Positions 1-64,000 of a stretch of DNA of 64,000 bases are shown here, in pieces. Made by a program: the position numbers and the translations under genes. A model generated the notes under the pieces. The model was not told where the DNA came from, did not search any database, and saw only the letters and a program-made list of their open reading frames with translations. This DNA is from Candidatus Moraniibacteriota bacterium. Lineage in GTDB: Bacteria > Patescibacteriota > Minisyncoccia > Moranbacterales > DUUL01. Within the stretch, counting starts at the first letter, position 1; every line of letters begins with the position of its first letter. The DNA lies in assembly GCA_027008775.1 (NCBI GenBank), contig JALVDV010000010.1, positions 96,529 through 160,528 of the forward strand, written 5' to 3'.

Positions 1-27
1 AAAATAATTTTTGATTATTGATTTTGC

Positions 28-430
28 GGGGGTGACAGGCTTCGACAGGTTGAACTTTTAAAAACCGGCAAGTCAAGCTTGAAAACCATCTTGTAAAACT
101 GGTTTTCAAAGATTTAAGTGCAAATCTAAAAACAAGGGTAAAAACCGCTTTGGCAAATTTATTTGCCAAACCAAGTTTTGCCGCCGCTGTCGCCTAATTG
201 AGCGATAGCCCGTCAACTGACCGACACCTGATAGGTCAGCTTGGCGTCAATTTTCAGGTTGCGAGTATTTTTTCTTCTCTCAAAAAAAATACTCTAAGCG
301 CACTGAGAGACCAACTGTGAGTGTTTTGTTTGTTTAGAGCTCACTGTTGGTATCGCAAAACAAACTAAACTTGTAGAAGGTTTTTGGAAGTCAACTCTGG
401 ACATGGGTTCAAATCCCATCACCTCCACCA
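28..430 (+). ncRNA. ssrA: tmRNA (ssrA)
   Basis: The 5' end GGGGGTG pairs with the 3' CACCTCC, giving a G3:U70 wobble, followed by ACCA. A tRNA-like T-arm GGTTCAAATCC is present. An internal tag reading frame starts at the GCA resume codon at 153 and encodes ANLFAKPSFAAAVA before a TAA stop at 195-197. Confidence 0.85.
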
Positions 431-436
431 ATTGGT

Positions 437-471
437 TTGACTTCTCTTTTTGTTTTATTGTATTATAGCTG
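437..471 (+). promoter_or_regulatory. Putative sigma70 promoter for the infC operon (TTGACT-N18-TG-n-TATTAT)
   Basis: TTGACT at 437-442 is followed by an extended -10 element 'tgTATTAT'. Confidence 0.4.
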
Positions 472-583
472 TAGCTATCGTTTTTTATTCAGAAAAAATT
501 AATATTTAAGATTCAAAAAAATTAGACGAGGACATTATTCACGCAACAAAAAACCGGAAATAAAACGCACAAGGATTAATGAA

Positions 584-1066
584 ATGATTCGGGTGCCTTT
601 TGTTTTTTTGGTTGATGCCGAAGGCAAAAAAGTCGGAGAAATAGAAACCGCCCAAGCTTTGGAAATGGCCAGAGAAGCCGGTCTGGACTTAGTGGAGATT
701 GTTCCCAAGGCTAAACCGCCGGTTTGCAAAATAATTGACTGGGGAAAGTATCAATACCAGCAAGCCAAGAAAAAACAGGACAGCGCCAAGAAGAAAAACA
801 AGGTGGTCGTCAAAGGAGTAAGATTTAGACCAACGACCGGAGAGAATGACTTGGCTTTCAAATTAAAGCAAGCGGAAAAATTTTTAAAAAAAGGCGCTCG
901 CTTAAAAGTGGAAATAATCTTGAGAGGCAGAGAGAAAGCATTTCAAGAAGCCAGCAAACAGAAGTTGCAAGATTTTGTTGACAAAATAGAAATTCCTGTT
1001 AGAATAGAGCAACCTATTCAAAAACAATTTAACGGTTGGAATATTTTACTTTCCCCAAAAAAATAG
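584..1066 (+). CDS. infC: Translation initiation factor IF-3
   Basis: It has the IF-3 N- and C-domain sequence (…DLVEIVPKAKPPVCKIIDWGKY…) and forms the typical infC-rpmI-rplT operon. Confidence 0.9.
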   Translation: MIRVPFVFLVDAEGKKVGEIETAQALEMAREAGLDLVEIVPKAKPPVCKIIDWGKYQYQQAKKKQDSAKKKNKVVVKGVRFRPTTGENDLAFKLKQAEKFLKKGARLKVEIILRGREKAFQEASKQKLQDFVDKIEIPVRIEQPIQKQFNGWNILLSPKK

Positions 1067-1222
1067 TTGCCGTTGATAGAATGAGGATTGCAGCTGAGAA
1101 GTTTAGATGGGGCCGTTAGATTGTTTGTTTTTTTGTTGCCAGAGTTTGAAAAGTTGAATTTTGTTGAGTAATTTTATTAAGTAATTTTCTGAAAAATTTT
1201 AACGAGGATAAAGAAAAAAGAT

Positions 1223-1423
1223 ATGCCCAAATTAAAAACCAGGAAAGCCATCGCCAAGAGAGTGAAAATCACCGGCAAAGGCAAGGTTCTGCGTCGTCGG
1301 GCCGGACAGAATCACTTTAATGCCAAGGAAAGCGGAAAATTGATTCGCAAGAAAAGACGTGACAAAGTGGTTGAGGGTGTGGTGGCTAAGAACATTAAAA
1401 CGGACATTGTTGCCGGATTATAA
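1223..1423 (+). CDS. rpmI: 50S ribosomal protein L35
   Basis: The sequence [25 protein letters not shown] is characteristic of L35. Confidence 0.9.
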
Positions 1424-1441
1424 GAAATTTAATTCAGTGTT

Positions 1442-1789
1442 ATGCCAAGAGTCAAAAGAGGAACAATCGCTTCTAAAAGACGCAAAAAAATTATCAAGGC
1501 CGCCAAGGGTTTTAAATGGCGACGTAAAAGTAATTATCGCGCCGCCAAAGAAGCTTTGATCAAAGCGGGAAAATATGCTTACCGCGATCGCCGAGTAAAA
1601 AAGAGGGTGATGCGACGTTTGTGGATTTTGAGACTAAACAACGCCTTGCGTCAACAAGGAATTAGATATTCCGAATTTATGAAAAAATTGAAAGAAAAGA
1701 AAGTGGAATTGGACAGAAAGGTTATGTCGGAGATGGCGATGGAAAATCCCGAGATTTTTGAGAAATTTGTGGAGGAAATTAAAGCTTAA
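1442..1789 (+). CDS. rplT: 50S ribosomal protein L20
   Basis: The sequence MPRVKRGTIASKRRKKIIKAAKGF…RDRR is characteristic of L20. Confidence 0.9.
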   Translation: MPRVKRGTIASKRRKKIIKAAKGFKWRRKSNYRAAKEALIKAGKYAYRDRRVKKRVMRRLWILRLNNALRQQGIRYSEFMKKLKEKKVELDRKVMSEMAMENPEIFEKFVEEIKA

Positions 1790-1803
1790 TGAATTGGAGA
1801 TAA

Positions 1804-1838
1804 AAAGGGCGGAGCCCAGCCGGGCTCCGCCCTTTTTT
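1804..1838 (+). terminator. Rho-independent terminator after rplT
   Basis: A GGGCGGAGCCC-agc-CGGGCTCCGCCC hairpin is followed by TTTTTT. Confidence 0.8.
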
Positions 1839-1916
1839 CAAATCCTTTTTTAACGCTTTAAACGTTTGCAGAGCACTGTTTGAAAAATCTTGGACTCGTT
1901 TCAACTTCGCGCTTTT

Positions 1917-2699
1917 CTATTCTTGAGGCTCAATAACTAGTTCTATTTTTTTAATAACCACTTTTTGCAGAGGTCTGTCTTTTTGGTCGGTTTCCAGACT
2001 TTCAATTTTATCAATTACTTCTTGACCGGAGATTACCTGACCAAAGACAGTGTGTTTTTTATCCAAAAAATCATTATCATTTGTGTTGATAAAAAATTGA
2101 CTACCATTGGTGTTCGGGCCGGCATTAGCCATAGCGATAGTGTATTTTTTGTTGTGATTATTTGCTCCGATTTCATCTTTGAAAGTGTAGCCCGGTCCAC
2201 CGCTGCCATTTCCCTTGGGATCGCCTCCTTGAATCATAAAATTTTTAATAATCCGATGAAAAGTTAAATTGTTATAAAATCCTTTCCGGGCCAAAGTGCA
2301 AAAATTGGCTATGGTCAGGGGTGTTTGCTTATTAAAGAATTTAATCTTGAACTTGCCAAAGTTGGTGATAATTGTCGCTTCTCGGCAAGTTTTTCCCAAT
2401 TCAGTTTTTATAGGCAACTGCTCCTTGCTGTCATCATTGCTTCCTTCCGCTTGATTGACATTCATTTTATTTTTTTGATCATTGTTCGCTTGCTTGCCCT
2501 CTTTTGCCTTCTCGCTTAAAGTCTTTGCGCCAAACTGTTGAGTTAGAACGGGAATATCTTCTCCCAATTGACGAAGGTCTGTCGCCTGTTTTTTACCTGA
2601 GTTAAGCGGCCGGTTTATTTGATTTTCCGTAGGTTGACTTTGACAACCGGAAAGAATGAATATCAATAGCAAAAATGTTAGCAAGCTGAATTTCTTCAC
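1917..2699 (-). CDS. Cyclophilin-type peptidyl-prolyl cis-trans isomerase, lipoprotein
   Basis: A lipobox (LSGC) follows the signal peptide. The cyclophilin core is present (FHRIIKNFMIQGGDP…GSQFFI…HTVFGQV). Confidence 0.85.
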   Translation of the reverse strand: MKKFSLLTFLLLIFILSGCQSQPTENQINRPLNSGKKQATDLRQLGEDIPVLTQQFGAKTLSEKAKEGKQANNDQKNKMNVNQAEGSNDDSKEQLPIKTELGKTCREATIITNFGKFKIKFFNKQTPLTIANFCTLARKGFYNNLTFHRIIKNFMIQGGDPKGNGSGGPGYTFKDEIGANNHNKKYTIAMANAGPNTNGSQFFINTNDNDFLDKKHTVFGQVISGQEVIDKIESLETDQKDRPLQKVVIKKIELVIEPQE

Positions 2700-2708
2700 G
2701 TCTTTATC

Positions 2709-3047
2709 TTATTTGTTATAAAAAAGTTTTTCGGCTTTTCGTTTAATTAATTGAGTGACAACATCCAAATTGTCTTCCGGAGATAATTTAACGGATTTGA
2801 TTTCTCCGCATTTTTGACAACGATGCTTGAGCCGCCATTTTTGCGATTTAAACTGGGCATCAACCGGTTCCATCAGCCCGCCACAATCATTTTGGCGGTC
2901 ACCCGGCCGGATGTCAACATGTTTGGACCAAAGACAATGGGGGCAATGATTGGTGTAGCCATTCCCCTTTACTTCTTGTCCGCAATTTTGACAAACAAAA
3001 TTTTCAAAACGGCGCTGAAATTTTTTTTCAAAAATTTGTTCACCCAT
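2709..3047 (-). CDS. RNHCP-domain zinc-ribbon protein
   Basis: The NHCPHC motif is present together with several CxxC pairs. Confidence 0.6.
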   Translation of the reverse strand: MGEQIFEKKFQRRFENFVCQNCGQEVKGNGYTNHCPHCLWSKHVDIRPGDRQNDCGGLMEPVDAQFKSQKWRLKHRCQKCGEIKSVKLSPEDNLDVVTQLIKRKAEKLFYNK

Positions 3048-3064
3048 TTTTGTCGCTTATTAGG

Positions 3065-4033
3065 TTAATTTTTGTCAGAGTCGGTTAAAGTCCGCCAGGA
3101 AAAATTGGCGGGATTTCCGGACTTGGTCCGGCTGTATTTTAAAATATATTTTTTGGCTTTTTGCAACAAATAATCGGCTTTTTGTGGATTGGAAATTTTG
3201 TGAAAATTCCGCAAGAGAGCGGTCGGCCCGGGAATTTCCGCCAATTCCAAGAGTAAATCTTCCGCTTGCGCTTTTTTAATCAGTTCTCTGTTTTCTTCTT
3301 GACTCCTACCCAGGATTAGGTGCCATTTCGTTTCCCCCGCTTTCGGCCAAAAATGGCGTCCTATTTTCAGAGATTGAAAATCTTGATTTTTCAAGGGCTT
3401 ATTTTTACTTTCCGTTTGTAAAAGATTCTTTACTTTTAAACCAAACTTTTCTTCGGTCAGCGGGCAACCGCCGGCGGGATTAGGGTAGTATTTCAGATTA
3501 AATTTTTTAACCAAGGACAGTTGCTTTTGCCGACTGCGTCCGGAAATATCCAGCAGTTTTTCTCTATCCACCAGGCCTTCTTGTTCATAAACGGTTTTCG
3601 GCAATAGTTTGGCGCTCAGAGGTCTGAGCAGACGATTTTCCAGGCCGGCTAAAATTTCCACTTTTCTGAGAGCCTCCCTGTTTTGAGAAAACGGCCTCTG
3701 TCCCACCACTTCCCCGCTGGCAATGATATCAATTTTTTTCTCCCGGGCAACTTGCTTGGCTACTCTGAACATCAAGCCGTGGCAATCAACACAGGGATTC
3801 AATCCCTTGCCGTAGCCGTATTTCGGATTCTTGACCACCGCCAATTGTTCCTCGGCAATGTTTTTAACCAGCAGAGGAATTTTCAGTTGCTTGACCGACT
3901 TTTCAGCCTCCTTCTCGTTGAAGAAATGACTGACAAAAGAAAGGGCTGTCACTTCAATTCCCTGCCGTTGCAAGATAGCTACCGCCAAAATGGAGTCCAA
4001 TCCGCCGGAAAATAATACCAAGGCTTTGCTCAT
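3065..4033 (-). CDS. PP-loop ATP pyrophosphatase family protein (ThiI/MnmA-like tRNA thiolase-like)
   Basis: It has an N-terminal SGGLDS PP-loop and a CVDCH cysteine pair. Confidence 0.6.
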   Translation of the reverse strand: MSKALVLFSGGLDSILAVAILQRQGIEVTALSFVSHFFNEKEAEKSVKQLKIPLLVKNIAEEQLAVVKNPKYGYGKGLNPCVDCHGLMFRVAKQVAREKKIDIIASGEVVGQRPFSQNREALRKVEILAGLENRLLRPLSAKLLPKTVYEQEGLVDREKLLDISGRSRQKQLSLVKKFNLKYYPNPAGGCPLTEEKFGLKVKNLLQTESKNKPLKNQDFQSLKIGRHFWPKAGETKWHLILGRSQEENRELIKKAQAEDLLLELAEIPGPTALLRNFHKISNPQKADYLLQKAKKYILKYSRTKSGNPANFSWRTLTDSDKN

Positions 4034-4205
4034 ATTTTCAGCTTTTGAAATTATTTTTACTGTTGGCAGTTTAACACCGGGTCAAAGGAAAAGCAAGGAA
4101 TTTTAGTTGACTTTCGGCTTACAATGTGCTAGCGTTTTGAGGTGTAGTACATTCAGACAATGCCCTGCTCTCAGGCAGGGTAAAAAAATCAAAGGAGGTT
4201 GTTGA

Positions 4206-4547
4206 ATGCCGAGAATTGAAATTAAAGAAGGCAGAATTGTCGGGAAGATGAAGAGAGATGGCAGGAATTGTTTGGAGGTGGTTCTAATAGATCTGGTTGA
4301 TGAGCCAAAAGTGCTGGGGTCAGCCATGATTACAGGAAGGGATTGCCGGAGCTGTACCATTGAAATACACCCGATCGGAGGGGCTATCGTTGTCACCCTC
4401 AAAAAGGGTGTGAATACCAGGACCTATGTATTGACATACGAGGTTCTGGTGGAAGAAGGGAGGAGAAAAAAAATTCTGGAGCTCATGCTCCAAAAAACAT
4501 ATTTCAGCAGAGTCTGGGGACGAAAGCTCCCCAAACGTGAAAAATAG
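4206..4547 (+). CDS. Hypothetical small protein (paralog 1)
   Basis: A strong SD (AAAGGAGG) lies 8 nt upstream. The protein is homologous to the ORF at 4830-5135 and is followed by its own terminator at about 4558-4600. Confidence 0.55.
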   Translation: MPRIEIKEGRIVGKMKRDGRNCLEVVLIDLVDEPKVLGSAMITGRDCRSCTIEIHPIGGAIVVTLKKGVNTRTYVLTYEVLVEEGRRKKILELMLQKTYFSRVWGRKLPKREK

Positions 4548-4829
4548 AATCTAAAGAAACCGGAAGGACAATTGTCCGACCGGTTTTTCTTTTTATTTTT
4601 TAAGCTTTTATTCTGTTTTTCACCGACTTTTTATTGAACAATCCGCAGTACTAAAAACCTCCTTTTTGAACCACCCTTCTTAGTTTTTTACCACTAATTG
4701 AAAGTGTATAGCAATCTTTCCCGTCTCAACTAACTTGCTTTTTTTTCTTGTTTGTGTCATATTTGTCTGTCATTCAGTTCTTTTAAATTTGAGTACTTTG
4801 CCATAGAAAATATCAAAGGAGGAAAAATT

Positions 4830-5135
4830 ATGCCAAAAATTTTTTTGGAAGAGGGAAAGGTGACAAAAATAATTAAGGATTTTGGAGAGAAGGATGTGTT
4901 ATATCTCTCTATTGAGGATCCGGTATCGGTCCGTAGCTATTTGATGGATGATACCGGAAAATTAACCGACAATAAGGCCGGGGTCAACGGTTCCTGGCCA
5001 GGCATTAAATATGCCGTTATCATCACTTCCATGCGTCCAATGGAAGTGATGTCAATTGAGTTCAGAAAAGGAGGCAGATACCTCCTGATATATTATGGAG
5101 GATCTGATTTTTCTTTTTTTAAGGCGACAGAATGA
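4830..5135 (+). CDS. Hypothetical small protein (paralog 2)
   Basis: Start from ATG at 4830, preceded by an AAAGGAGG SD. The N-terminus MPKIFLEEGKVTKI aligns with MPRIEIKEGRIVGK of paralog 1. Confidence 0.55.
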   Translation: MPKIFLEEGKVTKIIKDFGEKDVLYLSIEDPVSVRSYLMDDTGKLTDNKAGVNGSWPGIKYAVIITSMRPMEVMSIEFRKGGRYLLIYYGGSDFSFFKATE

Positions 5136-5248
5136 AAAAGGATGGTGCTACCCACACCGGGTTGATTAGTTGAGTTGGAACCAAAATATCTTAACTAACT
5201 GCCCGGTTATTTTATTTTCCACTGATATACTTTGGGCGTTTTTAAGCG

Positions 5249-5830
5249 TTAGATGTTGAGTCCGGTTTTTATTAGGAGAAAACGATAAAGCGCCAGGCTC
5301 ATAAGAATAAGAAATATCATTATCAGCCAATAGTATTTTTTACGATGTTGGTGGTGGAAGACCCTTTCTTGGTGAGTCACCTTGTCCAGCAATTCGTCAC
5401 CAAAGAGAATGGATAAAAATGTGCCCAAAGCGGAAATAAAAATAATAGACCAGAAAGGAATGGGGTGAGTTAAAATATTCTTAAACAATCTCAGCAATTC
5501 TGTTTTTTCGTAAACTTCCGGCTGAAAGAAAAAAGTATAAACGTTGAGGACGGCAGCGATAACCCAAACAATGATTTCTGCCCGGATCATTCTAATGTTT
5601 GTAACCAGACGCAAAGGAAAGTCAATCAAAAAACCGGCATCAGCAACGGGTGTGCAAAAGACAAAAAAGGACCAGGTTAAGACGGCCACTTGAAAGCCCT
5701 CCCCCGCCCCGTATTTTTTGGCTACCCAAAAAAAGTAGGCAAAAAAGATACCGACTATTAAAATAAATTTATAAAGAACTCTTCTTTTGGTTTGGTGTTT
5801 GATTAGATTGGGCCAAATTTTTTCTGACAT
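5249..5830 (-). CDS. Integral membrane protein, function unknown
   Basis: The sequence contains several hydrophobic helices. Confidence 0.5.
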   Translation of the reverse strand: MSEKIWPNLIKHQTKRRVLYKFILIVGIFFAYFFWVAKKYGAGEGFQVAVLTWSFFVFCTPVADAGFLIDFPLRLVTNIRMIRAEIIVWVIAAVLNVYTFFFQPEVYEKTELLRLFKNILTHPIPFWSIIFISALGTFLSILFGDELLDKVTHQERVFHHQHRKKYYWLIMIFLILMSLALYRFLLIKTGLNI

Positions 5831-5896
5831 AATTTAAAATTTAATGTTTTCACTTGGGCTACTTGAACGCTTGTTCATCCCTTCCATTTGCGCTTC

Positions 5897-6712
5897 TCAA
5901 CGAAGCAAAAAAAGCCAAATAATCAGAGCCAGTCCCAGACGATACCAAAAAAATATTTTATAACTTGTCTGATTAACAAATTTCATTAAACCGGCAATAG
6001 CCAGGTAACCACTGAGAGCGGCCGCTATTACTCCACTGATCTCATACCAGCCCACTCCTTGAGAAAATAGCGCCGGCATTTTATAAAGAACCGCGCCAAG
6101 GATAATGGGGATAGAAAGCAAGAAGGAAAAACGAGCAGCCGCCCGACGATTAAAATTCAGAAACAGGCCGGTGGTAATGGTGACGCCGGAACGGGAGGTG
6201 CCGGGAATAATAGCTAGGGCCTGTGACAATCCGATTAAAACGGCATCACGAAAATTCAGATTTTTGAGAGAGCGTCGTTGGCGGGAAATTAGATCAGCCC
6301 AATAAAGCAAGCCCCCAAAGAAAACCAAGGTGAAAGCAATTAAGGTCGGATTACGCAGAGCTTGTTCGGCCAAATCATTTAAAAAGTAACCGGCCAGCGC
6401 GCCCGGAATGGTGGCTAAAACCAACAGAGACAAAATTTTGTCCGGATAAAACTGTTTCTTGTTTTGGTTTGGCAGGATTTGCTTGATTTTGAATTGGTGT
6501 AAGAAATGAACAAATATTTCCCAAAGATCAGCGCGAAAATAAGTTATCACCGCCAGTAAAGTTCCCAAATGCAAAGCAACATCAAAAGCCAACCCCGGAT
6601 CGGGCCAGTGAAAAAATTTTGGCAAAAGAATGAGATGAGCCGACGAGGAAATTGGCAGAAATTCCGTTAATCCCTGGATAATACCAAGAACAATTGCTTG
6701 ACTTATTTCCAT
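5897..6712 (-). CDS. uppP: Undecaprenyl-diphosphatase
   Basis: The sequence MEISQAIVLGIIQGLTEFLPISSSAHL… matches the BacA/UppP family. Confidence 0.9.
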   Translation of the reverse strand: MEISQAIVLGIIQGLTEFLPISSSAHLILLPKFFHWPDPGLAFDVALHLGTLLAVITYFRADLWEIFVHFLHQFKIKQILPNQNKKQFYPDKILSLLVLATIPGALAGYFLNDLAEQALRNPTLIAFTLVFFGGLLYWADLISRQRRSLKNLNFRDAVLIGLSQALAIIPGTSRSGVTITTGLFLNFNRRAAARFSFLLSIPIILGAVLYKMPALFSQGVGWYEISGVIAAALSGYLAIAGLMKFVNQTSYKIFFWYRLGLALIIWLFLLR

Positions 6713-7046
6713 CTACTTTTTATTTATCAACCGGTTAATTAAATTTGATTGTTTGCAAAGAGAAAGTTGGCAAAGATTTCCTTTCTCGGTTTTGTTCATT
6801 ATAGCACTCTGCCTTGAAGTTACAAATCCCCCACCGATGACTGCTTAAAAAACCACTTTTGTTTTATGGTCAATATTTTGAAATATTTTGTCGGGAATTA
6901 TTTTGAATAATGTAATGACCGATTCTGCAATCTCATTGCAAATTATTTGCCTTTGCTTTGTTTTTTAGTTATTATGACAGAGAGGAGTTTTGTCTTGACT
7001 AAACCGGTAAATAGTATATTATTAGTAGGTCTTTTTAAAACATTGT

Positions 7047-7120
7047 GGGGGCGTAGCTCAGCTGGTTAGAGCGTCTGCCTGTCACGCAGAAGGTCGAGGG
7101 TTCAAGTCCCTTCGTCCCCG
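7047..7120 (+). tRNA. tRNA-Asp(GTC)
   Basis: A cloverleaf was folded by eye with anticodon loop cTGTCAc. No CCA is encoded. Confidence 0.8.
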
Positions 7121-7128
7121 CTTTTTTC

Positions 7129-7202
7129 GGGCGTTTAGCTCAGGTGGTTAGAGCGCGTCGCTGATAACGACGAGGTCCCAGGTTCAAGTCCTGGATCGCC
7201 CA
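7129..7202 (+). tRNA. tRNA-Ile(GAT)
   Basis: The anticodon stem is cgtcg/cgacg and the loop is cTGATAa. Confidence 0.75.
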
Positions 7203-7238
7203 CATTTTGCCAGCGCATTGTTTGTAAATAATTTTTCG

Positions 7239-7311
7239 GGGCCGGTAGCTCACCTGGTAGAGCACCTCGTTTGCACCGAGGAGGTAGCGGGTTCAAGTCC
7301 TGTCCGGTCCA
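7239..7311 (+). tRNA. tRNA-Ala(TGC)
   Basis: The anticodon loop is tTTGCAc and the acceptor stem has the G3:U70 pair. Confidence 0.8.
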
Positions 7312-7395
7312 CAATGAGCCAACTATTGCTTTTTTGTCAAAAGTATGCTAGGTTTCTCTGGTACGGGTTGGCACAGTAATTGATAAGTAAAATAT

Positions 7396-7719
7396 ATGAA
7401 AACCGACATTCAACCTAAATATTACGAAAAAGCCACTATTACTTGCTCTTGCGGTCATGTTTTTACCGTTGGTTCAACAGTGGAAAAAATGCAGGTGGAA
7501 GTTTGCAGTAATTGTCATCCTTTTTATACCGGTAAGAAAAAATTGGTTGATAGCGCCGGTCAGGTTGATCGTTTCCAGAAGAGAATGGCTATGGCTGAGA
7601 AACTAAAAAAGAAGCAAGAAAAGAAAAAGAAGGCTGTTCAAACTACGAAGAAGACAAAAGCGAAAAAAGAAGCCAAGATTAGTCAAAAAAACGTCAAACA
7701 AGACAAAGAAAATAAATAG
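7396..7719 (+). CDS. rpmE: 50S ribosomal protein L31 with a Lys-rich C-terminal extension
   Basis: The L31 core is present ([21 protein letters not shown]…[11 protein letters not shown]). Confidence 0.9.
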
Positions 7720-8021
7720 CTTAGCGGATTTCCTTTGTTTTATTTTCAATTGTCTTGTTTTTTGTTACCCTGAGTTACTTTTGCTATTTCTTGAGGTTTA
7801 AGATGGGGTCGTGTTGGTTTTTGTGTTATAATTTAAGCAGTTCTGGTGGATTAACAGTTACTGTGATTTTCTTAATTTCTTGTCAAGATTTCCGCGCACT
7901 ATTTTTAATTGAATTTTGGACTTTTTTCATTAAGATAAGTAGATAACTTGAAAAAATAATAGTTGGGAAATTGATGGGTTAGTGAATATTTAAATAAATT
8001 GTCGGTAAAAAATAAACAAAG

Positions 8022-9092
8022 ATGTCCGAAGTGGAAAATTACAAAGAAGAATTAAAGAAAATAGAAGCAGAGATTGCCAATCCAGACAATTTTTCTGACG
8101 GCAAAAAATTAAAGAAGTTGGCCACCAGAAAAGCCGAGTTGGAAAAAATTGTTCGGACAGCTGAAGTCCTGTCCTCTTTACAAAACGAATTCATTGAGAA
8201 TGAAAAATTGGCTGCCGGCGAGAATGATAAGGAATTGGCAGAAATGGCGCGAGAGGAAAATAAAAAAATTAAAAACAAGATGGCCGAATTGGAAAAGGAG
8301 TTGGCGGCTTTATTGCAACCGAAGGACCCTAATGATGAGAAGGATGTAATAGTGGAAATAAGGGCCGGCGCCGGTGGCGATGAATCGGCCCTCTTTGCCG
8401 CCGATCTTTTCCGGATGTATGCTCGCTACGCCGAGAAACAGGGTTGGCAAATAAAAATTTTAAATTCTCACCAAAATTCTTTGGGTGGTTACAAGGAAGT
8501 TATATTTGAAATAACTGGGGAAAATGTTTATGGACAAATGAAATATGAATCCGGCGTCCACCGGGTGCAGAGAATTCCGGAGACGGAAAAACAGGGACGA
8601 ATTCATACCTCTACCGCTACGGTGGCCATACTGCCTCAAGCGGAAGAAGTTGATCTGGAAATAAAAAAAGAAGATTTGCGAATAGATACTTTTGCCTCTT
8701 CCGGTCCGGGGGGCCAGAGTGTCAATACCACTATGAGCGCCGTGAGAATCACCCACTTGCCTACCGGAATAGTCGCCTCCTGTCAGGACCAAAAAAGCCA
8801 ATTGCAAAACAAAGAGCAAGCAATGAAAGTTTTGCGTTCGCGAATATTGCAGGCGGAAGAAGAGAAAAGAAGACAAGAATCGGTTGAGCAACGTCGCGGA
8901 CAAATCGGCACCGGTGACAGGAGTGAAAAAATAAGAACCTACAATTTTCCCCAAGACAGAGTGACTGATCATCGGATCAAGAAGTCGTGGGGAAATCTGG
9001 AAGACATTTTGGATGGAAACATTGGAAAAATTACGGAGAGCATTAAAGAGGTGGATAGAGAGAGAAAAATTAAAAAAGGTGTAAATTCTTAA
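8022..9092 (+). CDS. prfA: Peptide chain release factor 1
   Basis: The GGQ motif ([11 protein letters not shown]) is present together with an RF1-type PxT motif (PET). Confidence 0.9.
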
Positions 9093-9233
9093 TATGTTGT
9101 TGGGAAGGAGTGGTACTCTGAGCAAAGTCGCCGATGTGTTACTAAAAAATATTCCGGGATTGAGACTGGCAAGAAAGAAATAGTCCTCTTGGTAATTGAC
9201 TTTCTTGTCAAAAATGATACCATTTTGAGCAAT

Positions 9234-9307
9234 GTCCCGATAGCTCAGCTGGATAGAGCAACGGCCTTCTAAGCCGTAGGTCGCAGGTTCGAATCCTGCT
9301 CGGGACA
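9234..9307 (+). tRNA. tRNA-Arg(TCT)
   Basis: The anticodon loop is cTTCTAa and the acceptor stem gtcccga/tcgggac pairs. Confidence 0.8.
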
Positions 9308-9389
9308 CCCTAGAAAGTTGTAGATTGTGGGAAAAATGTGGTAAAATGATGGTGCCAGGAATATTGTTGAAAATGTAAATGCGCAAAGA

Positions 9390-9473
9390 GCCTCGGTGGC
9401 GGAATTGGTAGACGCGTTGGACTCAAAATCCAATGATAGCAATATCGTGAGAGTTCAAATCTCTCCCGAGGCA
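9390..9473 (+). tRNA. tRNA-Leu(CAA)
   Basis: There is a long variable arm, an anticodon loop cTCAAAa, and a gcctcgg/ccgaggc acceptor stem. Confidence 0.8.
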
Positions 9474-9534
9474 CACTAATAAATTTTATTTATTAAAAGG
9501 TCGAAAACATAATAAGTATTAAACACAAAAAAAA

Positions 9535-10260
9535 ATGAATACAGTAAAAATGGCAGACATTAACAACTCGCTGGTAGACTCCAGCCAAAAAATGTGGAAT
9601 GGGTTGGTTGATTACTTACCAGCGCTAGTACTGACAGTCGTGATATTGGTTGTCGGTTTGGTTCTGGCTTTTGTCTTGGGCAGTTTAACAACCAAGATAG
9701 TCAAGAGTCTGCAGGTTGATAAAATTTTGGCAACTTTTGGAATCAGAGAAAAATTGAAAAAGTATGATATTGATTTTTCAATATCCGGTATTTTCGGTTG
9801 GTTAGTCAAATGGTTTGTAATCTTTACCACCTTGTTTACCGTGGCCGATATTTTAAACTTGCAAAATGTCTCTGAATTCTTGAGCCGAATATTGGCCTAC
9901 ATTCCAAATGTTTTGGTAGCGGTTGTTATCTTGACATTAGGTTTGATAGTGGCCAATTTCTTGGCGGAATTGGTTGATAAGTCAATCAGCACGACTGACT
10001 TCTTAAACAAGACTTCCGTAAGAGTTCTGAGGGCTATCACTAAATGGATAGTAATACTGTTTAGTGTTATGGTGGCCTTGACAGAACTCAATATCGCCAC
10101 TGAACTAATCCAGATTTTCTTCTCCGGAATTGTTATGATGTTCTCTTTGGCTGGAGGTATTGCCTTCGGTTTGGGAGGCAAGGACAAGGCAAAAGAACTG
10201 GTTGATAAAATATTCAGCGAGGAAGAAGAGTCAGAAGTTAGGGAAGACTACGAAGAATAA
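9535..10260 (+). CDS. Membrane protein with TM-helix repeats (MscS-like N-terminal region)
   Basis: It has repeated TM segments and an acidic C-terminus. Confidence 0.55.
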   Translation: MNTVKMADINNSLVDSSQKMWNGLVDYLPALVLTVVILVVGLVLAFVLGSLTTKIVKSLQVDKILATFGIREKLKKYDIDFSISGIFGWLVKWFVIFTTLFTVADILNLQNVSEFLSRILAYIPNVLVAVVILTLGLIVANFLAELVDKSISTTDFLNKTSVRVLRAITKWIVILFSVMVALTELNIATELIQIFFSGIVMMFSLAGGIAFGLGGKDKAKELVDKIFSEEEESEVREDYEE

Positions 10261-10280
10261 TTTTCACTTTCCTTTCGAAA

Positions 10281-10311
10281 ACAACCGCCCAAAGGCGGTT
10301 GTTTTTTGTAT
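10281..10311. terminator. Bidirectional terminator hairpin
   Basis: The hairpin AAAACAACCGCC-caaa-GGCGGTTGTTTTTT lies between convergent genes. Confidence 0.7.
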
Positions 10312-10345
10312 ATAATTTTAGGAAAAAGTGGACAAGTGTTCCGTT

Positions 10346-10663
10346 TTAGCGAACCACTTCTTTACCTTGTCCATACCAGTCAACTATTCCCCTCTCCAGG
10401 TGAACAACATTGGAATAGCCCTGTTCCAAAAGATTATTAAGAATGTAAAAGCTACGATTGCCGGTGCGACAGTACAAAGCGATACGATCATCTTTTTTAA
10501 GGCCAAGGGGTTCAAAATGAGCCCAAAAATTGGAAGTGGGCACCAACTTGGCGTCTTTAATATGACTTTCGGCATATTCAAACGGCTCACGGACATCTAA
10601 AATATGTGTGTTTGGTTGTTTGATAAATTCTTCAAACTCATCAACGGTTAAATTTCTATTCAT
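10346..10663 (-). CDS. Rhodanese-domain sulfurtransferase
   Basis: The active-site loop CRTGNRS is present. Confidence 0.8.
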   Translation of the reverse strand: MNRNLTVDEFEEFIKQPNTHILDVREPFEYAESHIKDAKLVPTSNFWAHFEPLGLKKDDRIALYCRTGNRSFYILNNLLEQGYSNVVHLERGIVDWYGQGKEVVR

Positions 10664-10740
10664 AACTCTTATTTATCTTATTGTTTTAAAAGCTGGAGGA
10701 ATAAAGGATTTAGGAGGACAACTCTGAATAAGTTAGATAA

Positions 10741-11637
10741 TTATTCTGGTTTGAATTTCAATTTCCAAAATTCAACCAAGAGAGCGCTGGCTATGAAAAT
10801 TGAGGAATAAGTTCCGGCGATTATTCCAACCAGTAGGGCAATGGCAAAATATTTGATACTCTCTCCACCAAAGAAAATGATGGCTAAGAGAACGACAACA
10901 ACAGTTAGGGATGTATTTAGGGAGCGCGCCATAGATTCGTTGATGGAGCGATTAACTGTTTCTTCAAAGTTTTTTTTGGCTTCCGCTCTGTTCAAGTTTT
11001 CCCTGATGCGGTCAAAAATAACAATAGTGTCATTAACACTATAACCCAGGATAGTCAACAGGGCGGCGATAAAAGGAATGTTCACTTCCACCCCGTAATA
11101 ATGTCCCAAGAAAGCAAAGACACCCAGGACAATAATTATATCATGAGCCAGAGCCAATATGGCCCCTACGCCGTATTTCCAACTTTCCACCGGATAGGAA
11201 ACTTTCCGAAAAGCCCACATAATATAAAGCATAATACCAATGATGGCGACAATGGTGGCTTGAATAGCCTTATTTTTCAATTCTTGAGAAATGGCAGAAC
11301 TGATAAACGAAGTTCTTTCTATAATCGCTTGGGGGTATTCTTTTTTGATCAGTTGATTCAACTGAGAATTTACCTTATCGCTATCGGAAACAAATTTAAT
11401 TAGCATTTTGTTGCCTTCGGAAATTTGAATGCTCAAATCTTCCAAGGGTAACCGATTGATTTTTTGCATAAATTCTTCTTTGCTTGGAGCTTGTTGGGGA
11501 AACTTTACTTCAACCAAGACCCCACCCTTGAAGTCTATACCGGGCTTTAAACCCCAAATAAAAAGAGCCAGGAGACTGGCGATTACCGCCATTCCCGAAA
11601 GCACAAAAAAAATATTCCGATGTTGGATTATTTTCAT
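10741..11637 (-). CDS. secF: Protein translocase subunit SecF
   Basis: The SecF fold is present with a GIDFKGG motif. Confidence 0.85.
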   Translation of the reverse strand: MKIIQHRNIFFVLSGMAVIASLLALFIWGLKPGIDFKGGVLVEVKFPQQAPSKEEFMQKINRLPLEDLSIQISEGNKMLIKFVSDSDKVNSQLNQLIKKEYPQAIIERTSFISSAISQELKNKAIQATIVAIIGIMLYIMWAFRKVSYPVESWKYGVGAILALAHDIIIVLGVFAFLGHYYGVEVNIPFIAALLTILGYSVNDTIVIFDRIRENLNRAEAKKNFEETVNRSINESMARSLNTSLTVVVVLLAIIFFGGESIKYFAIALLVGIIAGTYSSIFIASALLVEFWKLKFKPE

Positions 11638-11671
11638 TTCTTGTTTTAATAAGTTAAAAATTTTCCGAATA

Positions 11672-12385
11672 TCATTTTCCGGAGGCGACCACTAAAACGG
11701 TAAATTCTCCTCTGATTTTATCTTTGTTTTCTTGGTAGTGGTTTAGAATTTCCGATACCTCCCCTTCTCTGATTTCTTCAAATTTCTTGGATAATTCTCG
11801 TCCAACAATCATCTTAGCACCGGGAACGGTTTTTTGCAACAGCTCCAAGTTTTTGATGAGGCGGTAAGGCGATTCATAATAGAAAACCGGGTAGCCGTTT
11901 TCCAAAAGATTGCTTTTAACCTCTGCAAAAAAGTTTTTGCGCCCTTTTTTATTGGGAGGAAATCCCAGAAAAACAAATTTCTGTAAATTCACACCGGCCA
12001 CTGAAGCCAAGGTGGTCAAGGCACTGGGACCGGGAATGGGGATGATTTTTACTGTTGGAATTTGTTTCCTAACGGCAGCGACCAATTCATTACCCGGATC
12101 GGAAATACCGGGTGTTCCGGCATCGGTCACCAGGGCCAGATTTTTCCCTTCTCGTAGCTTGGAAATAATTTGTTCAACTTTGTTTTGTTTGCTTCTTTGA
12201 TGATAAGAGAGAAGCGGTTTTTTGATTTGGCAATGATTTAATAATTTGGCGGTGACTCTAGTGTCTTCACAAACGATAAAATCAACACTTTTGAGCGTTT
12301 CCAATGCCCTAAGAGTGATATCTTGAAGATTACCAATCGGAGTGGCTACGATGTAGAACATATTTTTCTCTTTCTTACTTTGCAT
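11672..12385 (-). CDS. rsmI: 16S rRNA (cytidine1402-2'-O)-methyltransferase
   Basis: The RsmI N-terminus is present (FYIVATPIGNLQDITLRALETLK…CEDTR). The start was trimmed to the internal ATG at 12385 to avoid overlapping smc. Confidence 0.8.
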   Translation of the reverse strand: MQSKKEKNMFYIVATPIGNLQDITLRALETLKSVDFIVCEDTRVTAKLLNHCQIKKPLLSYHQRSKQNKVEQIISKLREGKNLALVTDAGTPGISDPGNELVAAVRKQIPTVKIIPIPGPSALTTLASVAGVNLQKFVFLGFPPNKKGRKNFFAEVKSNLLENGYPVFYYESPYRLIKNLELLQKTVPGAKMIVGRELSKKFEEIREGEVSEILNHYQENKDKIRGEFTVLVVASGK

Positions 12386-14714
12386 ATTCTTGCGCGCCTT
12401 CCAATTTAATTGATAGTAAATTGGAAACGCCGTCGTCACTCATACTGACGCCATAAATGGCTTCGGCTGTTTTCATAGTTTGGCGATTGTGGGTGATAAT
12501 AATGAATTGAGTCTTTTTGGACAATTCCCGAAGGATTCTGCCAAACCTTTGGGAATTGGCTTCATCTAAGGCGGCTTCCACTTCATCCAGAAGCACAAAC
12601 GGTGGCGGGTTGTGAGAGATGATGGCAAAAAGAAGCGCCAAAGAGGTTAATGTTTTTTCACCGCCGGAAAGCATCCCCAGACTGGAAATCTTTTTGCCCG
12701 GAGGATTGGCCACCACTTCCACACCAATTTGAATTTCTCTTTCCTTTTCTTCATCTTTGCTGTCAATTTCTTCTTCATTGTTGGAACGACGACTTTCTAT
12801 TTCCACTTGTTCCAGCTTGGCTGTTCCACCGTTAAAAATAATTTTGAAATAATGTTGAAATTCTTTGTTGATAGCTCGGAAGGTTTGGCTAAATCGCTTC
12901 TTGATTTGTTTGTCCATTTCCTCAATAACCTTTCTTAGTTTTTTCATAGCCACTTTTAGATCCTCTGATTCGGAACGCAGAAAATCATAACGAGCCTGAG
13001 TTTCTTTGTATTCTTTGATAACTTCCGGGTCAATGCCACCTATTTGGTCCAATTGGTTTTTAAGCCAATAAATACGTTCCGAATAGGCGGAAATTTCCTT
13101 CTCTGTCAAATTAGAGTTGACTGTGACCAATCTCTCTGGTTCTTTTTTTAATTCGCTTAGAATTTGCCGACGCAGGTCTTCTTCCTTTACCTCCAATTTG
13201 GCCAACTCAATTTTAATCTCGTTTAATTGATTTTTCAATTGATCAATATCAAATCTCAATCTGCGCAATTTATCTTCCAGTTCAATGGCCGTTCTTCTTT
13301 CTTGATTTTCCTTTTGAAGTAAAGCGTCTATTTTTTGACCGATTTTTTTTATTTTTTCCAGTAAATCTTTTTTCCTTTTTTGATTAGCGACAATTTTCTG
13401 CTCCCGCAGAGAAATCTCCTTTTCACTTTTCTCTTTTTGGGAAGCAAGTTCCGGAGAAATTTTCTTCTCAGTGATTTTTCCTTGACGAAGGGCTTGATAC
13501 AGCCCTTCTAAATCCTGCAAAATTTTTTCAGCCTCTTTTTGCAAAGAGTTTAGATCAATTTTCTTGTCTCGGTCAATAATTTGTTGCAAAAATTGTTTTT
13601 GTTTTCCCTTGAGAGCAACAATTTTATCTTTGACGAAATCAAGATTGACGGGAATCTCTCTGATAGCGGAGAGCTGGCGGAGCTTTTCTTTTTCCAATTC
13701 CAACCGGCCTTCATTGACGACCAACTCCTTTTCAATTTTGTTTAATTCTTCAGCTAGCGCTCTCTTCTCTTTTTCCAGAGCAGAAATTTCTTCTTTGTAA
13801 GAAACAGCATTGATGCTCTCTTGTCTGATTTTCCGAGAAAGGTCTTCTATATTTTTTTGCAGACTTTCAATTTCCTTCTCTTTGTTTTTTGCCTGTTGAG
13901 ATAATTCTTGACGAGAGGACTGTAATTGTTTCCAAAGGAAGGAGTATAGTTCAGTTTGCTTTTGCGTCAGTTCCCGCAGGTAATTTTCCCCTTTTTGCAT
14001 CTTGTTGTATTGCCTTTTTAAAAGGCGCAGGTGTGGTTCTATTTCCGCCAACAACTCATCCACTCTTTCTAGATTTTTGATGGTTGATTTTAATTTACGC
14101 TGGCTTTTTTCCTTTTTTAATTGATAACTTTTTACTCCGGCGGCTTCTTCCAGCATCGCTTTTTTTTCCAGAGGACCGGCCTGCAACAATTTGTCAGCCA
14201 TTCCTTGGTTGACGATAGCGTAACTGCGTTGACCTACTCCGGCCTTGGCCAATAATTCCAAAAGATCACTCAGTCTAACACGAGAGCCGTTAATTAGGTA
14301 TTCATTTTCTCCATCTTGGTAAACTTTTCTGCTGATTATCACTTCTTCGTAATCCAGAGGAATCTGTTTGTCAGAGTTGTCTAAAAAGATTGACACTTGG
14401 GCGCTACCCAGTCTTGATTTGTTGTCACTGCCGGCAAAAATGATGTCACTTGATTTTTTTCCGCGCAAATTTTTCATAGATTGCTCTCCCAAAACCCATT
14501 TTAAAGCGTCAGCCACATTTGATTTGCCGCTGCCATTGGGACCAACAATGGCTGTAATGCCAAAGTTGCGGGCGGTGTTTTCATCTTGTAGTCGGGGAGA
14601 CGCCTTTGTTTCAAAAAAGTTCAGTGTCGTTTTACGGGCAAATGATTTGAAACCGTTGATTTCTATTTTTTTTAGTAACATAATTTTGCTTTGCAATTTG
14701 TTTGCCAGTGCCAT
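12375..14714 (-). CDS. smc: SMC-family chromosome segregation ATPase (short form)
   Basis: It has an N-terminal Walker A (GPNGSGKSN), a long coiled coil, and a C-terminal signature with D-loop (LSGGEKTLTSLALLFAI…LLDEVEAALD). Confidence 0.8.
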   Translation of the reverse strand: MALANKLQSKIMLLKKIEINGFKSFARKTTLNFFETKASPRLQDENTARNFGITAIVGPNGSGKSNVADALKWVLGEQSMKNLRGKKSSDIIFAGSDNKSRLGSAQVSIFLDNSDKQIPLDYEEVIISRKVYQDGENEYLINGSRVRLSDLLELLAKAGVGQRSYAIVNQGMADKLLQAGPLEKKAMLEEAAGVKSYQLKKEKSQRKLKSTIKNLERVDELLAEIEPHLRLLKRQYNKMQKGENYLRELTQKQTELYSFLWKQLQSSRQELSQQAKNKEKEIESLQKNIEDLSRKIRQESINAVSYKEEISALEKEKRALAEELNKIEKELVVNEGRLELEKEKLRQLSAIREIPVNLDFVKDKIVALKGKQKQFLQQIIDRDKKIDLNSLQKEAEKILQDLEGLYQALRQGKITEKKISPELASQKEKSEKEISLREQKIVANQKRKKDLLEKIKKIGQKIDALLQKENQERRTAIELEDKLRRLRFDIDQLKNQLNEIKIELAKLEVKEEDLRRQILSELKKEPERLVTVNSNLTEKEISAYSERIYWLKNQLDQIGGIDPEVIKEYKETQARYDFLRSESEDLKVAMKKLRKVIEEMDKQIKKRFSQTFRAINKEFQHYFKIIFNGGTAKLEQVEIESRRSNNEEEIDSKDEEKEREIQIGVEVVANPPGKKISSLGMLSGGEKTLTSLALLFAIISHNPPPFVLLDEVEAALDEANSQRFGRILRELSKKTQFIIITHNRQTMKTAEAIYGVSMSDDGVSNLLSIKLEGAQEYAK

Positions 14715-14793
14715 TAACAGGTTTAGATTATACTACAAAATGAACCTTTTTACCAATTTCTATTTGTCCCTTCTTTCTGTTTTTCGCTTATTT

Positions 14794-16101
14794 TCATTTG
14801 TCGGCAGTGATTAACACTGAAACTTTCTTGGGACCTTGAAGAATTTGTTTTTTATCTCCGGGAAAATCGTGGATGGCTCGCCAAAGAGTTTTTTGGTCAT
14901 AACGGTAGCCCGCCCCCCTTCTCGTGCCGGGATCGTTAACAATAAAAACTCCTTCCGCTTTGCGTCCGACGCTGTCCCTGTCCGCTTCGTCATTGTAACC
15001 GATAATAATCAGGTTGTGATAAAGGGGACCAGGAGGGGTGAAATAGGGATTTTTTAAAAGACGGCCGGCGGTGGGCGCAAGAATCGGATGTCCAAGCGCC
15101 AGCTCCCGCTTGAGACTCAAAATGGTGGGGTTGTTGAGAATTTTTAGATTACTTAAATGATAATAATCATTAGCCAACTTGGCCGTTTGTTGTACATCAC
15201 TGTCAAAGAAATCGCCATAGTTTTTCAATTGAAATTTAACCAATTTTTGAATTTCTTCTTCTGCTAAACTTTTATTTAAGGGTTGATTTTTGTAAAAGTA
15301 GTACAGCATAACCAAAGAAGCCTCCTCGCAAGCTTCTTCGTGTAGTTGGTCCCAGCGACCAAAAGGTGCTTGACAGGTAAAAGGAATATTGGGGATGAGA
15401 ACTTTCGTCGGTAAATTTTGTTCTCTTTTGTCTTTATTGGAATTGTTTTTGTCGTCTACAGTTGAACTTTTTTTTGTTGAGATTTGTTGTTTTTGATTTA
15501 ATTTTCTCAGGTCGGTTTCCAGGTAGGTATTTGACTTATTTTTGATTTGACTTTTGTCTTTTGATGATTTTTCCAGAAAATTGTTTGTTTCAATTTTTGA
15601 AAGTTGGTTCTTGGACGGATAATGTTTTTTAAAAGCCGGAGAAGATGAATAGGCTAACCAACCAACTGTGAGACAAAATACTAAAAGGATTATTGCCAGT
15701 ATTTTTTTGTCTTTTTTGCGTTGATAATAAGTAATTGAAATAATTTTCATTGTCGCCCAAATACCCAGAAAATCAACAAAAACATCAATTAACTTACCGG
15801 TTCTGCCGAGCACAAATAATTGGTGAACTTCGTCCGAGAAAGCATAGAGAGTTGTCCAAATCATAGCTTGCCGAATTGATTTTTGAAAAGGGGATTGACA
15901 TTTGTAAAAAAATTGCCACAACAAAAAACCGAGTAAACCAAACTCGGAAAAATGCGCCGTTTTGCGCAAAGCCATTTCCAAAACATTGTTGCCTTGCGCC
16001 CTTAAGCCGGGCTGAGCGGAAAGATAAAAAATCAAGCCGGCCCAGAGAAGAATCAGCCCGAAGTACAACCAACAAGAGCTCTTAACGCCCCTTTTTTTCA
16101 C
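14794..16101 (-). CDS. VanZ-like membrane domain fused to a C39-like (papain-fold) peptidase domain
   Basis: The N-terminal TM region has a VanZ-like motif (HFSEFGLLGFLL). The C-terminal domain has conserved Cys/His residues (CQAPFGRWDQLHEEACEEAS…). Confidence 0.5.
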   Translation of the reverse strand: MKKRGVKSSCWLYFGLILLWAGLIFYLSAQPGLRAQGNNVLEMALRKTAHFSEFGLLGFLLWQFFYKCQSPFQKSIRQAMIWTTLYAFSDEVHQLFVLGRTGKLIDVFVDFLGIWATMKIISITYYQRKKDKKILAIILLVFCLTVGWLAYSSSPAFKKHYPSKNQLSKIETNNFLEKSSKDKSQIKNKSNTYLETDLRKLNQKQQISTKKSSTVDDKNNSNKDKREQNLPTKVLIPNIPFTCQAPFGRWDQLHEEACEEASLVMLYYFYKNQPLNKSLAEEEIQKLVKFQLKNYGDFFDSDVQQTAKLANDYYHLSNLKILNNPTILSLKRELALGHPILAPTAGRLLKNPYFTPPGPLYHNLIIIGYNDEADRDSVGRKAEGVFIVNDPGTRRGAGYRYDQKTLWRAIHDFPGDKKQILQGPKKVSVLITADK

Positions 16102-16197
16102 TGCGTTCTATTAGATCATTTATCAAATGATAGAGAGAATAAACCGGACGCCAAAGCCAAAGAGTTCTCTCTATAAAAAATTCAAAAAATCTATGCA

Positions 16198-16449
16198 TTA
16201 TTTTTTCCTTACTGATCTCTTTTTACGACCACGTCGTTTAGGTTGTTTCTTTGCCCTGGCTTGCATAATTTTTAAGTCGTCTTCTTCGCTTAGTCTGGTG
16301 TAAATAGCCACCAGGAAAAAGATAATTCCTATTTCTAACCATTGGGTGGACGCCAGCCACATATCTTGCACCGCCCAACCGAAAGCGGCCGCCAAGACAG
16401 CTACAGCCCCCAAAACAAAGAAACCGTCTGCTAAATTTTTGTGTAACAT
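16198..16449 (-). CDS. Small membrane protein with an Arg/Lys-rich tail
   Basis: It has two hydrophobic helices and a KRRGRKKRSVRKK C-terminus. Confidence 0.4.
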   Translation of the reverse strand: MLHKNLADGFFVLGAVAVLAAAFGWAVQDMWLASTQWLEIGIIFFLVAIYTRLSEEDDLKIMQARAKKQPKRRGRKKRSVRKK

Positions 16450-16489
16450 CTTAACACCTCCCTCCCAGATTAAGATTTATTATGATAAA

Positions 16490-17947
16490 TTATACTACAA
16501 ATTTGGTATGTTTTCTAAACCAACCGTTTTCCACCAATCTTAAGAAAATTCTGGTAATAACGATAGCGGTAAACATTGACAACAGAACGCCCAAGATAAG
16601 AATCAAGGCGAAGCCTTGGATGAATCCACTGCCGAAGAGAATAAGAATCAATGAGGTCAAAATGGTGGAATAATTGCCATCCCGAATAGATGGCCAGGCT
16701 CGGCGAAAACCTTCTTTAATGGCGGCGGAAAGTTCTCTGCCTCTAGCCAATTCTTCTTTAATACGTTCAAAAATTAAAATGTTGGCGTCCACAGCCATTC
16801 CCACCGACAAGATGAAACCGGCAATGCCCGGCAAAGTAAGGGTGATTCCAAAGGGAGAGAGAGAAGACAGTTTAATAACACTGACCATTAGAAGGGCATA
16901 GCTGGTTAAGGCGAAGACAGCCATCAATCCGGCCAGACGATAATAAATAATCATAAACAGCGCCACCGCCATTAGTCCCCAAAAAGCGGCAGTCAGACTT
17001 TTCTGTAAAGATTCCGCTCCCAGAGAAGCTTCCACTCCCTGTTCTTGCACTAATTTGATAGGAACCGGTAAAGCACCGGCATTAAGACGTTGGGCTAATT
17101 GCTTTGCTTCGGCTAAGGTAAAATCTCCGCTTATTTCCGCTCGCCCATCTCGGATGACGGCTTGCACCACCGGCGCGCTGATAATGCTATTATCCAAAAA
17201 AATGGCCACGCGCTTCCCTTGGTTTCTCTCGGTAATTTCTTTGAATAACTCCTTGCCTTTTTTATTAAAACTTAAAAGAACGGTGGGACGACCGGTTTGC
17301 GGGTTGAAAGCCACTTGAGCTCTTTCCAAATGCTTACCGGACAAACCGGTCGGCTTCCAGCTTGGTTGCAACATTTTCTTCCGAAGAGCGGTTTTAATTT
17401 CTTCCAAAGTCATTTTTTTGACTCCTTCTGGTAATTTTTGCTTTTGCATTTGTTGAAATTGTTGCAGAGCCAACTGTTCTACGATTTTTTCCTCGTCGGG
17501 TGATAATTTTTCTCTGGCTTCACCTTCCTCTTTGAATTCCAAAAGAGGAGTTTCTTTAATTATCTTTTTAGCTTGATTGATATCTTTTATTCCGGCCAGC
17601 TCCACAATCAGGCGATAACTTTTACCGACTTTGGAAGGACGAATGATCGGTTCGGCTACGCCAAAAGCGTTTACTCTTCTTTCCACAACATCTTGCACTC
17701 CTTTTAAGGCCTCCATTTCTTTGCCCTTTTCTATATTTTTCATATCCGCTTCATAAACAAGATGTACGCCACCTTGCAAGTCAAGACCTTTTTTGATGGT
17801 TATTCTATCCAGAAAATTATTTAACCAGCCAATCTTGGTGTCTATTTTGTGTCCTTTGATTTCCCGAGGAAGGCTGATGATCAGGGCGAAAAATATCAAA
17901 ATAATTATTCCCAAAAACTGCACTCGGTGTAGATTTTTTTTGGTCAT
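16490..17947 (-). CDS. secD: Protein translocase subunit SecD
   Basis: The SecD periplasmic domain (GLDLQGGVHLVY) and C-terminal TM bundle are present. Confidence 0.85.
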   Translation of the reverse strand: MTKKNLHRVQFLGIIILIFFALIISLPREIKGHKIDTKIGWLNNFLDRITIKKGLDLQGGVHLVYEADMKNIEKGKEMEALKGVQDVVERRVNAFGVAEPIIRPSKVGKSYRLIVELAGIKDINQAKKIIKETPLLEFKEEGEAREKLSPDEEKIVEQLALQQFQQMQKQKLPEGVKKMTLEEIKTALRKKMLQPSWKPTGLSGKHLERAQVAFNPQTGRPTVLLSFNKKGKELFKEITERNQGKRVAIFLDNSIISAPVVQAVIRDGRAEISGDFTLAEAKQLAQRLNAGALPVPIKLVQEQGVEASLGAESLQKSLTAAFWGLMAVALFMIIYYRLAGLMAVFALTSYALLMVSVIKLSSLSPFGITLTLPGIAGFILSVGMAVDANILIFERIKEELARGRELSAAIKEGFRRAWPSIRDGNYSTILTSLILILFGSGFIQGFALILILGVLLSMFTAIVITRIFLRLVENGWFRKHTKFVV

Positions 17948-18120
17948 CCTATTATTCGTTTAAAATTTTAGAATATTCCGGTTGTTTTTTATTTACCGTT
18001 CAGGAGGTGATTTGAATCACTTGTTACAGTATAACACTCTGCTTTTTATATTTCAAATCCTATTCTGGAAAATATTTGATTAGAGTAATGACTGTTGGAT
18101 TGCAAAGATGAATTTCAGGC

Positions 18121-18152
18121 AAAGAAAGCGCGACCGAAGGTCGCGCTTTTTT
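18121..18152 (-). terminator. Terminator after rpsP
   Basis: AGCGCGACC-gaa-GGTCGCGCT hairpin with flanking A/T tracts. Confidence 0.7.
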
Positions 18153-18169
18153 CGTAAAATATTTTCCTC

Positions 18170-18664
18170 TTACTTTTCCTCGGATTTGTTTGACTCTTTT
18201 TCTTTATTTTCCTCTGCTTTCTTGTCATCGCCCTTGTTTTCCACTTTGGCGTCGTCTTCAGTTTTTTCTTGATCACCTTTTTCTTCAGACTGCTCTTTTT
18301 CTTCTTTAGTTTCTTCACCGGCGGGCTCTTCTGTTTTTCCTTTTTCCTCGGTTGTTGAAGTTTCTTTTTCCTGCCCTTCTCCCTCTTCTCCTTTCTTTTT
18401 CTTTTTCAAGAAAACTTTTCTCTTTGGCCCGGAAATAACACCTTCTTTAACCAAGAGATTATAGACGGTATCAGAACAAGCCACCCCTTGAGAAAGCCAA
18501 TGTTCCACTCTCTCCTTTTTGAGAACAATTTGTTTGCTGTGAGGATCATAACTACCAACTTGTTCCACAAAGCGCCCTTTCACCGGAGCGCTTTTTTCAG
18601 CTACCACTATTTTATATTGAGCGTGATTTCTTTTGCCAACTCTTGATAATCTGATGTTTAGCAT
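18170..18664 (-). CDS. rpsP: 30S ribosomal protein S16 with an acidic/Lys-rich C-terminal extension
   Basis: The S16 core is present (MLNIRLSRVGKRNHAQYKIVVAE). Confidence 0.9.
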   Translation of the reverse strand: MLNIRLSRVGKRNHAQYKIVVAEKSAPVKGRFVEQVGSYDPHSKQIVLKKERVEHWLSQGVACSDTVYNLLVKEGVISGPKRKVFLKKKKKGEEGEGQEKETSTTEEKGKTEEPAGEETKEEKEQSEEKGDQEKTEDDAKVENKGDDKKAEENKEKESNKSEEK

Positions 18665-18750
18665 TTTATGTCTAGATAAAAAATTTATTTGTACTGGCTT
18701 AGTTTAGACCAGAAAAGACAATTTGTCAACAAAGCGGGCACCAACAGTGA

Positions 18751-18779
18751 TTTGTAAAGCTATTTGATAATCTTGTCAA
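18751..18779 (-). promoter_or_regulatory. Putative promoter TTGACA-N17-TACAAA for rpsP
   Basis: A near-consensus hexamer pair lies on the minus strand and overlaps the clpP stop. Confidence 0.4.
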
Positions 18780-19332
18780 CAATGCCATACTTTTTGGCCT
18801 CCAAAGGACTCATAAAATAATCTCTATCTGAGTCTTTTTCAATTTTACTGACTTTCTGGCCGGTATGCTTGGCCAAAATTTTGTTTAATTTTTCTTTGAC
18901 TTTCAAAATATGTTTGGCGTGGATATCTATGTCAGTGGCTTGTCCTTCCGCTCCTCCCATAACCTGATGGATCATAATTTCACTGTTTGGTAAAGAGTAA
19001 CGTTTTCCCTTGGCGCCGGCGGCTAATAAGATAGTGGCGGCGGAAGCGGCCAAACCGACACAAAGAGTAGAAACATCGCTTTTGACAAAATTCATCGTGT
19101 CGTAAATAGCCAAGGCCGCAGAAACACTGCCACCCGGAGAATTGATATATAGCTTAATATCATCATGTTGATTTTGGGAATCAAGAAAAAGGAGTTGAGC
19201 AATAATGGAATTGGCCACCTGATTATCAATGCCAGTGCCGAGAAAAATAATTCTTTCCTTGAGCAGACGAGAATAAATGTCATAAGCTCTTTCACCAAAT
19301 TGAGATTTTTCTATAACGGTTGGTATAAGCAT
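18760..19332 (-). CDS. clpP: ATP-dependent Clp protease proteolytic subunit
   Basis: The ClpP core is present ([19 protein letters not shown]…MIHQ). Confidence 0.92.
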
Positions 19333-19365
19333 AGTTGCGAAAGTTAGAAAATTATCGTTAGAAAT

Positions 19366-20748
19366 TTAGTGTTGGCATTGATGAACATTCTTTTCGCCAC
19401 CCATCAACCAGGTAAATACTTTCTCGTTGGCCAGACTTCCTTTTACCGCCTCATAAATTCTTTGTACATCCAATTTGTCGGTGTCACGACCATAAAGAGC
19501 TTGTTGCTGAAGAATCTGATTAACCTTTTCTTCAATCTCCTTTTTGTCCGGTTCCAATTTGTTTTTTTCCGCCAAGTGTTTCAAAATCAGCGCCGCCCTT
19601 ACTCTGTCGGGAGCTTGTTTTTGACGCCATTGCTCTTTCAGCTTCTCTTCGCTGGTTTTAACCTGTTGAAAATATTGTTCTTTGTTGAGTCTCATTCGCA
19701 TCAAATCATTTTCCAATTCTCTCATCATAACCTTTATTTCATCTTCAATCAGAACGTCCGGTACCGGAAAGTCACTCTTGGCAATCAGGGCTTCAATCAA
19801 TTCTTTCTTCCATTGATCTTCTTTTTTGTGAATCAGTTCATGCTCCAGACCCTGCCTGATGTTTTCTTTAAGCTCGGCCAGACTTTTAAATTGGCCGATG
19901 CTCTTGGCAAATTCGTCATCTAAATCCGGTAGAATGCGTTCTTGGACCAAATTGACTTTGACTTTAAAAGTGGCTTTTTTGCCAGCCAAATGCTTGGCGT
20001 GGTAATCCTTGGGAAAAGTTAGTTCAAACTCCTTTTTATCGCCGGCTGCCAAACCGATTAACTGTTCTTCAAAGCCGGGGATGAAGCGATTGGCGCCGAT
20101 GACAACTGGTTGTTTACGAGCACTACCGCCTTCCACCAAAACTTTGTTCAGAAAAACATCAAAGTCAACTTCCACCTGGTCTCCTTTTTGCGCTTCCCGG
20201 TTAACGGTCACTAATTTAGCTCTTTGGTTTGCTAAAATTTCCAGCTCTTTTTTAATATCTTCTTCGGAAACTTCAATTTTCTGTTGACTGAACTTTTTGT
20301 TTATTTTATCTATCTCTTTTTGATAATCTTTCAATTTGACTTCCGGCAACAATTCCACCGTAGCCGTAAATTCCAAATCCTCCCCTTTCTTTATTTTTTT
20401 CAAATCTATTTTCGGTTCCCCAATAGCCGGAATGTTTGCGGAGACAATAGTGGAAACGTAGATTTTACGAATGGCCAAGTCACCGGCGTAGTAAAGCACT
20501 CTCTCCGGACCCAATTCTTTTTCGGCAATCTCCGCCGGTACTTTACCTTTGCGGAAACCGGCCACTTTTAAATCCTTACTTAATTCTTGTAAAGCTTGTT
20601 TGTAAAATTTGTTAAATTCTTTGGTCGGAACTTTAAAAACCAGTTCTCGTTTTGTTTCGGAAATTTTTTTGTTATCAATTAAAAAATCGTCTTTTTTTGC
20701 TTTATTTTCGTTGGCTTTTTTCTTGCTTTTCTTTTGAATGACACTCAT
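19366..20748 (-). CDS. tig: Trigger factor
   Basis: It has the trigger-factor N-terminal ribosome-binding domain, FKBP domain and C-terminal domain. Confidence 0.85.
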   Translation of the reverse strand: MSVIQKKSKKKANENKAKKDDFLIDNKKISETKRELVFKVPTKEFNKFYKQALQELSKDLKVAGFRKGKVPAEIAEKELGPERVLYYAGDLAIRKIYVSTIVSANIPAIGEPKIDLKKIKKGEDLEFTATVELLPEVKLKDYQKEIDKINKKFSQQKIEVSEEDIKKELEILANQRAKLVTVNREAQKGDQVEVDFDVFLNKVLVEGGSARKQPVVIGANRFIPGFEEQLIGLAAGDKKEFELTFPKDYHAKHLAGKKATFKVKVNLVQERILPDLDDEFAKSIGQFKSLAELKENIRQGLEHELIHKKEDQWKKELIEALIAKSDFPVPDVLIEDEIKVMMRELENDLMRMRLNKEQYFQQVKTSEEKLKEQWRQKQAPDRVRAALILKHLAEKNKLEPDKKEIEEKVNQILQQQALYGRDTDKLDVQRIYEAVKGSLANEKVFTWLMGGEKNVHQCQH

Positions 20749-20784
20749 TTGAATATTGGTTAATAATCTTTGGTTTAAAATGGT

Positions 20785-22443
20785 TTAGGCTTCAATAGCC
20801 TCTTCTTCTCTTTCTCTTGCTTCTTCTTTATTGGAAGAGTTTTTGGTTTCTTCTTTTTGTTTGGAGGATTTTTTGCTTAGTTTTTTCTCTTCTTCTTTCT
20901 TTGGGCTTGATTTCTCCTCTTCTTTTTCATCTGAACCTGTTTCGTTTTGGTCGTTTTCCGTCGTCACTTCCCCTTCTTCTTTTTCTATTTTCTTTGCTTC
21001 AGTTTTCTCGAGGGTCTCGGAATTTTCTTTTTCCTCCTTGCTATTTTTTTCGGCCTTTTTTTCTTTATCCTTATTTTCCGGAGTATCTTCCGCTTCTGTT
21101 TCTTCCTCAGCCAATTCGGCGTCGTCGGTGGTTTTCACCGCTTCAACGTTAATGTTCCAACCGGTTAGCTTAGCCGCCAGACGAACGTTTTGCCCCTTTT
21201 TGCCAATAGCCAGAGAAAGTTGGTCTTCAGTGACATAGGCGATAGCTTTTCTTTCTGGGGATTTTTCTTTATCATTACTTTTGTCTTCTAAGTTTTCTTC
21301 GGAATCTTCTTTAGCTTCCTTTTCTTCTTCTTTTTTATCGGAAGATTTTTCCGTTGAAGATTCTTCCGGAAGAAGTTCCACTTTCAATACCTTAGCCGGA
21401 GAAAGGGCCTGTGCAATCATCACTTCCGGATCATCAACCCACTCAATAATATCTATTTTCTCTCCATTCAACTCGTCTATGACCGCTTGTACTCTGGTAC
21501 CTTTCTGTCCAACACAAGAACCGATGGGGTCTATATCTTCGTCATGGGAAACAACGGCTATTTTAGAACGACTGCCGGCCTCCCGAGCGACAGCCTTGAT
21601 TTCTATGGTACCGGCAAAAATCTCGGGAACTTCCAACTCAAAAAGTTTGGCCAAAAGTTGCGGATGACGCCGGCTCAAAGTAATACCCAATGATCTGGTA
21701 TCGTGACTGACATCATCAATGTACAATTTTAATCTTTGACCAATACGGTAGTCTTCGCCGGGGATTTGCTCAGAAGGGAAAAGAATGCCGGTAGATTTAC
21801 CCAGATCAACAAAAACTTTACCGCCTTCTATCCGCTGAACAGTGCCGTTAACAATTTCCCCCTCTTTGCCTTTGAATTCTTCATACATTGATTCCCTTTC
21901 CGCTTCTCTGATTTTTTGAATGATAACTTGCTTGGCGGTTTGAGAAGCAATGCGTCCGTACTCGTCTTTGGCTTCCAAGGGAAATTCCAGATAGTCACCG
22001 ACTTTAATATCTTTGACTACTTTCTGGGCATCCTCCAGAAGGACATCTCTTTCCGGATTGAAACGGGGCAAGGAAATTTCACCTTCCTCTCCTTCGCCAC
22101 TCTCCTTTTGATGTTTTTCAATTTTCTCCTCACTGCGCCGAGCATTTTCCGGAACTTGGCGCGCTTCTTCAGTCAAGCTTTCCTCTTCAATATTTCTGGT
22201 CGTTTCGTCAACCACTTCTTTCAGCTGTTTGAAAGAAGTTTCACTAGTTTGCTCATCTATCTTGGCGATGATGATTTGCCCTTTGCGACCATAGTCTTTT
22301 TTATAAGCCGCCGCCAAAGCCGCTTCAATGGATTTAACCACCTTGTCTTTATCAATCCCCTTCTCCTCGCAGATTTGCGCAATGGCACTGCTGAATTGAC
22401 CCAAACTGGATTGGTCTTTAATAATTCTCGTTCGTTTTTCCAT
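20785..22443 (-). CDS. nusA: Transcription termination/antitermination factor NusA with a long Glu/Lys-rich C-terminal tail
   Basis: The S1 domain (GEIVNGTVQRIEGGKVFVDLG) and KH domains (IDPIGSCVGQKGTRVQ) are present. Confidence 0.88.
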   Translation of the reverse strand: MEKRTRIIKDQSSLGQFSSAIAQICEEKGIDKDKVVKSIEAALAAAYKKDYGRKGQIIIAKIDEQTSETSFKQLKEVVDETTRNIEEESLTEEARQVPENARRSEEKIEKHQKESGEGEEGEISLPRFNPERDVLLEDAQKVVKDIKVGDYLEFPLEAKDEYGRIASQTAKQVIIQKIREAERESMYEEFKGKEGEIVNGTVQRIEGGKVFVDLGKSTGILFPSEQIPGEDYRIGQRLKLYIDDVSHDTRSLGITLSRRHPQLLAKLFELEVPEIFAGTIEIKAVAREAGSRSKIAVVSHDEDIDPIGSCVGQKGTRVQAVIDELNGEKIDIIEWVDDPEVMIAQALSPAKVLKVELLPEESSTEKSSDKKEEEKEAKEDSEENLEDKSNDKEKSPERKAIAYVTEDQLSLAIGKKGQNVRLAAKLTGWNINVEAVKTTDDAELAEEETEAEDTPENKDKEKKAEKNSKEEKENSETLEKTEAKKIEKEEGEVTTENDQNETGSDEKEEEKSSPKKEEEKKLSKKSSKQKEETKNSSNKEEAREREEEAIEA

Positions 22444-22520
22444 AAATTTATTCTTTAAATTTAAAAAAAAATTTCCGCCACCACCATGACCGAAATTTCT
22501 CCTCTTCTCTAACGGTATTT

Positions 22521-22548
22521 ATTATATAATAAATTTCAAAAATGTCAA
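22521..22548 (-). promoter_or_regulatory. Putative nusA promoter TTGACA-N16-TATAAT
   Basis: Consensus hexamers lie on the minus strand about 75 nt upstream of the nusA ATG. Confidence 0.4.
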
Positions 22549-22583
22549 TTGATTGTAGATATAGGTTTGTTTTTATTGTGATT

Positions 22584-22620
22584 TTTTGTGTTTGACCCCG
22601 GCAACCGAAGGTTGCCGGGG
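22584..22620. repeat. Perfect 17-bp inverted repeat with a 3-nt loop
   Basis: The sequence is GTTTGACCCCGGCAACC-gaa-GGTTGCCGGGGTCAAAC. A second hairpin (AATAGGCA…TGCCTATT) plus a T-run follows on the + strand. Confidence 0.9.
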
Positions 22621-22724
22621 TCAAACTTTCAATAGGCATTTGCTTGCCTATTTTTTTTATTGGGTTACAATTTTGGTTAGAGGTTTAATTCGGATAGAAG
22701 TTTAAAAATTGACATTTATTTTTT

Positions 22725-23795
22725 ATGAAGGCTTTGATTTTAAGTGGAGGGAAAGGCACTCGTTTGCGACCCTTAACTCACACCGGCGCTAAACAACTGG
22801 TACCAATTGCCAATAAGCCAATTATTTTCTACGTCATTGAAAATATTGTGGCTACCGGTATTAAAGATATTGGCATTATTATTTCTCCAGAAACGGGTGA
22901 AGAGGTTAAACAAACGGTTGGCAACGGACGACGATGGGGAGTAAACATCCAGTACATCTTGCAACCGGAACCAAAAGGGTTGGCTCACGCCGTTAAGGTA
23001 GCCAAGAAATTTTTGGGAAATTCGTCTTTTTTGATGTATTTGGGGGACAATCTCTTGGGAGCTGATATTGAAGAATTTCGGCGAAAATTTGTCACAGAGA
23101 AACCGGAGGCCTTAATTCTTTTGAAGAGGGTGGAAAATCCTTCCAGCTTTGGGGTGGCAGAAGTTGATAAAAAGGGACAGGTAAAAAAATTGGAAGAAAA
23201 GCCGGCTAAGCCAAAGTCTGATTTAGCTTTGATCGGTGTTTATTTGTTTTCCCCGGAAATTCACAAAGTTATTAAAACATTAAAACCATCCCCGAGAGGA
23301 GAATTGGAAATAACCGACGCCATTCAACAGTTAATTAGACAGAAGAAAAGGGTCGCCAGCTATATCGTAGATAGTTGGTGGTTGGATACAGGTAAAAAAG
23401 ATGATTTATTGAAAGCAAACACCGTTGTCTTGGATGAAAGGATTAAGAGAAATATAGAGGGTAAAGTTGATGGGGAAAGTCTTGTGACCGGAAGAGTAAT
23501 TTTGCCTAAAAGCGCGCAAGTAATAAACAGTGAAATCAGGGGACCGGTAGTTATTGGTGAAAAAACGGTAATCAAAGATTCTTTTGTTGGACCTTTTACC
23601 AGCATCGGCTCAGAAGTGAAGGTTGAAAAAGCAAATATTGAACATTGTGTCATTTTGGACGATTGCCGAATCAAAAAAATTGACAATTTGCAAGACAGCT
23701 TGATTGGCAAAAGGTCTGTAGTAAAGAAAAATGACCGCAAACGTCAAAATTTCTTGCGAGTCAGCTTGGGAGATGATTCAGTGGTGGAAATTTAG
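22725..23795 (+). CDS. Sugar-phosphate nucleotidyltransferase (long-form glucose-1-phosphate thymidylyl/uridylyltransferase-like) with a C-terminal left-handed beta-helix
   Basis: An N-terminal GGKGTRLRPLT nucleotide-binding motif is present, followed by C-terminal hexapeptide-like repeats. Confidence 0.75.
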   Translation: MKALILSGGKGTRLRPLTHTGAKQLVPIANKPIIFYVIENIVATGIKDIGIIISPETGEEVKQTVGNGRRWGVNIQYILQPEPKGLAHAVKVAKKFLGNSSFLMYLGDNLLGADIEEFRRKFVTEKPEALILLKRVENPSSFGVAEVDKKGQVKKLEEKPAKPKSDLALIGVYLFSPEIHKVIKTLKPSPRGELEITDAIQQLIRQKKRVASYIVDSWWLDTGKKDDLLKANTVVLDERIKRNIEGKVDGESLVTGRVILPKSAQVINSEIRGPVVIGEKTVIKDSFVGPFTSIGSEVKVEKANIEHCVILDDCRIKKIDNLQDSLIGKRSVVKKNDRKRQNFLRVSLGDDSVVEI

Positions 23796-23885
23796 TAAAT
23801 GGAAAGTTTTTTAATATGTGTTTTGCTCTAACGGAAGTTTGCTTTTGTTAACTTAAATAAGTTTTATTAGATTGGACAGGAAACC

Positions 23886-23910
23886 AAAAAACCGCCGGAG
23901 GCGGTTTTTT
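23886..23910. terminator. Bidirectional terminator
   Basis: The hairpin AAAAAACCGCC-gga-GGCGGTTTTTT lies between convergent genes. Confidence 0.75.
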
Positions 23911-23947
23911 GGCGGAATTAAGAGCAAATCAACTCTTGAAACAAAAT

Positions 23948-25006
23948 CTAAAAAATATTTTCTTCCTCCACTTTTTTGTTAACCTCTTTGAGAATTTGTC
24001 TGGCCAGTTTCTTGTTTTCTCGCAGGAATTTTTTGGCCGCTTCTCTTCCCTGACCGAGCTTTTCTTTTTGGTATTGGAACCAAGCGCCGGCTTTTTTAAC
24101 CACCCCAAATTTGGTGGCCAGGTCCAGCAAATCTCCCTCGTAGGAAATTCCTTGATTGTACATAATATCAAATTCAGTATTTTGAAAAGGCGGAGCCACT
24201 TTATTCTTGACCACCTTGGCTTTTACTCGATTACCGATAACCTGATCACCTTTTTTAATTTGGGCGGCGCGACGAACTTCAATCCGAACGGAAGCGTAAA
24301 ATTTAAGAGCGTTTCCACCGGTGGTCGTTTCCGGATTGCCAAACATCACTCCGATTTTCATTCGGACCTGGTTGATAAAAATGACGGTGGCGTTGCTTTT
24401 AGCAATAGCGCTGGTCAGCTTCCGCAAAGCTTGAGACATCAATCTGGCCTGCAAGCCCATATGACTCTGACCCATATCCCCTTCTATTTCCGCTTGGGGA
24501 GTGAGAGCGGCCACCGAATCAACCACCACCACATCAACGGCGCCGGAACGTACCAATGTTTCCACAATTTCCAAAGCCTGTTCACCGGTATCCGGTTGGG
24601 AAATCAATAAGTCATCCACTTTGACGCCCAATTTTTTGGCATAGACCGGGTCAAGAGCGTGTTCAGCGTCAACGAAAGCGGCCACTCCGCCGGCCTTTTG
24701 AGCGTTGGCTACCACATGCAAAGAAAGCGTTGTCTTGCCTGATGATTCCGGCCCGTAAATTTCTATAATTCTACCGCGAGGAATTCCACCAATTCCCAAG
24801 GCCAAATCCAGAGAAGGTGAACCGGTGGAAATGGAGGCGACATCCACTTTCTTGGCATCGCCCAATTTCATAATTGAACCTTCACCGAATTTGCCTTGTA
24901 TTTCTCCCAGAATCTCTTCAACCTTCTTTTTTGTTTCCGGAACTTTTTTGGAACCTCCTTGTTCGGCAGTTTTTTTGCCAACTCTTTGTTTTTTACTTTT
25001 TGCCAT
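23948..25006 (-). CDS. recA: Recombinase RecA with a Lys-rich N-terminal extension
   Basis: The Walker A motif (GPESSGKTT) and RecA core are present. Confidence 0.95.
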
Positions 25007-25074
25007 ATTTTTCTATCCCCCTGTTTATTTAGAACTTAACATTTTTATTGTACATAATTTATTGCCAAATGCAA

Positions 25075-26130
25075 CTATTGTTTGTCTGGCTTTGAAGAAT
25101 TTTCCCTCTCCCTCGATTGTTCGTTCCCGGTATTCTCGGCAATGTTTCTGCTGAAAACAACGTCTCTGATAACACCGGGGATGTCGGCCAACGGATGGAA
25201 CTCCTGGGAGTTGCCTTCTTTAATCAGAGTTTTATTGGCCATTCCGGAGGTAACTTTAATTTCCTTTTCAGCCACAAAGCTCTCTTCAGTGCCGGGTAAC
25301 ATAGTGCCGGAATATTTTTTCTCGCCATCAACTTTTACTGACAACCAAACCGGTGAATCCTGAGCTCTAATGGTTAGTCTAATCTTATCATCAGCCGGTT
25401 TGGTCTGCCCCTGCTCTGAGCTTATTTGCTCCCGGTTAAGATATTTTTGTTTGTCATAGCGAGCAGAAACATGAATTTTCTGTTCACTTTCTTTGCCAAA
25501 TTTATTTTTGGCTTTTATCACCAACTCGTTTAAACCGACGCGCAGAGAAACGCGTTCTCTAAATTTACCGCTTTCATCAACAAAAATATTTTTGCCGTTT
25601 AAACTGACAGTGTTGCCCACGTCGGTAACACCACTGACTTCCGTGGAGCTGTTTTTGATTACAGAATTGTTGAGAGGTTTGTAAACCAGGAGCCGAGGCG
25701 TTTCCGAAAATTTGCCGGCTTCCACGTAGAAATACCAGGCCAGAGCGATGAAAAACAAACCGAAAAGCAGGCTGATTATTAATTTAAGAGGCAAGATTAT
25801 CACCGGCAATTTGATTTTGCCGGACGGTTGACTGGGCCGGTCCTTTTCTTTGATATTGCGGAAAATTTTCTTTTCCTTGTCGTAGATCCTTAAAACATCC
25901 TCTTCTCTGATTGACAAGAAATCGGCATAGTTTTTTAAAAAACCTCGGACATAAACTTCCGCCGGCAGTTTGTCATATTGGCCAGCCTCCAGATAGCGTA
26001 AATATTTTAAGTTGATTTTGGTTACCTTGGCCGCTTCTTCAATGGAAAACCCTTTTCTTTCTCTGATTTCAGCCAGTCTTTCCCCCAAGTGCTTGGTATG
26101 TATTTCCTTTTTACTGAATGAATTCATCAT
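25075..26130 (-). CDS. rodZ: RodZ-like protein (XRE HTH, one TM segment, DUF4115-like C-domain)
   Basis: An N-terminal HTH (LGERLAEIRERKGFSIEEAAKVTKI) is followed by a TM segment and a C-terminal beta-domain. Confidence 0.6.
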   Translation of the reverse strand: MMNSFSKKEIHTKHLGERLAEIRERKGFSIEEAAKVTKINLKYLRYLEAGQYDKLPAEVYVRGFLKNYADFLSIREEDVLRIYDKEKKIFRNIKEKDRPSQPSGKIKLPVIILPLKLIISLLFGLFFIALAWYFYVEAGKFSETPRLLVYKPLNNSVIKNSSTEVSGVTDVGNTVSLNGKNIFVDESGKFRERVSLRVGLNELVIKAKNKFGKESEQKIHVSARYDKQKYLNREQISSEQGQTKPADDKIRLTIRAQDSPVWLSVKVDGEKKYSGTMLPGTEESFVAEKEIKVTSGMANKTLIKEGNSQEFHPLADIPGVIRDVVFSRNIAENTGNEQSRERENSSKPDKQ

Positions 26131-26141
26131 AACTCAGCTGA

Positions 26142-28085
26142 TTATTCTTCGGCCGGCGCCACTTCCGCATTGGTTAGATTTCGGATTATTCTTGAGGTGA
26201 CTCGCCCCAGATTGAATTGGATCGACTGTTTGGTAAAAGTATCCCGACCGGAAACTTTAATATTACTCATTAAAAGTAATTCCTGTCCGGCTTGATTGTC
26301 GGAAGGAATTGTCTTGACAATAAATTCCGCTTGACGAGGAGGTTGGCCATCGTAACCGGTGCCGGCCTTGAGAACACCGAGTAGCCAATTTAGGTTGTTG
26401 CCCCGCTCATTGAAATTAAGATTGTCTGATTTGGGTTCCACTTGTCTGACCCAAGAAATGCCGGCGGGAAAATCAGCTGTCAATTTTACTTCTTTTAAGT
26501 CGCTGGTGGTGTTGAACAACTGTAAAACAAGCCTGATGTTTAATTCTTGCCCAACTTTTAACCTGCTGATTTCTTGACCATTGTTATCCTCCGGTAAAAT
26601 TTTGGCTTGAACCTGAAAGTTGACAACGGAGTTAATAAGGGTAACCAATTTTTTGGAAATTATTCTCTTATTTTCGTAAAAGGGGGAGTCTATATCCAAA
26701 CTTTCCATTTCGGAAAAAATGCTGAGCGAAGGATTTTTATTTTCGCCTTGTTGGAAAGGTATCGGTCGTTGCACTCTTAATTTAAATTTGAGCTGACCAC
26801 TCTCCCCCGGCTCCAGGCTGGCCAACTGCTTGTTGTCACCGGCTTTCCAAATCAGCATATTTTTTTCTCTGTCAAAATATCCTCCTTGAGAACGAATTTC
26901 CGAAGGCACTATGTATTTTGCAGGTAAATGAGTTTTTAGAACCAAGTTTTTTAAAGCAACCGAGGAATTATTCTTAAAAATTATTTTGTATTCTATTGAA
27001 TCTCCGGGATTAACCACTCGTTGCTCCGTTTCTTGTCGTATTAGTAATTTGGGAGGTGTCACTCCAAAACTTTTCTCGCCGATGAAAAATACTTGTCGCA
27101 GATTGTCTTTATTTAGAAGAGTAACTTTTATTTTGCCAACTGTCTCCGTTGAGTTAACGATTTGGCCAACAACTTGCAGTTCTTTTTCTTCGTTGGCGCC
27201 AATGAAATCAATCCGCCATTCCCGGCCATCTGCGCTCAAGCGACCGCTGTCTATCGCCTCTTTGTTTTCTTCCTTGGAGAAAGAAAAGGCTTCTGGATAT
27301 TCTATTTTTAACAACAAATTGCTTTTAGACTGACTGTTTTCATTTTTTATCTTGAATTTCACTTTAATTATTTCTCCACTACTAACCGCGGTCGGTAAAG
27401 TAATTAAGACACCCAAGTTGCTCTTTGACAGCTCAACAACTTTTTCAGCTTGACTGACAAATTTGCTGCTAATATTTTCCGGGCGATATCTGAATTCGGC
27501 CCTAAGCGCTTGCTGATTGGCACTACTGTAATCGATATCAAAATCAAGAATGTAACTTTTTTCTTGATACTTAGGGATTTTTTCAATAATTATTTTGGGG
27601 CCGGTGAGACTGTTTTGGTCAATTATGGAGTCGTTTTTGAGTTTAAAGTTGGAGGGGAAGTTCAGAGACAGGACACCCTTTTGCAAAGCAACACGATTGC
27701 TGTTTTTTACAGTCACTTTATAGCTAACCGAATCTCCGACGGCAATTTTGGTCGGACCATTGATAAAGACTTGAACTTTGTCTTCACTAAAGGCGCTGTT
27801 TTTAATCCGAGTGTAAATGATGCCCAATAAAGCAATGATTGCCACCAAAGCAATCGCAACAGCCCCAATCAGAACATAAAGTTTTTTCTTCCGAGCATCT
27901 TCTTTTAGCAACTCTTCCGCCGCTCGTTGCTCGGCAACTATTTCATCGGTTATTTTTTTAAATCTTTGCTTGTCAGTCAGGCCGGCTTTGTCAACTTCGT
28001 AAATGTCGTCGGTAATATGCCGGTTTTCCAAATCTTTCTGTTTTCTCTTGCGAAAAATTTTGTTTAGTACTTCTCTCAGCCTCAT
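26142..28085 (-). CDS. Membrane-anchored protein with multiple DUF11/CARDB-like repeats
   Basis: It has a cytoplasmic N-terminus, one TM segment, and then repeated roughly 110-aa beta-sandwich-like units. Confidence 0.5.
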   Translation of the reverse strand: MRLREVLNKIFRKRKQKDLENRHITDDIYEVDKAGLTDKQRFKKITDEIVAEQRAAEELLKEDARKKKLYVLIGAVAIALVAIIALLGIIYTRIKNSAFSEDKVQVFINGPTKIAVGDSVSYKVTVKNSNRVALQKGVLSLNFPSNFKLKNDSIIDQNSLTGPKIIIEKIPKYQEKSYILDFDIDYSSANQQALRAEFRYRPENISSKFVSQAEKVVELSKSNLGVLITLPTAVSSGEIIKVKFKIKNENSQSKSNLLLKIEYPEAFSFSKEENKEAIDSGRLSADGREWRIDFIGANEEKELQVVGQIVNSTETVGKIKVTLLNKDNLRQVFFIGEKSFGVTPPKLLIRQETEQRVVNPGDSIEYKIIFKNNSSVALKNLVLKTHLPAKYIVPSEIRSQGGYFDREKNMLIWKAGDNKQLASLEPGESGQLKFKLRVQRPIPFQQGENKNPSLSIFSEMESLDIDSPFYENKRIISKKLVTLINSVVNFQVQAKILPEDNNGQEISRLKVGQELNIRLVLQLFNTTSDLKEVKLTADFPAGISWVRQVEPKSDNLNFNERGNNLNWLLGVLKAGTGYDGQPPRQAEFIVKTIPSDNQAGQELLLMSNIKVSGRDTFTKQSIQFNLGRVTSRIIRNLTNAEVAPAEE

Positions 28086-28274
28086 TTAATTTGATTAGAT
28101 TTTAGATACTGTTTTACACAAAAAAATCGTCTGATATTTGAAATTATAGCACAGAAAAGAAGAATAAAACAGTGGGCAAAAGAATAGGAAGATAAAGAAA
28201 AAGTTGCCGGTTCAGTCTTGTTTTGGAAGCAATGAAAATAAAAGAAAGGGATTCTTTTTGAACTTGACCGAAAA

Positions 28275-29015
28275 TCAAATAACAACTTTTTTATCCAAGA
28301 TTCTTTCCAAATTGATTTTGGTAAATTGTTTGAGATTTAATAAATCTTTATTTCCGATTTTTATTTTGGCGACAGCCGATATATCTTGACTGACAAAGAA
28401 TTTTATCAATTTGATAGTGTTTTTGTGAAGTTTAAACTTAAAATCATTCCTTTTTTGACAACCGCAACTTATTCCCTGACTAATGTAAAAATCGTAAAAA
28501 TCTTTCTCTGTAATTTTTTGCTGGCAGAAAATACAATGGTTGAGACGAGGAAAATAACCGCTGTAGAAAATCACTTTCCAAAAGAAACTTAATTGGGCCA
28601 GTTTGGCAGGAGTTTGTTCAAAATTTGCAGCTGAAGTTGACAGTTTGTCCAAGAATCTTAAAAAATCCTTAAGAGCCAGAAAAATTTCTTGACTGCGCAG
28701 GTCAAACTCCACCAACTTGTCCAGAATTTCTATGGTTCCCTTGCTGAGAAGCAGGGCGTCAAGATTCCTTTTTATTTTTAGATAAGGCTTGAGGGTAATG
28801 GCGCCCTTAACCCTGTCCAAAGAACGGCATTTTACCAAAAAAAGTTCCGACTCGGTGAGTGGCTCCAAACTGGAAGCCAGTTTTGCTTTCATTTTACGTA
28901 CACCCAAGGCGGAGATTAACATTTTACCGAATTCTTTGGAATAAATTGAGTAGATTCTATTGTATTCTTTTGATTTCCAAGATTTCAAAATGATAACTTC
29001 TGTTTTTACTTCCAT
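28275..29015 (-). CDS. recO: DNA repair protein RecO
   Basis: The RecO N-terminal OB fold is followed by a C-terminal Zn motif (CIFCQ…CGCQ). Confidence 0.8.
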   Translation of the reverse strand: MEVKTEVIILKSWKSKEYNRIYSIYSKEFGKMLISALGVRKMKAKLASSLEPLTESELFLVKCRSLDRVKGAITLKPYLKIKRNLDALLLSKGTIEILDKLVEFDLRSQEIFLALKDFLRFLDKLSTSAANFEQTPAKLAQLSFFWKVIFYSGYFPRLNHCIFCQQKITEKDFYDFYISQGISCGCQKRNDFKFKLHKNTIKLIKFFVSQDISAVAKIKIGNKDLLNLKQFTKINLERILDKKVVI

Positions 29016-29114
29016 AAATTTTGTTTTTACTCTTGAGGAATAACGGTCTGCTTTTGACTAAGCGAAGAATAATTACTATACTTAACCTGAAGATTATTTT
29101 TAAAATATCCGATT

Positions 29115-30128
29115 ATGTCTAAGAAAATCTTTTTTTCCGGGGTTCAACCTTCAGGCAATTTGCATTTGGGAAACTATCTCGGTTCAATCAAAAACTGGGT
29201 TGACATCCAAGATGAATATCAAGCCATTTGTTGCGTGGTAAATCTGCACGCCATAACTGTACCACAAGATCCATCGGAATTGAAGAAAAAAACGATAGAA
29301 GTGGCCAAGCTTTACTTGGCCAGTGGTCTTGACCCGGAAAAAGTTATCATTTTTCGCCAATCAGACGTTCCTCAGCACACCGAGTTGATGTGGTTATTGA
29401 ACACTATCACCAAGACCGGTGAATTGTTCAAAATGACTCAGTTCAAGGACAAGTCCGGCATTCAAGAAAACGGAGTAACAGAAAAAATCAGTGTGGGCGC
29501 CGGTTTGTTAAACTATCCGATCTTAATGGCGGCGGATATTTTGCTCTATGATACCGACTTGGTTCCGGTGGGAGAAGACCAAACTCAACACCTGGAATTG
29601 ACCAAAACTTTGGCTCGTCGCTTTAATAATCGTTTTGCCAAAGAAAGAGCGCTTCTGAAAATTCCGGAGATTTTTGTTTCCAAGATTGGCAAAAAGATTA
29701 TGTCCTTAACCGAACCAAATAAAAAAATGTCCAAGTCAGCCGAATCACCCAACAGCAGAATTGAATTATTGGATAAGCCCGAGGTTGTTCGCAAGAAAAT
29801 TATGCGAGCCGTTACCGATAGTGAAAATAAAATTTATTATAGTGACAAAAAAGAAAAAGCCGGCTTAAGAAATCTGCTGAATATTTTCTCTATAATCACA
29901 GGCAAAGCTCCGGAGGAAATAGCTGTTGATTATCAAGACAAGGGTTACGGTGATTTGAAAAAAGATTTAGCCGAGGAACTGGTGGAATATCTTAAACCTA
30001 TCCAAAAAAAGTTTTCCGAGATTAGCGACGAAGAGGTTTTGGATATTTTTGAAAAAAGCAAGAGAACTTTAATTCCCCGAGCGGAAAGGAAAATAACTGA
30101 GCTAAATCGGGCAATGGGGTTGGAATAA
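29115..30128 (+). CDS. trpS: Tryptophan--tRNA ligase
   Basis: The class I HIGH-type motif (PSGNLHLGN) and KMSKS motif are present. Confidence 0.92.
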   Translation: MSKKIFFSGVQPSGNLHLGNYLGSIKNWVDIQDEYQAICCVVNLHAITVPQDPSELKKKTIEVAKLYLASGLDPEKVIIFRQSDVPQHTELMWLLNTITKTGELFKMTQFKDKSGIQENGVTEKISVGAGLLNYPILMAADILLYDTDLVPVGEDQTQHLELTKTLARRFNNRFAKERALLKIPEIFVSKIGKKIMSLTEPNKKMSKSAESPNSRIELLDKPEVVRKKIMRAVTDSENKIYYSDKKEKAGLRNLLNIFSIITGKAPEEIAVDYQDKGYGDLKKDLAEELVEYLKPIQKKFSEISDEEVLDIFEKSKRTLIPRAERKITELNRAMGLE

Positions 30129-30146
30129 ACATTTGCGGGAACAAAC

Positions 30147-30173
30147 AAAAAACGGGACTACTCCCGTTTTTTG
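30147..30173. terminator. Bidirectional terminator
   Basis: The hairpin is AAAAAACGGGA-cta-CTCCCGTTTTTT. Confidence 0.75.
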
Positions 30174-30192
30174 TCATAGTGATGAAACAGTA

Positions 30193-30468
30193 TTATTTTT
30201 TTACTGCATCTTTTAAACCTTTGCCGGCTTTGAATTTTGGTACAACTGTGGCGGGAATTTGGATTTTCTCACCGGTAGCCGGATTTACACCTTGACGAGC
30301 AGCTCGCTTGGAAACAGAGAAAGTGCCGAAGCCGGTGAAGGCAACGCTACCTCCCTTTTGTAGCTCGTCAGTGATAACATCCAACAAAGCCGTGACGGCC
30401 AGTTCAGCGTCTCGTTTGCTGAGTCCGGTTTTGTCAGCGACGGCTGCGATAACTTCTTTTTTGTTCAT
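30193..30468 (-). CDS. hup: DNA-binding protein HU
   Basis: The HU signature is present (MNKKEVIAAVADKTGLSKRDAE…GFGTFSVSKRAAR…NPATGE). Confidence 0.92.
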   Translation of the reverse strand: MNKKEVIAAVADKTGLSKRDAELAVTALLDVITDELQKGGSVAFTGFGTFSVSKRAARQGVNPATGEKIQIPATVVPKFKAGKGLKDAVKK

Positions 30469-30611
30469 AGTACTCACCTCTCTTTCTAGAATATTTTTTT
30501 ATTTATTTTCGACCTTGCTTTAAGTATAGCACGAAGCCTTTATTTAAGCCAATAATTGTCCGGGTAATTGTGGATAACTCTGAAGGATAATTTGTTTTAA
30601 TTGAGAAAATT

Positions 30612-32132
30612 CTAGCGGGCATATTCAACCGCTCTGGTTTCTCTGAGAAGATTTACTTTGATTTCTCCCGGATAATCTAAGTCTTCTTCTATTTTTTCCG
30701 CTATTTTTTTGGCCAATTTCAGAGCCCCCAAATCATCAACTTTTTCCGGGTCAACGAACACTCTGATCTCCCGACCGGCTTGGATAGCATAAGATTTATT
30801 TACTTCTTTAAAGCTGTTAGCCACCTCCTCTATTTCCTCAAGGCGTTTTAAGTAATTCTCCAAAGTATCTTTGCGAGCGCCGGGACGGGAAGCACTAAGA
30901 GCGTCGGCGGCGGCCACTATCAAGGCGTAATTATTTTCAAAAGGATAATCCTCGTGATGCGATTTCATGGCGTCAATCACTTCTTGCGGTTGTTTAAATT
31001 TTTTCAGAATACTAATTCCCAGCTCAACGTGGGTCCCCTGGATTTCACTGTCAACCGCTTTGCCAATATCGTGCAACAGTCCGGCTTTTTTAGCCAGATT
31101 GGCGTCCAATCCCAACTCAGAAGCCAAGTAGCCGGCCAGATGAGCCACCTCCAGGGAGTGCAATAGAACATTTTGGCCGAAACTGGTTCGGTAACGCAGG
31201 CGTCCCAACAATTGAGTTAATTTGGGGTCAAAGCCGGTGATACCAACATCGTAAACGGCCGCCTCTCCCGCTTCCATGGCTTTTTTGGAAACAAGTTCTT
31301 TGGCCTCCTTGACCGCTTCTTCAATTTTGGTGGGATGAATACGTCCGTCGGCCAGTAATTTTTCCAAGGCTAATCTAGCCACTTCCCTTCTGACGGGATT
31401 GAAGGCGGAAATAACAATCGCTTCCGGAGTATCATCAACAATAATTTCCGCTCCCGTCAGTCTTTCAATGGCCTTGATATTTCGTCCCTCACGGCCGATA
31501 ATTCTTCCCTTTAAATCATCCGATTCAATGGAAACAGTTGTGGTGGTTGTGTCGGCGCTATGAGAGCCGGCGTAACGTTGCATAGCCAAAGTCATAATAT
31601 CTTTCGCTTTTTCTTCCAAGACCTCCTTTTTTTGTTTTTCCAAGGAACTGATCGCCTTAGTCAACTCGTTCTTGTGCGCTTTTTCCATCAGAGAGATGAG
31701 AGCTTTTTTAGCTTCTTCTTTAGTCATTTTGGCCAATTTTTCCAATTTTTCCACTTGCCGGTTTTTGATTTCCAAGATTTCTTTTTGGATTTTTTTGACC
31801 TGCTTGGCTTTTTGTTTTAATTGATTTTCCTCTTTTTCCAATTTGGCTATTTTTTGGTCAAGCCTTTGTTCTTTCTGCTCTAGGCGATCCTCTCTCTGCT
31901 GGATAGCGTTTCTTCTTTTTAACTCTTCTTTTTTGGTTTCCTCTAAAATTCTGACCGCTTTACTCTTGGCATCCAAGAGTTTTTCCTTGGCTTTAATTTT
32001 CGCCTCTTCCAGCAGACTGTTGGCCTTGCTCTCAGCGCTGTCAATTTTCTTGCCGACGATTATTTTTCGTAATAAATAACCCAAAAAGCCGCCTACCAGA
32101 AAACTTACCGTCAGGAAAAGTATGCTATTCAT
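30612..32132 (-). CDS. rny: Ribonuclease Y
   Basis: It has an N-terminal TM segment, a coiled coil, a KH domain and an HD domain (LLHDIGKA). Confidence 0.9.
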   Translation of the reverse strand: MNSILFLTVSFLVGGFLGYLLRKIIVGKKIDSAESKANSLLEEAKIKAKEKLLDAKSKAVRILEETKKEELKRRNAIQQREDRLEQKEQRLDQKIAKLEKEENQLKQKAKQVKKIQKEILEIKNRQVEKLEKLAKMTKEEAKKALISLMEKAHKNELTKAISSLEKQKKEVLEEKAKDIMTLAMQRYAGSHSADTTTTTVSIESDDLKGRIIGREGRNIKAIERLTGAEIIVDDTPEAIVISAFNPVRREVARLALEKLLADGRIHPTKIEEAVKEAKELVSKKAMEAGEAAVYDVGITGFDPKLTQLLGRLRYRTSFGQNVLLHSLEVAHLAGYLASELGLDANLAKKAGLLHDIGKAVDSEIQGTHVELGISILKKFKQPQEVIDAMKSHHEDYPFENNYALIVAAADALSASRPGARKDTLENYLKRLEEIEEVANSFKEVNKSYAIQAGREIRVFVDPEKVDDLGALKLAKKIAEKIEEDLDYPGEIKVNLLRETRAVEYAR

Positions 32133-32595
32133 TTATGTTTGACATGCAACTGCAGTCACCAAGAACTCTTACCACCTTATTTCAGGTAGCGCTTCAAAGT
32201 TTGTATTTTTTCAGTGATAATTTGTCTCATTGTCTCTTTGAATTTTTAACCTCTGGTTCTCTTCATTGGTATCCTCCGAGTGTGTCTGCAATTACATTGC
32301 GATTAAATATTAACTCTTCTGCTCTAAAACTCTTGTTTAGTGTAAACTTTTTTCTCTTTGTTGTCAATTGACCTTTTTTAGTGCTATACTGTCCCTGTGA
32401 TAAACTCATTTAGGGTTTTCTTTCCTAATGCTTAGTCAAGCTTTTCGGATCTCATTTTCTACCTGATGTTTGACACTTTGTTGATTAAAGAAGGAGTCAA
32501 ACATGTGTCCGAAAATAACATTCGGAAAGCTTGACGGACAAGGGGTTTATTGGGAGAGCCCCGAATGAGTTAGATAAATAACTAAAAACTTAAAA

Positions 32596-34170
32596 ATGGC
32601 AAATTACAAACCGGTGGTGCTGGTTGTTTTGGATGGTTGGGGTGAAACGGAAGAAACGGAAGGAAACCCCTTTGTAAAAGCAAAATTACCAACGGTGGAC
32701 AAATTAAATAAGTTTTACCCCAAGATTTTATTAAAGGCTTCCGGTCTGGCAGTAGGAGTGCCTTGGGGTGAAGTGGGAAATTCCGAAGTTGGGCACCAAG
32801 CTTTGGGAAGTGGACAGATAAAGTATCAAAATTTACCGAGAATCAGTTTGGCAATTGAAAGCGGAGAATTTTTTGAAAATAAAAACCTTGTTGAACCGAT
32901 GCAACGTTGCCGGCAGGAAGGCAAAAAATTTCATATTTTAGGGCTTTTGAGCGATGGTGGAGTCCATTCTCATATAGATCACTATTTGGCTGCTTTAGAG
33001 ATGGCTAAACAACAAGGCTTGAAGGAAGTTTATTTGCATGTCATAACAGACGGCCGAGACACTCCTCCGGATAGTAGTTTGAAATTTATCAAACGTTTAA
33101 GGGAAAAGATTGACGAGGTTGATTTGGGAGAGATTGCTACGGTGGTGGGTCGCTATTATGCCATGGACAGAAATAACAATTGGGACAGGACAGAAAAGGC
33201 TTATTTGGCCATGACGGCCGGAGTGGGAAATAAAACTTTTGATCCGGAATCCTTAATTGAAAAATGGCATCAAGAAGGCAAATCGGATGAGTTTTTGGAG
33301 CCGATAGTGGTAACTGATAAAAAAGAAAATCCGGTCGCCACGGTAACAGATGGAGATTATGTTTTCTTTATCAATTTCCGCAGTGACCGAGCCAAACAAA
33401 TTACCAGAGCTTTCACTGAAGAAAATTTTGACAAATTTTCTCCGACTACCAAACGACCTAAGGTTTTCTTTATTGCCATGGTGCAATATGATAAAAATAT
33501 CAAGGTTGACGCTATCGCTTTTCCTCCAGAGAAAATTACCGTTACCTTGGGCAGCGTCCTGGCAGCGCATAATAAGCGACAATTGCGTTTAGCGGAAACG
33601 GAAAAATACGCTCATGTTACCTATTTTTTTAATGCCGGCAAGGAAGGTCCTTATCCGGGCGAAGACCGAATAGTTATTCCTTCTAAGAATGTCCCTTCTT
33701 ACGACAAGTTACCGGAAATGAGCGCCCCGGAAATTACGGAAACTCTAATCGGCAAAGTTAATGAAGGAATTTATGACTTTATCTTAGTAAACTACGCCAA
33801 CGCCGACATGGTTGGGCACACCGGCAATGAAGAGGCTTGTATTAAAGCGATTGAATGTTTGGATAGATGTTTGGCGCAAATTATTCCTCCTGTTTTGGAA
33901 AGAAATGGTTGCTTGTTGATAACGGCCGACCATGGCAATGTGGAGGAATTGATAAATTTGAAAACCCACGGCAAAGACACTGAGCATTCCAGCAATCCTG
34001 TTCCGCTTTGGTATGTCACTCCCACCAATCATCGCGAAAAAAGCGAAGAAGAAATGATTGCCACCGTTCAAGGTTTTTTATGTGATGTAGCTCCGACTGT
34101 TTTGGAAATTATGGATATTCCAAAACCCCCGGAGATGACTTGTACAAGTTTGTTGCCACTTTTGCAATAG
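32596..34170 (+). CDS. gpmI: 2,3-bisphosphoglycerate-independent phosphoglycerate mutase
   Basis: The iPGM N-terminus is present (VVLVVLDGWGE). Confidence 0.92.
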   Translation: MANYKPVVLVVLDGWGETEETEGNPFVKAKLPTVDKLNKFYPKILLKASGLAVGVPWGEVGNSEVGHQALGSGQIKYQNLPRISLAIESGEFFENKNLVEPMQRCRQEGKKFHILGLLSDGGVHSHIDHYLAALEMAKQQGLKEVYLHVITDGRDTPPDSSLKFIKRLREKIDEVDLGEIATVVGRYYAMDRNNNWDRTEKAYLAMTAGVGNKTFDPESLIEKWHQEGKSDEFLEPIVVTDKKENPVATVTDGDYVFFINFRSDRAKQITRAFTEENFDKFSPTTKRPKVFFIAMVQYDKNIKVDAIAFPPEKITVTLGSVLAAHNKRQLRLAETEKYAHVTYFFNAGKEGPYPGEDRIVIPSKNVPSYDKLPEMSAPEITETLIGKVNEGIYDFILVNYANADMVGHTGNEEACIKAIECLDRCLAQIIPPVLERNGCLLITADHGNVEELINLKTHGKDTEHSSNPVPLWYVTPTNHREKSEEEMIATVQGFLCDVAPTVLEIMDIPKPPEMTCTSLLPLLQ

Positions 34171-34372
34171 GCAGAGTTTTCTGTAAAATCGGTTTTTTAC
34201 GACTGGAACGGTTTTCAAGTTGTTTTAGGACGCACTCTTTACGAACTATTTTCTCCAGAGAGTTTCGTCGCAACGTTGTTTTTCAATTATAGTCCGGTTA
34301 CGTCTGGTTTTCCTGATTGAATAAAAGCAAGCCGTTGAAGGCCTGTCTTTGATCGGTTTAGTTTGCAGGTTT

Positions 34373-35236
34373 TTAATTTTGAATGGCGTTGAAAAACATC
34401 TCAATTTTTTCCTCTACCTTGATTTGCACCGATTCCCTGGCTACTTCAAGAATTTTGCGCGGATCAATCAGATCGCATTTGGGAATTACTTTGTTGCAAA
34501 CCGCGCTGATAAAAGCCAGTCGCAAATCGGTGTCAACATTAAAGCAGACGATGCCGCGACTAACGGCATTTTTAACTTTCTCTTTATCCCAATCGGAAGC
34601 GCCGTGCATAATCAGGGGGGTTTTAGGAATTAGTTTTTTTATTTTTTCCAACCTCTCCCAATCCGGAACTTTTCTCTCTCTAAAGAAACCGTGAGCGTTG
34701 CCAATGCCAACCGCCAGGGCGTCAATGCCCGTTTCTTCAACCAATCTTTTTGCTTCTTCAGGTTTCGTCATCACTTCTTCCCAACTAACGGTTTGCCCGT
34801 CTCGGCCAATGTAAGGCACTCGTCCCAGTTCTGCTTGAACAGCTACACCCTTTTGGTGCGCATAGTCAACGACCATTTTTGTTAGAGCAATATTTTCTTC
34901 CAGACTTTTTGTGGAAGCGTCTATCATAACCGAATCAACTCCCAATTTGTCAATCGCCACTTTAACATCGGCAAAACTTTTTCCGTGATCCAGATGAAAA
35001 CCTATTTTGGCTTTGCCGGAATTATACTCAATTGTCTTTTGAACAATGGCTCCAATAATATCTTCGCCGACGTACTCAATGGAAGTGGGAGTAACTTGGA
35101 TAATACAATTTTTTTTCAAATGTCTGGCCGCCCCGGCAATGCCTTGACCGATTTCTGTGATGGAAGTATTGAAGGCTCCCACGGCGTAACCGCTGCGACC
35201 GGCTTCGTGTAAAATATCTATTGTTTTTCCTCTCAT
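34373..35236 (-). CDS. fba: Class II fructose-bisphosphate aldolase
   Basis: The class II FBA motif HLDHG is present. Confidence 0.85.
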   Translation of the reverse strand: MRGKTIDILHEAGRSGYAVGAFNTSITEIGQGIAGAARHLKKNCIIQVTPTSIEYVGEDIIGAIVQKTIEYNSGKAKIGFHLDHGKSFADVKVAIDKLGVDSVMIDASTKSLEENIALTKMVVDYAHQKGVAVQAELGRVPYIGRDGQTVSWEEVMTKPEEAKRLVEETGIDALAVGIGNAHGFFRERKVPDWERLEKIKKLIPKTPLIMHGASDWDKEKVKNAVSRGIVCFNVDTDLRLAFISAVCNKVIPKCDLIDPRKILEVARESVQIKVEEKIEMFFNAIQN

Positions 35237-35257
35237 TTTTTCTATTTTTATCGGTTT

Positions 35258-36043
35258 TTAAGCCTCTATTTTTTCCACCAGTCCCAATAATTCTTCCGGC
35301 ACAAGACTGATTTTGCCGACCAGAACACCATCCATGGCGCTATTTAAGCATGTTTCTCGGATATTCTGCGGATTGACACTGCCACCATAGAGTATTTTCA
35401 CCTGATCGGCTCCTTTCTGTCCATATTTTTCCACCAAAACTTTACGAATAAGCAATCTGGCCGTCATAATTTCATCGCTACTGGGTAAGGCAGTCGGTTT
35501 ATTGGTGCTGATGGCCCAAACCGGTTCATAACAAATCAATAAGCGACTAAGTTGTCCAACCGGCAGATCTTTTAAGCAACCATCCAACTGTTTAGCGATT
35601 ACTCGGGCAGTTTGCTCTTTTTTTCTTTCTTCTAAGTCTTCTCCCACGCAAACTATTGTTTTCAGACCAACCTTAGTGGCAGTTTTTAGTTTTAAGTTAA
35701 TCATATCGTCTGTCTCAGTAAAATATTTGCGACGCTCGCTGTGACCGAGAATGACATAATCTCCACCAAAATTTTTGATACCGGCCGGGCTGTTGGCCCC
35801 GGTGTAGGCGCCTTTTCTTTCCCAAAAACAATCCTGAGCGCCCAGAGCAATATTTTTTTCTTTGGTTTTCTGAACAAAAATTCCAAAGTGCTGAAGGGGT
35901 GGGCAGAGAACGAGTTGGGTTTTTAGAAAAGTGATTTTTTTCTTGTTAAACAAGAATCTCTCCAACCAATTTTCCAATTCAAACGGCAAAACCAAGTTCA
36001 TTTTGAAGTTAGCCACCACTATTTTTTTTTGTTCAATCATCAC
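35258..36043 (-). CDS. tpiA: Triosephosphate isomerase
   Basis: The TIM motifs ANFKMN, ILGHSERR and YEPVWAI are present. Confidence 0.9.
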   Translation of the reverse strand: MMIEQKKIVVANFKMNLVLPFELENWLERFLFNKKKITFLKTQLVLCPPLQHFGIFVQKTKEKNIALGAQDCFWERKGAYTGANSPAGIKNFGGDYVILGHSERRKYFTETDDMINLKLKTATKVGLKTIVCVGEDLEERKKEQTARVIAKQLDGCLKDLPVGQLSRLLICYEPVWAISTNKPTALPSSDEIMTARLLIRKVLVEKYGQKGADQVKILYGGSVNPQNIRETCLNSAMDGVLVGKISLVPEELLGLVEKIEA

Positions 36044-36141
36044 TTTAATACTTAGAAATAAACCGGGAAGTTTTTGAAAAGATTTTTAAAAGGGATAAGG
36101 AGGTGATAAAGCTATTTTCCTTGTTTTTTTATTGAACTGCC

Positions 36142-36633
36142 CTAATGAATAAAACCTGCTGTTAAAACTGTGACTATTAGCCCGGCCGTTATTATTCCCC
36201 CGGCAATGACGGGTAAGGCTTTTTTTCTTTCAATATTGAAAAGAAAAGCCGCTAAAACACCCGTCCACCCTCCTGTCATCGGTAAAGGGATGGCCACCAA
36301 AAGGAACAATCCCCAGAGGCCGTACTTTTTAATCTGCTTGTGTGTTTTTCGGTGAGTGCGACGAAAAAGCCAATTGAAAAATTTTTCTCCCCAAGAAAAT
36401 TTCTCAGAAACAAATTTTATCAGCCATTCCAAAATGATATCCAAAAGAAAAACGATAACAATGTTCCCACTTACCGCCCAGAAAAAAGCTGAGGCAATAC
36501 TTAGGTGAAAATAACCAATAGCTAGAGGAATAGCCCCTCTCAGTTCAAAAATCGGCACCATTCCGGCGATGAAGGTAATCAATTCTGGAGGAAGATTGGG
36601 AAATAAATTGGCAAAACTTTGGCTGTCTATCAT
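36142..36633 (-). CDS. Putative small multidrug export protein (Sm_multidrug_ex family)
   Basis: It has four TM helices and an IPLPMTGGWTG motif. Confidence 0.6.
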   Translation of the reverse strand: MIDSQSFANLFPNLPPELITFIAGMVPIFELRGAIPLAIGYFHLSIASAFFWAVSGNIVIVFLLDIILEWLIKFVSEKFSWGEKFFNWLFRRTHRKTHKQIKKYGLWGLFLLVAIPLPMTGGWTGVLAAFLFNIERKKALPVIAGGIITAGLIVTVLTAGFIH

Positions 36634-36649
36634 AAATTTCTCTTAGCCT

Positions 36650-38404
36650 CTACACCACCCCTTTTTTCTTCATAAAGGCCAAGATACCAACGGTGATTAA
36701 GGTAGAGAAGAGAACCAAGAGAACAATGTTGGTGGCCAAACCGGTCTTGGGAGCGGAGCGACGGTAACCAAAGTCAGCCTTGGTGTGTTCGTCTTTTTCT
36801 TTGAGTTTAACAGAGGTTTGGTTGTCCAGTTTACCATCGGGGTCGTAGGTTGGAATTAGATTCTCAACATCTTTAACTACCACCCGATAATGTCCGGAGC
36901 AAAGATTCTTAATCTTGTAACGACCATGTTTGTCAGTGGTGTCACAGTATTTCTTGTTACCGCGAAAAGCGCAGACTTTAACATCAGAAATTCCTTCTTC
37001 AATATCTTCTTGAATACCGTTACCATTGGTGTCATACCAAATATAGTTGCCAATGGAAGATTGACAATCTTCTTCCTCTTCTTTTCTTTCTTCTTTGAGT
37101 TTGACGGTAACCTGATCAGAGTCGGTAATGGTTTTGGAACCAAGCTTGGCGGTAACCGTTACTTTGTTGGTGGTATCTTGGTTGATGACCACTGACTTGG
37201 TACAACTCATAGCTTCGCCAACATTCAAAGAAGTCTGGGGACAGGTGATGGTTCCCAATTGATCATCTTGAACTTGAATGTTGGTTAGTTTAGTGTCGCC
37301 GGTGTTAGTGATACGATAAGTGTAAGTGACTGTTTCTCCTTTTTTTACTTCAGTGGCGGAAGCGCTTTTTTCAACTCTAACGCCGGTGTTTTCTTTTTGA
37401 CAAACACTACTGCAACCATCGCCACTGACAGTGTTGCCGTCATCGCATTCTTCGGAGTCTTGTTTAAGGCCGTCTCCGCATTTACCTCCTTGAACAACTA
37501 CGTTTTTACAGTCACTGGAACAATAGGTACAAGAACTGTTGTAAGCCGGGGTACAAGTTTGGCCGTTGTTAGCGCCTTCATCGCATTGTTCGCCACTTTC
37601 TTTGGTGCCATTACCACAGTTGGGAGAAGGAGAAGTTTCTTTTTGACAAACACTACTACAACCATCGCCACTGACAGTGTTGCCGTCATCGCATTCTTCT
37701 CCGTCTTCCAAAACTCCGTTACCACATTGGGGAGAAGGAGTTTCATTAACTTTCTCCAAAAGCATACAAACGGGCTCAAAGCCGTGTTTGAACTTTACTC
37801 CCTTGGGTCCGGCGTGGACCACTTTGATTTGGCGCAAAGGAGAAGTTATTTGCAGAGCAGAGGAACCATAGTTAACAGCAGTGATTTTACCGGCTTCTTC
37901 CACGCCATCGGGCAGGTCTTCCGTTGTGCCGGAACGAACTCCGTTAAAGTCTATGTAGTACTGTTCGTGAGATTCATCAGCCGGGTTGGCTTGACTGCGA
38001 CCGACATAGCTGTCAAAGGATTCCAGATAAACGTTGTACTTGCCGGCGGGGATGGAGATTCCAGAAACAGTCTTTTCCCTGGGGAAATTGTGACCGTTTA
38101 AAACTCCGCCGTCGGAAACCATAATGTCACCATTGTACTTGATAAGGATATCCCCTTGTTTCTTGGTTTGCAGATGACAAACTCCGGAACAGTGATTGGC
38201 CAGATAAGTGGTGGTTTGGCGAAGGTCTTGGTTGAGAGAAGCAATCTTTTGGTTTTGCGACTGAAGGAGAACAGCGCCGAAAGCCAACAAAACAATCAGC
38301 AATAAAAAGATTCCTCCCACCAAGAGAGGTTTACGCCAAGACCATTGGTAACGAGAAGAACGGCGAGATCTTCTTGGACCACTGCTTTTTTTTCTTTGCA
38401 CCAT
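36650..38404 (-). CDS. Surface protein with Myxococcus-type Cys-rich repeats, a DUF11 domain, an SdrD-B-like domain and a C-terminal sortase-type sorting signal (copy A)
   Basis: An N-terminal TM/signal segment is followed by two CDDGNTVSGDGCSSVC repeats and then an SdrD-B-like domain. The C-terminus carries a sortase-type signal: SAPKTGLAT, a hydrophobic stretch, then KKKGVV. Confidence 0.7.
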   Translation of the reverse strand: MVQRKKSSGPRRSRRSSRYQWSWRKPLLVGGIFLLLIVLLAFGAVLLQSQNQKIASLNQDLRQTTTYLANHCSGVCHLQTKKQGDILIKYNGDIMVSDGGVLNGHNFPREKTVSGISIPAGKYNVYLESFDSYVGRSQANPADESHEQYYIDFNGVRSGTTEDLPDGVEEAGKITAVNYGSSALQITSPLRQIKVVHAGPKGVKFKHGFEPVCMLLEKVNETPSPQCGNGVLEDGEECDDGNTVSGDGCSSVCQKETSPSPNCGNGTKESGEQCDEGANNGQTCTPAYNSSCTYCSSDCKNVVVQGGKCGDGLKQDSEECDDGNTVSGDGCSSVCQKENTGVRVEKSASATEVKKGETVTYTYRITNTGDTKLTNIQVQDDQLGTITCPQTSLNVGEAMSCTKSVVINQDTTNKVTVTAKLGSKTITDSDQVTVKLKEERKEEEEDCQSSIGNYIWYDTNGNGIQEDIEEGISDVKVCAFRGNKKYCDTTDKHGRYKIKNLCSGHYRVVVKDVENLIPTYDPDGKLDNQTSVKLKEKDEHTKADFGYRRSAPKTGLATNIVLLVLFSTLITVGILAFMKKKGVV

Positions 38405-38490
38405 GCTATTTGTTTTTATTTTTTAAGGAAAAGCAAAAAGACAATTCTTTCTTTGCTTAGATTTTAACATAAAAGGGAATTGGGGGCAAT
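36654..38490 (-). repeat. 1.84-kb direct repeat, copy A (gene plus about 90 bp of promoter region)
   Basis: It is near-identical to 58303..60140 in the same orientation. Confidence 0.95.
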
Positions 38491-38568
38491 GGATTCTGGA
38501 AATTTCCAGGGAATATCTTTCTATCAACAAATACACCGAATGCTTACTATCTCCAGGTATAGTTATAC

Positions 38569-41319
38569 TTAACGGCCGCAACATTTTTTATATTTCTTGC
38601 CACTGCCACAAGGGCAAGGGTCGTTACGTCCGATGTTTTTATTTTTATTAAATACCGGCTGTCGGTTTTGATTTTCATTTTCCCTGTTCTCGGCAATATT
38701 TTTTATTTCTTCAGCCGGCAGAACATCAAAACCGCTTGTTTCTTCAGCGCCACTGTAATTGAGATCTTTTAAATTATTTTCCGGCGGGGCTTCAACCGCT
38801 GTTTCCAGCGGAGAAACAAGCTCCACTTTAAAAATAGCCGTGGAAACGGAACGGTTTATATTGGCCAAGAGCGCTTGAAAAGCATTGAAAGCCTCTTTTT
38901 TGTAAGCCACCAAGGGATCTATTTGGGCATAGCCTTGGAAGCCAATACCTTCTCTGATGTGTTCCATATGTTCCAAATGATCCATCCAGAAACTGTCAAT
39001 AGTGCGCAAGTAAATGTTTTTTAAAATAGCTTGGAAATTTTCTTTACCCAATTCCTCTTCCTTCTTTTGGTAGGCCTGAAAGACTCTATTTAACAGAAAG
39101 TCTTCAATCGCCCTTCTTTTGTCTTTCTCGGTCAAATCCTTTTTCATAATTTCCGCCAAACTTTTTTTTGTTTCTTCCTTGTCATCGCCAGTGATGACAT
39201 TCAATTCTTCGGCCAATTCGGAGATATCCCACCGGTCTTCGTCACTGCCGGCGGTTAGCGCTCCAACCAAACCGGCAATGTCTTCTTTGAGCAATTCTTT
39301 GATTTCTTGACTGATATCTTCTTTGCGTAGAATATTTAATCTTTTTTTGTAGATGGTTTCTCGCTGTTTATTCATTACGTCGTCATATTCCAAAACTCTT
39401 TTACGAGCATCAAAGTTAAAACCCTCTATTTTTTTCTGAGCGGACTCAATTGATTTGGAAATCATTTTATTTTCAATGGGTTGGTCTTCCGGAAAGCCAA
39501 ATTTTTCCATCAAACTTTTCATCTTGTCACCGCCGAAGCGACGCATCAGTTCATCCTCCAGAGAAACAAAAAATTGACTGCTACCCGGGTCTCCTTGCCG
39601 ACCGGCGCGACCACGCAACTGTTCGTCAATGCGACGAGCCTCGTGTCGTTCGGAGCCAATGATAGCCAACCCTCCCGCTTCTTTGGCTCGATCGTCCAGT
39701 TTTATATCCGTTCCTCGCCCGGCCATATTGGTGGCGATGGTCACGCTTTTAAATTTACCGGCTTTGGCAATAATTTGCGCTTCTCTTTCATGATTTTTGG
39801 CGTTCAAAACTTCATGAGGAATTCCCTCTTTTCGCAACAGTTCCGACAACTCTTCCGACTTTTCAATGGCAATAGTGCCAACCAGAACCGGTCGTCCTTG
39901 TTGGTGTAACTTTTTGATTTCTTCTATAATGGCGCGAAATTTTCCCGGTTCGTTTTTGTAAACAATGTCACTCTTATCTTCTCTGATAACCGGCTTGTGA
40001 GTGGGGATCTGCAAAACTTCCAGACCATAAACTTTGGCGAACTCTTCCGCCGAGGAAGTGGCCGTTCCGGTCATACCGGACAGCTTATTGTAAAGACGAA
40101 AATAGTTTTGGAAAGTGATAGTGGCTAAGGTGCGTGATTCTTTTTGCACCACCACCCCCTCCTTGGCTTCAATGGCTTGGTGTAGACCTTCGCTGTAACG
40201 ACGCCCGGGCATTAAGCGGCCGGTAAACTCATCAACGATAACGATTTCACCGTCTTTAACAACATAATCTTTGTCACGCTTGAAAAGAATGTGAGCTTTT
40301 AAGGCCTGTTCCAGGTGATGAACGTAAGAAATTTTGTCGGTGGCGTAAATATTGCCAATACCCAACATTTTTTCCACTTCGTCTATTCCTTGCTGGGTCA
40401 AAGAAACACTACGCATCTTTTCATCAACATTGTAATGTTCATTTTCTTTCAGTCGGGGAACGATACTGGCAAATTGCTGATACATTTTGGTTGACTCGTC
40501 ATCGGGAGCGGAGATAATCAGGGGTGTCCGAGCTTCATCAATCAAAATGGAATCAACCTCATCAACGATGGCGTAATTCAATGGTCTTTGCACAACCTGC
40601 TCAGCGCTGGGAGCCATATTGTCCCGCAAATAATCAAAACCAAATTCATTGTTGGTGCCGTAAAGGATATCGCAACGATAAGCCTCGCGACGTTCAATCG
40701 GTTGCAAGTTTTCCATTTCCACTGTCACTTCATCATTGTCAATCTTGTTGGGTTGGTAACGATAAGAAATATCATGATTCAGACAAGCAACCGAGAGCCC
40801 GACAAAATCAAAAACCGCTCCCATCCAATTGGCGTCACGTTTGGAAAGGTAATCATTGACGGTCACAATATGCACTCCTCGTCCCGTTAGAGCATTGAGA
40901 TAAGCGGGGAAAATGGAGGCCAAAGTTTTACCCTCTCCGGTTTTCATTTCGGCTATTTTTCCTTGGTGCAAAGCGATGGCGCCAATCAGCTGGACGTCGT
41001 AAGCGCGCTCCTTAATGACTCGCCAACCGGCTTCTCGCATCAAGGCCAAGGCTTCCGGCAGAATTTCATTGAGAGCCTGATCTATTCTTTGTTGTTCTTT
41101 TTTCCTTTCTTCATCAGAGAGAAGAATTCTTTCTTCGTCGGTCTGATATTTGACAGCTTGAGAAATTTTTTCTTTGAATTCGGCCGTCCTGCGAGGAAAT
41201 TCTTCGTCGGAGAGTTTTTTCATCTCCGGCTCCAACTCGTTTATTTTAGCGACTGTTTTTCTGATTTCTTTCAACTGTTTGGAATTGGCATTGCCAAAGA
41301 TTTTTTCCAGGATTTTCAT
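38569..41319 (-). CDS. secA: Preprotein translocase subunit SecA
   Basis: The SecA DEAD motor and C-terminal Zn finger (CPCGSGKKYKKCCG) are present. The start was trimmed to MKILEKIFG. Confidence 0.93.
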   Translation of the reverse strand: MKILEKIFGNANSKQLKEIRKTVAKINELEPEMKKLSDEEFPRRTAEFKEKISQAVKYQTDEERILLSDEERKKEQQRIDQALNEILPEALALMREAGWRVIKERAYDVQLIGAIALHQGKIAEMKTGEGKTLASIFPAYLNALTGRGVHIVTVNDYLSKRDANWMGAVFDFVGLSVACLNHDISYRYQPNKIDNDEVTVEMENLQPIERREAYRCDILYGTNNEFGFDYLRDNMAPSAEQVVQRPLNYAIVDEVDSILIDEARTPLIISAPDDESTKMYQQFASIVPRLKENEHYNVDEKMRSVSLTQQGIDEVEKMLGIGNIYATDKISYVHHLEQALKAHILFKRDKDYVVKDGEIVIVDEFTGRLMPGRRYSEGLHQAIEAKEGVVVQKESRTLATITFQNYFRLYNKLSGMTGTATSSAEEFAKVYGLEVLQIPTHKPVIREDKSDIVYKNEPGKFRAIIEEIKKLHQQGRPVLVGTIAIEKSEELSELLRKEGIPHEVLNAKNHEREAQIIAKAGKFKSVTIATNMAGRGTDIKLDDRAKEAGGLAIIGSERHEARRIDEQLRGRAGRQGDPGSSQFFVSLEDELMRRFGGDKMKSLMEKFGFPEDQPIENKMISKSIESAQKKIEGFNFDARKRVLEYDDVMNKQRETIYKKRLNILRKEDISQEIKELLKEDIAGLVGALTAGSDEDRWDISELAEELNVITGDDKEETKKSLAEIMKKDLTEKDKRRAIEDFLLNRVFQAYQKKEEELGKENFQAILKNIYLRTIDSFWMDHLEHMEHIREGIGFQGYAQIDPLVAYKKEAFNAFQALLANINRSVSTAIFKVELVSPLETAVEAPPENNLKDLNYSGAEETSGFDVLPAEEIKNIAENRENENQNRQPVFNKNKNIGRNDPCPCGSGKKYKKCCGR

Positions 41320-41503
41320 TATATTTAAAAGTTGTTGTATTAAAAGATTTGGCTCGCTTTGCCATAAAGCCATTCTATTCCATTTTGGATGACAAGGCAA
41401 GCGGAGATTGGTTTTTTGGTAAATTTGAAAGCCGGTTTGGTTTCTTGACTTTTATGGGATTGGAATATTAGAAAGCGATGGTAAAAGATGGATGAAATAA
41501 AAG

Positions 41504-42583
41504 TTAAATATATTTTTCATCTTTCTTTTTCAGTTCTTTGATTATTTCTTTTACCTCCTGTGCTCTGGCTTTGGGGCAAACCAAAAGAGCGTTGTCGGTA
41601 TCAACAATAACCAGATCGTCAACTCCGATGGTGGCGATTATTTTGCCCCGGCGACCGTAAATCAAACTGCCGGAAGTGTCCAGGTTGAGACATTCTCCCT
41701 TGGTTAAATTACGCCTTTCGTCGGCCTGGGATAACAAATTTTCGTGCAGTGTGTCCCAAGTGCCGATGTCCTTCCAACCAAATTCACCTTTGATAATGAG
41801 CATATCTTTGGGATCAATTTTTTCCGTGATGGCGTAGTCAATAGAAATTTTTTCCATTTGACCGTATAATTCCCTGATTTTCTCCGGACGATTTTTTCCC
41901 TGCAATTCTTCTTTAATGGCTTGTAGAATTGTAAACGTTTGAGGTGTGTATTTTTCGTAAGCTTCCAGAAATTTACGCGGCGTCCACATATAGTAATTGG
42001 CGTGCCAAAGGTAGTTGCCCGATTTTAGATATTTTTGAGCGGTTTTAAAATCCGGTTTTTCGGTGTGTCCCAAAAATTCATAAAATTTCACGCCGTTTTT
42101 TTCCTCCAAGAGTTGACCGATCTTGGTGTAGCCCAGGGCGGTGTTTGGTTCAGTGGGAAAAATGGCGATGTCCAGCAGTTTGCCGGTTTGCTTAATCACC
42201 TCTTCGGCAGTGGCGATACTTTTCAGAAAATCGTCCACTCTGGCGATGTAGTGGTCGGAAGGAATGAAAGCCATCGGTTCGTCGGGATCAAGAAGGCTCA
42301 GTTTTAAAGCGTTAAAACCCATAGCCGGAGCGGTATCACGTCGTTCCGGTTCAATGATGATATTTTCCAAGGGAAAATCAGGCAGAATTTCTTTGACTTT
42401 TTCCGCGAGAGAAGCGGTGGTGGCGATAAATTTTTTGTCCGCCGGGTAATCTTTAAATCTGTCTAAAGTTTCTTCCAACATAGTTTTTTCGGAAGTGAGG
42501 CGACAGAATTGCTTGGGAATATCGGAACGACTCATCGGCCAAAGACGGGACCCGGAGCCACCGGCCAAAATAACTATTTTCAT
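41504..42583 (-). CDS. Mannose-1-phosphate guanylyltransferase-like NTP-transferase
   Basis: The N-terminal motif ILAGGSGSRLWP is present. Confidence 0.8.
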   Translation of the reverse strand: MKIVILAGGSGSRLWPMSRSDIPKQFCRLTSEKTMLEETLDRFKDYPADKKFIATTASLAEKVKEILPDFPLENIIIEPERRDTAPAMGFNALKLSLLDPDEPMAFIPSDHYIARVDDFLKSIATAEEVIKQTGKLLDIAIFPTEPNTALGYTKIGQLLEEKNGVKFYEFLGHTEKPDFKTAQKYLKSGNYLWHANYYMWTPRKFLEAYEKYTPQTFTILQAIKEELQGKNRPEKIRELYGQMEKISIDYAITEKIDPKDMLIIKGEFGWKDIGTWDTLHENLLSQADERRNLTKGECLNLDTSGSLIYGRRGKIIATIGVDDLVIVDTDNALLVCPKARAQEVKEIIKELKKKDEKYI

Positions 42584-42745
42584 AAATTTTCTTTAGTTTT
42601 TAAGTCTTTAAAAACCTGTTTTAATTTAGCACCAAAGAAATAGCTTGTCTAGCAAAATCGCCGGAAGATCAACTTTCGGAGGCGGTTGAAAAAGAAAACA
42701 GCCATTGCCCGGTTAGAGACAATGGCTGCGGAGAGGCCAGGAGAA

Positions 42746-43345
42746 TTATTTAATCTTTCTTCTCCCGACCAGGCCCAGGCCGGCGAGGCCTGAGCCGAAA
42801 AGGAGGATGGTCGCCGGCTCGGGCACCGGGGCTGGCGGGTTATCCACGGAAATCTCCGTTAGCTGGAGATTCCCGCACAAACCTCCGATGGCGACGACCA
42901 TGTCGTCGCGATCCCAGTCACTCCACCTGGAGGGCAGGTCCTCCAGGTGGATACTCCAGATTCCCGGAGCCGGCTGGTTCCAGAAAACGTGCTGGATTCC
43001 CTGGTCTTCGGGGGAATTCAACCGGGGATCGCTGTACCAGTCGTACAGCTCCCCAGAGGGGCTGTATGTTTGGAAATGGATTCCGAAAGACTGGAATCCA
43101 TCCCAATCATTGGCGGAGAAGGTCTGCCAGCTCCCGGGCTCGTCGCCCGCCTGGAGGACGGGCAACTGGTTTTGGGGATCGTCGGTTTTGTAGAAAAACA
43201 GTGACGATTCCCAGGATGCTTCTTCCTGGACGTCAACGACAAAAAGGCTGCCGTCCAGTTTGAAGATTGGGATTACCTGCGTGGCATTGGCCACACAGGT
43301 GAAAAAGAATAGAAAAAATAAAAATAAAAGTGGGATTTTTTTCAT
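42746..43345 (-). CDS. Secreted protein with a C-terminal PEP-CTERM sorting signal, strongly GC-shifted
   Basis: The signal peptide MKKIPLLFLFFLFFFTCVANA is AT-rich. The C-terminus reads VPEPATILLFGSGLAGLGLVGRRKIK, which is PEP, then a TM segment, then an RRK basic tail. Body codons end mostly in G or C. Confidence 0.75.
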   Translation of the reverse strand: MKKIPLLFLFFLFFFTCVANATQVIPIFKLDGSLFVVDVQEEASWESSLFFYKTDDPQNQLPVLQAGDEPGSWQTFSANDWDGFQSFGIHFQTYSPSGELYDWYSDPRLNSPEDQGIQHVFWNQPAPGIWSIHLEDLPSRWSDWDRDDMVVAIGGLCGNLQLTEISVDNPPAPVPEPATILLFGSGLAGLGLVGRRKIK

Positions 43346-43495
43346 TTTTTACCTCCCATTTCTGTGTCTCCCTGCCCCCAGGGAGACAATAAAAAGAACT
43401 AGCGACAATGGGGCTATTGCCACTTTTACTTTAAAAAATCTATCCCACCTCCTTTCATTCATTTTATTTAACGGACTTAATTAGTCCGACTTGGC

Positions 43496-43525
43496 ATTGT
43501 AAAACAGAAGTGGGTGACTGTCAAG
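43496..43525 (-). promoter_or_regulatory. Exact consensus promoter TTGACA-N17-TACAAT for the PEP-CTERM gene
   Basis: The exact hexamers with a 17-nt spacer read on the minus strand. They lie directly after a terminator hairpin at 43528..43557. Confidence 0.6.
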
Positions 43526-43527
43526 CA

Positions 43528-43557
43528 AACGCCGGGGGTTTGACTCCCGGCGTTTTA
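43528..43557. terminator. Terminator hairpin after the S74-domain gene
   Basis: The stem GCCGGG/CCCGGC is flanked by A/T runs. Confidence 0.55.
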
Positions 43558-43593
43558 GACATTGTAAAGTTGTAAGCAAGATGACTTTTCCCC

Positions 43594-44622
43594 TTATTTA
43601 TTTTCCAATTCAGCCACTTTAGCCTGCAAATCACGGATTTCCTTTTGTTGCTCTTTGACTGCTTCAATCAAAACTCCAACCAGACCGTCATAGTCAACTG
43701 TTTTGTAGCCATTGGGGCTCTCATTAACCAAGCTGGGGAAGTCTTTTTCAATTTCTTGAGCGATTACTCCGATATTTTTCTGGTCATTGCTTTTCAATTT
43801 ATACTCCACTCCGCGAATGTTCTCCAATCTCTGTAAAGCATTTTCCACTGTTTTGATGTCTTTTTTTAATCTAACATCAGAGCCCCGACGGAAATTGGCT
43901 GCCCAGACATCAGCAAATTGTCCTTTACCTTTACCAACTACCAAGCCGGCATTTCTGCTTCTGGATCCATCCACTCTAATCCCGATGGATCCGGCCAGGC
44001 TGGGAGCGTTGGGAGAAACATCAAAAGCGTAAATCCAGGGACCCCGGGTGTTATCAACTTTTTGATATTCACTGTTGTTAGTGACAGTGCCAATTCTAAA
44101 TTTGCCCTGAGAGACGAAAGTTTTACCAAAAATGTTAGCGTACTGGTTGTGACCGCGACCAACTACCAAAGCGCTATCCGGTCCTTGATTGCCAACGCGG
44201 ATACCGATGCTTCCGTTCATATTGCTCACGCCCGGCACTTGATTGATGGCATAAATCCAGGGTCCTCTCATCGCATCTATTCGGTTGTACCCGGCGGTGC
44301 TGTTAACCATTCCTATTTGCAGATACGGACCGGAGGCCTGGGCTCCTTGAGCATACAATCTGACAGCGCCGTTGGCAAAAATATTACCATTAGCCAACAA
44401 GGCTGTGCTTCGGTTACCGGCAACGTTAACGGCCAAACCGCCGTCTTTAGCTTGCCAAATTGGGCCGGTGTTTAAAGGCGCTTTCAAGTTACTGGCCGGG
44501 GGATTGGAAGATGGCTCCGTCCAATTGGTTGATTGGGCACTGGTTGATTGGACATAAACCAAGGCTGCCAAAGCAACAAGTCCCGTCGCAACCACCATTT
44601 TGAATTTACTATTCATTTTCAT
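43594..44622 (-). CDS. Secreted tail-fibre-like protein with a C-terminal peptidase S74 intramolecular-chaperone domain
   Basis: It has a signal peptide and two internal roughly 100-aa repeats. The C-terminus reads SDVRLKKDI…GVEYK…IGVIAQEIEKDFPSLV…VDYDGLVGVLIEAVKEQQKEIRDL, which matches the auto-cleaving chaperone of phage tail spikes. Confidence 0.7.
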   Translation of the reverse strand: MKMNSKFKMVVATGLVALAALVYVQSTSAQSTNWTEPSSNPPASNLKAPLNTGPIWQAKDGGLAVNVAGNRSTALLANGNIFANGAVRLYAQGAQASGPYLQIGMVNSTAGYNRIDAMRGPWIYAINQVPGVSNMNGSIGIRVGNQGPDSALVVGRGHNQYANIFGKTFVSQGKFRIGTVTNNSEYQKVDNTRGPWIYAFDVSPNAPSLAGSIGIRVDGSRSRNAGLVVGKGKGQFADVWAANFRRGSDVRLKKDIKTVENALQRLENIRGVEYKLKSNDQKNIGVIAQEIEKDFPSLVNESPNGYKTVDYDGLVGVLIEAVKEQQKEIRDLQAKVAELENK

Positions 44623-44686
44623 TTTGCTTTTTTATTAATTAATTTGTTATATTTAAAAAATTTTAAACCTTATTTGTTGATTACCA

Positions 44687-44974
44687 CTATTCTCCCATTA
44701 CCTGGGAAAGCTGATCTCTATTCATTTGAGTAACAGCCCCGTCCTGTCTGTTCATTATCTCCGAGAGTTTGTTGGCGTTGATTTTGGCCGGTTTAATATC
44801 GGAGGAATTTGATTTACTGCCCGAACCACCCAAGATGGCTGTTTTGGTAATGTCAAAATTAACTCCACTGGCGTTAATTAAATAAACCAAAAAGCCGGCC
44901 AGAATGAAAGATACCACCACCACAAAAGCTATGACCCTTACTTTCTCGGCTGATTTTTCCTTTTGTCTGTTCAT
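44687..44974 (-). CDS. Small single-TM protein
   Basis: It has an N-terminal TM anchor. Confidence 0.4.
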   Translation of the reverse strand: MNRQKEKSAEKVRVIAFVVVVSFILAGFLVYLINASGVNFDITKTAILGGSGSKSNSSDIKPAKINANKLSEIMNRQDGAVTQMNRDQLSQVMGE

Positions 44975-45019
44975 TTATTTGTTTGAAATTTTATTTGTTA
45001 GAATTATCTACCAGGCCCC

Positions 45020-45874
45020 CTAGTTAACTTTAACCGGTAAACTCGTTTCCAAATTATGATAGTTGTATTTGACCTGGACATTTCCGTTACCCTTATTTTT
45101 GGCTTGAATAATCTTGTTAACCTCTCCCGCCAAATCAAAGGCTGAAGAATTTTCCGTCCAGGTGGCCAAACCGGTGACATCTAAACCGGAACAACTGTTT
45201 TTAGAAGCGGAAAGACAAGCTTTGAGGTTTTTATTATCGCCCTCACTCATCGTTAAGCTTGTGAGAGGATTGTTGTTGCCACAAGTATTTTCACAGATAA
45301 CCAAATTTTTGCCAAAAGAATCTATTCCACAGGCTTTGGCCTGACCGAAACTTACCCAACCAAGCTCATTAGACCAGGCGTAACCGGACAGTTTCCCGTG
45401 AGAATCCAGATGGACTCCGTAGTCTTGCCCGTTTGTAACTTTTCCCCTCATCTTTATCCAACCTCTCCAACCACCAGAATTGTTTATTTTTTCCTCTTGA
45501 GCGATGCCCACAATTCTGGCCCAACCGGTCAAATTGTTACCTTCTTTTCTTACCCCTCCTTTATCTCCATTGGGCGCGTTGCAATTGGCTTGGTAAGCGC
45601 TTCCACAATGCTCTTGGGGACTAAAGTCCACCCAGCCCAGATTGGAACTCCAGGCGTAACCGGTAATATTACCGTCACCGCTTGGTATTTTTAAATTATA
45701 AGAAATACTGCCGTTTTGGTTGGCATTGGTGGCGCTAATCCAACCAAAATTAGTGTTGCTGCCAGCCCAAAACCAACCGACAATATTATTGTCATTAGGG
45801 GCGGCTTTGACTAGAAAGGTAATTCCAATAATTGCCAAACTGAGCAGAGAACCGTAGATTATTTTTTTGAGCAT
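45020..45874 (-). CDS. Secreted protein with tandem G(Y/W)AWS…LGW(V/I)xF repeats
   Basis: A signal peptide is followed by at least three aromatic GW repeats and a Cys-rich C-terminal part. Confidence 0.5.
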   Translation of the reverse strand: MLKKIIYGSLLSLAIIGITFLVKAAPNDNNIVGWFWAGSNTNFGWISATNANQNGSISYNLKIPSGDGNITGYAWSSNLGWVDFSPQEHCGSAYQANCNAPNGDKGGVRKEGNNLTGWARIVGIAQEEKINNSGGWRGWIKMRGKVTNGQDYGVHLDSHGKLSGYAWSNELGWVSFGQAKACGIDSFGKNLVICENTCGNNNPLTSLTMSEGDNKNLKACLSASKNSCSGLDVTGLATWTENSSAFDLAGEVNKIIQAKNKGNGNVQVKYNYHNLETSLPVKVN

Positions 45875-46024
45875 ATTTTTGTTTTGAGATTTATTTTAAA
45901 AACCGTGATTGCTTTTGTCTCTATTTTAAGTCATAAAAAAAATCCTGTCAAAGTTTTCAGTGTTTCCTTGTGTTTGGATTATAGCATAACTTCTAATTCC
46001 TAACAACTTTAGTCAACCGGAAAA

Positions 46025-46465
46025 TTAAAATAATCGGGAGGATTCAGCGTCCAAAGCTTTGTTAACCAAACTATCGGCCTCTTTATTTTTTTCTCTGGGG
46101 ATGTGTTGAAAGTTCACTTTTTGAAAATCAAGCGTGAGATTCCAAATTTTGATGAAGTATTTTTGAATCTTTTCGTCTTTCAATTTGTATTGATGGTTAA
46201 GTTGTTTAACTGCCAATTCCGAATCCAGAAAACAATGAATAGTGAAATTTTTCGCAACTTGTTTGCCCAGATGTTTTTTTGCTTCCTGCAGGGCGTAAAT
46301 CAGAGCTTCATATTCGGCCTCATTGTTTGTGCGTTGTGAGCCGATGTAACGATGAAAGGTAATTTTTGTTTGATTTGGTAAAATAATCACCCCGCCAATC
46401 GCCGCCGGTCCGGGATTACCGCGAGAGCCGCCGTCGGTGTGAATTGTTACATTTTTTTCAGTCAT
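46025..46465 (-). CDS. rnhA: Ribonuclease HI
   Basis: The RNase H motifs TDGGSRGNPGPAAIG and NNEAEYEALIYAL are present. Confidence 0.88.
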   Translation of the reverse strand: MTEKNVTIHTDGGSRGNPGPAAIGGVIILPNQTKITFHRYIGSQRTNNEAEYEALIYALQEAKKHLGKQVAKNFTIHCFLDSELAVKQLNHQYKLKDEKIQKYFIKIWNLTLDFQKVNFQHIPREKNKEADSLVNKALDAESSRLF

Positions 46466-46556
46466 TGTTTTTACAGAATGATTTTTCAAAATTAATTCAT
46501 TGATTTTTCGCAAAATAAATTCTTCAAAATTGGAGATGGGAAAAATTTAAACAGAT

Positions 46557-47612
46557 TTACTCTCCTTTCAATCTGCCAACTATGTTGCCCAGCTCTTCCG
46601 GTGAATAATAATCAATGATTATTTTGCCATTTTCTTTGATTCCTCTGATTTTTACTTTGGTGTTGAAGAGTTCTGACAGTTCATTTTCAATATTTAAAAG
46701 GTCCGGATCAACATTTTTTTGAATGCGGAAAGTTTTTTTAAGTTTAACATTTTTAGCCACACCTTCCACTTCTCTGACATTTAAATCGTCCTTTAAGATT
46801 GACCGGAAAAGATCCATTTGTTTTTTTTCGTCACTGAGAGCCAAAATGGTACGCGCGTGCCCTTCGGAAATGACCCCTTCGGCCAAGGCTTGCTTGATTT
46901 TGGTCGGTAATTTTAAAAGACGGAGCGTGTTAGCCACGGCGCTGCGACTCTTGCCGACCTTTTGCGCGATTTCTTCTTGAGTCAAACCGAATTTTTCTTT
47001 CATCACTTGATAAGCCTCGGCTTCTTCAACAGGATTAAGGTTATGCCTTTGAATATTTTCTATTAAGGCCCATTCGGCTTTGTTTTCTTCGCTGGCCTCT
47101 TTGGTGACCACCGGCACGGTTTTTAAACCAGCCAGTTTGGCCGCTTCTAACCTTCTTTCGCCGGCAATGAGTTCAAAGCCTCCCTGCGAACGGTGGGTGA
47201 CAACCAGCGGTTGGATGATACCGTGTAGAGCGATGGAATCGGCCAATTCTTGCAATTTGGCTTTGTCAAAATTTTGTCGGGGTTGGTAGGGATTGGGGAA
47301 AATTTCTTCCACACCGACTTCCATAATACTTTTCAATCTGATTTTGGCGGAACCGCTGAGACTCGTTTTTGTTTGCTTTTCTTTTTGGGCGGATTTGGCA
47401 GAGGAAGTTTTGTTGGTAGCAGTCTTTTTTTGATTGTCTGTCTTTTGAAATGAGTTGGCGCCAAAATAGTTAACTTCGCCAACGGCGCCGGTTCCGGCAA
47501 AGGCTTTGCTGGTGCCGGCAGTATTTTGCTTTGTTCTTGCTTTGTTGTTTGTTTTGTTTTTGCGAGGAATTAAAGAAGACAAACCTCGTCCCAGACCTCC
47601 CGGTTTTGCCAT
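46557..47612 (-). CDS. parB: Chromosome partitioning protein ParB with a low-complexity N-terminal extension
   Basis: The ParB box (GERRLEAAKLAGL) and HTH are present. Confidence 0.9.
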   Translation of the reverse strand: MAKPGGLGRGLSSLIPRKNKTNNKARTKQNTAGTSKAFAGTGAVGEVNYFGANSFQKTDNQKKTATNKTSSAKSAQKEKQTKTSLSGSAKIRLKSIMEVGVEEIFPNPYQPRQNFDKAKLQELADSIALHGIIQPLVVTHRSQGGFELIAGERRLEAAKLAGLKTVPVVTKEASEENKAEWALIENIQRHNLNPVEEAEAYQVMKEKFGLTQEEIAQKVGKSRSAVANTLRLLKLPTKIKQALAEGVISEGHARTILALSDEKKQMDLFRSILKDDLNVREVEGVAKNVKLKKTFRIQKNVDPDLLNIENELSELFNTKVKIRGIKENGKIIIDYYSPEELGNIVGRLKGE

Positions 47613-47632
47613 AGTTTTAAAATTAAAAATGA

Positions 47633-48400
47633 TTACTGTTTACTTCTTTGGATGACTTCTTTGGCCAGTTGACGATAAGCTCGCGCCCCACTGTTGAAAG
47701 TGTCAAAATTGAGAATTGATTTGCCGAAACTGGGTGCTTCCGCCAAACGAACAGTACGAGGAATAACCGCCGAAAAAACTTTGTCGGGAAAATGTCGTCT
47801 AACTTCCTTAACCACCTGCTTGGCCAGCTTGTTCCGTTTGTCGTACATCGTCATCAATATTCCACCCAGGCGCAAAGAGGGTTGCAGATTTTGTTGAACC
47901 AAATCTATAGTGTTCAAAAGTTGACCCAAGCCTTCCAAAGCAAAGTATTCGGTTTGAACGGGAATAATCACTTCGTCGGCGGCCACCAGACCGTTGATGG
48001 TTAACAGACCCAAGCTGGGCGGAGAATCTATAATGATGAAGTCATAGAGATGTTTGACTGTTTCCAAAACTTTTTGTAGGCGATATTCCCTGTTTTCCAG
48101 TTCGGCCAATTCCACGGTGGCGCCGGCCAAATCCTGGTTGGCGGGCAAGATATGCTGATTTTCCGTTTCCGTTTGCAGGATCAAATCCAAGGGGTGAGCG
48201 TTCCCCAAAAGCGCTTCGTAAAGTCCGGCAGACAGATTGGGTACATCAACACCTAATCCACTGGAAGCGTTGGCTTGAGGATCAAGGTCAACTAAGAGCA
48301 CTTTTTGGCCTTCATCGGCCAAGTAGCTGGCCAAGTTGATGGCCGTGGTGGTTTTGCCCACTCCTCCTTTTTGATTGATTAGGGAAATGGTTTTGCCCAT
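47633..48400 (-). CDS. parA: Chromosome partitioning ATPase ParA/Soj
   Basis: The deviant Walker A motif KGGVGKTT is present. Confidence 0.92.
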
Positions 48401-48555
48401 AAAAATGACGACACTAAAAAAATTTAGAAAATTTTGTTCCGGGTTTCATTCTGCTTGTCACATTATACTAAAAAACAAAACACCGGGCAAACGAATCGGT
48501 TTTAGATATGAAAAAAGCGGAAGCTTCGGCTTCCGCTGAGAAACCATTTTTCCCC

Positions 48556-49032
48556 TCACCTCCTTGGTGGAGGTGGAGGTGGAGATGGAGATGGAGGGTG
48601 TCGCCTCATCGGTTGCCCCTGGTGATAATAAGGGGCGGAGCGCTGAGACGCCGATGCCGGCGGTGGAGGGGGCACCGCCTGCACCTGTGATGGACGAGGT
48701 GTTGGCGTTGGAGGAGGGGGTGAGATATACCTCGCCCGTTGCCCCTGCTGATAATAAGAGGCGGACCGGCGAGGTGTTGGCGCCGGAGGGGGCGCCGGGC
48801 GGGGGAAGCGCTCTTGGAGACAGACACGTTGTCCCCCTAGGTACACGCAAACCCGGCCGAAACGCCGGGTTGCGTACGCCCCGTGATTTTTCCCCCACAG
48901 CTGAAGGCTGTGGGAAGAAAATTTGAATCCCTTCCCCCGGAACTCCCAAAAAATACTTGGGAGTTCCCACTGGGCCAGAACCGGCCCAGTGGAAAAAATG
49001 AAAAAAATAAAAAATAAAAAAATTTTTTTCAT
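48556..49032 (-). CDS. Secreted proline-rich repeat protein, GC-shifted
   Basis: A strong SD (GAAGGAGGT) precedes the ATG. The signal peptide MKKIFLFFIFFIFSTGPVLAQ is AT-rich. The body is a Pro-rich tandem repeat of the form RSAxYYxQGQ…PPPP. Confidence 0.6.
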   Translation of the reverse strand: MKKIFLFFIFFIFSTGPVLAQWELPSIFWEFRGKGFKFSSHSLQLWGKNHGAYATRRFGRVCVYLGGQRVCLQERFPRPAPPPAPTPRRSASYYQQGQRARYISPPPPTPTPRPSQVQAVPPPPPASASQRSAPYYHQGQPMRRHPPSPSPPPPPPRR

Positions 49033-49101
49033 ACTACCTCCTTCGCCCCGATTACCGGGGCTCTAAATTTTTTTAATTTTATAAGGTACTCATCTGCCTT
49101 G

Positions 49102-49130
49102 ATTGTACAACATTTTTGGAAAAATGTCAA
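49102..49130 (-). promoter_or_regulatory. Exact consensus promoter TTGACA-N17-TACAAT for the Pro-rich protein gene
   Basis: Read on the minus strand, the 5'UTR then contains a GCCCCGG-taat-CGGGGC hairpin immediately before the SD. Confidence 0.6.
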
Positions 49131-49278
49131 TGGTTTAAAGAACTCGTCAGGCGCGATAAGGTGGCTTACGTTGGCTGAGCAACCCTCCCCGACCGGGGTT
49201 TTTGCTCGGCTTTTTCAGCTAGAAAAATACGTTCTAAGACTGGAAAATTCCAGCGCATTAGAAATGAAGTTGATAAAA

Positions 49279-49312
49279 ACAGCCCCGCTCGCGCGAGCGG
49301 GGCTGTTTTGCT
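49279..49312 (-). terminator. Terminator after rplL
   Basis: The hairpin AAAACAGCCCCGCTCGC-GCGAGCGGGGCTGTTTT is present. Confidence 0.8.
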
Positions 49313-49333
49313 GTGACGACAAATAAATTAGTT

Positions 49334-49783
49334 TTATTTCAATTCCACAGTAGCGCCGGCTTCTTCCAATTGTTTTTTCATCTCTTCCGCTTCTTCTTTG
49401 GCCACTTTTTCTTTGATAACTTTAGGCGCTCCGTCCACAATATCTTTGGCTTCTTTTAAGCCAAGTCCAGTGATGGTCTTGACAGCCTTGATAACATTTA
49501 TTTTAGAATCTCCGGCGGAAACCAATTCCACGTCAAATTCTGATTTTTCTTCTCCGGCGCCACCCTCTTCTCCAGCGCCACCGGCAACGGCTCCGGCAAC
49601 AGCCACGGGAGCGGCGGCGGATACTCCGAATTTTTCCTCCAAGATTTTGACCAGTTCCGCCAAATCCAAAACACTCATTTTTTCAATTTCCTCCACCAGT
49701 TTTTGGAATTTTTCGGGAACCTCAACTTCTTTTTTCTCTTCCTTAGTTTCTGCGGAAGTCTCTTTTTTCTTGTCTTCAGACAT
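49334..49783 (-). CDS. rplL: 50S ribosomal protein L7/L12
   Basis: An Ala/Gly-rich hinge and the L12 C-terminal domain are present. Confidence 0.92.
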
Positions 49784-49845
49784 AATCTTTTTTTACTGAT
49801 TAAATTATTTATAAATTATTTACTTAACAAATTTGATTGATTGGT

Positions 49846-50367
49846 TTAGGCTTCTTTCTTATCCTTGATGGCCTGTAAAACATAAACCAGATTTCGCAAA
49901 TTGCCGGAAAGGGTATTGACTAAGCCGGACACCGGCGACTTCAAACTGCCCACCACTTTGGCCAAAAGCTCTTCCTTGCTTGGCAACTTGGCCAGAGCAA
50001 CGGTTTCCGACTGAGTAAGAGGCTTCTTTTCCAGTATTCCGGCCAAAATTTTTAAATTCTCGTTATCTTTGGCAAATTTATTGATTATTTTGGGAGCGGA
50101 AACTTCATCTTCTCCGCCGTAAACAAAAGCCAGTTGCCCTTCCATTTCTCTAACATTCAGATCAATTTTCTGGTCATCTAAAGCCACTTGCGCAACCGTT
50201 TTCTTTAGGACCTTCATATTGATTCCGTGCTCTCGCAATTCCCGACGTAAAGCGTTGATATCAGCCACGGACATTCCTTTGAAATCAACGATAACTGTTG
50301 TTTTGCTATTGATTAAATTTTCTATAAATTGCTTGGCCAGTTCTTTTTTTTGCTCTCGGGTTAACAT
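49846..50367 (-). CDS. rplJ: 50S ribosomal protein L10
   Basis: It starts from MLTREQKKELAKQF and has the L10 fold. Confidence 0.88.
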   Translation of the reverse strand: MLTREQKKELAKQFIENLINSKTTVIVDFKGMSVADINALRRELREHGINMKVLKKTVAQVALDDQKIDLNVREMEGQLAFVYGGEDEVSAPKIINKFAKDNENLKILAGILEKKPLTQSETVALAKLPSKEELLAKVVGSLKSPVSGLVNTLSGNLRNLVYVLQAIKDKKEA

Positions 50368-50597
50368 ATTTTTAGTTGAATTCGTTAAAAGATGGTTGAA
50401 TAGTTTGCGCAAAATAAAAAATCCGCCAACGGCAGACCAAAGACAAAACAATAATTTTACTTTCTCCTCGTTAGGACTTACGGTTGCCTAAGGTCTACGG
50501 ATTTTCTATTCGGTTGTGCTTGTTATTCTAGCAGAGAAAAAAATATTGTCAAGGTTTGAGAATATTTTTCGGGAGGTAGCCGACTAGAGGTACCCGG
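50368..50597 (-). promoter_or_regulatory. Candidate L10 (rplJ) leader 5'UTR
   Basis: A roughly 230-nt structured untranslated region lies upstream of rplJ. This is the position of the L10-L12 autoregulatory leader in many bacteria. Confidence 0.3.
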
Positions 50598-51248
50598 CTA
50601 GAATAATCCGTAGAAGCCACCCAAACCTATACCAATAACATTGTTGACAAATATTTTCAGAACACTGTTGAAAACCAAACCAAAAACATCGGAAAAGAGA
50701 AGTAAGAATATTACCAAGAAAACGAAACCGTATTGTTCCAGGGTCCTTTGCGTGTGCTCGGAAACGGGAATGATGGCAAAAAGCAATTTGGAACCGTCCA
50801 GGGGAGGAATGGGGAAAAGATTGAAAACCATCAGAAGAATATTGATAAAAACAGTGATGGCTAAAATCATTAGAAGAAAATCGTTGTCAATGTTAAAAAC
50901 TAGGAGAGCTTTCAACAAAACACCCGCCAATAAAGCCAGGAGCAGATTGGAAAGCGGTCCGGCCAGACCAACCAAGGCCGGTCCGTATTTCTGATTCCGC
51001 AAATTGTAGGGATTGTAGGGAACCGGTTTGGCCCAACCAAAAAGAAAAGGAGAATGAGCCAGGAGTAGAAAAGCCGGAACGATAAAAGACCCGAACAAAT
51101 CCAGGTGATTGACCGGATTGAAATTTAAGCGATTAGCCAATTTAGCGGTGGGGTCACCCAACCAATAAGCCATATATCCGTGAGAGACTTCGTGGACAAT
51201 GACGGAAAAAATTAAGATTATGATCTGGATAGTGGTGGAGATATCCAT
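50598..51248 (-). CDS. Site-2 protease family (M50) membrane zinc metalloprotease
   Basis: HEVSHG (HExxH) lies in a TM helix and the motif NLFPIPPLDGSK is present. Confidence 0.8.
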   Translation of the reverse strand: MDISTTIQIIILIFSVIVHEVSHGYMAYWLGDPTAKLANRLNFNPVNHLDLFGSFIVPAFLLLAHSPFLFGWAKPVPYNPYNLRNQKYGPALVGLAGPLSNLLLALLAGVLLKALLVFNIDNDFLLMILAITVFINILLMVFNLFPIPPLDGSKLLFAIIPVSEHTQRTLEQYGFVFLVIFLLLFSDVFGLVFNSVLKIFVNNVIGIGLGGFYGLF

Positions 51249-51256
51249 TTATTTTA

Positions 51257-51285
51257 TTGACATTTAGTTGTTTATTTGTTACAAT
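51257..51285 (+). promoter_or_regulatory. Exact consensus promoter TTGACA-N17-TACAAT for rpmB
   Basis: The exact hexamers lie about 70 nt upstream of the rpmB ATG. Confidence 0.6.
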
Positions 51286-51357
51286 TCCGCTGTTACTTTG
51301 TGAAGTTTACAATACTTTACCCTGTTTGACAAATTTGTAATAAATAAATTCAAAGTT

Positions 51358-51534
51358 ATGGCACGTTGCGCTGTTTGCGGGAAGAAGGCAATCACTGGCA
51401 ATAATCGTTCTCATTCCAATGTGGCCACCAAACGCAAGTTTAGAGTGAATATTCAAAGCAAAGTTATTGATGGTCGCAAAATGAAAATCTGTACCGCTTG
51501 TTTACGAACGATGAATAAAAACTTGACTGCTTAG
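51358..51534 (+). CDS. rpmB: 50S ribosomal protein L28
   Basis: Manual translation gives MARCAVCGKKAITGNNRSHSNVATKRKFRVNIQSKVIDGRKMKICTACLRTMNKNLTA. At 58 aa it is below the cutoff of the ORF track. Confidence 0.85.
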   Translation: MARCAVCGKKAITGNNRSHSNVATKRKFRVNIQSKVIDGRKMKICTACLRTMNKNLTA

Positions 51535-52337
51535 AAATTAGGAGTAGTTTCTTTTCCGTTATTTCTTGTATTTCTTACAACTTGTTCAATTTTTAAACCC
51601 TTCCGCTTGATTTCCCGAAGGGTTTTTTGTTTGTTACTTAGGTCAATTTTCAAGCTTTCGGTTATAGGGAAGTTGCCCACTCTGGTGCGAATAAGGGATG
51701 TTAAATAACCGCCGGTGCCGAGTTTTTCACCGATTTCCCGGGCCAGGGAACGAATGTAAGTTCCGGACCCAACCGTGCATTTGATTTTTAGAATGGCTTC
51801 TTTTGCGGAAGTAGCCGAATTGTTTTGAGATCGCCGGTAGTCAAGTATTTCAATATTTTTGATGTTGACCCAACGACTGGGTGGATTAAACTGTTCTCCC
51901 CGTCTGGCCTTGCGGTAAGCTCTCTCCCCTTTTATTTTGACAGCGCTGTAGAGAGGCGTTTTTTGTTTGATGCGACCGATAAAACCGACTAAAACTTTTT
52001 CAATGGTCGGCTGTTCGGGAAATTTTTTGACATTCACGATTGTCTTTTCTCCCTCTTCGTCATCGGTAGAACTATAGAAACCAAGTTTGATTTCGGCAAT
52101 GTACTCTTTGTCTTGGGAGGAAATTTTTTGCAAGTTCTTGGTAGCTCTTCGTCCGACAGCCACCACCAAGACACCTTCCGCCAGAGGATCTAAGGTGCCG
52201 GCGTGTCCCACCCGTTTTTCTCCGGTCAATTTTCTGATTTGTTGTACAATGGCAAAAGATGATAACCCTTTTGGTTTGTAAACATTCAGAAAATATCCCG
52301 AGGAAGAGGTTTTTATGTCTTCGGTTGACATAAGCAT
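51531..52337 (-). CDS. truB: tRNA pseudouridine(55) synthase
   Basis: The TruB motif GHAGTLDPLAEGVL is present. Confidence 0.88.
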   Translation of the reverse strand: MLMSTEDIKTSSSGYFLNVYKPKGLSSFAIVQQIRKLTGEKRVGHAGTLDPLAEGVLVVAVGRRATKNLQKISSQDKEYIAEIKLGFYSSTDDEEGEKTIVNVKKFPEQPTIEKVLVGFIGRIKQKTPLYSAVKIKGERAYRKARRGEQFNPPSRWVNIKNIEILDYRRSQNNSATSAKEAILKIKCTVGSGTYIRSLAREIGEKLGTGGYLTSLIRTRVGNFPITESLKIDLSNKQKTLREIKRKGLKIEQVVRNTRNNGKETTPNF

Positions 52338-52350
52338 TTGTCGGGAAATT

Positions 52351-53763
52351 TTAGATTTCGTTTTGGCTAATCAACTCAGTGAGCAACCTTACTGCCGGGG
52401 CAGCTGCTCCTTTGGCCAATTGTTCTTGAGGAACGGCAGTCATACGGGGAGCGATATCAAGGTGCGCCCAATTTGAGCAATCTTTGATAAAGTTCCAAAG
52501 AAAAATTCCGGCGGTAATAGTGCTGCCTTCACCCGGTTTGGCTTTAGTGTTAATGTTGGCAATGTCCCCTCTTTCTCCGATTATGTCTTGTTCGTATTCC
52601 TCCCAAAGAGGTAGTTCCCAAACATAATCGCCGGTAAATTCAGACATTTTTCTAATTTTTTCCGCCAGTTCTTCGTTTCGGGTCATTAAGGCGCTGGCTT
52701 TGGTTCCCAGAGCGACCAGGGAAGCGCCGGTTAAAGTAGCGACATCAATGACCGCTTTCGGTTTGAGTTTTTGGGCGTAAATCAAAGCCTCGGCAAGGAT
52801 AAGACGACCTTCGGCGTCAGTATGACCAATTTCTACCGAAAGTCCGTTACTCATTTTGATAACATCACCGGGACGCATACTGGAGCCAGAGGGCATATTT
52901 TCCACTGCTGGAATGAGAACGATGATATTCCTTTTTGTTTTCAGTTTGGCCAGAGCCAGGAGAGTAGCTAAAACAGAAGCGGCGCCACTCATATCCATCA
53001 TCATATCAAGAGCGTGCGGATGAGGTTTGGTGTCCAGACCGCCACTGTCAAAAGTAACTCCCTTGCCCACCAGGACAATTGGTTTCTCCTTTTTGTTTCC
53101 GACCAAATATTTGAGAATGATAAATTTAGATTCTTCCTTGCTCCCCTGTCCCACTGTTAAAATGCCATTCATTTTTCTTTTTTTCATTTCTTTTTCTCCC
53201 CAAACTTGAAGTTTAATCGGAGTTTTTTTGATTGCTTTTTTAATTTCCGTCACCAGTTTAGTGGGAGTCAAATCACTGCCGGAGATATTGGCCAGTTCCC
53301 GAGCGTAATTGACCATTTGGGCCACGGTTTGTCCCCGGCGTAAACCGGCTTGCAAGGAGCGAGCTTGTCCGGACCAACCCTCTAAAGAAATGGCAACCGA
53401 TTTGACTAAAGGCCAACCTTCTTTTGGCTTGCTTTTATAACGTTGAAAATCATAGTTGGCCATTTCCAGGGCTTCACTGAAAAGAGCGCCGAGGTGTTTT
53501 TCATCTTTTTCGGAAAGGTGTCCGGTTAATTCCCGCCAGGACAAAAAAAGTTTTTCTTCTCGATTTGCTTTGGCTGTCCGAATAATTTTGCGAGCCAAGA
53601 CAATCCACTTTCGCAAATTCATTTTTTTTGGTTCCGGTGTCTTTATTTCCAGAATTTTTCGACCGTTTCGTGAACAAAGTCTATCTTGCGCAATTTTGTG
53701 ATTTAAGACAACTTCGGTCAGTTTTTTGTCTTGCGGTTTTTCTTTAACTATCTTAATTTGCAT
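52351..53763 (-). CDS. pepA: Leucyl aminopeptidase (M17)
   Basis: The M17 active-site region (NTDAEGRL) is present. Confidence 0.88.
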   Translation of the reverse strand: MQIKIVKEKPQDKKLTEVVLNHKIAQDRLCSRNGRKILEIKTPEPKKMNLRKWIVLARKIIRTAKANREEKLFLSWRELTGHLSEKDEKHLGALFSEALEMANYDFQRYKSKPKEGWPLVKSVAISLEGWSGQARSLQAGLRRGQTVAQMVNYARELANISGSDLTPTKLVTEIKKAIKKTPIKLQVWGEKEMKKRKMNGILTVGQGSKEESKFIILKYLVGNKKEKPIVLVGKGVTFDSGGLDTKPHPHALDMMMDMSGAASVLATLLALAKLKTKRNIIVLIPAVENMPSGSSMRPGDVIKMSNGLSVEIGHTDAEGRLILAEALIYAQKLKPKAVIDVATLTGASLVALGTKASALMTRNEELAEKIRKMSEFTGDYVWELPLWEEYEQDIIGERGDIANINTKAKPGEGSTITAGIFLWNFIKDCSNWAHLDIAPRMTAVPQEQLAKGAAAPAVRLLTELISQNEI

Positions 53764-53876
53764 ATTGATGTAAATTAATTGCCGATTAGTAATTTTATTT
53801 GTCTCTGAATATTTTAAAACTAACCCAGTTCCAAGAAAAAAGCAACCTATTTTTCAAAGCCGGAATTCGTGTTAGG

Positions 53877-54623
53877 ATGGGACTGTGTTTAATTTTAGAG
53901 AGATTGTCAAAAAAAGTGAAAAAATTGATTATCGGACATCGGGGACTTAAAGGAATGATTGCCGAAAACACGGCGGAAAGTTTTAAAAAAGCCAAGGAGC
54001 TGGGCTTGGATGGAGTGGAACTGGACGTCAGAAAAAGCGCTGACGGCGAAGTGGTTGTTTTTCATGATAAAAGATTGGATAGAATGACAAACGCCCGAGG
54101 ATTGGTGCGTAAAAAAACATTGGCAGAATTGAGGTGCTTAAGAATCGGGGGAGGCGGAAAAATTATGACTCTAGCTGAAGCCTTGCAAATTATCGGACCA
54201 AAAATGATTGTTGATGTTGAGATTAAAGAGGAAGGTTTGGCTGAAAAAGTTGGGCAAATTGTAGATAAATTTGTAAAAAATAACGGTTTTGTTTATTCCA
54301 ATTTTGTATTGTCTTCTTCTAGTAATAAAGTTCTGCGAGAAATTTTTTCCCTAAAACAGTTAAAGACGAGAGCGAGAATGAGAATTGGAAAAATTTTTCG
54401 TTGGCGAAATGCTTGGGAATTATTAAAAAATGATTTCGCAAAATATGATTTGGTAGTTGTCAATCAGTACATTCTTTTGAAAAGATATTGGTTGAAAAAG
54501 CTTGGAAAAAGTAATGTAGATTTGTGGATTTATCAAATCAGAAACCCGGAGGAAATTGTTGTAAATGATAATTATTTGCAAGGATTGATAGTGGATTCTT
54601 GGGAAAGCGGAATTGAGCGCTAG
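53877..54623 (+). CDS. Glycerophosphodiester phosphodiesterase
   Basis: The GDPD motifs IGHRG and ELDVRKSADGEVVVFHD are present. The exact start is uncertain. Confidence 0.8.
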   Translation: MGLCLILERLSKKVKKLIIGHRGLKGMIAENTAESFKKAKELGLDGVELDVRKSADGEVVVFHDKRLDRMTNARGLVRKKTLAELRCLRIGGGGKIMTLAEALQIIGPKMIVDVEIKEEGLAEKVGQIVDKFVKNNGFVYSNFVLSSSSNKVLREIFSLKQLKTRARMRIGKIFRWRNAWELLKNDFAKYDLVVVNQYILLKRYWLKKLGKSNVDLWIYQIRNPEEIVVNDNYLQGLIVDSWESGIER

Positions 54624-54993
54624 GCTTAGGAAGGTATGATTATTGTTGTTTGGTGATATTTGCTTTTTATAAATTTTATGGATGCGTTTCTGCTAAAAAA
54701 AGAAGCCCCCGCCTGGATAGGGAGTGTTATCCCTAGGCGAGGGCTGACAAGGAGGTTGGGAGGGTTGCCATGATTTGTTTTCATTATAACAAGTGAAATT
54801 TGCTGCGTCAATTTTTGCAATTCTAAGTTCAACAATTAATTACAACACTCCAAATAAATATTAAACTAATTAGGTAGTAATTAGAAAATATTTATGAGTG
54901 TTAAAATTAAAAAATCACCTTTCGTTAAGCTGGAATTTTAAAACAACTCTCCCAATCGGGAGAGTTGTTTGTTGTGTGACTAAACCGCTTATT

Positions 54994-57900
54994 TTAGTAG
55001 GTTTCGCGGAAAGTATGAGGTCGACAAGGCGGACACTGCTTAACCTCATTGTGACAGCTTTTGCCGGTGGCCGATTTGTATTCCTTTTCTGACACTTGTA
55101 TGTAGGGAGCGTTGTTGGGGAAACATTTCTTGTCGTGTTTACGCGCTTGTTTTGTTATGATTACTCTTTCTCCACAATGTCCGTTACAGGCGCCAGGATT
55201 GATAGTTATACAACTATAGTCAAACTTCGGCACGCATTCGCAATTCTCATCTCCACCGGCTAAATCGTAGTAATCTTTAGGAACCAAGTTACCATAATTG
55301 ATATTGGTGTCTGTGAAACTACCGATATGTCTATTTGATTCTCCGGCTGTTCCACAGCGCCAGACATATTTTCCATCAATAAAGGCTAGACTATTAAAAT
55401 TTCCAAACCGACAGGCATCAGTTAATGATTTATATGGCGAGGACGTTGGATCATCATTACAAGCCGCCTTACTTTTAGCTCTACAAGTTGTTGTTTGCCC
55501 ATTTAAGCTACACTGCCAAGAATAACCTCCTTCATATTCTGATTGGTCGGTAAAATTAGAAACAACAGCATTTGCCGGTTGACATAATCCTTCCGAGTTT
55601 TCATTTAACTCATGAGTACCATAAGTCCCATCGGAAGCCGGGCCACAATCAACCCTTTGGGAGGCATGACATTCGGCATTTTTACCAGTTCCCCTGCCAA
55701 GGCATTGCCAGTTGGCCACGCCGTTAACAAATTCTGGATTAGTTGGCAATGGTTGCCCTGTGCTACAAAGTGGTTTACTAGGAGTAACAGCTGTTGACGG
55801 ATAATTGTTGCGACTAGCGCCAGGATTACAAACACCATCTGCATTGCAATTATCAACAGTGACTTCCCAAGAAAGCCGTCGAGCAGGTAAAATTATTGGC
55901 TGATCGTTAATTGCCTTCTGAGCAAGATTAAAGAAATCATCACTAGGTGACCACCAGTGAACCTTGACCGTTCCTTCTTTCTTTTCTGGATCCCAACTTT
56001 GCAGAGCATTTAAATCTCTGGCTGTTTGATAAGCGGTATATTCACGCCAAACTCCGTCACCGCATATTACCAGTACTTTTTCTCCAGAATCTTTAAAATG
56101 TTCAATACTCGTTGATTCGTAGTTTATTGCTGGGTTTCTTGGTATCCCAATATTTCTTAAACTAGATATCAATGACCAAATTTTGGCTTGAGTTTCACCA
56201 ATATGAGCCGTGACTCTTACTTTACCAGATTTTCCGGGTTGAGCTTGACAAATTAATCCATTACACTTCAAAATACTGTTGTCACTGGAAGTCAAATAAA
56301 CATTCGGTTTTTTAGCCGTCCAATAAATATAACCTTTGTTATAAGGGAAGGCTCCTTGTATTTCCAAGCTATTTCCGTAATCCGGGTGTTTTATATTACC
56401 TCCAAAACAGGAAGCATTTCTGTAATTATCACAAAATTTCCCAAAAGGAGTATCGTAAACATCACCAGCGCTGGTAAAAAACAGTTCCGGTTGATATCTA
56501 TAAGTCGCATTACCGTTACAAGATAAAACTGACTGTCCATTAATTTTGTGAGTTACTGTCACAATGTTATGGGCTATATAATAATAGGCTGGCTTCTGTT
56601 CTTTGACCAAGTTAGAATAATATCTGATGTGGAAATGGTTGATTGTGCTGGCTACACTTCCGCTGTAAGCCAAAGCTGGTTTGCCGGATGCAATTACGAG
56701 CAATCCTCCCGAAAACAGTAGCAAGAAAATAATTGTAAAATAGTTCTTCATTTTTTTAAGCAATAAAACCAAAATTATTATCAATACCGCTCCCAATACT
56801 ATCAGTATAACCGTTATAGTGTTTTTGCCTATGTTTTTGCTTCCCGCCAGACCTGTTTGCTGGCCGGATTTGGATTTCAATAATTTCCTGTCCAGTTCTA
56901 CCGAGTATTGATCCATTAGCATACCGGAAGAGTCCTTGAGCTGAGCGGTTAATTTTAAATAATCGTAGTCTTTTTTAGCCGGAAAACTTTTCTTAACAGC
57001 CTGCATTGCACCAGTGATATTTCCTTGGCGGAAAACCCTCGTTACCAAATGCCCCTCTTTATCTGTTAACTTCACTTCCACTGTTCCCACAAACCTATCT
57101 TTATTGGTATTGTGGAAACAAGTAAATAAGTCAGCTGTTTCTCCTTTTTTCAAGGGAAATTTCGTTAAACCGGGGTAATTTAATCTGCCCCAATTAATTC
57201 CTTCTGTGACTACCCTGGTATTGATAATTGTCTTAGTTCCCTCTGTCTCGGCAATTGTTTGCAAGTAGTAAACCGACTTATTGGCTGAGGGTATGGTGTA
57301 AGTAACTGTTTTTTGGGAATTTGCCGGCAACACTATCTCCTTTTCTTGATTGTCAACAAGGTCTTTTTCATTTAAGGCGTCCCAGAAATATAATTTTTGA
57401 GACAACTTAGCCTTGACCTCATGGCCTAAGGGATTGACAAGAGTTTGTTCAATAACCACTTTTGTTTCCGGCGCCACTTTGGGCCAATTGCCGATGTGGT
57501 TGTATTTTTCTCCGTTCACTTTTGTTGCCTCTCGCTGAAAGTGGATGTTGTTTTTGATGGTAGAAGAGACGGTAAATTCCGAGCTACCGCCGACAATTTC
57601 GTTAGTAAATGGCAAACCGGCCAAATTAAATTTTTTGCCGACAGAGAAAAAGAAATCAGCCCGATATCTGCCTTCGGCCAAATTGGTGGGAATCGCCCAT
57701 TTAAAAGCAACCTTTTGAGAGGAGTTTTTGTCTAGAACAAGATTTTTTTTGGCAATAAATTCATCAACAATATCATTGCCCTGTTGATCAAACTTATCGC
57801 TGACCTTGCTTATTCGGACAAAGAGATTGCCGTCAAAAATCGGGTATCTATTTTTATTAGTTAATTTTCCCTGAAAGGTTACTTTTTCCTCCGGTTGGTA

Positions 57901-58236
57901 TTGAAGTTTGTCCGGACTAAGATTGATGTCAACCGATTGAAACTTGTAGTATTGAAAACAATCTACTAAACCACTTTCACTTTTCTTTCTTTGTTCTTTT
58001 TTTAGAAAATGATTTTGGGGTGAAGAGACTTCTCCTTCAGCTGTTTTATTGCCAGAAAAATTACTTGTTCCCGATTTCCCGTTGGTAACTGTCGCTTGAG
58101 TTGTTCCTTCCGGCCCAGCCCATTCTAAGGGTAAGGCGGAATCAGAAGTGGCTAAAGCCTGCCCTATTCCCGTCAACCAGACAATTAAAAACACTGGCAA
58201 GAACAATAAAACTGATTTTGTGAATAGTTTGCGCAT
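54994..58236 (-). CDS. Large secreted protein (1080-aa ORF), probably two fused genes: a sortase-substrate domain followed by a signal peptide and a Cys-rich C-terminal domain
   Basis: It has an N-terminal signal peptide. An internal segment reads SGQQTGLAGS, a hydrophobic stretch, then LLLKK. This is followed at once by MKNYFTIIFLLLFSGGLLVIASG, which looks like a signal peptide. The junction sits on an A7 homopolymer at 56751-56757. Confidence 0.55.
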   Translation of the reverse strand: MRKLFTKSVLLFLPVFLIVWLTGIGQALATSDSALPLEWAGPEGTTQATVTNGKSGTSNFSGNKTAEGEVSSPQNHFLKKEQRKKSESGLVDCFQYYKFQSVDINLSPDKLQYQPEEKVTFQGKLTNKNRYPIFDGNLFVRISKVSDKFDQQGNDIVDEFIAKKNLVLDKNSSQKVAFKWAIPTNLAEGRYRADFFFSVGKKFNLAGLPFTNEIVGGSSEFTVSSTIKNNIHFQREATKVNGEKYNHIGNWPKVAPETKVVIEQTLVNPLGHEVKAKLSQKLYFWDALNEKDLVDNQEKEIVLPANSQKTVTYTIPSANKSVYYLQTIAETEGTKTIINTRVVTEGINWGRLNYPGLTKFPLKKGETADLFTCFHNTNKDRFVGTVEVKLTDKEGHLVTRVFRQGNITGAMQAVKKSFPAKKDYDYLKLTAQLKDSSGMLMDQYSVELDRKLLKSKSGQQTGLAGSKNIGKNTITVILIVLGAVLIIILVLLLKKMKNYFTIIFLLLFSGGLLVIASGKPALAYSGSVASTINHFHIRYYSNLVKEQKPAYYYIAHNIVTVTHKINGQSVLSCNGNATYRYQPELFFTSAGDVYDTPFGKFCDNYRNASCFGGNIKHPDYGNSLEIQGAFPYNKGYIYWTAKKPNVYLTSSDNSILKCNGLICQAQPGKSGKVRVTAHIGETQAKIWSLISSLRNIGIPRNPAINYESTSIEHFKDSGEKVLVICGDGVWREYTAYQTARDLNALQSWDPEKKEGTVKVHWWSPSDDFFNLAQKAINDQPIILPARRLSWEVTVDNCNADGVCNPGASRNNYPSTAVTPSKPLCSTGQPLPTNPEFVNGVANWQCLGRGTGKNAECHASQRVDCGPASDGTYGTHELNENSEGLCQPANAVVSNFTDQSEYEGGYSWQCSLNGQTTTCRAKSKAACNDDPTSSPYKSLTDACRFGNFNSLAFIDGKYVWRCGTAGESNRHIGSFTDTNINYGNLVPKDYYDLAGGDENCECVPKFDYSCITINPGACNGHCGERVIITKQARKHDKKCFPNNAPYIQVSEKEYKSATGKSCHNEVKQCPPCRPHTFRETY

Positions 58237-58298
58237 TGATTTTTTTAATTTTTTATTTGTTTAGATAAATAAGGCACCAAACAAAATCTTCTTACCCC

Positions 58299-60053
58299 CT
58301 AAACCACCCCTTTTTTCTTCATAAAGGCCAAGATACCAACGGTGATTAAGGTAGAGAAGAGAACCAAGAGAACAATGTTGGTGGCCAAACCGGTCTTGGG
58401 AGCGGAGCGACGGTAACCAAAGTCAGCCTTGGTGTGTTCGTCTTTTTCTTTGAGTTTAACAGAGGTTTGGTTGTCCAGTTTACCATCGGGGTCGTAGGTT
58501 GGAATTAGATTCTCAACATCTTTAACTACCACCCGATAATGTCCGGAGCAAAGATTCTTAATCTTGTAACGACCATGTTTGTCAGTGGTGTCACAGTATT
58601 TCTTGTTACCGCGAAAAGCGCAGACTTTAACATCAGAAATTCCTTCTTCAATATCTTCTTGAATACCGTTACCATTGGTGTCATACCAAATATAGTTGCC
58701 AATGGAAGATTGACAATCTTCTTCCTCTTCTTTTCTTTCTTCTTTGAGTTTGACGGTAACCTGATCAGAGTCGGTAATGGTTTTGGAACCAAGCTTGGCG
58801 GTAACCGTTACTTTGTTGGTGGTATCTTGGTTGATGACCACTGACTTGGTACAACTCATAGCTTCGCCAACATTCAAAGAAGTCTGGGGACAGGTGATGG
58901 TTCCCAATTGATCATCTTGAACTTGAATGTTGGTTAGTTTAGTGTCGCCGGTGTTAGTGATACGATAAGTGTAAGTGACTGTTTCTCCTTTTTTTACTTC
59001 AGTGGCGGAAGCGCTTTTTTCAACTCTAACGCCGGTGTTTTCTTTTTGACAAACACTACTGCAACCATCGCCACTGACAGTGTTGCCGTCATCGCATTCT
59101 TCGGAGTCTTGTTTAAGGCCGTCTCCGCATTTACCTCCTTGAACAACTACGTTTTTACAGTCACTGGAACAATAGGTACAAGAACTGTTGTAAGCCGGGG
59201 TACAAGTTTGGCCGTTGTTAGCGCCTTCATCGCATTGTTCGCCACTTTCTTTGGTGCCATTACCACAGTTGGGAGAAGGAGAAGTTTCTTTTTGACAAAC
59301 ACTACTACAACCATCGCCACTGACAGTGTTGCCGTCATCGCATTCTTCTCCGTCTTCCAAAACTCCGTTACCACATTGGGGAGAAGGAGTTTCATTAACT
59401 TTCTCCAAAAGCATACAAACGGGCTCAAAGCCGTGTTTGAACTTTACTCCCTTGGGTCCGGCGTGGACCACTTTGATTTGGCGCAAAGGAGAAGTTATTT
59501 GCAGAGCAGAGGAACCATAGTTAACAGCAGTGATTTTACCGGCTTCTTCCACGCCATCGGGCAGGTCTTCCGTTGTGCCGGAACGAACTCCGTTAAAGTC
59601 TATGTAGTACTGTTCGTGAGATTCATCAGCCGGGTTGGCTTGACTGCGACCGACATAGCTGTCAAAGGATTCCAGATAAACGTTGTACTTGCCGGCGGGG
59701 ATGGAGATTCCAGAAACAGTCTTTTCCCTGGGGAAATTGTGACCGTTTAAAACTCCGCCGTCGGAAACCATAATGTCACCATTGTACTTGATAAGGATAT
59801 CCCCTTGTTTCTTGGTTTGCAGATGACAAACTCCGGAACAGTGATTGGCCAGATAAGTGGTGGTTTGGCGAAGGTTTTGGTTGAGAGAAGCAATCTTCTG
59901 GTTTTGCGACTGAAGGAGAACAGCGCCGAAAGCCAACAAAACAATCAGTAATAAAAAGATTCCTCCCACCAAGAGAGGCTTACGCCAAGACCATTGGTAA
60001 CGAGAAGAACGGCGAGATCTTCTTGGACCACTGCTTTTTTTTCTTTGCACCAT
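58299..60053 (-). CDS. Surface protein with Cys-rich repeats, DUF11, SdrD-B-like domain and C-terminal sorting signal (copy B)
   Basis: Starting from MVQRKK it is 584 aa and about 99% identical to copy A, with one D/N difference seen. Confidence 0.7.
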   Translation of the reverse strand: MVQRKKSSGPRRSRRSSRYQWSWRKPLLVGGIFLLLIVLLAFGAVLLQSQNQKIASLNQNLRQTTTYLANHCSGVCHLQTKKQGDILIKYNGDIMVSDGGVLNGHNFPREKTVSGISIPAGKYNVYLESFDSYVGRSQANPADESHEQYYIDFNGVRSGTTEDLPDGVEEAGKITAVNYGSSALQITSPLRQIKVVHAGPKGVKFKHGFEPVCMLLEKVNETPSPQCGNGVLEDGEECDDGNTVSGDGCSSVCQKETSPSPNCGNGTKESGEQCDEGANNGQTCTPAYNSSCTYCSSDCKNVVVQGGKCGDGLKQDSEECDDGNTVSGDGCSSVCQKENTGVRVEKSASATEVKKGETVTYTYRITNTGDTKLTNIQVQDDQLGTITCPQTSLNVGEAMSCTKSVVINQDTTNKVTVTAKLGSKTITDSDQVTVKLKEERKEEEEDCQSSIGNYIWYDTNGNGIQEDIEEGISDVKVCAFRGNKKYCDTTDKHGRYKIKNLCSGHYRVVVKDVENLIPTYDPDGKLDNQTSVKLKEKDEHTKADFGYRRSAPKTGLATNIVLLVLFSTLITVGILAFMKKKGVV

Positions 60054-60140
60054 GCTATTTGTTTTTATTTTTTTAAGGAAAAGCAAAAAGACAATTATTT
60101 CTTCGCTTAGATTGTAACACAAAAGGGAATTGGGGGCAAT
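58303..60140 (-). repeat. 1.84-kb direct repeat, copy B
   Basis: It is near-identical to 36654..38490 with one homopolymer indel. The upstream non-coding part is more diverged than the coding part. Confidence 0.95.
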
Positions 60141-60387
60141 TGATCGCATCAAAAAGCATCATTGATAAATCATTGGAAATGACGCCAAGATTCGGATAAA
60201 ATATGCTATTTTATTTTTTATTTTGCGCGTTCTTGGTCTGAGATATTCGTTTTATATTTTACAAATATTTACGGTTATTTTATTTTTTCTGAAACACAAA
60301 CAAATGCTCATGCATAATCAGAAGAAAGTTATATTTCTTGGACCGCTCCACCCAAAACCCAGTCGCTTGGCAATATCAGTTTCGTAA

Positions 60388-60825
60388 TTATACTTCTTCG
60401 CTTTGAATTGTTTTTAATTTTTTCCAATTAATTTCTTCCACATTTTTGTTTTTGTCAACAAAAAAGATATACAAGCACAATCTTCTTAAAACATTAAATG
60501 GAGTTTTCTTGATAACCATATCGCGAAAATATGTAGAAAATGCCAGCCCGTATTTATAGCCATGATAACAATCACGATATCTTTCATTTCTGTTAGAATA
60601 CATTCGCGTGATAATTTGCCCCATCGCTGAATTAAAACTGCTACTCCTACTGCCAGAAGGACTTTGTACTTTACTAGACGGATCACCTTTTACTTCAATA
60701 AGCCAATATCTTGGATATTTATCATTTTTAACTTTTATATCCACGCCCTGCTCCCACAAATTCGCCGCTTTTAATGATGTGCCCCATCCTTTTTCTTTTA
60801 AATATTCACACCGCTTCTTGCACAA
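60388..60825 (-). CDS. Small PD-(D/E)xK nuclease-fold protein (putative)
   Basis: VDIKVKND…WLIEVKG fits a D…E-x-K catalytic motif. Confidence 0.35.
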   Translation of the reverse strand: MCKKRCEYLKEKGWGTSLKAANLWEQGVDIKVKNDKYPRYWLIEVKGDPSSKVQSPSGSRSSSFNSAMGQIITRMYSNRNERYRDCYHGYKYGLAFSTYFRDMVIKKTPFNVLRRLCLYIFFVDKNKNVEEINWKKLKTIQSEEV

Positions 60826-60886
60826 AATCTTCCGTTAAAATTGTTCGTTTTTGGTTTGATTGTGATAGCGTAATAATATTTTATTA

Positions 60887-61861
60887 CTATTTTTCTGAAC
60901 TAATTTTTATATATTTTCCAAATTTATCAATTTTTACATCACGATTTTTTTTATAATTACATTTTTTAAAATATCTTATCATCCTTTTTAAATAATTCAC
61001 ATCTTTGGCAACGAAACAATTATAACTATTTTCTACTATAAGTTGATTGATACTTTTAATCGCGTTTTTACCTTCTTTTTTATAAATTTCTATAGGTGAT
61101 TTTATTTTTGGTATTATTACAAGATGCAAATCGGGTCTCAAAGGAAAATGTACAACACCATCCAAAGATGAAAGTCCTACACTTCTATTGTTTTTAGAAT
61201 AAACAAAACAAGGATTATCGGATGTTATCATCGACATTTTCTTGGGAGGCACTATAAAAATCCATTGATTTTCAAATAACTTTTTTGCTATTTCATTAAG
61301 TTTAAATAACCACTTTGAATGCCCCGTGTTTGTTAATTTAATAACATAGCCATCATTTTGAATTGCCTCAAATAATTGTTTTTTTGCTTCTATTTTAGGT
61401 AAAGCATTTATCTTTTTTATCGCTTTTTTCTCGTCTTCATTTATCGCCTGTTTTTCATCTGGTATAATAATTTTATCTACTGACGAAAACTTATCTCTAA
61501 GTCCTATCTTTATAATGGTATCTATAACACTATTTATTTCACTTCTGTGCTTTGGAGTTCTTATGTATTGAAGAGCAACATAAAAAGCAATTGCACTTCG
61601 CTCGTATCCATTTAATTGCTTGCCATAATTAATATCTTTAATAGTTTTAATACCTTTTGCATCAATATATGCAGTAAATTTTTCAGGTAAATATTTATCA
61701 TTAACATCATCCAATATATTAAAATCTTTTATAGAAAAACCTGGCCAACCTGCACCCCTTCTTTTAATTTTGTCTTCCTCTGTGCTATAAATATTTAATT
61801 GATTATCATCACAATACCATTGTTTTAAATATTCCTTTTGTACAATATGATGTTTCGGCAT
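60887..61861 (-). CDS. DUF4238-family protein
   Basis: The N-terminal HHIVQKEYLKQW matches the DUF4238 H(Y/H)(V/I)PQxYL(K/R)xF motif. The start was taken at the internal ATG (MPKHH). Confidence 0.55.
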   Translation of the reverse strand: MPKHHIVQKEYLKQWYCDDNQLNIYSTEEDKIKRRGAGWPGFSIKDFNILDDVNDKYLPEKFTAYIDAKGIKTIKDINYGKQLNGYERSAIAFYVALQYIRTPKHRSEINSVIDTIIKIGLRDKFSSVDKIIIPDEKQAINEDEKKAIKKINALPKIEAKKQLFEAIQNDGYVIKLTNTGHSKWLFKLNEIAKKLFENQWIFIVPPKKMSMITSDNPCFVYSKNNRSVGLSSLDGVVHFPLRPDLHLVIIPKIKSPIEIYKKEGKNAIKSINQLIVENSYNCFVAKDVNYLKRMIRYFKKCNYKKNRDVKIDKFGKYIKISSEK

Positions 61862-61966
61862 AATATTTTCATCATCAAACAAACAACCCCTGCATCAAAC
61901 CTTTTTCCCAGGTTTGGACTTTGGTTATTTGATCTTGTTTTAATTGTATCATTTTATCAATAGAAT

Positions 61967-62956
61967 TCAGGAGGTCTGCGATTTTTTGTTGTTAGAGTGT
62001 TGAAATTTTATATCAATTTCTGCTGCCATATCTCTCAATTCTGAAAAAGAATTATCCAACGATTCTACATAAACATCAAGATTAAATGGATCAACATCTT
62101 TATCCATTGACACCATCTTTTCCATTCTTTTCAATAATTCGTCTATCTTTTTTATTTCTTCAACAATTCCTGGAATAGCTATTCCATGCTTATTTAATGT
62201 TTTGATGTTATACCTGTCCTTAACGCCTTTTTTAAAATCCTCATATATTTTACACAACGTTTCAAAAGAAGTTTTAGAGATATGACGATTGTCCTCAAAT
62301 GACCATAATTTTTGTATTAAATAGCCAGATTGTGCAAGCTTTTCTACTAAACTGTCATATTTAAACTTTTCTTTGTGTTTATTTTCAATTTCATTTAGCT
62401 TTTTTATGATTCTATCCATTTCTATACTTAATACACTAGATTGTTTATTTATTATTTCTATAATATTTATCTTTTTATTAACAAAATTATTATGCGACCA
62501 TACTTGATATTCTAAAATATTTGTATTTTCAGCTGTACTTAATGATGTATATGTAATATTTCCATCTTTATAAGAAATGTCTTTACTTCTTTTTTTCTTT
62601 GTTTCCGATGGATGTCCAATTGTTTCATTTCTTATATTTCGTATTTTTTTAAGTTCCGGAAAACTTTCAAATTTTGGCACCTTGATATCAATAGCCCTTT
62701 CCAAATGCACTATTGAATCCTGTTGTACAATTAGTGCTTGTAATATTCCATATATAGATAATTTTGTATGATATTTTTGCTCTATATATTCTTCTATTGC
62801 TGATTGAGCATCTTGAATATTATCAAAAGCAGACCATAATTTGCTCCAATTACCTTTATCTTTCTTATTCCAAGCTCTTTGCTTACAACAAAAAGATGTG
62901 TAAATAATCTTTTTTAATTTATCAATTTTTGTTCTTAAATTATAGTTATCATTCAT
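61967..62956 (-). CDS. Hypothetical protein with a possible HEPN-like Rx5H motif
   Basis: IRNIRNETIGHPSE contains R-x5-H. There are no other recognisable domains. Confidence 0.35.
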   Translation of the reverse strand: MNDNYNLRTKIDKLKKIIYTSFCCKQRAWNKKDKGNWSKLWSAFDNIQDAQSAIEEYIEQKYHTKLSIYGILQALIVQQDSIVHLERAIDIKVPKFESFPELKKIRNIRNETIGHPSETKKKRSKDISYKDGNITYTSLSTAENTNILEYQVWSHNNFVNKKINIIEIINKQSSVLSIEMDRIIKKLNEIENKHKEKFKYDSLVEKLAQSGYLIQKLWSFEDNRHISKTSFETLCKIYEDFKKGVKDRYNIKTLNKHGIAIPGIVEEIKKIDELLKRMEKMVSMDKDVDPFNLDVYVESLDNSFSELRDMAAEIDIKFQHSNNKKSQTS

Positions 62957-63035
62957 AGTATTTTTTTACACAAACAACCCCTGCATCAGTCCTCTTTTCC
63001 ACTCCTGCATTTTTTGGATTTGGGCGTCAACTGAC

Positions 63036-63506
63036 TCAATGCTTACTTTTCACCCCTTCAAACTCTACACCCACAAAACCCTCCCAGCCCAAAACTATTT
63101 CTTCATTCTTGTACTGTTGGGCGATTTTCTTTATGGCGTCATTTTTGCTTTTTGCCTTGACATCAACAACTCTCTGCAATGTTTCCGTGATTTCTATTTT
63201 GTATTTCTTGGTAGATTTCAAAACAACATCGTCCGCATCCTTATTCTTAATTTTTTCCAAAAATCCTTTAGCCATAAGTTGCAATGTTTCTTCGTCTAAG
63301 TTTTGTAAATTTTCCCATAATTCAAATGTTTGATAAGTGTCATCATTTACAATGTTTCGCCATTCTTTCGGTTCAATTTCCATAAAATCATTATCTTCTG
63401 AAAATTCTTTACACATTATTGAAAACGGAAAATAAAAATCTTTATGCTCATCTAAATATCTTAGAATTTTAATAGCCAAATTCCTATTGATTTTCATAGC
63501 ACACAA
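63036..63506 (-). CDS. Hypothetical protein
   Basis: An ORF is present but no motif was recognised. Confidence 0.35.
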   Translation of the reverse strand: MCAMKINRNLAIKILRYLDEHKDFYFPFSIMCKEFSEDNDFMEIEPKEWRNIVNDDTYQTFELWENLQNLDEETLQLMAKGFLEKIKNKDADDVVLKSTKKYKIEITETLQRVVDVKAKSKNDAIKKIAQQYKNEEIVLGWEGFVGVEFEGVKSKH

Positions 63507-63550
63507 AGTTAAATTTTATGCTTTCATTATTGATCACTATGAAAAACAGA

Positions 63551-64000
63551 TCAAGCCAATTTGTATTTACCTCCGCCCAGAAATTCCAAATAATTTTTAT
63601 CTCGCAATAATTGCAACTGTTGTCTGATTTTATCCTTAATATGTTTGTTGTTTGGATATTTTTTGCTTAAAGCATTTTCAAAATTATACAATTCTCGCAA
63701 AGTAAATTCCGATTTTCCCAAACTATCAATACACTTCATTATGTCCAAAATCCAACCGCGCAAATTTGACTTTTTTTCTTCCCGTAGAAACAAAGTTTTC
63801 CGCCAATTTTTCAAAACCGTTTCTTTCGGTTTTTCTCGGCGGTTTTTGACATAAAAAATTTTTCCACTTTCCGGAATACCCGACAGATCAATACTGCACA
63901 TTATATAGTTTGGTCTACCGGGAATACCGTTTTTTCTAGGAATAATAATCTCCGGCACAAAAAAATGTTTCGGAATAACAATAAAATTGGTAACTTCATA
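63551..64000 (-). CDS. DpnI-like (methyl-directed, GmATC-type) restriction endonuclease, 5'-partial with the N-terminus beyond the window end
   Basis: The reading frame stays open to the window edge. The C-terminal winged helix …CSIDLSGIPESGKIF…RGWILDIMKCID…EFTL…KIRQQLQLLRDKNYLEFLGGGKYK matches the DpnI/Dam-replacing family as I remember it. Confidence 0.55.
   Translation of the reverse strand, partial: YEVTNFIVIPKHFFVPEIIIPRKNGIPGRPNYIMCSIDLSGIPESGKIFYVKNRREKPKETVLKNWRKTLFLREEKKSNLRGWILDIMKCIDSLGKSEFTLRELYNFENALSKKYPNNKHIKDKIRQQLQLLRDKNYLEFLGGGKYKLA

Follow-up and report, generated by a model that had tools for sequence, protein, structure and literature searches.

The genes rplL (49334-49783) and parA (47633-48400) on this Candidatus Moraniibacteriota contig are separated by a 933-nt gap which holds a GC-rich, strongly folding stretch of DNA, raising the question whether this stretch represents a protein-coding gene, a structured RNA or an acquired element, and how its folding arose (all positions refer to the window, meaning the whole 64-kb stretch of DNA that was analyzed). 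An ATG-initiated ORF of 158 aa is present within the gap on the minus strand (48556-49032, with the TGA stop at 48556-48558). In the nearest related species (L010) the rplL-parA gap measures 132 nt and contains only a terminator and the parA promoter, and the additional DNA present here, referred to as the cassette, is flanked by the terminator of rplL (49276-49309) and the promoter of parA (48462-48490), so that the position between parA and rplL given in an earlier note on this DNA is borne out. The cassette, its gene and the associated expression signals are the following:

48495 to 49275, minus strand: lineage-specific cassette, approximate extent, as judged from the 132-nt gap of L010
48556 to 49032, minus strand: coding sequence (CDS) of the 158-aa precursor, with a one-frame pN/pS of 0.16-0.40 and a frame kept across indels
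49102 to 49130, minus strand: promoter-like site TTGACA-17 nt-TACAAT, 11/12 consensus matches, kept in L004, L006 and L090
49045 to 49061, minus strand: 5' UTR stem-loop GCCCCG-GUAAU-CGGGGC, immediately before the ribosome-binding site, from folding and variants
49036 to 49043, minus strand: Shine-Dalgarno sequence AAGGAGGT, 3 nt ahead of the ATG, by direct reading, invariant in all variants
48516 to 48537, minus strand: intrinsic terminator AGCGGAAGC-CGAA-GCUUCCGCU followed by U6, from the sequence and variant comparison

Judged from these elements, the gene appears to be self-contained and monocistronic, with its own near-consensus promoter, 5' stem-loop, strong Shine-Dalgarno sequence and terminator. 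Helices 1 and 2 of the 5' UTR are invariant or G-U tolerant in five variants, a UACCUU sequence upstream of the 5' stem-loop is able to pair with the Shine-Dalgarno sequence, and the terminator loop is inverted (UUCG, the reverse complement of CGAA) in L004, L006, L007 and L008.

The coding capacity of the ORF was assessed across sequence variants which are close relatives and not independent of one another. In the ungapped first 333 nt, variable columns are distributed over the three codon positions as 13/11/34, and pN/pS in the ORF frame amounts to 0.16-0.28 over this same portion (codons 1-111, signal peptide included). All other frames show a pN/pS of at least 0.7, save for a stop-filled antisense frame which shares wobble positions, and the L090 variant yields a value of 0.40 when 210 nt of the mature portion are compared. 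The variant ORFs are open over 158, 156, 156, 155 and 110 aa with the same stop context at all ends, and the frame stays open through indels of -6, -10, +19, -3 and -15 nt in addition to the loss of a whole repeat. A diverged fragment in L008 still has the motif [ST]-x-P-[YR]-Y-x-[GR]-Q and a dibasic C-terminus, and in both L008 and L009 peptide motifs are kept where nucleotides differ. Such single-frame constraint, together with a frame open in five diverged variants, argues that 48556-49032 is a genuine protein-coding gene, read in the frame running from 49032 to 48556 and under purifying selection, in agreement with the protein-coding assignment of the earlier note. The overlapping ORF calls reported in that note (48458-48970 and 48606-48827) both exist, and a 120-aa ORF on the plus strand overlaps the region as well; the accompanying statement that every frame is open was overstated, the six frames of 48556-48990 carrying 3, 9 and 1 stops on the plus strand and 1, 2 and 0 on the minus strand. 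The overlapping ORFs (120 aa on the plus strand, 170 aa and 73 aa on the minus strand) were rejected as genes, being in frames with a pN/pS of at least 0.7 or with stops in the N-half.

An assembly artefact can be excluded, identical or near-identical copies (L001-L003) being present in independent assemblies. No database record of the exact 158-aa product exists, which indicates that gene callers skipped the ORF in the identical assemblies; several public assemblies mis-annotate the gene, the ORF being either left uncalled or placed on the wrong strand. Among 5.8 billion proteins the sole match to the product was P0001, the strain variant present in L009, and a full HMMER search against 1.84 billion representatives again returned only this protein. 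Searches of Pfam and NCBIfam gave no match, a PDB sequence search gave nothing at E <= 10, and comparison of ORF and gap with 80 Moraniibacteriota/Parcubacteria parA loci by tblastn and blastn revealed no homolog. From a protein-alignment search of genome and metagenome collections, 0 of approximately 600 candidates were confirmed, the pattern being that of a low-complexity signal peptide, while a degenerate back-translated pattern for GQR(V/I)CLQERFP produced 0 matches in metagenome contigs, and a literature search found nothing on the protein. In L005 an integrase-like ORF replaces the 5' two-thirds of the gene; therefore, either the gene is dispensable in that strain or the L005 contig is chimeric. 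This distribution points to an orphan gene restricted to one Candidatus Moraniibacteriota species cluster, in which it is inserted between rplL and parA.

The encoded precursor can be divided as follows:

48970 to 49032, minus strand: AT-rich signal peptide MKKIFLFFIFFIFSTGPVLAQ, cleavage after VLA predicted by the -3/-1 rule
48805 to 48969, minus strand: conserved N-terminal domain of the mature protein (N-domain; aa 22-76, 55 aa)
48559 to 48804, minus strand: Pro/Arg/Tyr/Gln-rich low-complexity tail (aa 77-158), defined by composition
48730 to 48797, minus strand: repeat copy A (PAPPPAPTPRRSASYYQQGQRAR), 68 nt
48604 to 48677, minus strand: repeat copy B (AVPPPPPASASQRSAPYYHQGQPMR), 74 nt, 73% identical to copy A
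48566 to 48597, minus strand: hexanucleotide run CCACCT/CCATCT, 5.3 copies, encoding poly-Pro/Ser, reported by Tandem Repeats Finder

The signal peptide is composed of MKK, IFLFFIFFIFSTGPVL and VLA↓Q, corresponding to n-, h- and c-regions, with the precursor cut predicted at VLA↓QW, and the L090 signal peptide (MKKIFLFFISIFFIFIGPALAQ) has the same A-x-A-type site in the form ALA↓Q. Judged by rule, the basic n-region, hydrophobic h-region and small -3/-1 residues required by signal peptidase I are all present, and the n-h-c arrangement and the (V/A)-L-A↓Q cleavage motif appear conserved among the variants. The precursor would thus be exported via Sec and cut by signal peptidase I, a rule-based prediction which is consistent with the secreted nature proposed earlier. 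The mature protein of 137 aa has a pI of 11.5, a net charge of +17 and a Pro content of 23%, and it carries no membrane or wall anchor. Its N-domain is rich in Trp, Phe, Arg and Lys and has two invariant cysteines (C62 and C71) which delimit a C-x8-C loop, and the tail contains 30 Pro (37%) and 11 Arg, carries a net charge of +11, includes FPRP and TPRP motifs and ends in PPPPPPRR. AlphaFold2 returned no confident fold (pLDDT 55, pTM 0.20), the tail being predicted as coil with low confidence.

The starts of repeat copies A and B are 120 nt apart, and neither copy was reported by Tandem Repeats Finder, which found only the 6-nt run. The earlier note had described two tandem units of about 96 nt encoding RSA(S/P)YY(Q/H)QGQ; the motif is indeed present, but the units measure 68 and 74 nt and are spaced as stated. 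Variation in copy number, which that note suggested looking for in reads, was found among strains, with one copy in L090 and L091, two copies here and three in L009. The hexanucleotide run, which has one in-frame unit fewer in L004, L006 and L007, pairs with the Shine-Dalgarno-like sequence AAGGAGGUGA, which holds the stop codon (helix 22). Repeat number (one to three) and poly-Pro length in the tail thus appear to vary in frame among strains, and the overall description of a GC-rich, proline-rich, secreted repeat protein is supported in each of its parts by the comparative data.

The CDS itself consists of stable hairpins strung one after another, and most variants retain this folding potential. 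The folding z of the transcript is -12, the two strands of the region give -12 and -11.5, and the CDS of four variants gives -8.5, -8.4, -8.2 and -9.4, as compared to 0.3, -0.4 and 0.5 for the neighbouring coding sequences of parA, rplL and the RNase H gene, respectively. Perfect hairpins of 9-11 bp occur within the CDS, and the N-domain is encoded by five consecutive hairpins (approximately 48967-48992, 48939-48967, 48886-48922, 48846-48874 and 48816-48837). Folding energies of -139, -136 and -147 kcal/mol were obtained for three variants, with -140.6 kcal/mol for the reference, whereas random placement of the same substitutions gave -115, -109 and -123 kcal/mol (sd 7), resulting in p <= 0.001 in each of these three variants, which are close relatives. 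The L090 variant is less structured (z of -3.5, with p = 0.11 in the energy-preservation test). Five base pairs are changed on both sides among the variants. Third-position variability in stems (19/57) is not significantly lower than outside of them (14/33, p = 0.5), and on the sense strand G-U mismatches show no clear preference over A-C mismatches (17 versus 12). Selection on the hairpins thus has mixed support.

Were the island a structured non-coding RNA gene, with the ORF a mere by-product of composition, the strong z on both strands, the perfect hairpins, the five compensatory pairs, the preserved folding energy and the failure of gene callers to call the ORF, or its correct strand, in several assemblies would all be accounted for. 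This is nevertheless extremely improbable, considering that Rfam returned no family for the island, either at a permissive E <= 1 on the region or at gathering score over the window, the only hits being weak chance matches (18.7 against a 50-bit threshold, and 17.4 against 35), and that the codon periodicity, the pN/pS of about 0.2 in one frame, the frame kept despite many indels and the loss of a whole repeat, the strong Shine-Dalgarno sequence and ATG followed by a canonical signal peptide, and the peptide motifs conserved in L008 and L009 all argue against an RNA gene. ARAGORN found nothing in the region. A caution follows for GC-rich, strongly folding islands in AT-rich genomes, which need not be RNA genes.

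With regard to base composition, the AT-rich signal peptide followed by a GC-rich body, as described in the earlier note, is clearly seen: GC1/2/3 of the first 63 nt of the CDS is 0.29/0.24/0.38, and the body reaches a GC of 0.62, as compared to approximately 0.40 for the genome. In the tail, GC1 and GC2 are 0.72 and 0.77, GC3 is 0.52 (host, 0.42 +/- 0.075), and the Pro codons are mostly A/T-ending, even more so than those of the host; because its third positions are host-like, the GC-richness of the tail stems from its amino-acid composition. In the N-domain GC3 is 0.62, the excess being located in stems, and paired positions of the complete mature CDS have a GC3 of 0.70, unpaired ones of 0.35; proline alone therefore does not explain the composition. 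The possibility raised in the earlier note, that Pro codons with host-like third positions account for the pattern, consequently holds for the tail but not for the N-domain.

This composition could also reflect origin, the cassette having been acquired recently and horizontally from a GC-rich donor, a phage or a mobile element, and such a scenario would fit the absence of the cassette from the same site in the nearest species, the GC contrast with the genome, the integrase-like ORF adjoining the remnant in L005 and a perfect 14-nt inverted repeat which flanks the region (48415-48428 and 49062-49075). We consider it very unlikely: a donor homolog is absent from the 5.8 billion and 1.84 billion proteins searched, the third positions of the tail are host-like with Pro codons more A/T-ending than those of the host, GC3 outside the stems is 0.35, and the promoter, Shine-Dalgarno sequence and signal peptide are host-style, resembling those of the PEP-CTERM gene described below; furthermore, the inverted repeat is A/T low-complexity sequence not kept in L004 or L006, and no further copies of the hairpins occur in the window. 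A MITE defined by the same 14-nt repeat was rejected on the grounds of its A/T low complexity, its degradation in L004 and L006 and the position of the promoter outside the repeat. A search of the 64-kb window for similar copies of the hairpins gave only A/T low-complexity matches, and a dispersed palindromic element (MITE/REP/RPE-like) was rejected for the window, the hairpins being mutually different and without copies there.

Extended structure outliers in the 64 kb are two in number, namely the orphan region and a region located approximately 5 kb away:

42746 to 43345, minus strand: PEP-CTERM protein gene, 199 aa (PF07589 / TIGR02595, 29.7 bits)

The PEP-CTERM gene has a promoter of the same type (43496-43524), a 5' hairpin before its Shine-Dalgarno sequence, an F-rich and AT-rich signal peptide, and a GC-rich body (GC3 rising from 0.41 in the head to 0.72 in the body), so that the resemblance in composition pointed out by the earlier note stands. 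The signal-peptide DNA of the two genes is 79% identical over 48 nt. The PEP-CTERM CDS holds a chain of 12-15 bp hairpins (z of -8 to -18), and this hyper-structure persists at 70-83% protein identity, with a distant homolog being ordinary (z of -2.0). The orphan gene thus shares with genes for PEP-CTERM/exosortase substrates the promoter type, the 5' hairpin, the F-rich AT-rich signal peptide, the GC-rich body and the hyper-structured CDS, but its product lacks the PEP motif (no match to PF07589 / TIGR02595 at E <= 1), the transmembrane helix and the basic tail of such substrates, and ends in PPPPPPRR.

Intra-hairpin template switching during replication is able to create hairpins, with loop inversion as its signature (PMC8794818). 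The hairpin chain may thus be an unselected mutational by-product of template switching in quasi-palindromes, with a protein that tolerates the stems; the CGAA versus TTCG terminator loops of different strains carry this signature (PMC8794818), the stems are perfect and not just stable, synonymous variation is not significantly depleted in them, a strand bias of G-U over A-C is absent, and L090 keeps the protein with much of the structure lost. Even so, an exclusively mutational origin is somewhat unlikely, as hyper-structure is found in only 2 of approximately 47 long ORFs of the window, both being strongly promoted secreted-protein genes, and its confinement to two genes of the same design counts against a purely mutational process, as does the persistence of the PEP-CTERM trait at 70-83% identity, from which its distant homolog departs. 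Similar to template-switch hairpins (PMC8794818) and Rickettsia palindromic elements, the orphan CDS has perfect stems within translated sequence, loop inversion and paired arm changes. It differs from the Rickettsia elements in that its hairpins are all different and are not copies of a repeat dispersed in the 64-kb window, and therefore the defining feature of palindromic mobile elements is not found.

At the other end, the RNA structure may be functional in a class of strongly promoted secreted-protein genes of this lineage, with the orphan and the PEP-CTERM gene as its least membership, and built and repaired by template switching, which would constitute a dual code spanning whole genes and not just short regulatory elements; we regard this as unlikely. 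It draws on the GC-enriched stem positions, the z of -8 to -18 and a structure which outlasts protein divergence, and the RNA could then serve, for example, to make the message extremely long-lived or to direct it to the membrane independently of translation. Selection for the structure would make this an unambiguous instance in nature of protein code and RNA structure overlapping along an entire gene, and a mutational origin would make it a naturally occurring case of hairpins being built within genes by template switching. Both structured genes are still protein-coding and under purifying selection, and one of them has a distant homolog with ordinary folding.

As to function, CPR bacteria live on other cells and depend on cell contact, and most of their surface proteins are uncharacterized. 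The extended, polyproline-type tail would most likely stick to polyanionic envelope material, either of its own cell or of a host cell, because of the charge of +17 and the absence of a membrane or wall anchor. Judging by composition, the mature protein may be an abundant surface-coating, adhesive or envelope-active factor, the gain and loss of repeats being its source of diversity. It is distinctly unlikely that the product is secreted as an antimicrobial or as an effector directed against host cells, instead of being a coating or adhesive protein: the Trp/Phe/Arg/Lys-rich N-domain with its conserved C-x8-C loop, the FPRP/TPRP motifs, 37% Pro and +11 charge of the tail, the CPR lifestyle on other cells, and a strain-variable gene which is apparently dispensable in one strain would suit such a role, but the protein matches no known peptide family in sequence, is far longer (137 aa) than known Pro-rich antimicrobial peptides and is encoded without an adjoining immunity, processing or export gene, and the resemblance is one of composition. 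In high Pro and Arg content, PRP-type motifs and strong positive charge the protein presumably resembles the Pro/Arg-rich antimicrobial peptides Bac7, PR-39, oncocin and apidaecin, and the N-domain, cationic and aromatic with a short loop between two Cys, presumably resembles the single-disulfide cationic hairpin peptides bactenecin and thanatin; in contrast to these peptides, the orphan is a bacterial and not an animal product, shares no homology with them and is three to six times longer. With plant extensins and Gram-positive Pro-rich wall-spanning segments it has in common SPPPP/SPSPPPP runs with Tyr-Tyr, a basic secreted product and variable repeats; unlike these, it is an orphan without homology to them, without LPXTG or other anchor, and it does not imply hydroxylation or glycosylation machinery.

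Overall, the locus is probably best explained as a self-contained lineage-specific gene for an exported, cationic, Pro-rich protein with a putative envelope-binding role, whose CDS is a chain of hairpins. Together with the 5' stem-loop, this chain would most likely shield the mRNA from single-strand-specific RNases, which would permit a high output from the strong promoter, and the hairpins are probably made and repaired partly by intra-hairpin template switching in replication. For a CPR bacterium, the orphan protein is accordingly a candidate factor of the cell surface or of host interaction which varies among strains.

The gene is of an ordinary kind, with an unusual mRNA. As a short single-gene transcription unit with a signal peptide of the Sec type, a low-complexity repeat body, no homologs beyond the species cluster and a strain-variable presence and repeat number, it is like other genes for orphan small secreted low-complexity bacterial proteins, from which it differs by a CDS made of near-continuous perfect or near-perfect hairpins (z of about -8 to -9), kept in most variants. 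To our knowledge, a near-continuous hairpin-chain CDS has not been described for such genes.

The hairpin density of the CDS was not remarked upon in the earlier note. A further structure outlier, at 4441-4680, proved to be an ordinary terminator. By the folding measure, the orphan and PEP-CTERM genes exceed the tmRNA gene and are among the most structured stretches in the 64 kb.

The 933-nt gap between parA and rplL in the window holds the orphan gene, the initial 63 nt of which are AT-rich (GC1/2/3 of 0.29/0.24/0.38) and the remainder of which has a GC content of 0.62 versus approximately 0.40 for the window, in agreement with the AT-rich signal peptide and GC-rich body described in the earlier note. 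The locus comprises the following elements:

49334-49783, minus strand: rplL, one flank of the orphan gene
49130-49102, minus strand: promoter-like site of the orphan gene, TTGACA-17-TACAAT, 11/12 matches
49045-49061, minus strand: 5' stem-loop of the orphan gene
3 nt ahead of the orphan gene ATG, minus strand: Shine-Dalgarno sequence AAGGAGGT
49032 to 48556, minus strand: orphan gene ORF, ATG start, 158 codons
48564-48926, plus strand: further overlapping ORF
48537-48516, minus strand: terminator of the orphan gene, AGCGGAAGC-CGAA-GCUUCCGCU plus U6
48490-48462, minus strand: parA promoter, after the orphan gene terminator
47633-48400, minus strand: parA, the other flank

An in-frame TAA is located seven codons 5' of the ATG. 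The overlapping ORF calls on the minus strand that had been attributed to every frame being open (48458-48970 and 48606-48827) are present, but the attribution itself is too strong, as 3/9/1 stops occur in the plus frames and 1/2/0 in the minus frames of 48556-48990.

The GC richness of the Pro/Arg/Tyr/Gln tail (residues 77-158) is largely explained by Pro codons with host-like third positions (GC1/2/3 of 0.72/0.77/0.52 versus host means of 0.49/0.34/0.42, with a GC3 standard deviation of 0.075), 22 of the 32 Pro codons ending in A or T, a larger share than the host shows; this explanation, which the earlier note had set against its own reading, fails for the N-domain, with its GC3 of 0.62. 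In a local fold of the mature coding sequence, GC3 is 0.70 at paired and 0.35 at unpaired positions, versus 0.51-0.57 at the paired positions of neighbouring genes, and the excess GC is therefore tied to stems. Elsewhere, the window end (60400-64000) is also compositionally distinct, with GC down to 0.25-0.34 and a strongly negative GC skew.

The precursor opens with an n-h-c signal peptide in which positions -3 and -1 are occupied by small residues (MKK-IFLFFIFFIFSTGPVL-VLA/QW, the slash marking the site; ALA/QW in the related locus L090), and cleavage by signal peptidase I after VLA is predicted by rule. Neither a lipobox nor a C-terminal anchor is present in the protein sequence. The mature protein (137 aa, 15.5 kDa, pI 11.5, net charge +17, 31 Pro, 17 Arg) consists of a conserved, Trp/Phe/Arg/Lys-rich segment (residues 22-76) with two invariant Cys eight residues apart, followed by the tail. 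An AlphaFold2 model of low confidence (pLDDT 55) contains a helix at the signal peptide, short strands in 36-73 and coil at the tail. The peptide motif reported for the repeats, RSA(S/P)YY(Q/H)QGQ, is correct, but the units are neither adjacent nor about 96 nt long: the copies measure 68 nt (48730-48797) and 74 nt (48604-48677), are 73% identical and start 120 nt apart, and the only run picked up by Tandem Repeats Finder is a 6-nt one at 48566-48597.

Comparison loci were the contigs encoding an identical ParA (eight loci, L001-L008), to which L009, encoding protein variant P0001, was added by protein search, and L090 and L091, which also cover the rplL-parA region, by following the protein of the PEP-CTERM neighbour. 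L001-L003 are independent assemblies with the same gap sequence as the window, which argues against an assembly artefact; the versions in L004, L006 and L007 have diverged, and that in L008, a short fragment, has diverged further. The tail repeat occurs once in L090 and L091, twice in the window and three times in L009, and L004, L006 and L007 lack one hexamer of the poly-Pro run. The predicted product is a signal peptide joined to a polycationic, Pro-rich repeat tail whose strain-to-strain variation is in frame. The proposed secreted proline-rich repeat protein between parA and rplL is supported by the comparative data; the finding is real, and its interpretation stands with the repeat geometry and the open frames corrected.

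In L005, two-thirds of the orphan gene, from its 5' end, have been replaced by an ORF on the opposite strand. This ORF (L005:20-601, minus strand of the locus; 193 aa) weakly resembles integrase cores (rve_3, rve_2), contains ...TDNGSEF... and abuts the truncated gene; the truncation is probably an IS insertion, an assembly chimera being the less probable alternative. L090 differs from the window by some 170 nt of additional sequence at approximately 1700-1890, past the parA promoter and ahead of the parA start; this insert has a MITE-like look, its inverted repeat being long (TAGTCAAGCTTTCCGGATGTTATTTTC ... GAAAATAACATCCGGAAAGCTTGATAGAC). A nucleotidyltransferase pair (Polbeta + NTase_sub_bind), resembling a toxin-antitoxin module, lies between parB and the RNase H gene in L002 (4236-4938) and L005 (2848-3550), and the window is without it.

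Since hairpins are numerous and the folding energy score (z) of the island as RNA is far below dinucleotide shuffles (-12.3 on the minus and -11.5 on the plus strand), a structured non-coding RNA was tested first. Rfam gave no meaningful match to the orphan region at E <= 1, and at gathering score only tmRNA and five tRNAs in the whole window. The orphan frame is open in every variant (158, 158, 156, 156, 155 and 110 aa) with an identical stop context, and survives indels of -6, -10, +19, -3 and -15 nt as well as the loss of one whole repeat. Variable columns at codon positions 1/2/3 number 13/11/34 in the ungapped first 333 nt, and the ratio of nonsynonymous to synonymous variation (pN/pS) is 0.16-0.28 in this frame (0.40 for L090) versus 0.7-3.6 in other frames, the sole exception being an antisense frame that has common wobble positions and 3-5 stops. 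Peptide motifs are kept despite DNA differences (RRSTPRYRGQLMGR and SAPRYQGQPMRY in L009; SVPRYQGQAAKYNIPPSSKK in L008). The empty Rfam result, the periodicity, the low pN/pS and the kept frame make the non-coding RNA very unlikely; at the level of sequence, the orphan gene is established as translated and under purifying selection, with a putative promoter and terminator of its own. A plus-strand ORF called by some pipelines in L004 and L005 is unsupported, its third positions being the sense second positions.

In the 5' UTR (49033-49090, minus strand), an upstream UACCUU is able to pair with the Shine-Dalgarno sequence AAGGAGGUA around a small 5' hairpin. All five variants keep the seven pairs unchanged, and a translational control element is therefore possible.

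The orphan mRNA is exceptionally structured. When the 64 kb were folded in 240-nt windows (mean z -0.7, standard deviation 1.6), two extended outliers stood out, 48361-49440 (successive windows at -3.8 to -8.7) and 42601-43560 (-3.8 to -8.0), the tmRNA window scoring -4.1, and perfect hairpins of at least 9 bp within coding sequence are found mainly in the orphan gene and the PEP-CTERM neighbour. Folded without their first 60 nt, the variants of the orphan coding sequence score -8.5, -8.4, -8.2 and -9.4 (L090, -3.5), and the controls parA, rplL and the RNase H gene 0.3, -0.4 and 0.5, respectively.

Substitutions in L004, L006 and L009 hardly alter the folding energy of the N-domain region, at -139.0, -135.8 and -146.9 kcal/mol versus -140.6 kcal/mol for the window; when the identical base changes were moved to random sites of matching codon position and base, -114.9, -108.6 and -123.0 kcal/mol (standard deviation about 7) were obtained, the observed value being reached in at most 1 of 1000 randomisations. 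Five pairs are changed on both sides, versus 0-3 with slid partners, and around the stop codon of L008 CCUCC/GGAGG has become CUUCU/AGAAG, with PP..RR becoming SS..KK. Counted against selection on stems are third-position variability, which is not significantly lower in stems (19/57 vs 14/33), sense-strand G-U mismatches, which are not clearly favoured over A-C (17 vs 12), and the less structured L090 (energy test p = 0.11 forward, 0.006 reverse). Template switching within a hairpin creates and maintains stems (PMC8794818), and its typical signature, loop inversion, is seen in the terminator (48516-48537), where CGAA in the window is the reverse complement TTCG in L004, L006, L007 and L008 with identical stems. 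We conclude that the folding potential of the orphan coding sequence is maintained, selection and template-switch mutation both being candidate contributors.

The second outlier contains the PEP-CTERM gene, with these elements:

43524-43496, minus strand: promoter TTGACA-17-TACAAT, of the orphan gene's type
43365-43388, minus strand: 10-bp hairpin directly ahead of the Shine-Dalgarno sequence
42746-43345, minus strand: PEP-CTERM gene, 199 aa (PF07589, 29.7 bits; TIGR02595)

Its GC3 (0.72 in the body, 0.69 overall) is the highest among 47 long ORFs, and its coding sequence is a chain of 12-15 bp hairpins at positions conserved among variants (70-100% identical in protein; z of -8.3, -18.0, -8.4 and -14.2). 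The F-rich, AT-rich signal peptides of both genes share 48 nt at 79% identity. A 37%-identical homolog from another Parcubacteria genome is ordinary (GC3 0.42, z -2.0). The compositional likeness noted earlier between the two genes is therefore correct and, extending to promoter type, hairpin before the Shine-Dalgarno sequence, signal peptide, GC3 and hairpin chain, goes beyond composition. Hyper-structure is lineage-specific and belongs to two secreted-protein genes of similar build; by kind the orphan gene encodes an ordinary orphan secreted low-complexity protein, and the non-routine feature is the conserved hairpin-chain coding sequence common to both.

The orphan precursor would be exported by Sec and then cut by signal peptidase I. 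Given the lack of an anchor, the +17 charge and the extended tail, the product most likely binds polyanionic envelope material, its own or a host cell's, and would be an abundant factor with a coating, adhesive or envelope-active role. A less probable reading, from composition only, is an antimicrobial effector, suggested by the cationic segment with its Cys loop and by the Pro/Arg-rich one. The 5' stem-loop and hairpin chain would most likely shield the mRNA against single-strand-specific RNases.

A word-indexed search of 5.8 billion proteins and full HMMER of 1.84 billion cluster representatives with a profile of residues 22-104 each matched only P0001, and no hit came from Pfam, NCBIfam or PDB sequence searches. 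No donor was detectable. By its ParA relatives, the organism is assigned to Candidatus Moraniibacteriota, within Parcubacteria/Patescibacteria. In 80 related loci, no homolog lies within 3 kb of parA; L010, from the nearest species (ParA 84% identical), has a 132-nt gap in which rplL is followed by a terminator and the parA promoter, and L011 carries an unrelated 584-aa gene at this site. It follows that the cassette, some 780 nt long (roughly 48495-49275), is confined to this species cluster, and the rplL-parA gap, considering the gene in L011, seems to be a recurrent insertion point. That gene (L011:544-2298, opposite strand; a related species with ParA 74% identical) has the look of a sigma-54-type AAA+ activator. 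Elsewhere in the window, the tmRNA gene (28-430; Rfam 160 bits) specifies the tag peptide ANLKTRVKTALANLFAKPSFAAAVA, and tRNA genes are located at 7047-7312 and 9233-9474.

What the first reader, a model, noticed from the sequence alone, without database searches (positions are those of the whole stretch)
56740..56770. The 1080-aa ORF is probably two genes fused at an A7 homopolymer
A C-terminal-type sorting signal (…QQTGLAGS, hydrophobic stretch, LLLKK) is followed directly by a signal-peptide-like MKNYFTIIFLLLFSGG…. The junction DNA is cttAAAAAAAtgaag on the coding strand, with the run at 56751-56757. With six A's the upstream gene would end LLKK-TGA and overlap the downstream ATG (ATGA coupling). 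With seven A's the two read through. This is either a homopolymer sequencing error or phase-variable slippage that toggles between two proteins and one fusion.
Basis: seen in the sequence. Interest (0 to 1): 0.6.

Follow-up and report, generated by a model that had tools for sequence, protein, structure and literature searches.

The report
Real fused surface protein, not artefact
The 1080-residue gene is one genuine gene: its mid-protein "membrane anchor + signal peptide" pair is a conserved hairpin found in most members of a large, unnamed Patescibacteria surface-protein family (about a quarter of relatives encode the two halves as separate neighbouring genes), and the A7 run is just two lysine codons plus the A of ATG.

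Summary
A7 lies at 56751-56757 (coding strand CTT AAA AAA ATG AAG = L-K494-K495-M496-K). An A6 version would give ...LLLKK-TGA overlapping an ATG that opens a 585-aa ORF. The interpretation as a sequencing error or phase variation is not supported. Seven assemblies from different samples, covering three sequence variants including a 78%-identical ortholog, all carry A7 in frame. All 68 word-search homologs are single long proteins. 21 of 31 informative genomic loci and about 113 of the 150 best family representatives are fused, including the 25 nearest. A/T runs of 7 or more occur 117 times in the window and in 38 of 47 long ORFs.

Ten genomic loci and about 32 representatives encode the halves as two adjacent genes: anchor, basic tail and TAA, then an 11-28 nt spacer (239 nt in one), then ATG and a signal peptide. 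Residues 496-523 align with those signal peptides.

Best model: a secreted β-sandwich domain, a stop-transfer helix, a 5-residue basic cytoplasmic loop, an internal signal-peptide-like helix with an AxA site, and a second, Cys-rich extracellular domain. Cleavage at A523|Y524 is inferred, not shown. Interest is low to moderate.

The parts
54994..58236 (-). Single 1080-codon gene (stop codon 54994-54996) encoding the fused surface protein
   Evidence: The identical or near-identical ORF is present in six other assemblies.
58150..58236 (-). N-terminal signal peptide, residues 1-29 (MRKLFTKSVLLFLPVFLIVWLTGIGQALA|TS)
   Evidence: Hydrophobic segment 4-26. An equivalent N-terminal hydrophobic segment is detected in most homologs. 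Cleavage after ALA is inferred from the AxA rule.
57976..58149 (-). Low-complexity linker, residues 30-87, predicted disordered
   Evidence: pLDDT below 50 over residues 23-87. Not covered by homolog alignments, which begin near residue 91.
56857..57975 (-). Conserved N-domain, residues 88-460: all-β, several β-sandwich (MG/Ig-like) modules; the family-defining region
   Evidence: pLDDT mostly above 90. Invariant residues C93 through D392. 1009 cluster representatives at E <= 1e-3. Only generic β-sandwich-array fold matches. No Pfam or NCBIfam family.
56758..56817 (-). First central hydrophobic segment (TM1), residues 474-493 ITVILIVLGAVLIIILVLLL: stop-transfer anchor
   Evidence: helix 471-495 in the model. 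Equivalent to the C-terminal anchor of the upstream gene in split relatives.
56743..56757 (-). Basic loop K494-K495-M496-K497-N498, predicted cytoplasmic
   Evidence: Net loop charge is positive in 81 of 81 fused homologs. Cytoplasmic location follows from the positive-inside rule (established knowledge).
56751..56757 (-). The A7 run (T7 on the + strand): AAA AAA A(TG), i.e. two Lys codons plus the first base of the Met codon
   Evidence: Identical in 7 assemblies. One of 117 such runs in the window.
56668..56742 (-). Second central hydrophobic segment, residues 499-523: h-region YFTIIFLLLFSGGLLVIA and c-region SGKPALA. It acts as an internal signal-peptide-like re-export helix, with a putative signal peptidase I site at A523|Y524
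   Evidence: Helix 500-516. An [AVS]xA motif follows this segment in 84% of fused homologs against 27% of control windows, P = 1e-26. It aligns with the N-terminal signal peptides of the downstream genes in split loci. Cleavage is inferred.
55657..56667 (-). C-half β-rich domain, residues 524-860; its first ~170 residues are conserved across the family
   Evidence: Near-invariant D595, P597, C658, C663, G671. pLDDT 60-96. Homologous to the downstream ORFs of split loci, E 1e-7 to 1e-18.
54997..55656 (-). Variable Cys-rich C-terminal tail, residues 861-1080 (16 Cys), poorly modelled
   Evidence: Cys counts; pLDDT mostly below 50. Few homologs align here.

Best explanation
The ORF at 54994..58236 (-) is one genuine gene of an uncharacterised, Patescibacteria-wide family of surface proteins. 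The product has five parts in order: a cleavable N-terminal signal peptide; a roughly 370-residue all-β ectodomain; a strongly hydrophobic stop-transfer helix (residues 474-493); a five-residue basic cytoplasmic loop (KKMKN); and a second, signal-peptide-like helix (499-516) that sends the chain back out. The result is a second, Cys-rich ectodomain (524-1080) that is also extracellular. A7 is simply how Lys-Lys-Met is written in a genome that uses AAA for 77% of Lys codons.

The family exists in two interchangeable gene architectures. About three quarters are fused like this one. About one quarter are split into an anchored upstream protein and a downstream secreted protein with its own N-terminal signal peptide. 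The two architectures are topologically equivalent, because an Nout-Cin anchor followed by an Nin-Cout signal peptide forms a hairpin. That equivalence explains why fusion and fission recur.

Shown: the conserved fused architecture, the split relatives, the positional homology of residues 496-523 to real signal peptides, and the enriched AxA motif. Inferred: the topology; that signal peptidase I cuts after A523 so that the fused precursor yields the same two polypeptides as the split operon (my estimate is about 50%); and that the two halves work together at the cell surface (the Rosetta-stone argument).
For: Uniform A7 in frame in the window and in L001-L006, from 7 different samples and 3 sequence variants: identical, 35 nt different, and the 78% aa ortholog. 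68 of 68 homologs are 607-1734 aa, and most give single BLASTP HSPs crossing residue 495/496. All have a strong central hydrophobic region and none ends after TM1; a crude hydropathy scan resolves two separate segments in most of them. Conserved residues lie on both sides of the junction. In the annotation-free genome scan, 21 loci are fused, 10 split and 3 uninformative. In the census with the N-domain alone, about 113 are fused, about 32 split and 4 are fragments; the first split form appears at rank 26. The rough NJ tree puts the window in an all-fused clade, with split forms at 4 or more scattered positions. Loop charge is positive in 81 of 81; the AxA-type motif is at 84% against 27%, P = 1e-26. 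Split-locus downstream ORFs are homologous to the C-half, with alignments starting at residues 495-499. Their signal peptides run 26-33 residues to the AxA site, against 28 for M496-A523. The AF2 model shows a helix-turn-helix hairpin at 471-495/500-516 between two β domains. A7 runs are ordinary: 117 in the window, 86 of them in ORFs.
Against: No reads were available, so minority A6 or A8 alleles cannot be excluded. Every assembly is a consensus, and some samples may share a study. Cleavage at A523|Y524 is untested, and internal signal peptides are not always cut. No SignalP-grade predictor was available, and my motif test is crude. The NJ tree has no support values, so the number and direction of fusion and fission events are uncertain. 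Function is unknown: fold matches are generic (TM below 0.2), and no curated family matches.
Confidence: 0.85

Rival explanations
1. Homopolymer sequencing or assembly error: the true genome has A6 and two overlapping genes (ATGA), and the 1080-aa ORF is an artefact.
For: An A6 version would give two well-formed ORFs. Two-gene relatives exist.
Against: Seven assemblies from different samples and assemblers (k141 contigs, scaffolds, Logan unitig-based contigs, a GenBank MAG) all show A7, including a 78%-identical ortholog that would need the same error independently. The 25 nearest family representatives and the whole surrounding clade are fused, with unrelated loop sequences. The window has 86 other A/T runs of 7 or more inside long ORFs that stay open. 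The real split relatives are separated by 11-239 nt spacers, not by a 1-nt shift.
Confidence: 0.02
2. Phase-variable, or transcriptional/ribosomal, slippage at A7 toggles between the fused protein and two separate proteins. The anchored N-half would stop at TGA, and the C-half would start from the overlapping ATG.
For: A -1 change gives exactly the two-gene arrangement that works in about a quarter of the family. KKM and A7 are conserved in the 78% ortholog. ATG 496 sits in an A-rich context like true starts in this SD-poor genome. Met is mildly enriched in fused loops, 15 of 81 against 8.7 expected, P = 0.025.
Against: There is no length polymorphism in 7 assemblies. Seven bases is short for a contingency tract, and the run is not over-represented: 117 similar runs, most of them in ordinary genes. 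A7 conservation is expected from conserved KKM plus 77% AAA usage. No stimulatory RNA structure lies downstream, here or in the ortholog, z = +0.6 to +1.5. In the zero frame the run is preceded by T (CTT AAA AAA ATG), so it is not a canonical X XXY YYZ heptamer. Most fused relatives lack both the Met and the run.
Confidence: 0.05
3. Same genuine fused gene, but the hairpin is never cleaved. The protein stays as one polypeptide, tethered by a two-helix hairpin with both ectodomains held at the membrane.
For: Both helices are predicted as a packed hairpin. Some fused homologs have long second segments (25-35 residues) or no clear AxA: 16% lack the motif. If cleavage always occurred, a fusion would give little benefit beyond fixed 1:1 stoichiometry.
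Against: The AxA-type motif is strongly enriched right after the second segment, P = 1e-26. In the window the c-region has the classic helix-breaker plus AxA (SGKPALA). The segment is positionally homologous to cleavable N-terminal signal peptides of the split forms.
Confidence: 0.4
4. Independent internal initiation at M496 makes the C-half separately from the same mRNA, alongside the full-length protein.
For: A-rich leaders without Shine-Dalgarno motifs are the norm: only 4 of 47 genes have an SD-like motif, and several real starts read AAAAAA-ATGA.
Against: The Met is absent from the loops of most fused relatives. Nothing separates this ATG from other in-frame ATGs. There are only weak (9 of 12) promoter-like matches nearby in AT-rich sequence.
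Confidence: 0.1

Closest known systems
Rosetta-stone gene fusion/fission pairs (composite proteins whose parts are separate, functionally linked genes in other genomes)
   Same: Both parts occur as adjacent separate genes in about a quarter of relatives and as one ORF in the rest. The order is always the same. Homology of both parts was shown.
   Different: Here the joint is a membrane anchor plus a signal peptide. The fusion therefore creates a transmembrane hairpin and keeps both domains outside the cell. Most textbook cases are cytoplasmic enzymes.
Polyprotein precursors with internal signal peptides cut by signal peptidase: the Bradyrhizobium FbcH cytochrome b-c1 precursor, and flavivirus and bunyavirus glycoprotein precursors (from my own knowledge; literature searches found nothing usable on the bacterial case)
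   Same: A stop-transfer helix followed by an internal signal-peptide-like helix with an AxA site, ahead of a second exported domain.
   Different: Cleavage is not demonstrated here. There is no sequence or fold relationship to those proteins. The family is Patescibacteria-specific and its function is unknown.
Sortase (LPXTG) cell-wall sorting signals of Gram-positive surface proteins
   Different: No LPXTG-like motif in any of 81 fused family members. QQTG is not conserved. The segment is internal in this protein. By contrast, the upstream neighbour (58299-60152) does end in APKTG, a hydrophobic stretch and KKKGVV.
Homopolymer contingency loci (phase-variable poly-G, poly-C or poly-A tracts in Neisseria, Haemophilus, Campylobacter and Mycoplasma surface-protein genes; from my own knowledge)
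   Same: A mononucleotide run inside a surface-protein gene, where a 1-nt change alters the product.
   Different: The tract is short (7) and invariant in 7 assemblies. It is no more frequent than elsewhere in the genome. A -1 change would not switch the protein off; it would recreate a viable two-gene form.
α2-macroglobulin/complement-type MG-domain arrays
   Same: Foldseek's top hits are strings of β-sandwich MG/Ig-like domains. Two homologs carry a precomputed PF01835 hit.
   Different: TM-scores are 0.08-0.16 and identity 6-11%. There is no thioester C[GAS]EQ motif. The Pfam match for the query is below threshold. This is fold-class resemblance only.

Membership tests
Phase-variable homopolymer (contingency) locus | Tract length differs among strains, assemblies or reads | tested here: not met
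   A7 in 7 of 7 assemblies from different samples, covering 3 sequence variants. Read-level data were not available.
Phase-variable homopolymer (contingency) locus | Tract unusually long or over-represented relative to the genome background | tested here: not met
   117 A/T runs of 7 or more in 64 kb. 86 lie in long ORFs, and 38 of 47 ORFs carry at least one.
Phase-variable homopolymer (contingency) locus | Minority alleles of a different length within a population (read pile-up) | not testable with these tools
   There is no access to raw reads.
Programmed -1 ribosomal frameshift site | Slippery heptamer X XXY YYZ in the zero frame | tested here: not met
   The zero frame is CTT AAA AAA ATG. 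The base before the first AAA is T.
Programmed -1 ribosomal frameshift site | Stimulatory stem-loop or pseudoknot a few nucleotides downstream | tested here: not met
   Downstream 51-91 nt fold no better than shuffles, z = +0.64 and +1.47; in ortholog L002, z = +0.73.
Sortase-dependent cell-wall sorting signal | LPXTG-like pentapeptide just before the hydrophobic segment, conserved among homologs | tested here: not met
   0 of 81 fused family members have one. The window's QQTG is QKAG in the 78% ortholog.
Sortase-dependent cell-wall sorting signal | Hydrophobic domain plus a positively charged tail at the extreme C-terminus | tested here: not met
   The hydrophobic segment and KK are present, but 585 residues follow in this protein and in most relatives. 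The segment is terminal only in the split relatives.
Sec-type signal peptide cleaved by signal peptidase I (applied to residues 496-523) | Basic n-region, 15-20-residue hydrophobic h-region, and a c-region with small residues at -3 and -1 | tested here: met
   KKMKN / YFTIIFLLLFSGGLLVIA / SGKPALA|YS. The [AVS]xA motif occurs in 84% of fused homologs against 27% of controls.
Sec-type signal peptide cleaved by signal peptidase I (applied to residues 496-523) | Homologous in position to bona fide N-terminal signal peptides | tested here: met
   Downstream genes of split loci start with Met, a basic n-region, an h-region and AxA. In five loci they align to the query from residues 495-499.
Sec-type signal peptide cleaved by signal peptidase I (applied to residues 496-523) | Actual cleavage by signal peptidase | not testable with these tools
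   This needs N-terminal sequencing, proteomics or expression experiments.
Rosetta-stone fusion/fission family | Both parts of the composite protein occur as separate genes elsewhere, each homologous to the matching part | tested here: met
   10 split genome loci. In 9 of them the downstream ORF matches the C-half at E 1e-7 to 1e-18. The tenth (L026) runs off its contig soon after the signal peptide and gave no match. About 32 N-half-only representatives.
Rosetta-stone fusion/fission family | Separate parts are genomically linked and in a constant order | tested here: met
   The downstream gene follows on the same strand after 11-28 nt, or 239 nt in L028.
α2-macroglobulin / thioester-containing proteins | Thioester motif (CGEQ) and a full MG1-MG8/TED architecture | tested here: not met
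   No C[GAS]EQ motif. Foldseek TM-scores are 0.16 or less. No Pfam A2M domains were found in the query.

The most novel reading that the evidence does not exclude
The Lys-Lys-Met loop written as A7+TGA is a built-in 'fission switch'. Replicative or transcriptional loss of one A converts the fused gene, in one step and at no functional cost, into the anchored-protein plus secreted-protein pair that a quarter of the family uses. Cells or transcripts would then produce a mixture of tethered and releasable forms of the C-terminal Cys-rich domain. More broadly, AAA-rich loops in these SD-less, AT-rich genomes would make anchor/signal-peptide hairpins hot spots for reversible gene fusion and fission.
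Probability: 0.05. Interest if true: 0.6.

Novelty: new member of a known kind. Interest (0 to 1): 0.3.

Why it matters
For annotation, the gene should be left as one ORF. An internal "anchor + signal peptide" pair next to a homopolymer is not in itself evidence of a frameshift error, especially in AT-rich Patescibacteria, where Lys-rich cytoplasmic loops inevitably spell poly-A.

For biology, the locus is a clean natural example of topology-preserving fusion and fission. A type-I anchored protein and the secreted protein encoded next to it can merge into a hairpin protein, or separate again, without changing where either domain ends up. The family is large (about 1000 clusters at 50% identity), specific to episymbiotic ultrasmall bacteria, surface-exposed and entirely uncharacterised. 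The linkage of the two halves is a usable functional clue. If the internal signal peptide is cleaved, this would be a widespread bacterial polyprotein processed by signal peptidase, which is rarely documented.

Tried and rejected
- **Full-length MAFFT in the sandbox:** it timed out. I replaced it with a sub-region alignment and the align_proteins tool.
- **Foldseek against afdb50:** unavailable. Foldseek against the PDB gave only generic β-sandwich arrays, so I draw no functional assignment from structure.
- **Pfam and NCBIfam:** nothing above threshold for either half. The weak WxLIP_PGBD hit (E = 0.0013, 19 bits against a 27.3 cut-off) was disregarded.
- **Metagenome scan for close relatives, to look for A6 alleles:** it returned only distant homologs at 30-36% identity, so there is no extra information on tract length.
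- **Literature searches:** searches for bacterial internal signal peptides, FbcH, and Patescibacteria surface proteins found nothing relevant. Those comparisons rest on my own knowledge.
- **My first cleavage-site picker:** it matched 80 of 81 and was too permissive to mean anything. I replaced it with a motif-versus-control-window test.
- **Shine-Dalgarno argument against internal initiation:** dropped, because only 4 of 47 genes in the window have an SD-like motif.
- **Promoter and terminator scan around the junction:** only weak 9-of-12 matches in AT-rich DNA, which I do not count as evidence.
- **L031, L038 and L040:** excluded as uninformative (an N-masked stretch and contig ends).
Full report
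**1. The observation**

The + strand at 56740-56770 reads atagttcttc-a-ttttttt-aagcaataaaac. The T7 run is at 56751-56757. The only long ORF across it is 54994..58236 on the minus strand, 1080 aa. On the coding strand the junction is GTT TTA TTG CTT AAA AAA ATG AAG AAC TAT = V-L-L-L-K494-K495-M496-K-N-Y. The Met is residue 496, and its A is the seventh A of the run. Removing one A gives ...IIILVLLLKK followed by TGA, overlapping an ATG that opens a 585-aa ORF, MKNYFTIIFLLLFSGG... Adding one A runs 46 residues out of frame to a stop.

The run itself is not remarkable.
- The window is 40% GC and contains 117 A/T runs of 7 or more, about one per 550 nt.
- 86 of these lie inside long ORFs, 75 of them as sense-strand poly-A.
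- 38 of 47 long ORFs carry at least one, and this ORF carries three.
- Lys is encoded by AAA 77% of the time, so Lys-Lys followed by any A-initial codon usually spells A7 or longer.

**2. Is the fusion real in this organism?**

The exact protein is also encoded on an independent ENA contig (L001). A variant with 35 nucleotide differences occurs in two further samples (L005 and L006). A 78%-identical ortholog of 1091 aa occurs in three more (L002-L004, one of them a GenBank MAG). All seven sequences have A7 and an uninterrupted frame. An identical +1 error arising in three diverged lineages and seven assemblies is not credible. Raw reads could not be examined.

**3. Is the fused architecture the family norm?**

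A word-indexed search with the whole protein returned 68 homologs of 607-1734 aa at 30-99% identity. Most align in one BLASTP HSP straight across residue 495/496. All have a strong central hydrophobic region about 400 residues in, and a crude hydropathy scan resolves it into two separate segments in most of them. Most also show an N-terminal hydrophobic segment. None ends after the first central segment. Near-invariant residues lie on both sides of the junction: C93 through Y448 on one side, and D595, P597, C658, C663 and G671 on the other.

That search favours long proteins, so I ran two unbiased tests.

- **(a) Genome scan.** This used DNA patterns from the N-domain only and gave 34 loci in Patescibacteria MAGs. 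Following the N-domain reading frame without any gene calls, 21 loci run through both hydrophobic segments into hundreds more residues. Ten stop right after the first segment, and three are uninformative.
- **(b) Exhaustive HMMER search.** I searched 1.84 billion representatives with residues 88-460 alone. It found 1009 family clusters at E <= 1e-3. Of the best 150, about 113 are fused, about 32 end after anchor plus basic tail, and four are fragments. The first split form appears at rank 26.

On a rough neighbour-joining tree of the N-domain, the window's protein sits in a clade whose members are all fused. That clade includes two loci from the unbiased genome scan. Split forms appear at four or more scattered positions. 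The tree has no support values.

**4.

The ten split loci are proper two-gene arrangements, not 1-nt frameshifts.
- The upstream ORF ends with a hydrophobic anchor, a Lys/Arg tail and TAA.
- An AT-rich spacer of 11-28 nt follows (239 nt in L028).
- The downstream ORF then begins with Met, a basic n-region, a hydrophobic core and AxA. Examples are L009 MFNKNKIIFCVILFMISLGLLFFVEDSVYA|MT and L025 MKNFNKYILLLAVIVGFSFFTINANSASA|QE.

In nine of the ten loci the downstream ORFs are homologous to the query's C-half, at E 1e-7 to 1e-18. In five loci the alignment starts at query residues 495-499. The tenth locus, L026, runs off its contig soon after the signal peptide and gave no match. The window's M496-A523 (MKNYFTIIFLLLFSGGLLVIASGKPALA|YS, 28 residues) is thus the positional homolog of genuine N-terminal signal peptides of 26-33 residues.

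By contrast, the 'QQTG' before the first segment is not a sortase motif. It is QKAG in the 78% ortholog, and none of 81 fused family members has an LPXTG-like motif there.

**5. How it most likely works**

- **Shown:** the loop between the two hydrophobic segments carries a net positive charge in 81 of 81 fused proteins, and is dominated by K, R and N.
- **Shown:** an [AVS]-x-A motif lies 10-38 residues after the loop in 84% of them, against 27% of control windows from the same proteins (binomial P = 1e-26). It often sits directly ahead of the first conserved motif of the C-half.
- **Shown:** AlphaFold2, run with the family alignment, models a confident all-β N-domain (pLDDT above 90 for residues 90-450) and a helix-turn-helix hairpin at 471-495/500-516. 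It also models a moderately confident β-rich domain at 525-860 and a poorly modelled Cys-rich tail (27 of the 29 cysteines are in the C-half).
- **Inferred, from the positive-inside rule and Sec biology:** the N-terminal signal peptide exports the first domain. Residues 474-493 stop transfer, KKMKN stays in the cytoplasm, and residues 499-516 re-initiate export, so both large domains end up outside.
- **Inferred, at about 50% in my estimate:** signal peptidase I cuts after A523. If so, the fused precursor yields the same two polypeptides as the split operon. The uncleaved-hairpin alternative is listed as a rival.
- **Rosetta-stone inference:** the recurrent linkage and fusion of the two halves imply that they act together at the cell surface.

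Function beyond 'surface protein' is unknown. Foldseek against the PDB finds only generic strings of MG/Ig-like β-sandwiches (TM 0.16 or less). There is no thioester motif. Neither Pfam nor NCBIfam has a model for either half.

**6. Slippage and phase-variation readings**

- There is no tract-length polymorphism in seven assemblies.
- The run is short and not over-represented.
- Its conservation in the ortholog is expected from a conserved KKM plus codon bias.
- In the zero frame it is not a canonical slippery heptamer.
- The downstream RNA folds no better than shuffled sequence, here or in the ortholog (z = +0.6 to +1.5).
- Most fused relatives have neither a Met nor this run in the loop.

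Two small points keep a residual possibility alive. A -1 change would produce exactly the arrangement that works in a quarter of the family. And in this genome Shine-Dalgarno motifs are rare (4 of 47 genes) and real starts sit in A-rich leaders, so ATG 496 has a start-like context. Met is also mildly enriched in fused loops, 15 of 81 against 8.7 expected, P = 0.025. I put phase or transcript slippage at about 5% and internal initiation at about 10%.

**7. Comparison with known systems and verdict**

The closest concept is a Rosetta-stone fusion/fission pair, and its membership features were tested and met. Mechanistically, the locus resembles polyprotein precursors with internal signal peptides. 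Examples are Bradyrhizobium FbcH and the flavivirus and bunyavirus glycoprotein precursors. These comparisons come from my own knowledge, because the searchable literature gave nothing usable. Cleavage is untested here.

The locus is not a sortase substrate, a contingency locus, a programmed frameshift site or an α2-macroglobulin. In each case a defining feature was tested and not met.

The finding as written (error or phase switch at A7) is essentially refuted. What remains is an ordinary but tidy case: a genuine fused member of a large, unnamed Patescibacteria surface-protein family that exists in both fused and split forms. Interest 0.3; novelty: new member of a known kind.

Noticed in passing
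window 58299-60152 (-): The gene immediately upstream (617 aa by the listed TTG start; 583 aa as called in L005) has DUF4215, DUF7507/DUF11 and SdrD B-like domains. It ends in ...RRSAPKTGLATNIVLLVLFSTLITVGILAFMKKKGVV, which is a far better candidate sortase-type sorting signal (xPKTG, hydrophobic stretch, basic tail) than the segment in the finding. The same gene precedes the 99% relative in L005.
   Followed up: partly
whole window (47 long ORFs): Shine-Dalgarno-like motifs precede only 4 of 47 long ORFs. Many starts sit in A-rich leaders, for example AAAAAAAA-ATGA at 9535, and AAAAA-ATGA at 35236 and 43345. Start-site calls and 'no RBS' arguments are therefore unreliable in this genome.
   Followed up: partly
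L018:2466-5540 (CAZKWX010000006.1): This fused family member has an unusually long (~37 aa) acidic and polar linker between the two hydrophobic segments: KKTRDKNDDSDLPGMSSKLDGPSEPNDSSSNQFQTPT. Its nearest neighbours on the rough tree (L008 and L013, the latter from the same MAG) are split. It looks like an independent, recent fusion through a former intergenic spacer.
   Followed up: partly
L007, L009, L013, L018, L031 and L023, L029, L032, L034-L036, L038: MAGs carrying this otherwise Moraniibacteriota/Paceibacterota-type family are labelled Micavibrio, Bdellovibrionales or Saccharibacteria in their record titles. This may reflect mis-binning or mis-classification of ultrasmall-bacterium contigs.
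   Followed up: no
window 54997-55656 (-), residues 861-1080: The C-terminal tail is Cys-rich (16 Cys in 220 residues), with repeated C...G...W.C.G..G....C-like modules. It is poorly modelled (pLDDT below 50) and variable among homologs. It could be a disulfide-knotted, fast-evolving binding module.
   Followed up: no
window 28-430 (+); 7047-7312 (+); 9233-9474 (+): A tmRNA gene (tag peptide ANLKTRVKTALANLFAKPSFAAAVA) and two small tRNA clusters (Asp-Ile-Ala and Arg-Leu).
   Followed up: no
whole window: There is strong strand asymmetry. About 40 of 47 long ORFs are on the minus strand, and the + strand has T 20727 against A 17403. This fits a single replichore with co-oriented genes.
   Followed up: no
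window 54949-54964 (both strands): A palindromic terminator-like hairpin (CTCTCCCGATTGGGAG followed by a T-rich tail) lies about 30 nt after the ORF's stop codon. It is a plausible bidirectional terminator between the convergent 1080-aa gene and the GDPD gene at 53799-54623.
   Followed up: no

What the first reader, a model, noticed from the sequence alone, without database searches (positions are those of the whole stretch)
60141..64000. AT-rich defence-like island starting exactly at the end of repeat copy B
From about 60.2 kb the GC content drops visibly to long A/T runs. The genes here are a small PD-(D/E)xK protein, a DUF4238 protein (a family recurrent in defence islands), a protein with an Rx5H motif (possibly HEPN-like), a hypothetical protein, and a DpnI-like methyl-directed restriction endonuclease running off the window. 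All are on the minus strand and there is no methyltransferase, which is consistent with a type IIM enzyme. The boundary coincides with the duplicated 1.84-kb repeat, linking island insertion and duplication. The neighbouring DUF4238 and Rx5H genes are also a candidate two-gene abortive-infection pair.
Basis: partly seen in the sequence, partly recalled or inferred. Interest (0 to 1): 0.7.

Follow-up and report, generated by a model that had tools for sequence, protein, structure and literature searches.

The report
Swappable DpnI defence-gene cassette slot
The AT-rich end of the window is a real 4.2-kb block of anti-phage genes in a tiny-genome (CPR) bacterium; it is built around a DpnI enzyme that cuts methylated GATC, and close relatives appear to carry a GATC methylase at the same spot, much like the swappable DpnI/DpnII cassettes of pneumococcus.

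Summary
GC falls from about 0.41 to 0.30 at 60145, where the 1862-bp repeat (99.2% identical) ends. Five minus-strand genes follow.

They are:
- an intact DpnI orthologue (E 6e-82 to PDB 4esj);
- a 329-aa protein with an invariant Rx5H motif;
- DUF4238, a published single-gene defence;
- a small PD-(D/E)xK-like gene, frameshifted here.

A 100%-identical contig extends the window. Two sister contigs share the far flank at 95.4% identity and fix the island's far edge at window-equivalent 64322. Beyond that nucleotide they carry a DpnM-like GATC methylase cassette instead. This looks like alternative, mutually incompatible cassettes in one slot, as at the pneumococcal dpn locus.

The Rx5H gene is flanked by two fossil hsdS 3' ends. 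Its relatives usually sit inside type I R-M operons.

None of 66 non-redundant Rx5H-family loci has a DUF4238 neighbour, so the two-gene abortive-infection pair is not supported. The repeat copies differ only at their edges, which indicates gene conversion between older paralogues, so no causal link to island insertion is shown.

Verdict: a genuine defence-gene hotspot and a new member of known kinds. Moderately interesting.

The parts
58284..60144 (-). Repeat copy B: a surface-protein gene (SdrD_B, DUF4215, DUF11 domains) plus about 90 bp upstream and 15 bp downstream. It forms the left flank of the island.
   Evidence: Self-BLAST 36634-38494 vs 58284-60144, 1862 bp, 99.2%. Pfam domains. All 15 differences lie at the two edges.
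60145..60387 (.). AT-rich non-coding spacer between the repeat end and the first island gene. The true left edge of the cassette lies somewhere in here.
   Evidence: GC 0.31. No similarity to copy A's flank. No Rfam hit.
60388..60880 (-). Small PD-(D/E)xK-like gene ('p145'), damaged. The conserved N-terminal 'QKRTILTEDFVQEAV' lies in another reading frame (60880-60809) with no start codon. The rest is the ORF 60388-60825.
60887..61861 (-). DUF4238 gene, 324 aa from the ATG at 61861; a stand-alone anti-phage defence family.
   Evidence: Pfam PF14022 E 8e-24, covering 1-277 of 281 model positions. PADLOC DUF4238-Pers E 3e-9. Published single-gene defence against T7 (PMC9122126).
61878..62003 (-). 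Fossil 3' end of a type I R-M specificity gene (hsdS): 'QQKIADLLNSIDKMIQLKQDQITKVQTWEKGLMQGLFV*'. It overlaps the end of the Rx5H gene and runs up to the DUF4238 start.
   Evidence: tblastn with L003 HsdS residues 386-427, 74% identity, E 3e-12. DNA alignment A5.
61967..62956 (-). 329-aa Rx5H protein (IRNIRNETIGHP), HEPN-like. Its family is usually embedded in type I R-M operons.
   Evidence: Invariant R109, G114, H115, P116 in A1 and A4. 5 of 26 close members weakly hit HEPN_AbiU2. 2099 representative clusters in the family. Type I R-M neighbours.
62969..63022 (-). Second, shorter fossil hsdS 3' end ('QIQKMQEWKRGLMQGLFV*'), just upstream of the Rx5H gene. It is a direct repeat of 61879-61931.
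   Evidence: the repeat finder family D1, 53 nt, 74%. tblastn, 18 aa, 67%, E 0.02.
63036..63506 (-). dpnD-like gene (156 aa; 153 aa from the ATG at 63497).
   Evidence: Pfam DpnD-PcfM PF14207 E 3.8e-15. It lies immediately downstream of DpnI, as in the pneumococcal dpnC-dpnD cassette (PMC4471560).
63551..64000 (-). DpnI (dpnC-like) gene, C-terminal 149 codons. The gene continues past the window to window-equivalent 64312 (ATG) or 64330 (GTG). The island ends at window-equivalent 64322.
   Evidence: DpnI_C E 1.3e-32 and DpnI E 2.7e-20. Full-length 259 aa from L001: PDB 4esj E 5.8e-82, with D53/E64/K66 and four Cys conserved. Far boundary from L103/L104.

Best explanation
The end of the window is one allele of a variable defence-gene slot in the chromosome of a Patescibacteria (CPR) bacterium. 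The nearest named relatives are Candidatus Moraniibacteriota. The slot lies between an ankyrin-repeat gene, just beyond the window, and a duplicated surface-protein gene. In this genome it holds a 4.18-kb, 29-30% GC mosaic of five co-directional genes.

1. An intact dpnC/dpnD-type cassette. DpnI is a methyl-directed type IIM endonuclease. It cuts incoming DNA carrying Gm6ATC and needs no methylase, because the host leaves GATC unmethylated. DpnD, of unknown role, follows it as in pneumococcus.
2. A 329-aa protein with an invariant Rx5H motif, probably a HEPN-like RNase acting as a suicide or back-up effector. It was captured from a type I R-M operon and still carries two hsdS 3'-end fossils on its flanks.
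3. DUF4238, a stand-alone defence gene.
4. A frameshifted remnant of a small PD-(D/E)xK nuclease-like gene. Elsewhere this gene trails type III Res-like helicases, OLD-family proteins or Shedu genes.

Sister strains appear to carry a DpnM-like GATC methylase cassette starting at exactly the same nucleotide. Alleles would therefore be exchanged by homologous recombination in the shared flanks, giving a population split into 'methylate GATC' and 'cut methylated GATC' types, as at the pneumococcal dpn locus.

Shown: gene identities, fossils, boundaries and the alternative cassette sharing one flank. Inferred: enzymatic activities, RNase function, the exchange mechanism and the assumption that the sister contigs are the same locus.
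For: - GC drop and repeat boundary.
- Independent 100%-identical contigs span the island; both reach copy B, and L001 also reaches the far side.
- DpnI is full length against 4esj, E 5.8e-82, with catalytic D/E/K and the Zn cysteines conserved. PADLOC mREase_II E 5.7e-116. DpnD PF14207 E 3.8e-15.
- No methylase in the window.
- Sister contigs L103 and L104, from two other samples, share L001:228-1480 at 95.4% identity. Identity stops after 'AAAGGAGGTGATCAAT'.
- Their next gene matches M1.DpnII (2dpm) over its full length, E 1.5e-78, against 1e-34 for E. coli Dam; the DPPY motif is present. A T5orf172 / PDC-S57 gene follows.
- hsdS fossils at 62003-61878 (E 3e-12) and 63022-62969.
- The Rx5H gene is 84% nucleotide-identical to the copy inside a Moraniibacteriota type I R-M operon.
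- 16 of 66 non-redundant family loci, and 8 of 17 with at least 2 kb on both sides, have co-oriented hsdM/S/R within 6 kb. HsdS, N6_Mtase and HsdR are the commonest neighbour families.
- DUF4238: Pfam and PADLOC hits and published activity.
- p145 family contexts and the frameshift.
Against: - Only one flank of the alternative allele is visible; L103 ends 41 bp after its third gene. Replacement of the whole 4.18-kb block is therefore not proven.
- The ankyrin gene belongs to a multicopy family, with 78-83% paralogues in one other genome. The 95% contigs could be a paralogous locus, not the same one.
- The sister cassette shows no DpnII endonuclease or DpnA in its visible 2.7 kb.
- No sister genome with conserved synteny on the surface-protein side was found.
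- No activity has been tested.
Confidence: 0.68

Rival explanations
1. One reading: DUF4238 and the neighbouring Rx5H protein form an obligate two-gene abortive-infection system.
For: The genes are adjacent, co-directional and about 100 bp apart. Both families occur in defence contexts.
Against: phmmer with the window's DUF4238 finds no hit in any of the 86 other Rx5H-family loci fetched (66 non-redundant). DUF4238 is not among the 25 commonest Pfam families of their neighbours. A DUF4238 gene on a Vibrio plasmid has no Rx5H neighbour. A distant Rx5H homologue on a Marinobacter plasmid has no annotated DUF4238 neighbour. DUF4238 defends alone in E. coli (PMC9122126). A fossil hsdS end lies between the two genes, which shows they were juxtaposed by rearrangement.
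Confidence: 0.05
2. Island insertion and duplication of the surface-protein gene were one event, so the repeat end at 60144 is the insertion scar.
For: Homology between copies A and B ends exactly where the low-GC DNA starts.
Against: All 15 differences between the copies lie in the first 20 bp and the last roughly 270 bp. The central 1573 bp are identical. This is the signature of gene conversion between older copies, so the homology edge has decayed. The repeat is simply one gene with its promoter region; a promoter-like site lies at 60139-60111. Any upstream DNA would differ from that point. There are no target-site duplications, integrase or transposase.
Confidence: 0.1
3. The block is part of an integrated mobile element (prophage, ICE or transposon) and not a recombination-exchanged chromosomal slot.
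For: Low GC. Defence genes often ride on mobile elements. DUF4238 was first validated from a P2 prophage hotspot.
Against: There is no integrase, transposase, tRNA or flanking repeat in the 4.18 kb or the 1.8 kb beyond it. PHROG hits are only weak, to families of unknown function. The p145 family has 1 hit in 2.9 million viral contigs. The alternative cassette begins at the same nucleotide with a shared ribosome-binding region, which fits flank-mediated replacement.
Confidence: 0.1
4. The sister DpnM-type contigs are a paralogous locus in the same kind of genome, not an allele. The island would then be a fixed feature next to one of several ankyrin genes.
For: Ankyrin paralogues at 78-83% identity occur twice in one genome, each followed by different genes.
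Against: The identity here is 95.4% and includes 206 bp of non-coding DNA up to a sharp breakpoint. An active GATC methylase and DpnI in one cell would be self-destructive (established DpnI biology). The two types were found in different samples.
Confidence: 0.2

Closest known systems
Streptococcus pneumoniae dpn locus (alternative DpnI cassette dpnC-dpnD, DpnII cassette dpnM-dpnA-dpnB, and DpnIII)
   Same: The DpnI orthologue matches over its full length (E 5.8e-82) and is followed directly by a DpnD-domain gene, with no methylase. A DpnM orthologue (E 1.5e-78 to 2dpm) occupies the same junction in sister contigs. The two states are incompatible in one cell. (PMC4471560.)
   Different: The host is a CPR bacterium, not a streptococcus. 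The DpnI allele carries three extra defence-related genes. The methylase allele shows no DpnA or DpnII endonuclease in the visible part; instead it has a 350-aa membrane protein and a T5orf172 / PDC-S57 gene. Only one shared flank has been seen.
Abortive-infection / HEPN genes embedded in type I R-M operons (for example PrrC, RloC, AbiU2-type HEPN proteins; from established literature, own knowledge)
   Same: The Rx5H family sits co-oriented between hsdM/hsdS and hsdR in many loci. It has a strictly conserved Rx5H motif. A few members weakly match HEPN_AbiU2.
   Different: No significant match to any HEPN Pfam model (17.5 bits against a cut-off of 26.8), nor to any PADLOC model. It has no ATPase domain, unlike PrrC and RloC. 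The fold search is uninformative. In the window it is detached from any R-M system.
DUF4238 single-gene defence (P2 prophage hotspot, Rousset et al. 2022)
   Same: Pfam DUF4238 over the whole model, plus a match to the PADLOC DUF4238-Pers model.
   Different: It is distant in sequence (about 21-27% identity to plasmid examples), chromosomal in a CPR genome, and untested.
XisH-like and restriction-endonuclease-fold small proteins (PD-(D/E)xK)
   Different: No Pfam, NCBIfam or PADLOC match. The model confidence is low (pLDDT 61). The copy in the window is frameshifted.

Membership tests
DpnI (type IIM methyl-directed restriction endonuclease) | Full-length homology to R.DpnI, including the N-terminal PD-(D/E)xK domain and the C-terminal winged-helix domain | tested here: met
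   L001:1472-2251 against PDB 4esj: E 5.8e-82, residues 6-257 aligned to 3-255. Pfam DpnI and DpnI_C. PADLOC mREase_II E 5.7e-116.
DpnI (type IIM methyl-directed restriction endonuclease) | Catalytic D53, E64, K66 and the four Zn-binding cysteines conserved | tested here: met
   In the alignment, 'RPVADFYCQNCREEYELKSKK' aligns with 'RPVADFYCNHCSEEFELKSKK', and 'CPNC' is conserved. Residue numbers come from my own knowledge of the 4esj paper.
DpnI (type IIM methyl-directed restriction endonuclease) | No GATC (Dam/DpnM) methylase in the same genome | tested here: inconclusive
   None in the 64-kb window or the 1.8-kb extension. The rest of the genome could not be read.
DpnI (type IIM methyl-directed restriction endonuclease) | Cleaves only Gm6ATC | not testable with these tools
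   Needs an enzyme assay.
Pneumococcal-type alternative dpn cassettes | dpnD directly downstream of dpnC, same strand | tested here: met
   DpnD-PcfM domain gene at 63036-63506, 44 bp after the DpnI stop.
Pneumococcal-type alternative dpn cassettes | Different cassettes between the same two flanks in related strains | tested here: inconclusive
   The Ank-side flank is shared at 95.4% up to a sharp breakpoint. The other flank cannot be seen because L103 and L104 end inside the cassette.
Pneumococcal-type alternative dpn cassettes | The alternative cassette encodes DpnM, DpnA and the DpnII endonuclease | tested here: inconclusive
   A DpnM orthologue is present. The next two genes are a 350-aa membrane protein with no hits and a T5orf172 gene. 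No DpnA or DpnII is seen in the visible 2.7 kb.
HEPN superfamily | Conserved Rx4-6H motif | tested here: met
   R109-x5-H115 is invariant in 26 close members (A1) and in 62 members drawn from a family of 2099 clusters (A4).
HEPN superfamily | Significant profile match to a HEPN family | tested here: not met
   HEPN_AbiU2 scores 17.5 bits against a cut-off of 26.8. It is hit by 5 of 26 close members, and in the 62-member wider sample only by the window protein itself. No PADLOC or NCBIfam hit.
HEPN superfamily | Four-helix up-down bundle carrying the motif, matching solved HEPN structures | tested here: inconclusive
DUF4238 defence family | Pfam PF14022 above the gathering score over the whole domain | tested here: met
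   85 bits against a cut-off of 27, model positions 1-277 of 281. PADLOC DUF4238-Pers E 3.1e-9.
DUF4238 defence family | Confers phage resistance as a single gene | not testable with these tools
   Shown for an E. coli P2-hotspot member only (PMC9122126).
PD-(D/E)xK nuclease superfamily (145-aa gene) | D...(D/E)xK motif on the core strands | tested here: met
   D29, E44 and K46 are invariant in 35 sequences. The predicted strands 28-32 and 42-45 carry them.
PD-(D/E)xK nuclease superfamily (145-aa gene) | Restriction-endonuclease-like fold | tested here: inconclusive
PD-(D/E)xK nuclease superfamily (145-aa gene) | Intact reading frame | tested here: not met
   The conserved N-terminal helix is encoded in another frame, and no ATG, GTG or TTG precedes it.
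Two-gene abortive-infection pair (DUF4238 + Rx5H) | Conserved co-occurrence of the two genes across genomes | tested here: not met
   No DUF4238 homologue in 66 non-redundant Rx5H-family loci. Plasmid examples show each gene alone.
Classical genomic island / integrated mobile element | Integrase or transposase, tRNA target, flanking direct repeats | tested here: not met
   No such genes in or next to the block. The nearest tRNA is 50 kb away. The only notable repeat inside is the hsdS fossil pair.

The most novel reading that the evidence does not exclude
A natural population of CPR (Patescibacteria) bacteria maintains a pneumococcus-like balanced polymorphism at one chromosomal slot: 'methylate GATC' (DpnM-type) against 'cut methylated GATC' (DpnI-type). 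In addition, the co-resident 329-aa Rx5H protein represents a large family (at least 2000 sequence clusters) of type-I-R-M-embedded effectors that is absent from Pfam, NCBIfam and PADLOC. It could be a new back-up or abortive module that fires when type I restriction is disabled.
Probability: 0.35. Interest if true: 0.6.

Novelty: new member of a known kind. Interest (0 to 1): 0.45.

Why it matters
Very little is known about how the tiny-genome, epibiotic CPR bacteria defend themselves.

If the allelic reading holds, the classic pneumococcal arrangement recurs here. Opposite GATC-methylation strategies would be held as exchangeable cassettes in one slot, in a phylum far removed from streptococci. 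That points to a general population-level strategy against phages, whose DNA carries the methylation state of the previous host.

The locus also shows how such slots turn over. It contains debris of a type I system (two hsdS ends) and of a nuclease gene that elsewhere trails type III-like systems.

Finally, it flags a widespread, unnamed Rx5H family that usually sits inside type I R-M operons. That family is a good candidate for experimental characterisation.

Tried and rejected
- Profile searches of the Rx5H family and the p145 family against PDB sequences found nothing.
- The genome-contig scan with the adjacent 1080-aa protein found only 30-35% relatives with no synteny, and not the source genome. 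Presence or absence on the surface-protein side could therefore not be tested.
- The metagenome scan did not return the source contig.
- The ankyrin protein could not be looked up directly. This was solved through its homologues.
- The 336-aa gene inside the type I operon of L101 is not an Rx5H homologue.
- The tail of L103 has no match to the window's left flank.
- Promoter and terminator scans are uninformative in this AT-rich DNA: 30 found against 21 expected.
- No Rfam family was found.
- PHROG hits are weak and of unknown function.
- Rejected: assembly artefact, because two further assemblies agree at 100%.
- Rejected: prophage or ICE, because there is no recombinase.

Full report
**1. 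Observation**

The window is chromosomal DNA with housekeeping genes: tmRNA, tRNAs, SecA, TIM, ParB, TruB and a leucyl aminopeptidase. GC is 0.38-0.47 in every 2-kb bin up to 60 kb, then 0.299 and 0.296 in the last two bins. At 500-bp resolution the fall happens between 59750 and 60250.

A self-BLAST confirms the repeat. Positions 36634-38494 equal 58284-60144, 1862 bp at 99.2% identity. The repeat is one surface-protein gene (SdrD_B, DUF4215, DUF11 domains) with about 90 bp upstream and 15 bp downstream. Copy B ends at 60144, and the sequences of the two copies diverge completely from the next base.

Five minus-strand ORFs follow. Two other public assemblies are 100% identical to the window here: L001 covers 59735-64000 and L002 covers 60069-63369. 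The junction with copy B is therefore not an assembly artefact. L001 also extends 1801 bp beyond the window. It gives the complete DpnI gene, then an ankyrin-repeat gene with an N-terminal membrane helix.

**2. The genes**

*DpnI.* The 259-aa protein aligns over its whole length with pneumococcal DpnI (4esj, E 5.8e-82). The catalytic D...ExK residues and the four cysteines are conserved. PADLOC calls it a type II methyl-directed restriction enzyme (E 5.7e-116).

*The 156-aa 'hypothetical' gene.* It carries the DpnD/PcfM domain (E 3.8e-15). The pair reproduces the pneumococcal dpnC-dpnD cassette, in which dpnD is still of unknown function (PMC4471560).

*DUF4238.* The match covers the whole Pfam model (E 8e-24). 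It also matches PADLOC's DUF4238-Pers model. A DUF4238 protein from a P2 prophage hotspot protects E. coli against T7 as a single gene (PMC9122126).

*Methylases.* No DNA methylase was found in the island, the extension or the rest of the window.

**3. The 329-aa Rx5H protein**

It has only 44 word-index homologues in the 5.8-billion-protein set. The closest named one, at 79% identity, is from Candidatus Moraniibacteriota. A full profile search finds 2099 representative clusters at E <= 0.001, nearly all about 310 aa long.

R109, G114, H115 and P116 ('RNxxIGHP'), with G70, Q73 and D315, are invariant even across members sharing 20-25% identity.

The only Pfam family hit by more than one member is HEPN_AbiU2. 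It is hit by 5 of 26 close members, always below threshold, and by none of the 61 other members of the wider sample. The AlphaFold model is confident (pLDDT 82.7) and mostly helical, but structure searches return only generic bundles. I therefore call it HEPN-like by motif and context, not a proven HEPN protein.

Context is informative. In the Moraniibacteriota genome CP175956.1 and in a 466-kb JGI contig the gene lies between hsdS and hsdR. Among 122 neighbours in 66 non-redundant loci, the commonest families are HsdS (14), N6_Mtase (10) and HsdR (7). Sixteen of the 66 loci, and 8 of the 17 with at least 2 kb on both sides, have co-oriented type I genes within 6 kb.

**4. Fossils in the window**

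The DNA just downstream of the Rx5H gene (62003-61878) encodes 'QQKIADLLNSIDKMIQLKQDQITKVQTWEKGLMQGLFV*'. This is 74% identical to the C-terminus of the Moraniibacteriota HsdS (E 3e-12). A shorter copy of the same motif lies just upstream (63022-62969).

The Rx5H gene itself is 84% nucleotide-identical to the Moraniibacteriota copy. It was therefore lifted out of a type I R-M operon, and its unusual C-terminal tail is read-through into the fossil. DUF4238 starts at the ATG at 61861, right after the fossil's stop codon.

**5. The 145-aa gene**

Its family (190 hits at E <= 0.01, the 120 best listed, 55-86% identity) includes members named as Patescibacteria lineages. It has no Pfam, NCBIfam or PADLOC match. 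D29, E44 and K46 are invariant.

Homologues occur in these positions:
- 3-4 bp after type III Res-like helicases;
- after OLD-family proteins;
- after or near Shedu SduA genes.

Only 1 hit was found in 2.9 million viral contigs.

In the window the gene is damaged. The conserved N-terminal 'QKRTILTEDFVQEAV' is in a different frame and has no start codon. It is best read as another remnant.

**6. The far boundary and the alternative cassette**

Homologues of the ankyrin protein led to two contigs from other samples: L103 (GCA_027024345.1) and L104. They share L001:228-1480 at 95.4% nucleotide identity. That stretch is the ankyrin gene plus 206 bp of intergenic DNA.

Identity ends sharply after 'CAAAGGAGGTGATCAAT'. 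That position is L001:1480, or window-equivalent 64322. The island is thus 60145 to about 64322, 4.18 kb, and contains exactly the five genes.

Beyond the breakpoint the sister contigs carry three genes:
- a D12-class methylase that matches M1.DpnII (DpnM, 2dpm) over its full length (E 1.5e-78, against 1e-34 for E. coli Dam), with the DPPY motif;
- a 350-aa membrane protein with no hits;
- a T5orf172 gene matching the PADLOC candidate PDC-S57.

A GATC methylase and DpnI cannot coexist in one cell. The most economical reading is therefore two alternative cassettes in one slot, as at the pneumococcal dpn locus, where DpnI, DpnII and DpnIII are syntenic (PMC4471560).

Caveats:
- Only one flank of the alternative allele is visible.
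- The ankyrin gene family is multicopy in at least one genome.
- No DpnII endonuclease is seen.

GATC is under-represented in the window, with 92 sites observed against 176 expected. This is compatible with a history of GATC-directed restriction in the lineage.

**7. What is not supported**

*The two-gene pair.* phmmer with the window's DUF4238 finds no homologue in any other Rx5H-family locus, and plasmid examples show each gene alone.

*The link between island insertion and the duplication.* All 15 differences between the copies lie in the first 20 bp and the last roughly 270 bp, while 1573 central bp are identical. This indicates gene conversion between older paralogues. The coincidence of the repeat end with the GC drop says only that the duplicated unit is the gene plus its promoter region.

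*A mobile element.* No integrase, transposase, tRNA or att-like repeat marks the block, and no Rfam family is present.

**8. Verdict**

This is a genuine defence-gene hotspot allele. It is a mosaic of:
- an intact DpnI-DpnD cassette;
- an Rx5H gene derived from a type I R-M operon;
- a stand-alone DUF4238 gene;
- a decayed nuclease-like gene.

A DpnM-type methylase cassette is the probable alternative allele in sister strains. It is a new member of known kinds. Its interest is raised by the parallel with the pneumococcal cassette system in a CPR bacterium, and by the large uncharacterised Rx5H family.

Noticed in passing
window 36634-38494 and 58284-60144: The two repeat copies are 100% identical over the central 1573 bp (36654-38226). 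All 15 differences are in the first 20 bp and the last ~270 bp. This is a gene-conversion pattern between paralogous surface-protein genes.
   Followed up: yes
window 1-60144: GATC is strongly under-represented: 92 sites observed against 176 expected from a Markov estimate. This is compatible with past GATC-directed restriction in the lineage.
   Followed up: partly
L001:1460-1495 (window-equivalent ~64307-64342): The shared flank supplies a strong Shine-Dalgarno sequence (AAAGGAGG). At the junction with the DpnI cassette a 4-codon mini-ORF is formed (ATG AAG AGC GTA TGA), whose stop overlaps the DpnI ATG (ATGA). A GATC site sits at the breakpoint. Significance unknown.
   Followed up: no
L103:3-710 and L104:3-1337, compared with L001:1-228: Upstream of the ankyrin gene the sister contigs encode a lipase-like C-terminal domain (DUF6792/Lipase_3) that is missing from the window's lineage. 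In another genome ankyrin paralogues occur in tandem (L101). This looks like a polymorphic toxin with ankyrin immunity genes.
   Followed up: partly
L101:5574-15525: In GCA_015493225.1 an 83%-identical ankyrin paralogue is followed by DUF805 and a type I R-M operon with embedded Fic, SLFN/AlbA_2 and an unknown 336-aa gene. Ankyrin genes may mark defence hotspots in these genomes.
   Followed up: partly
L090:1-9229: The HTH / EcoRI-like methylase / GmrSD-HNH / SduA / p145 cassette is bracketed by inverted copies of the same three genes (209 aa, 180 aa, HTH). It has different outer flanks in L091-L093. It may be an invertible or mobile unit.
   Followed up: no
L107:3813-6471 and L094:2409-5456: p145 homologues start 3-4 bp after type III Res-like helicases of 727-862 aa in which Pfam detects no nuclease domain. 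They may be the split-off nuclease module of those enzymes.
   Followed up: partly
window 43594-44622: A chromosomal 342-aa protein carries a Peptidase_S74 domain (endosialidase chaperone, typical of phage tail fibres), E 2e-15.
   Followed up: no
L110:6905-7855 (Marinobacter plasmid pMAQU01): A distant Rx5H-family homologue (30% identity) is annotated as hypothetical. It lies near a SIR2-family gene and IS elements.
   Followed up: no
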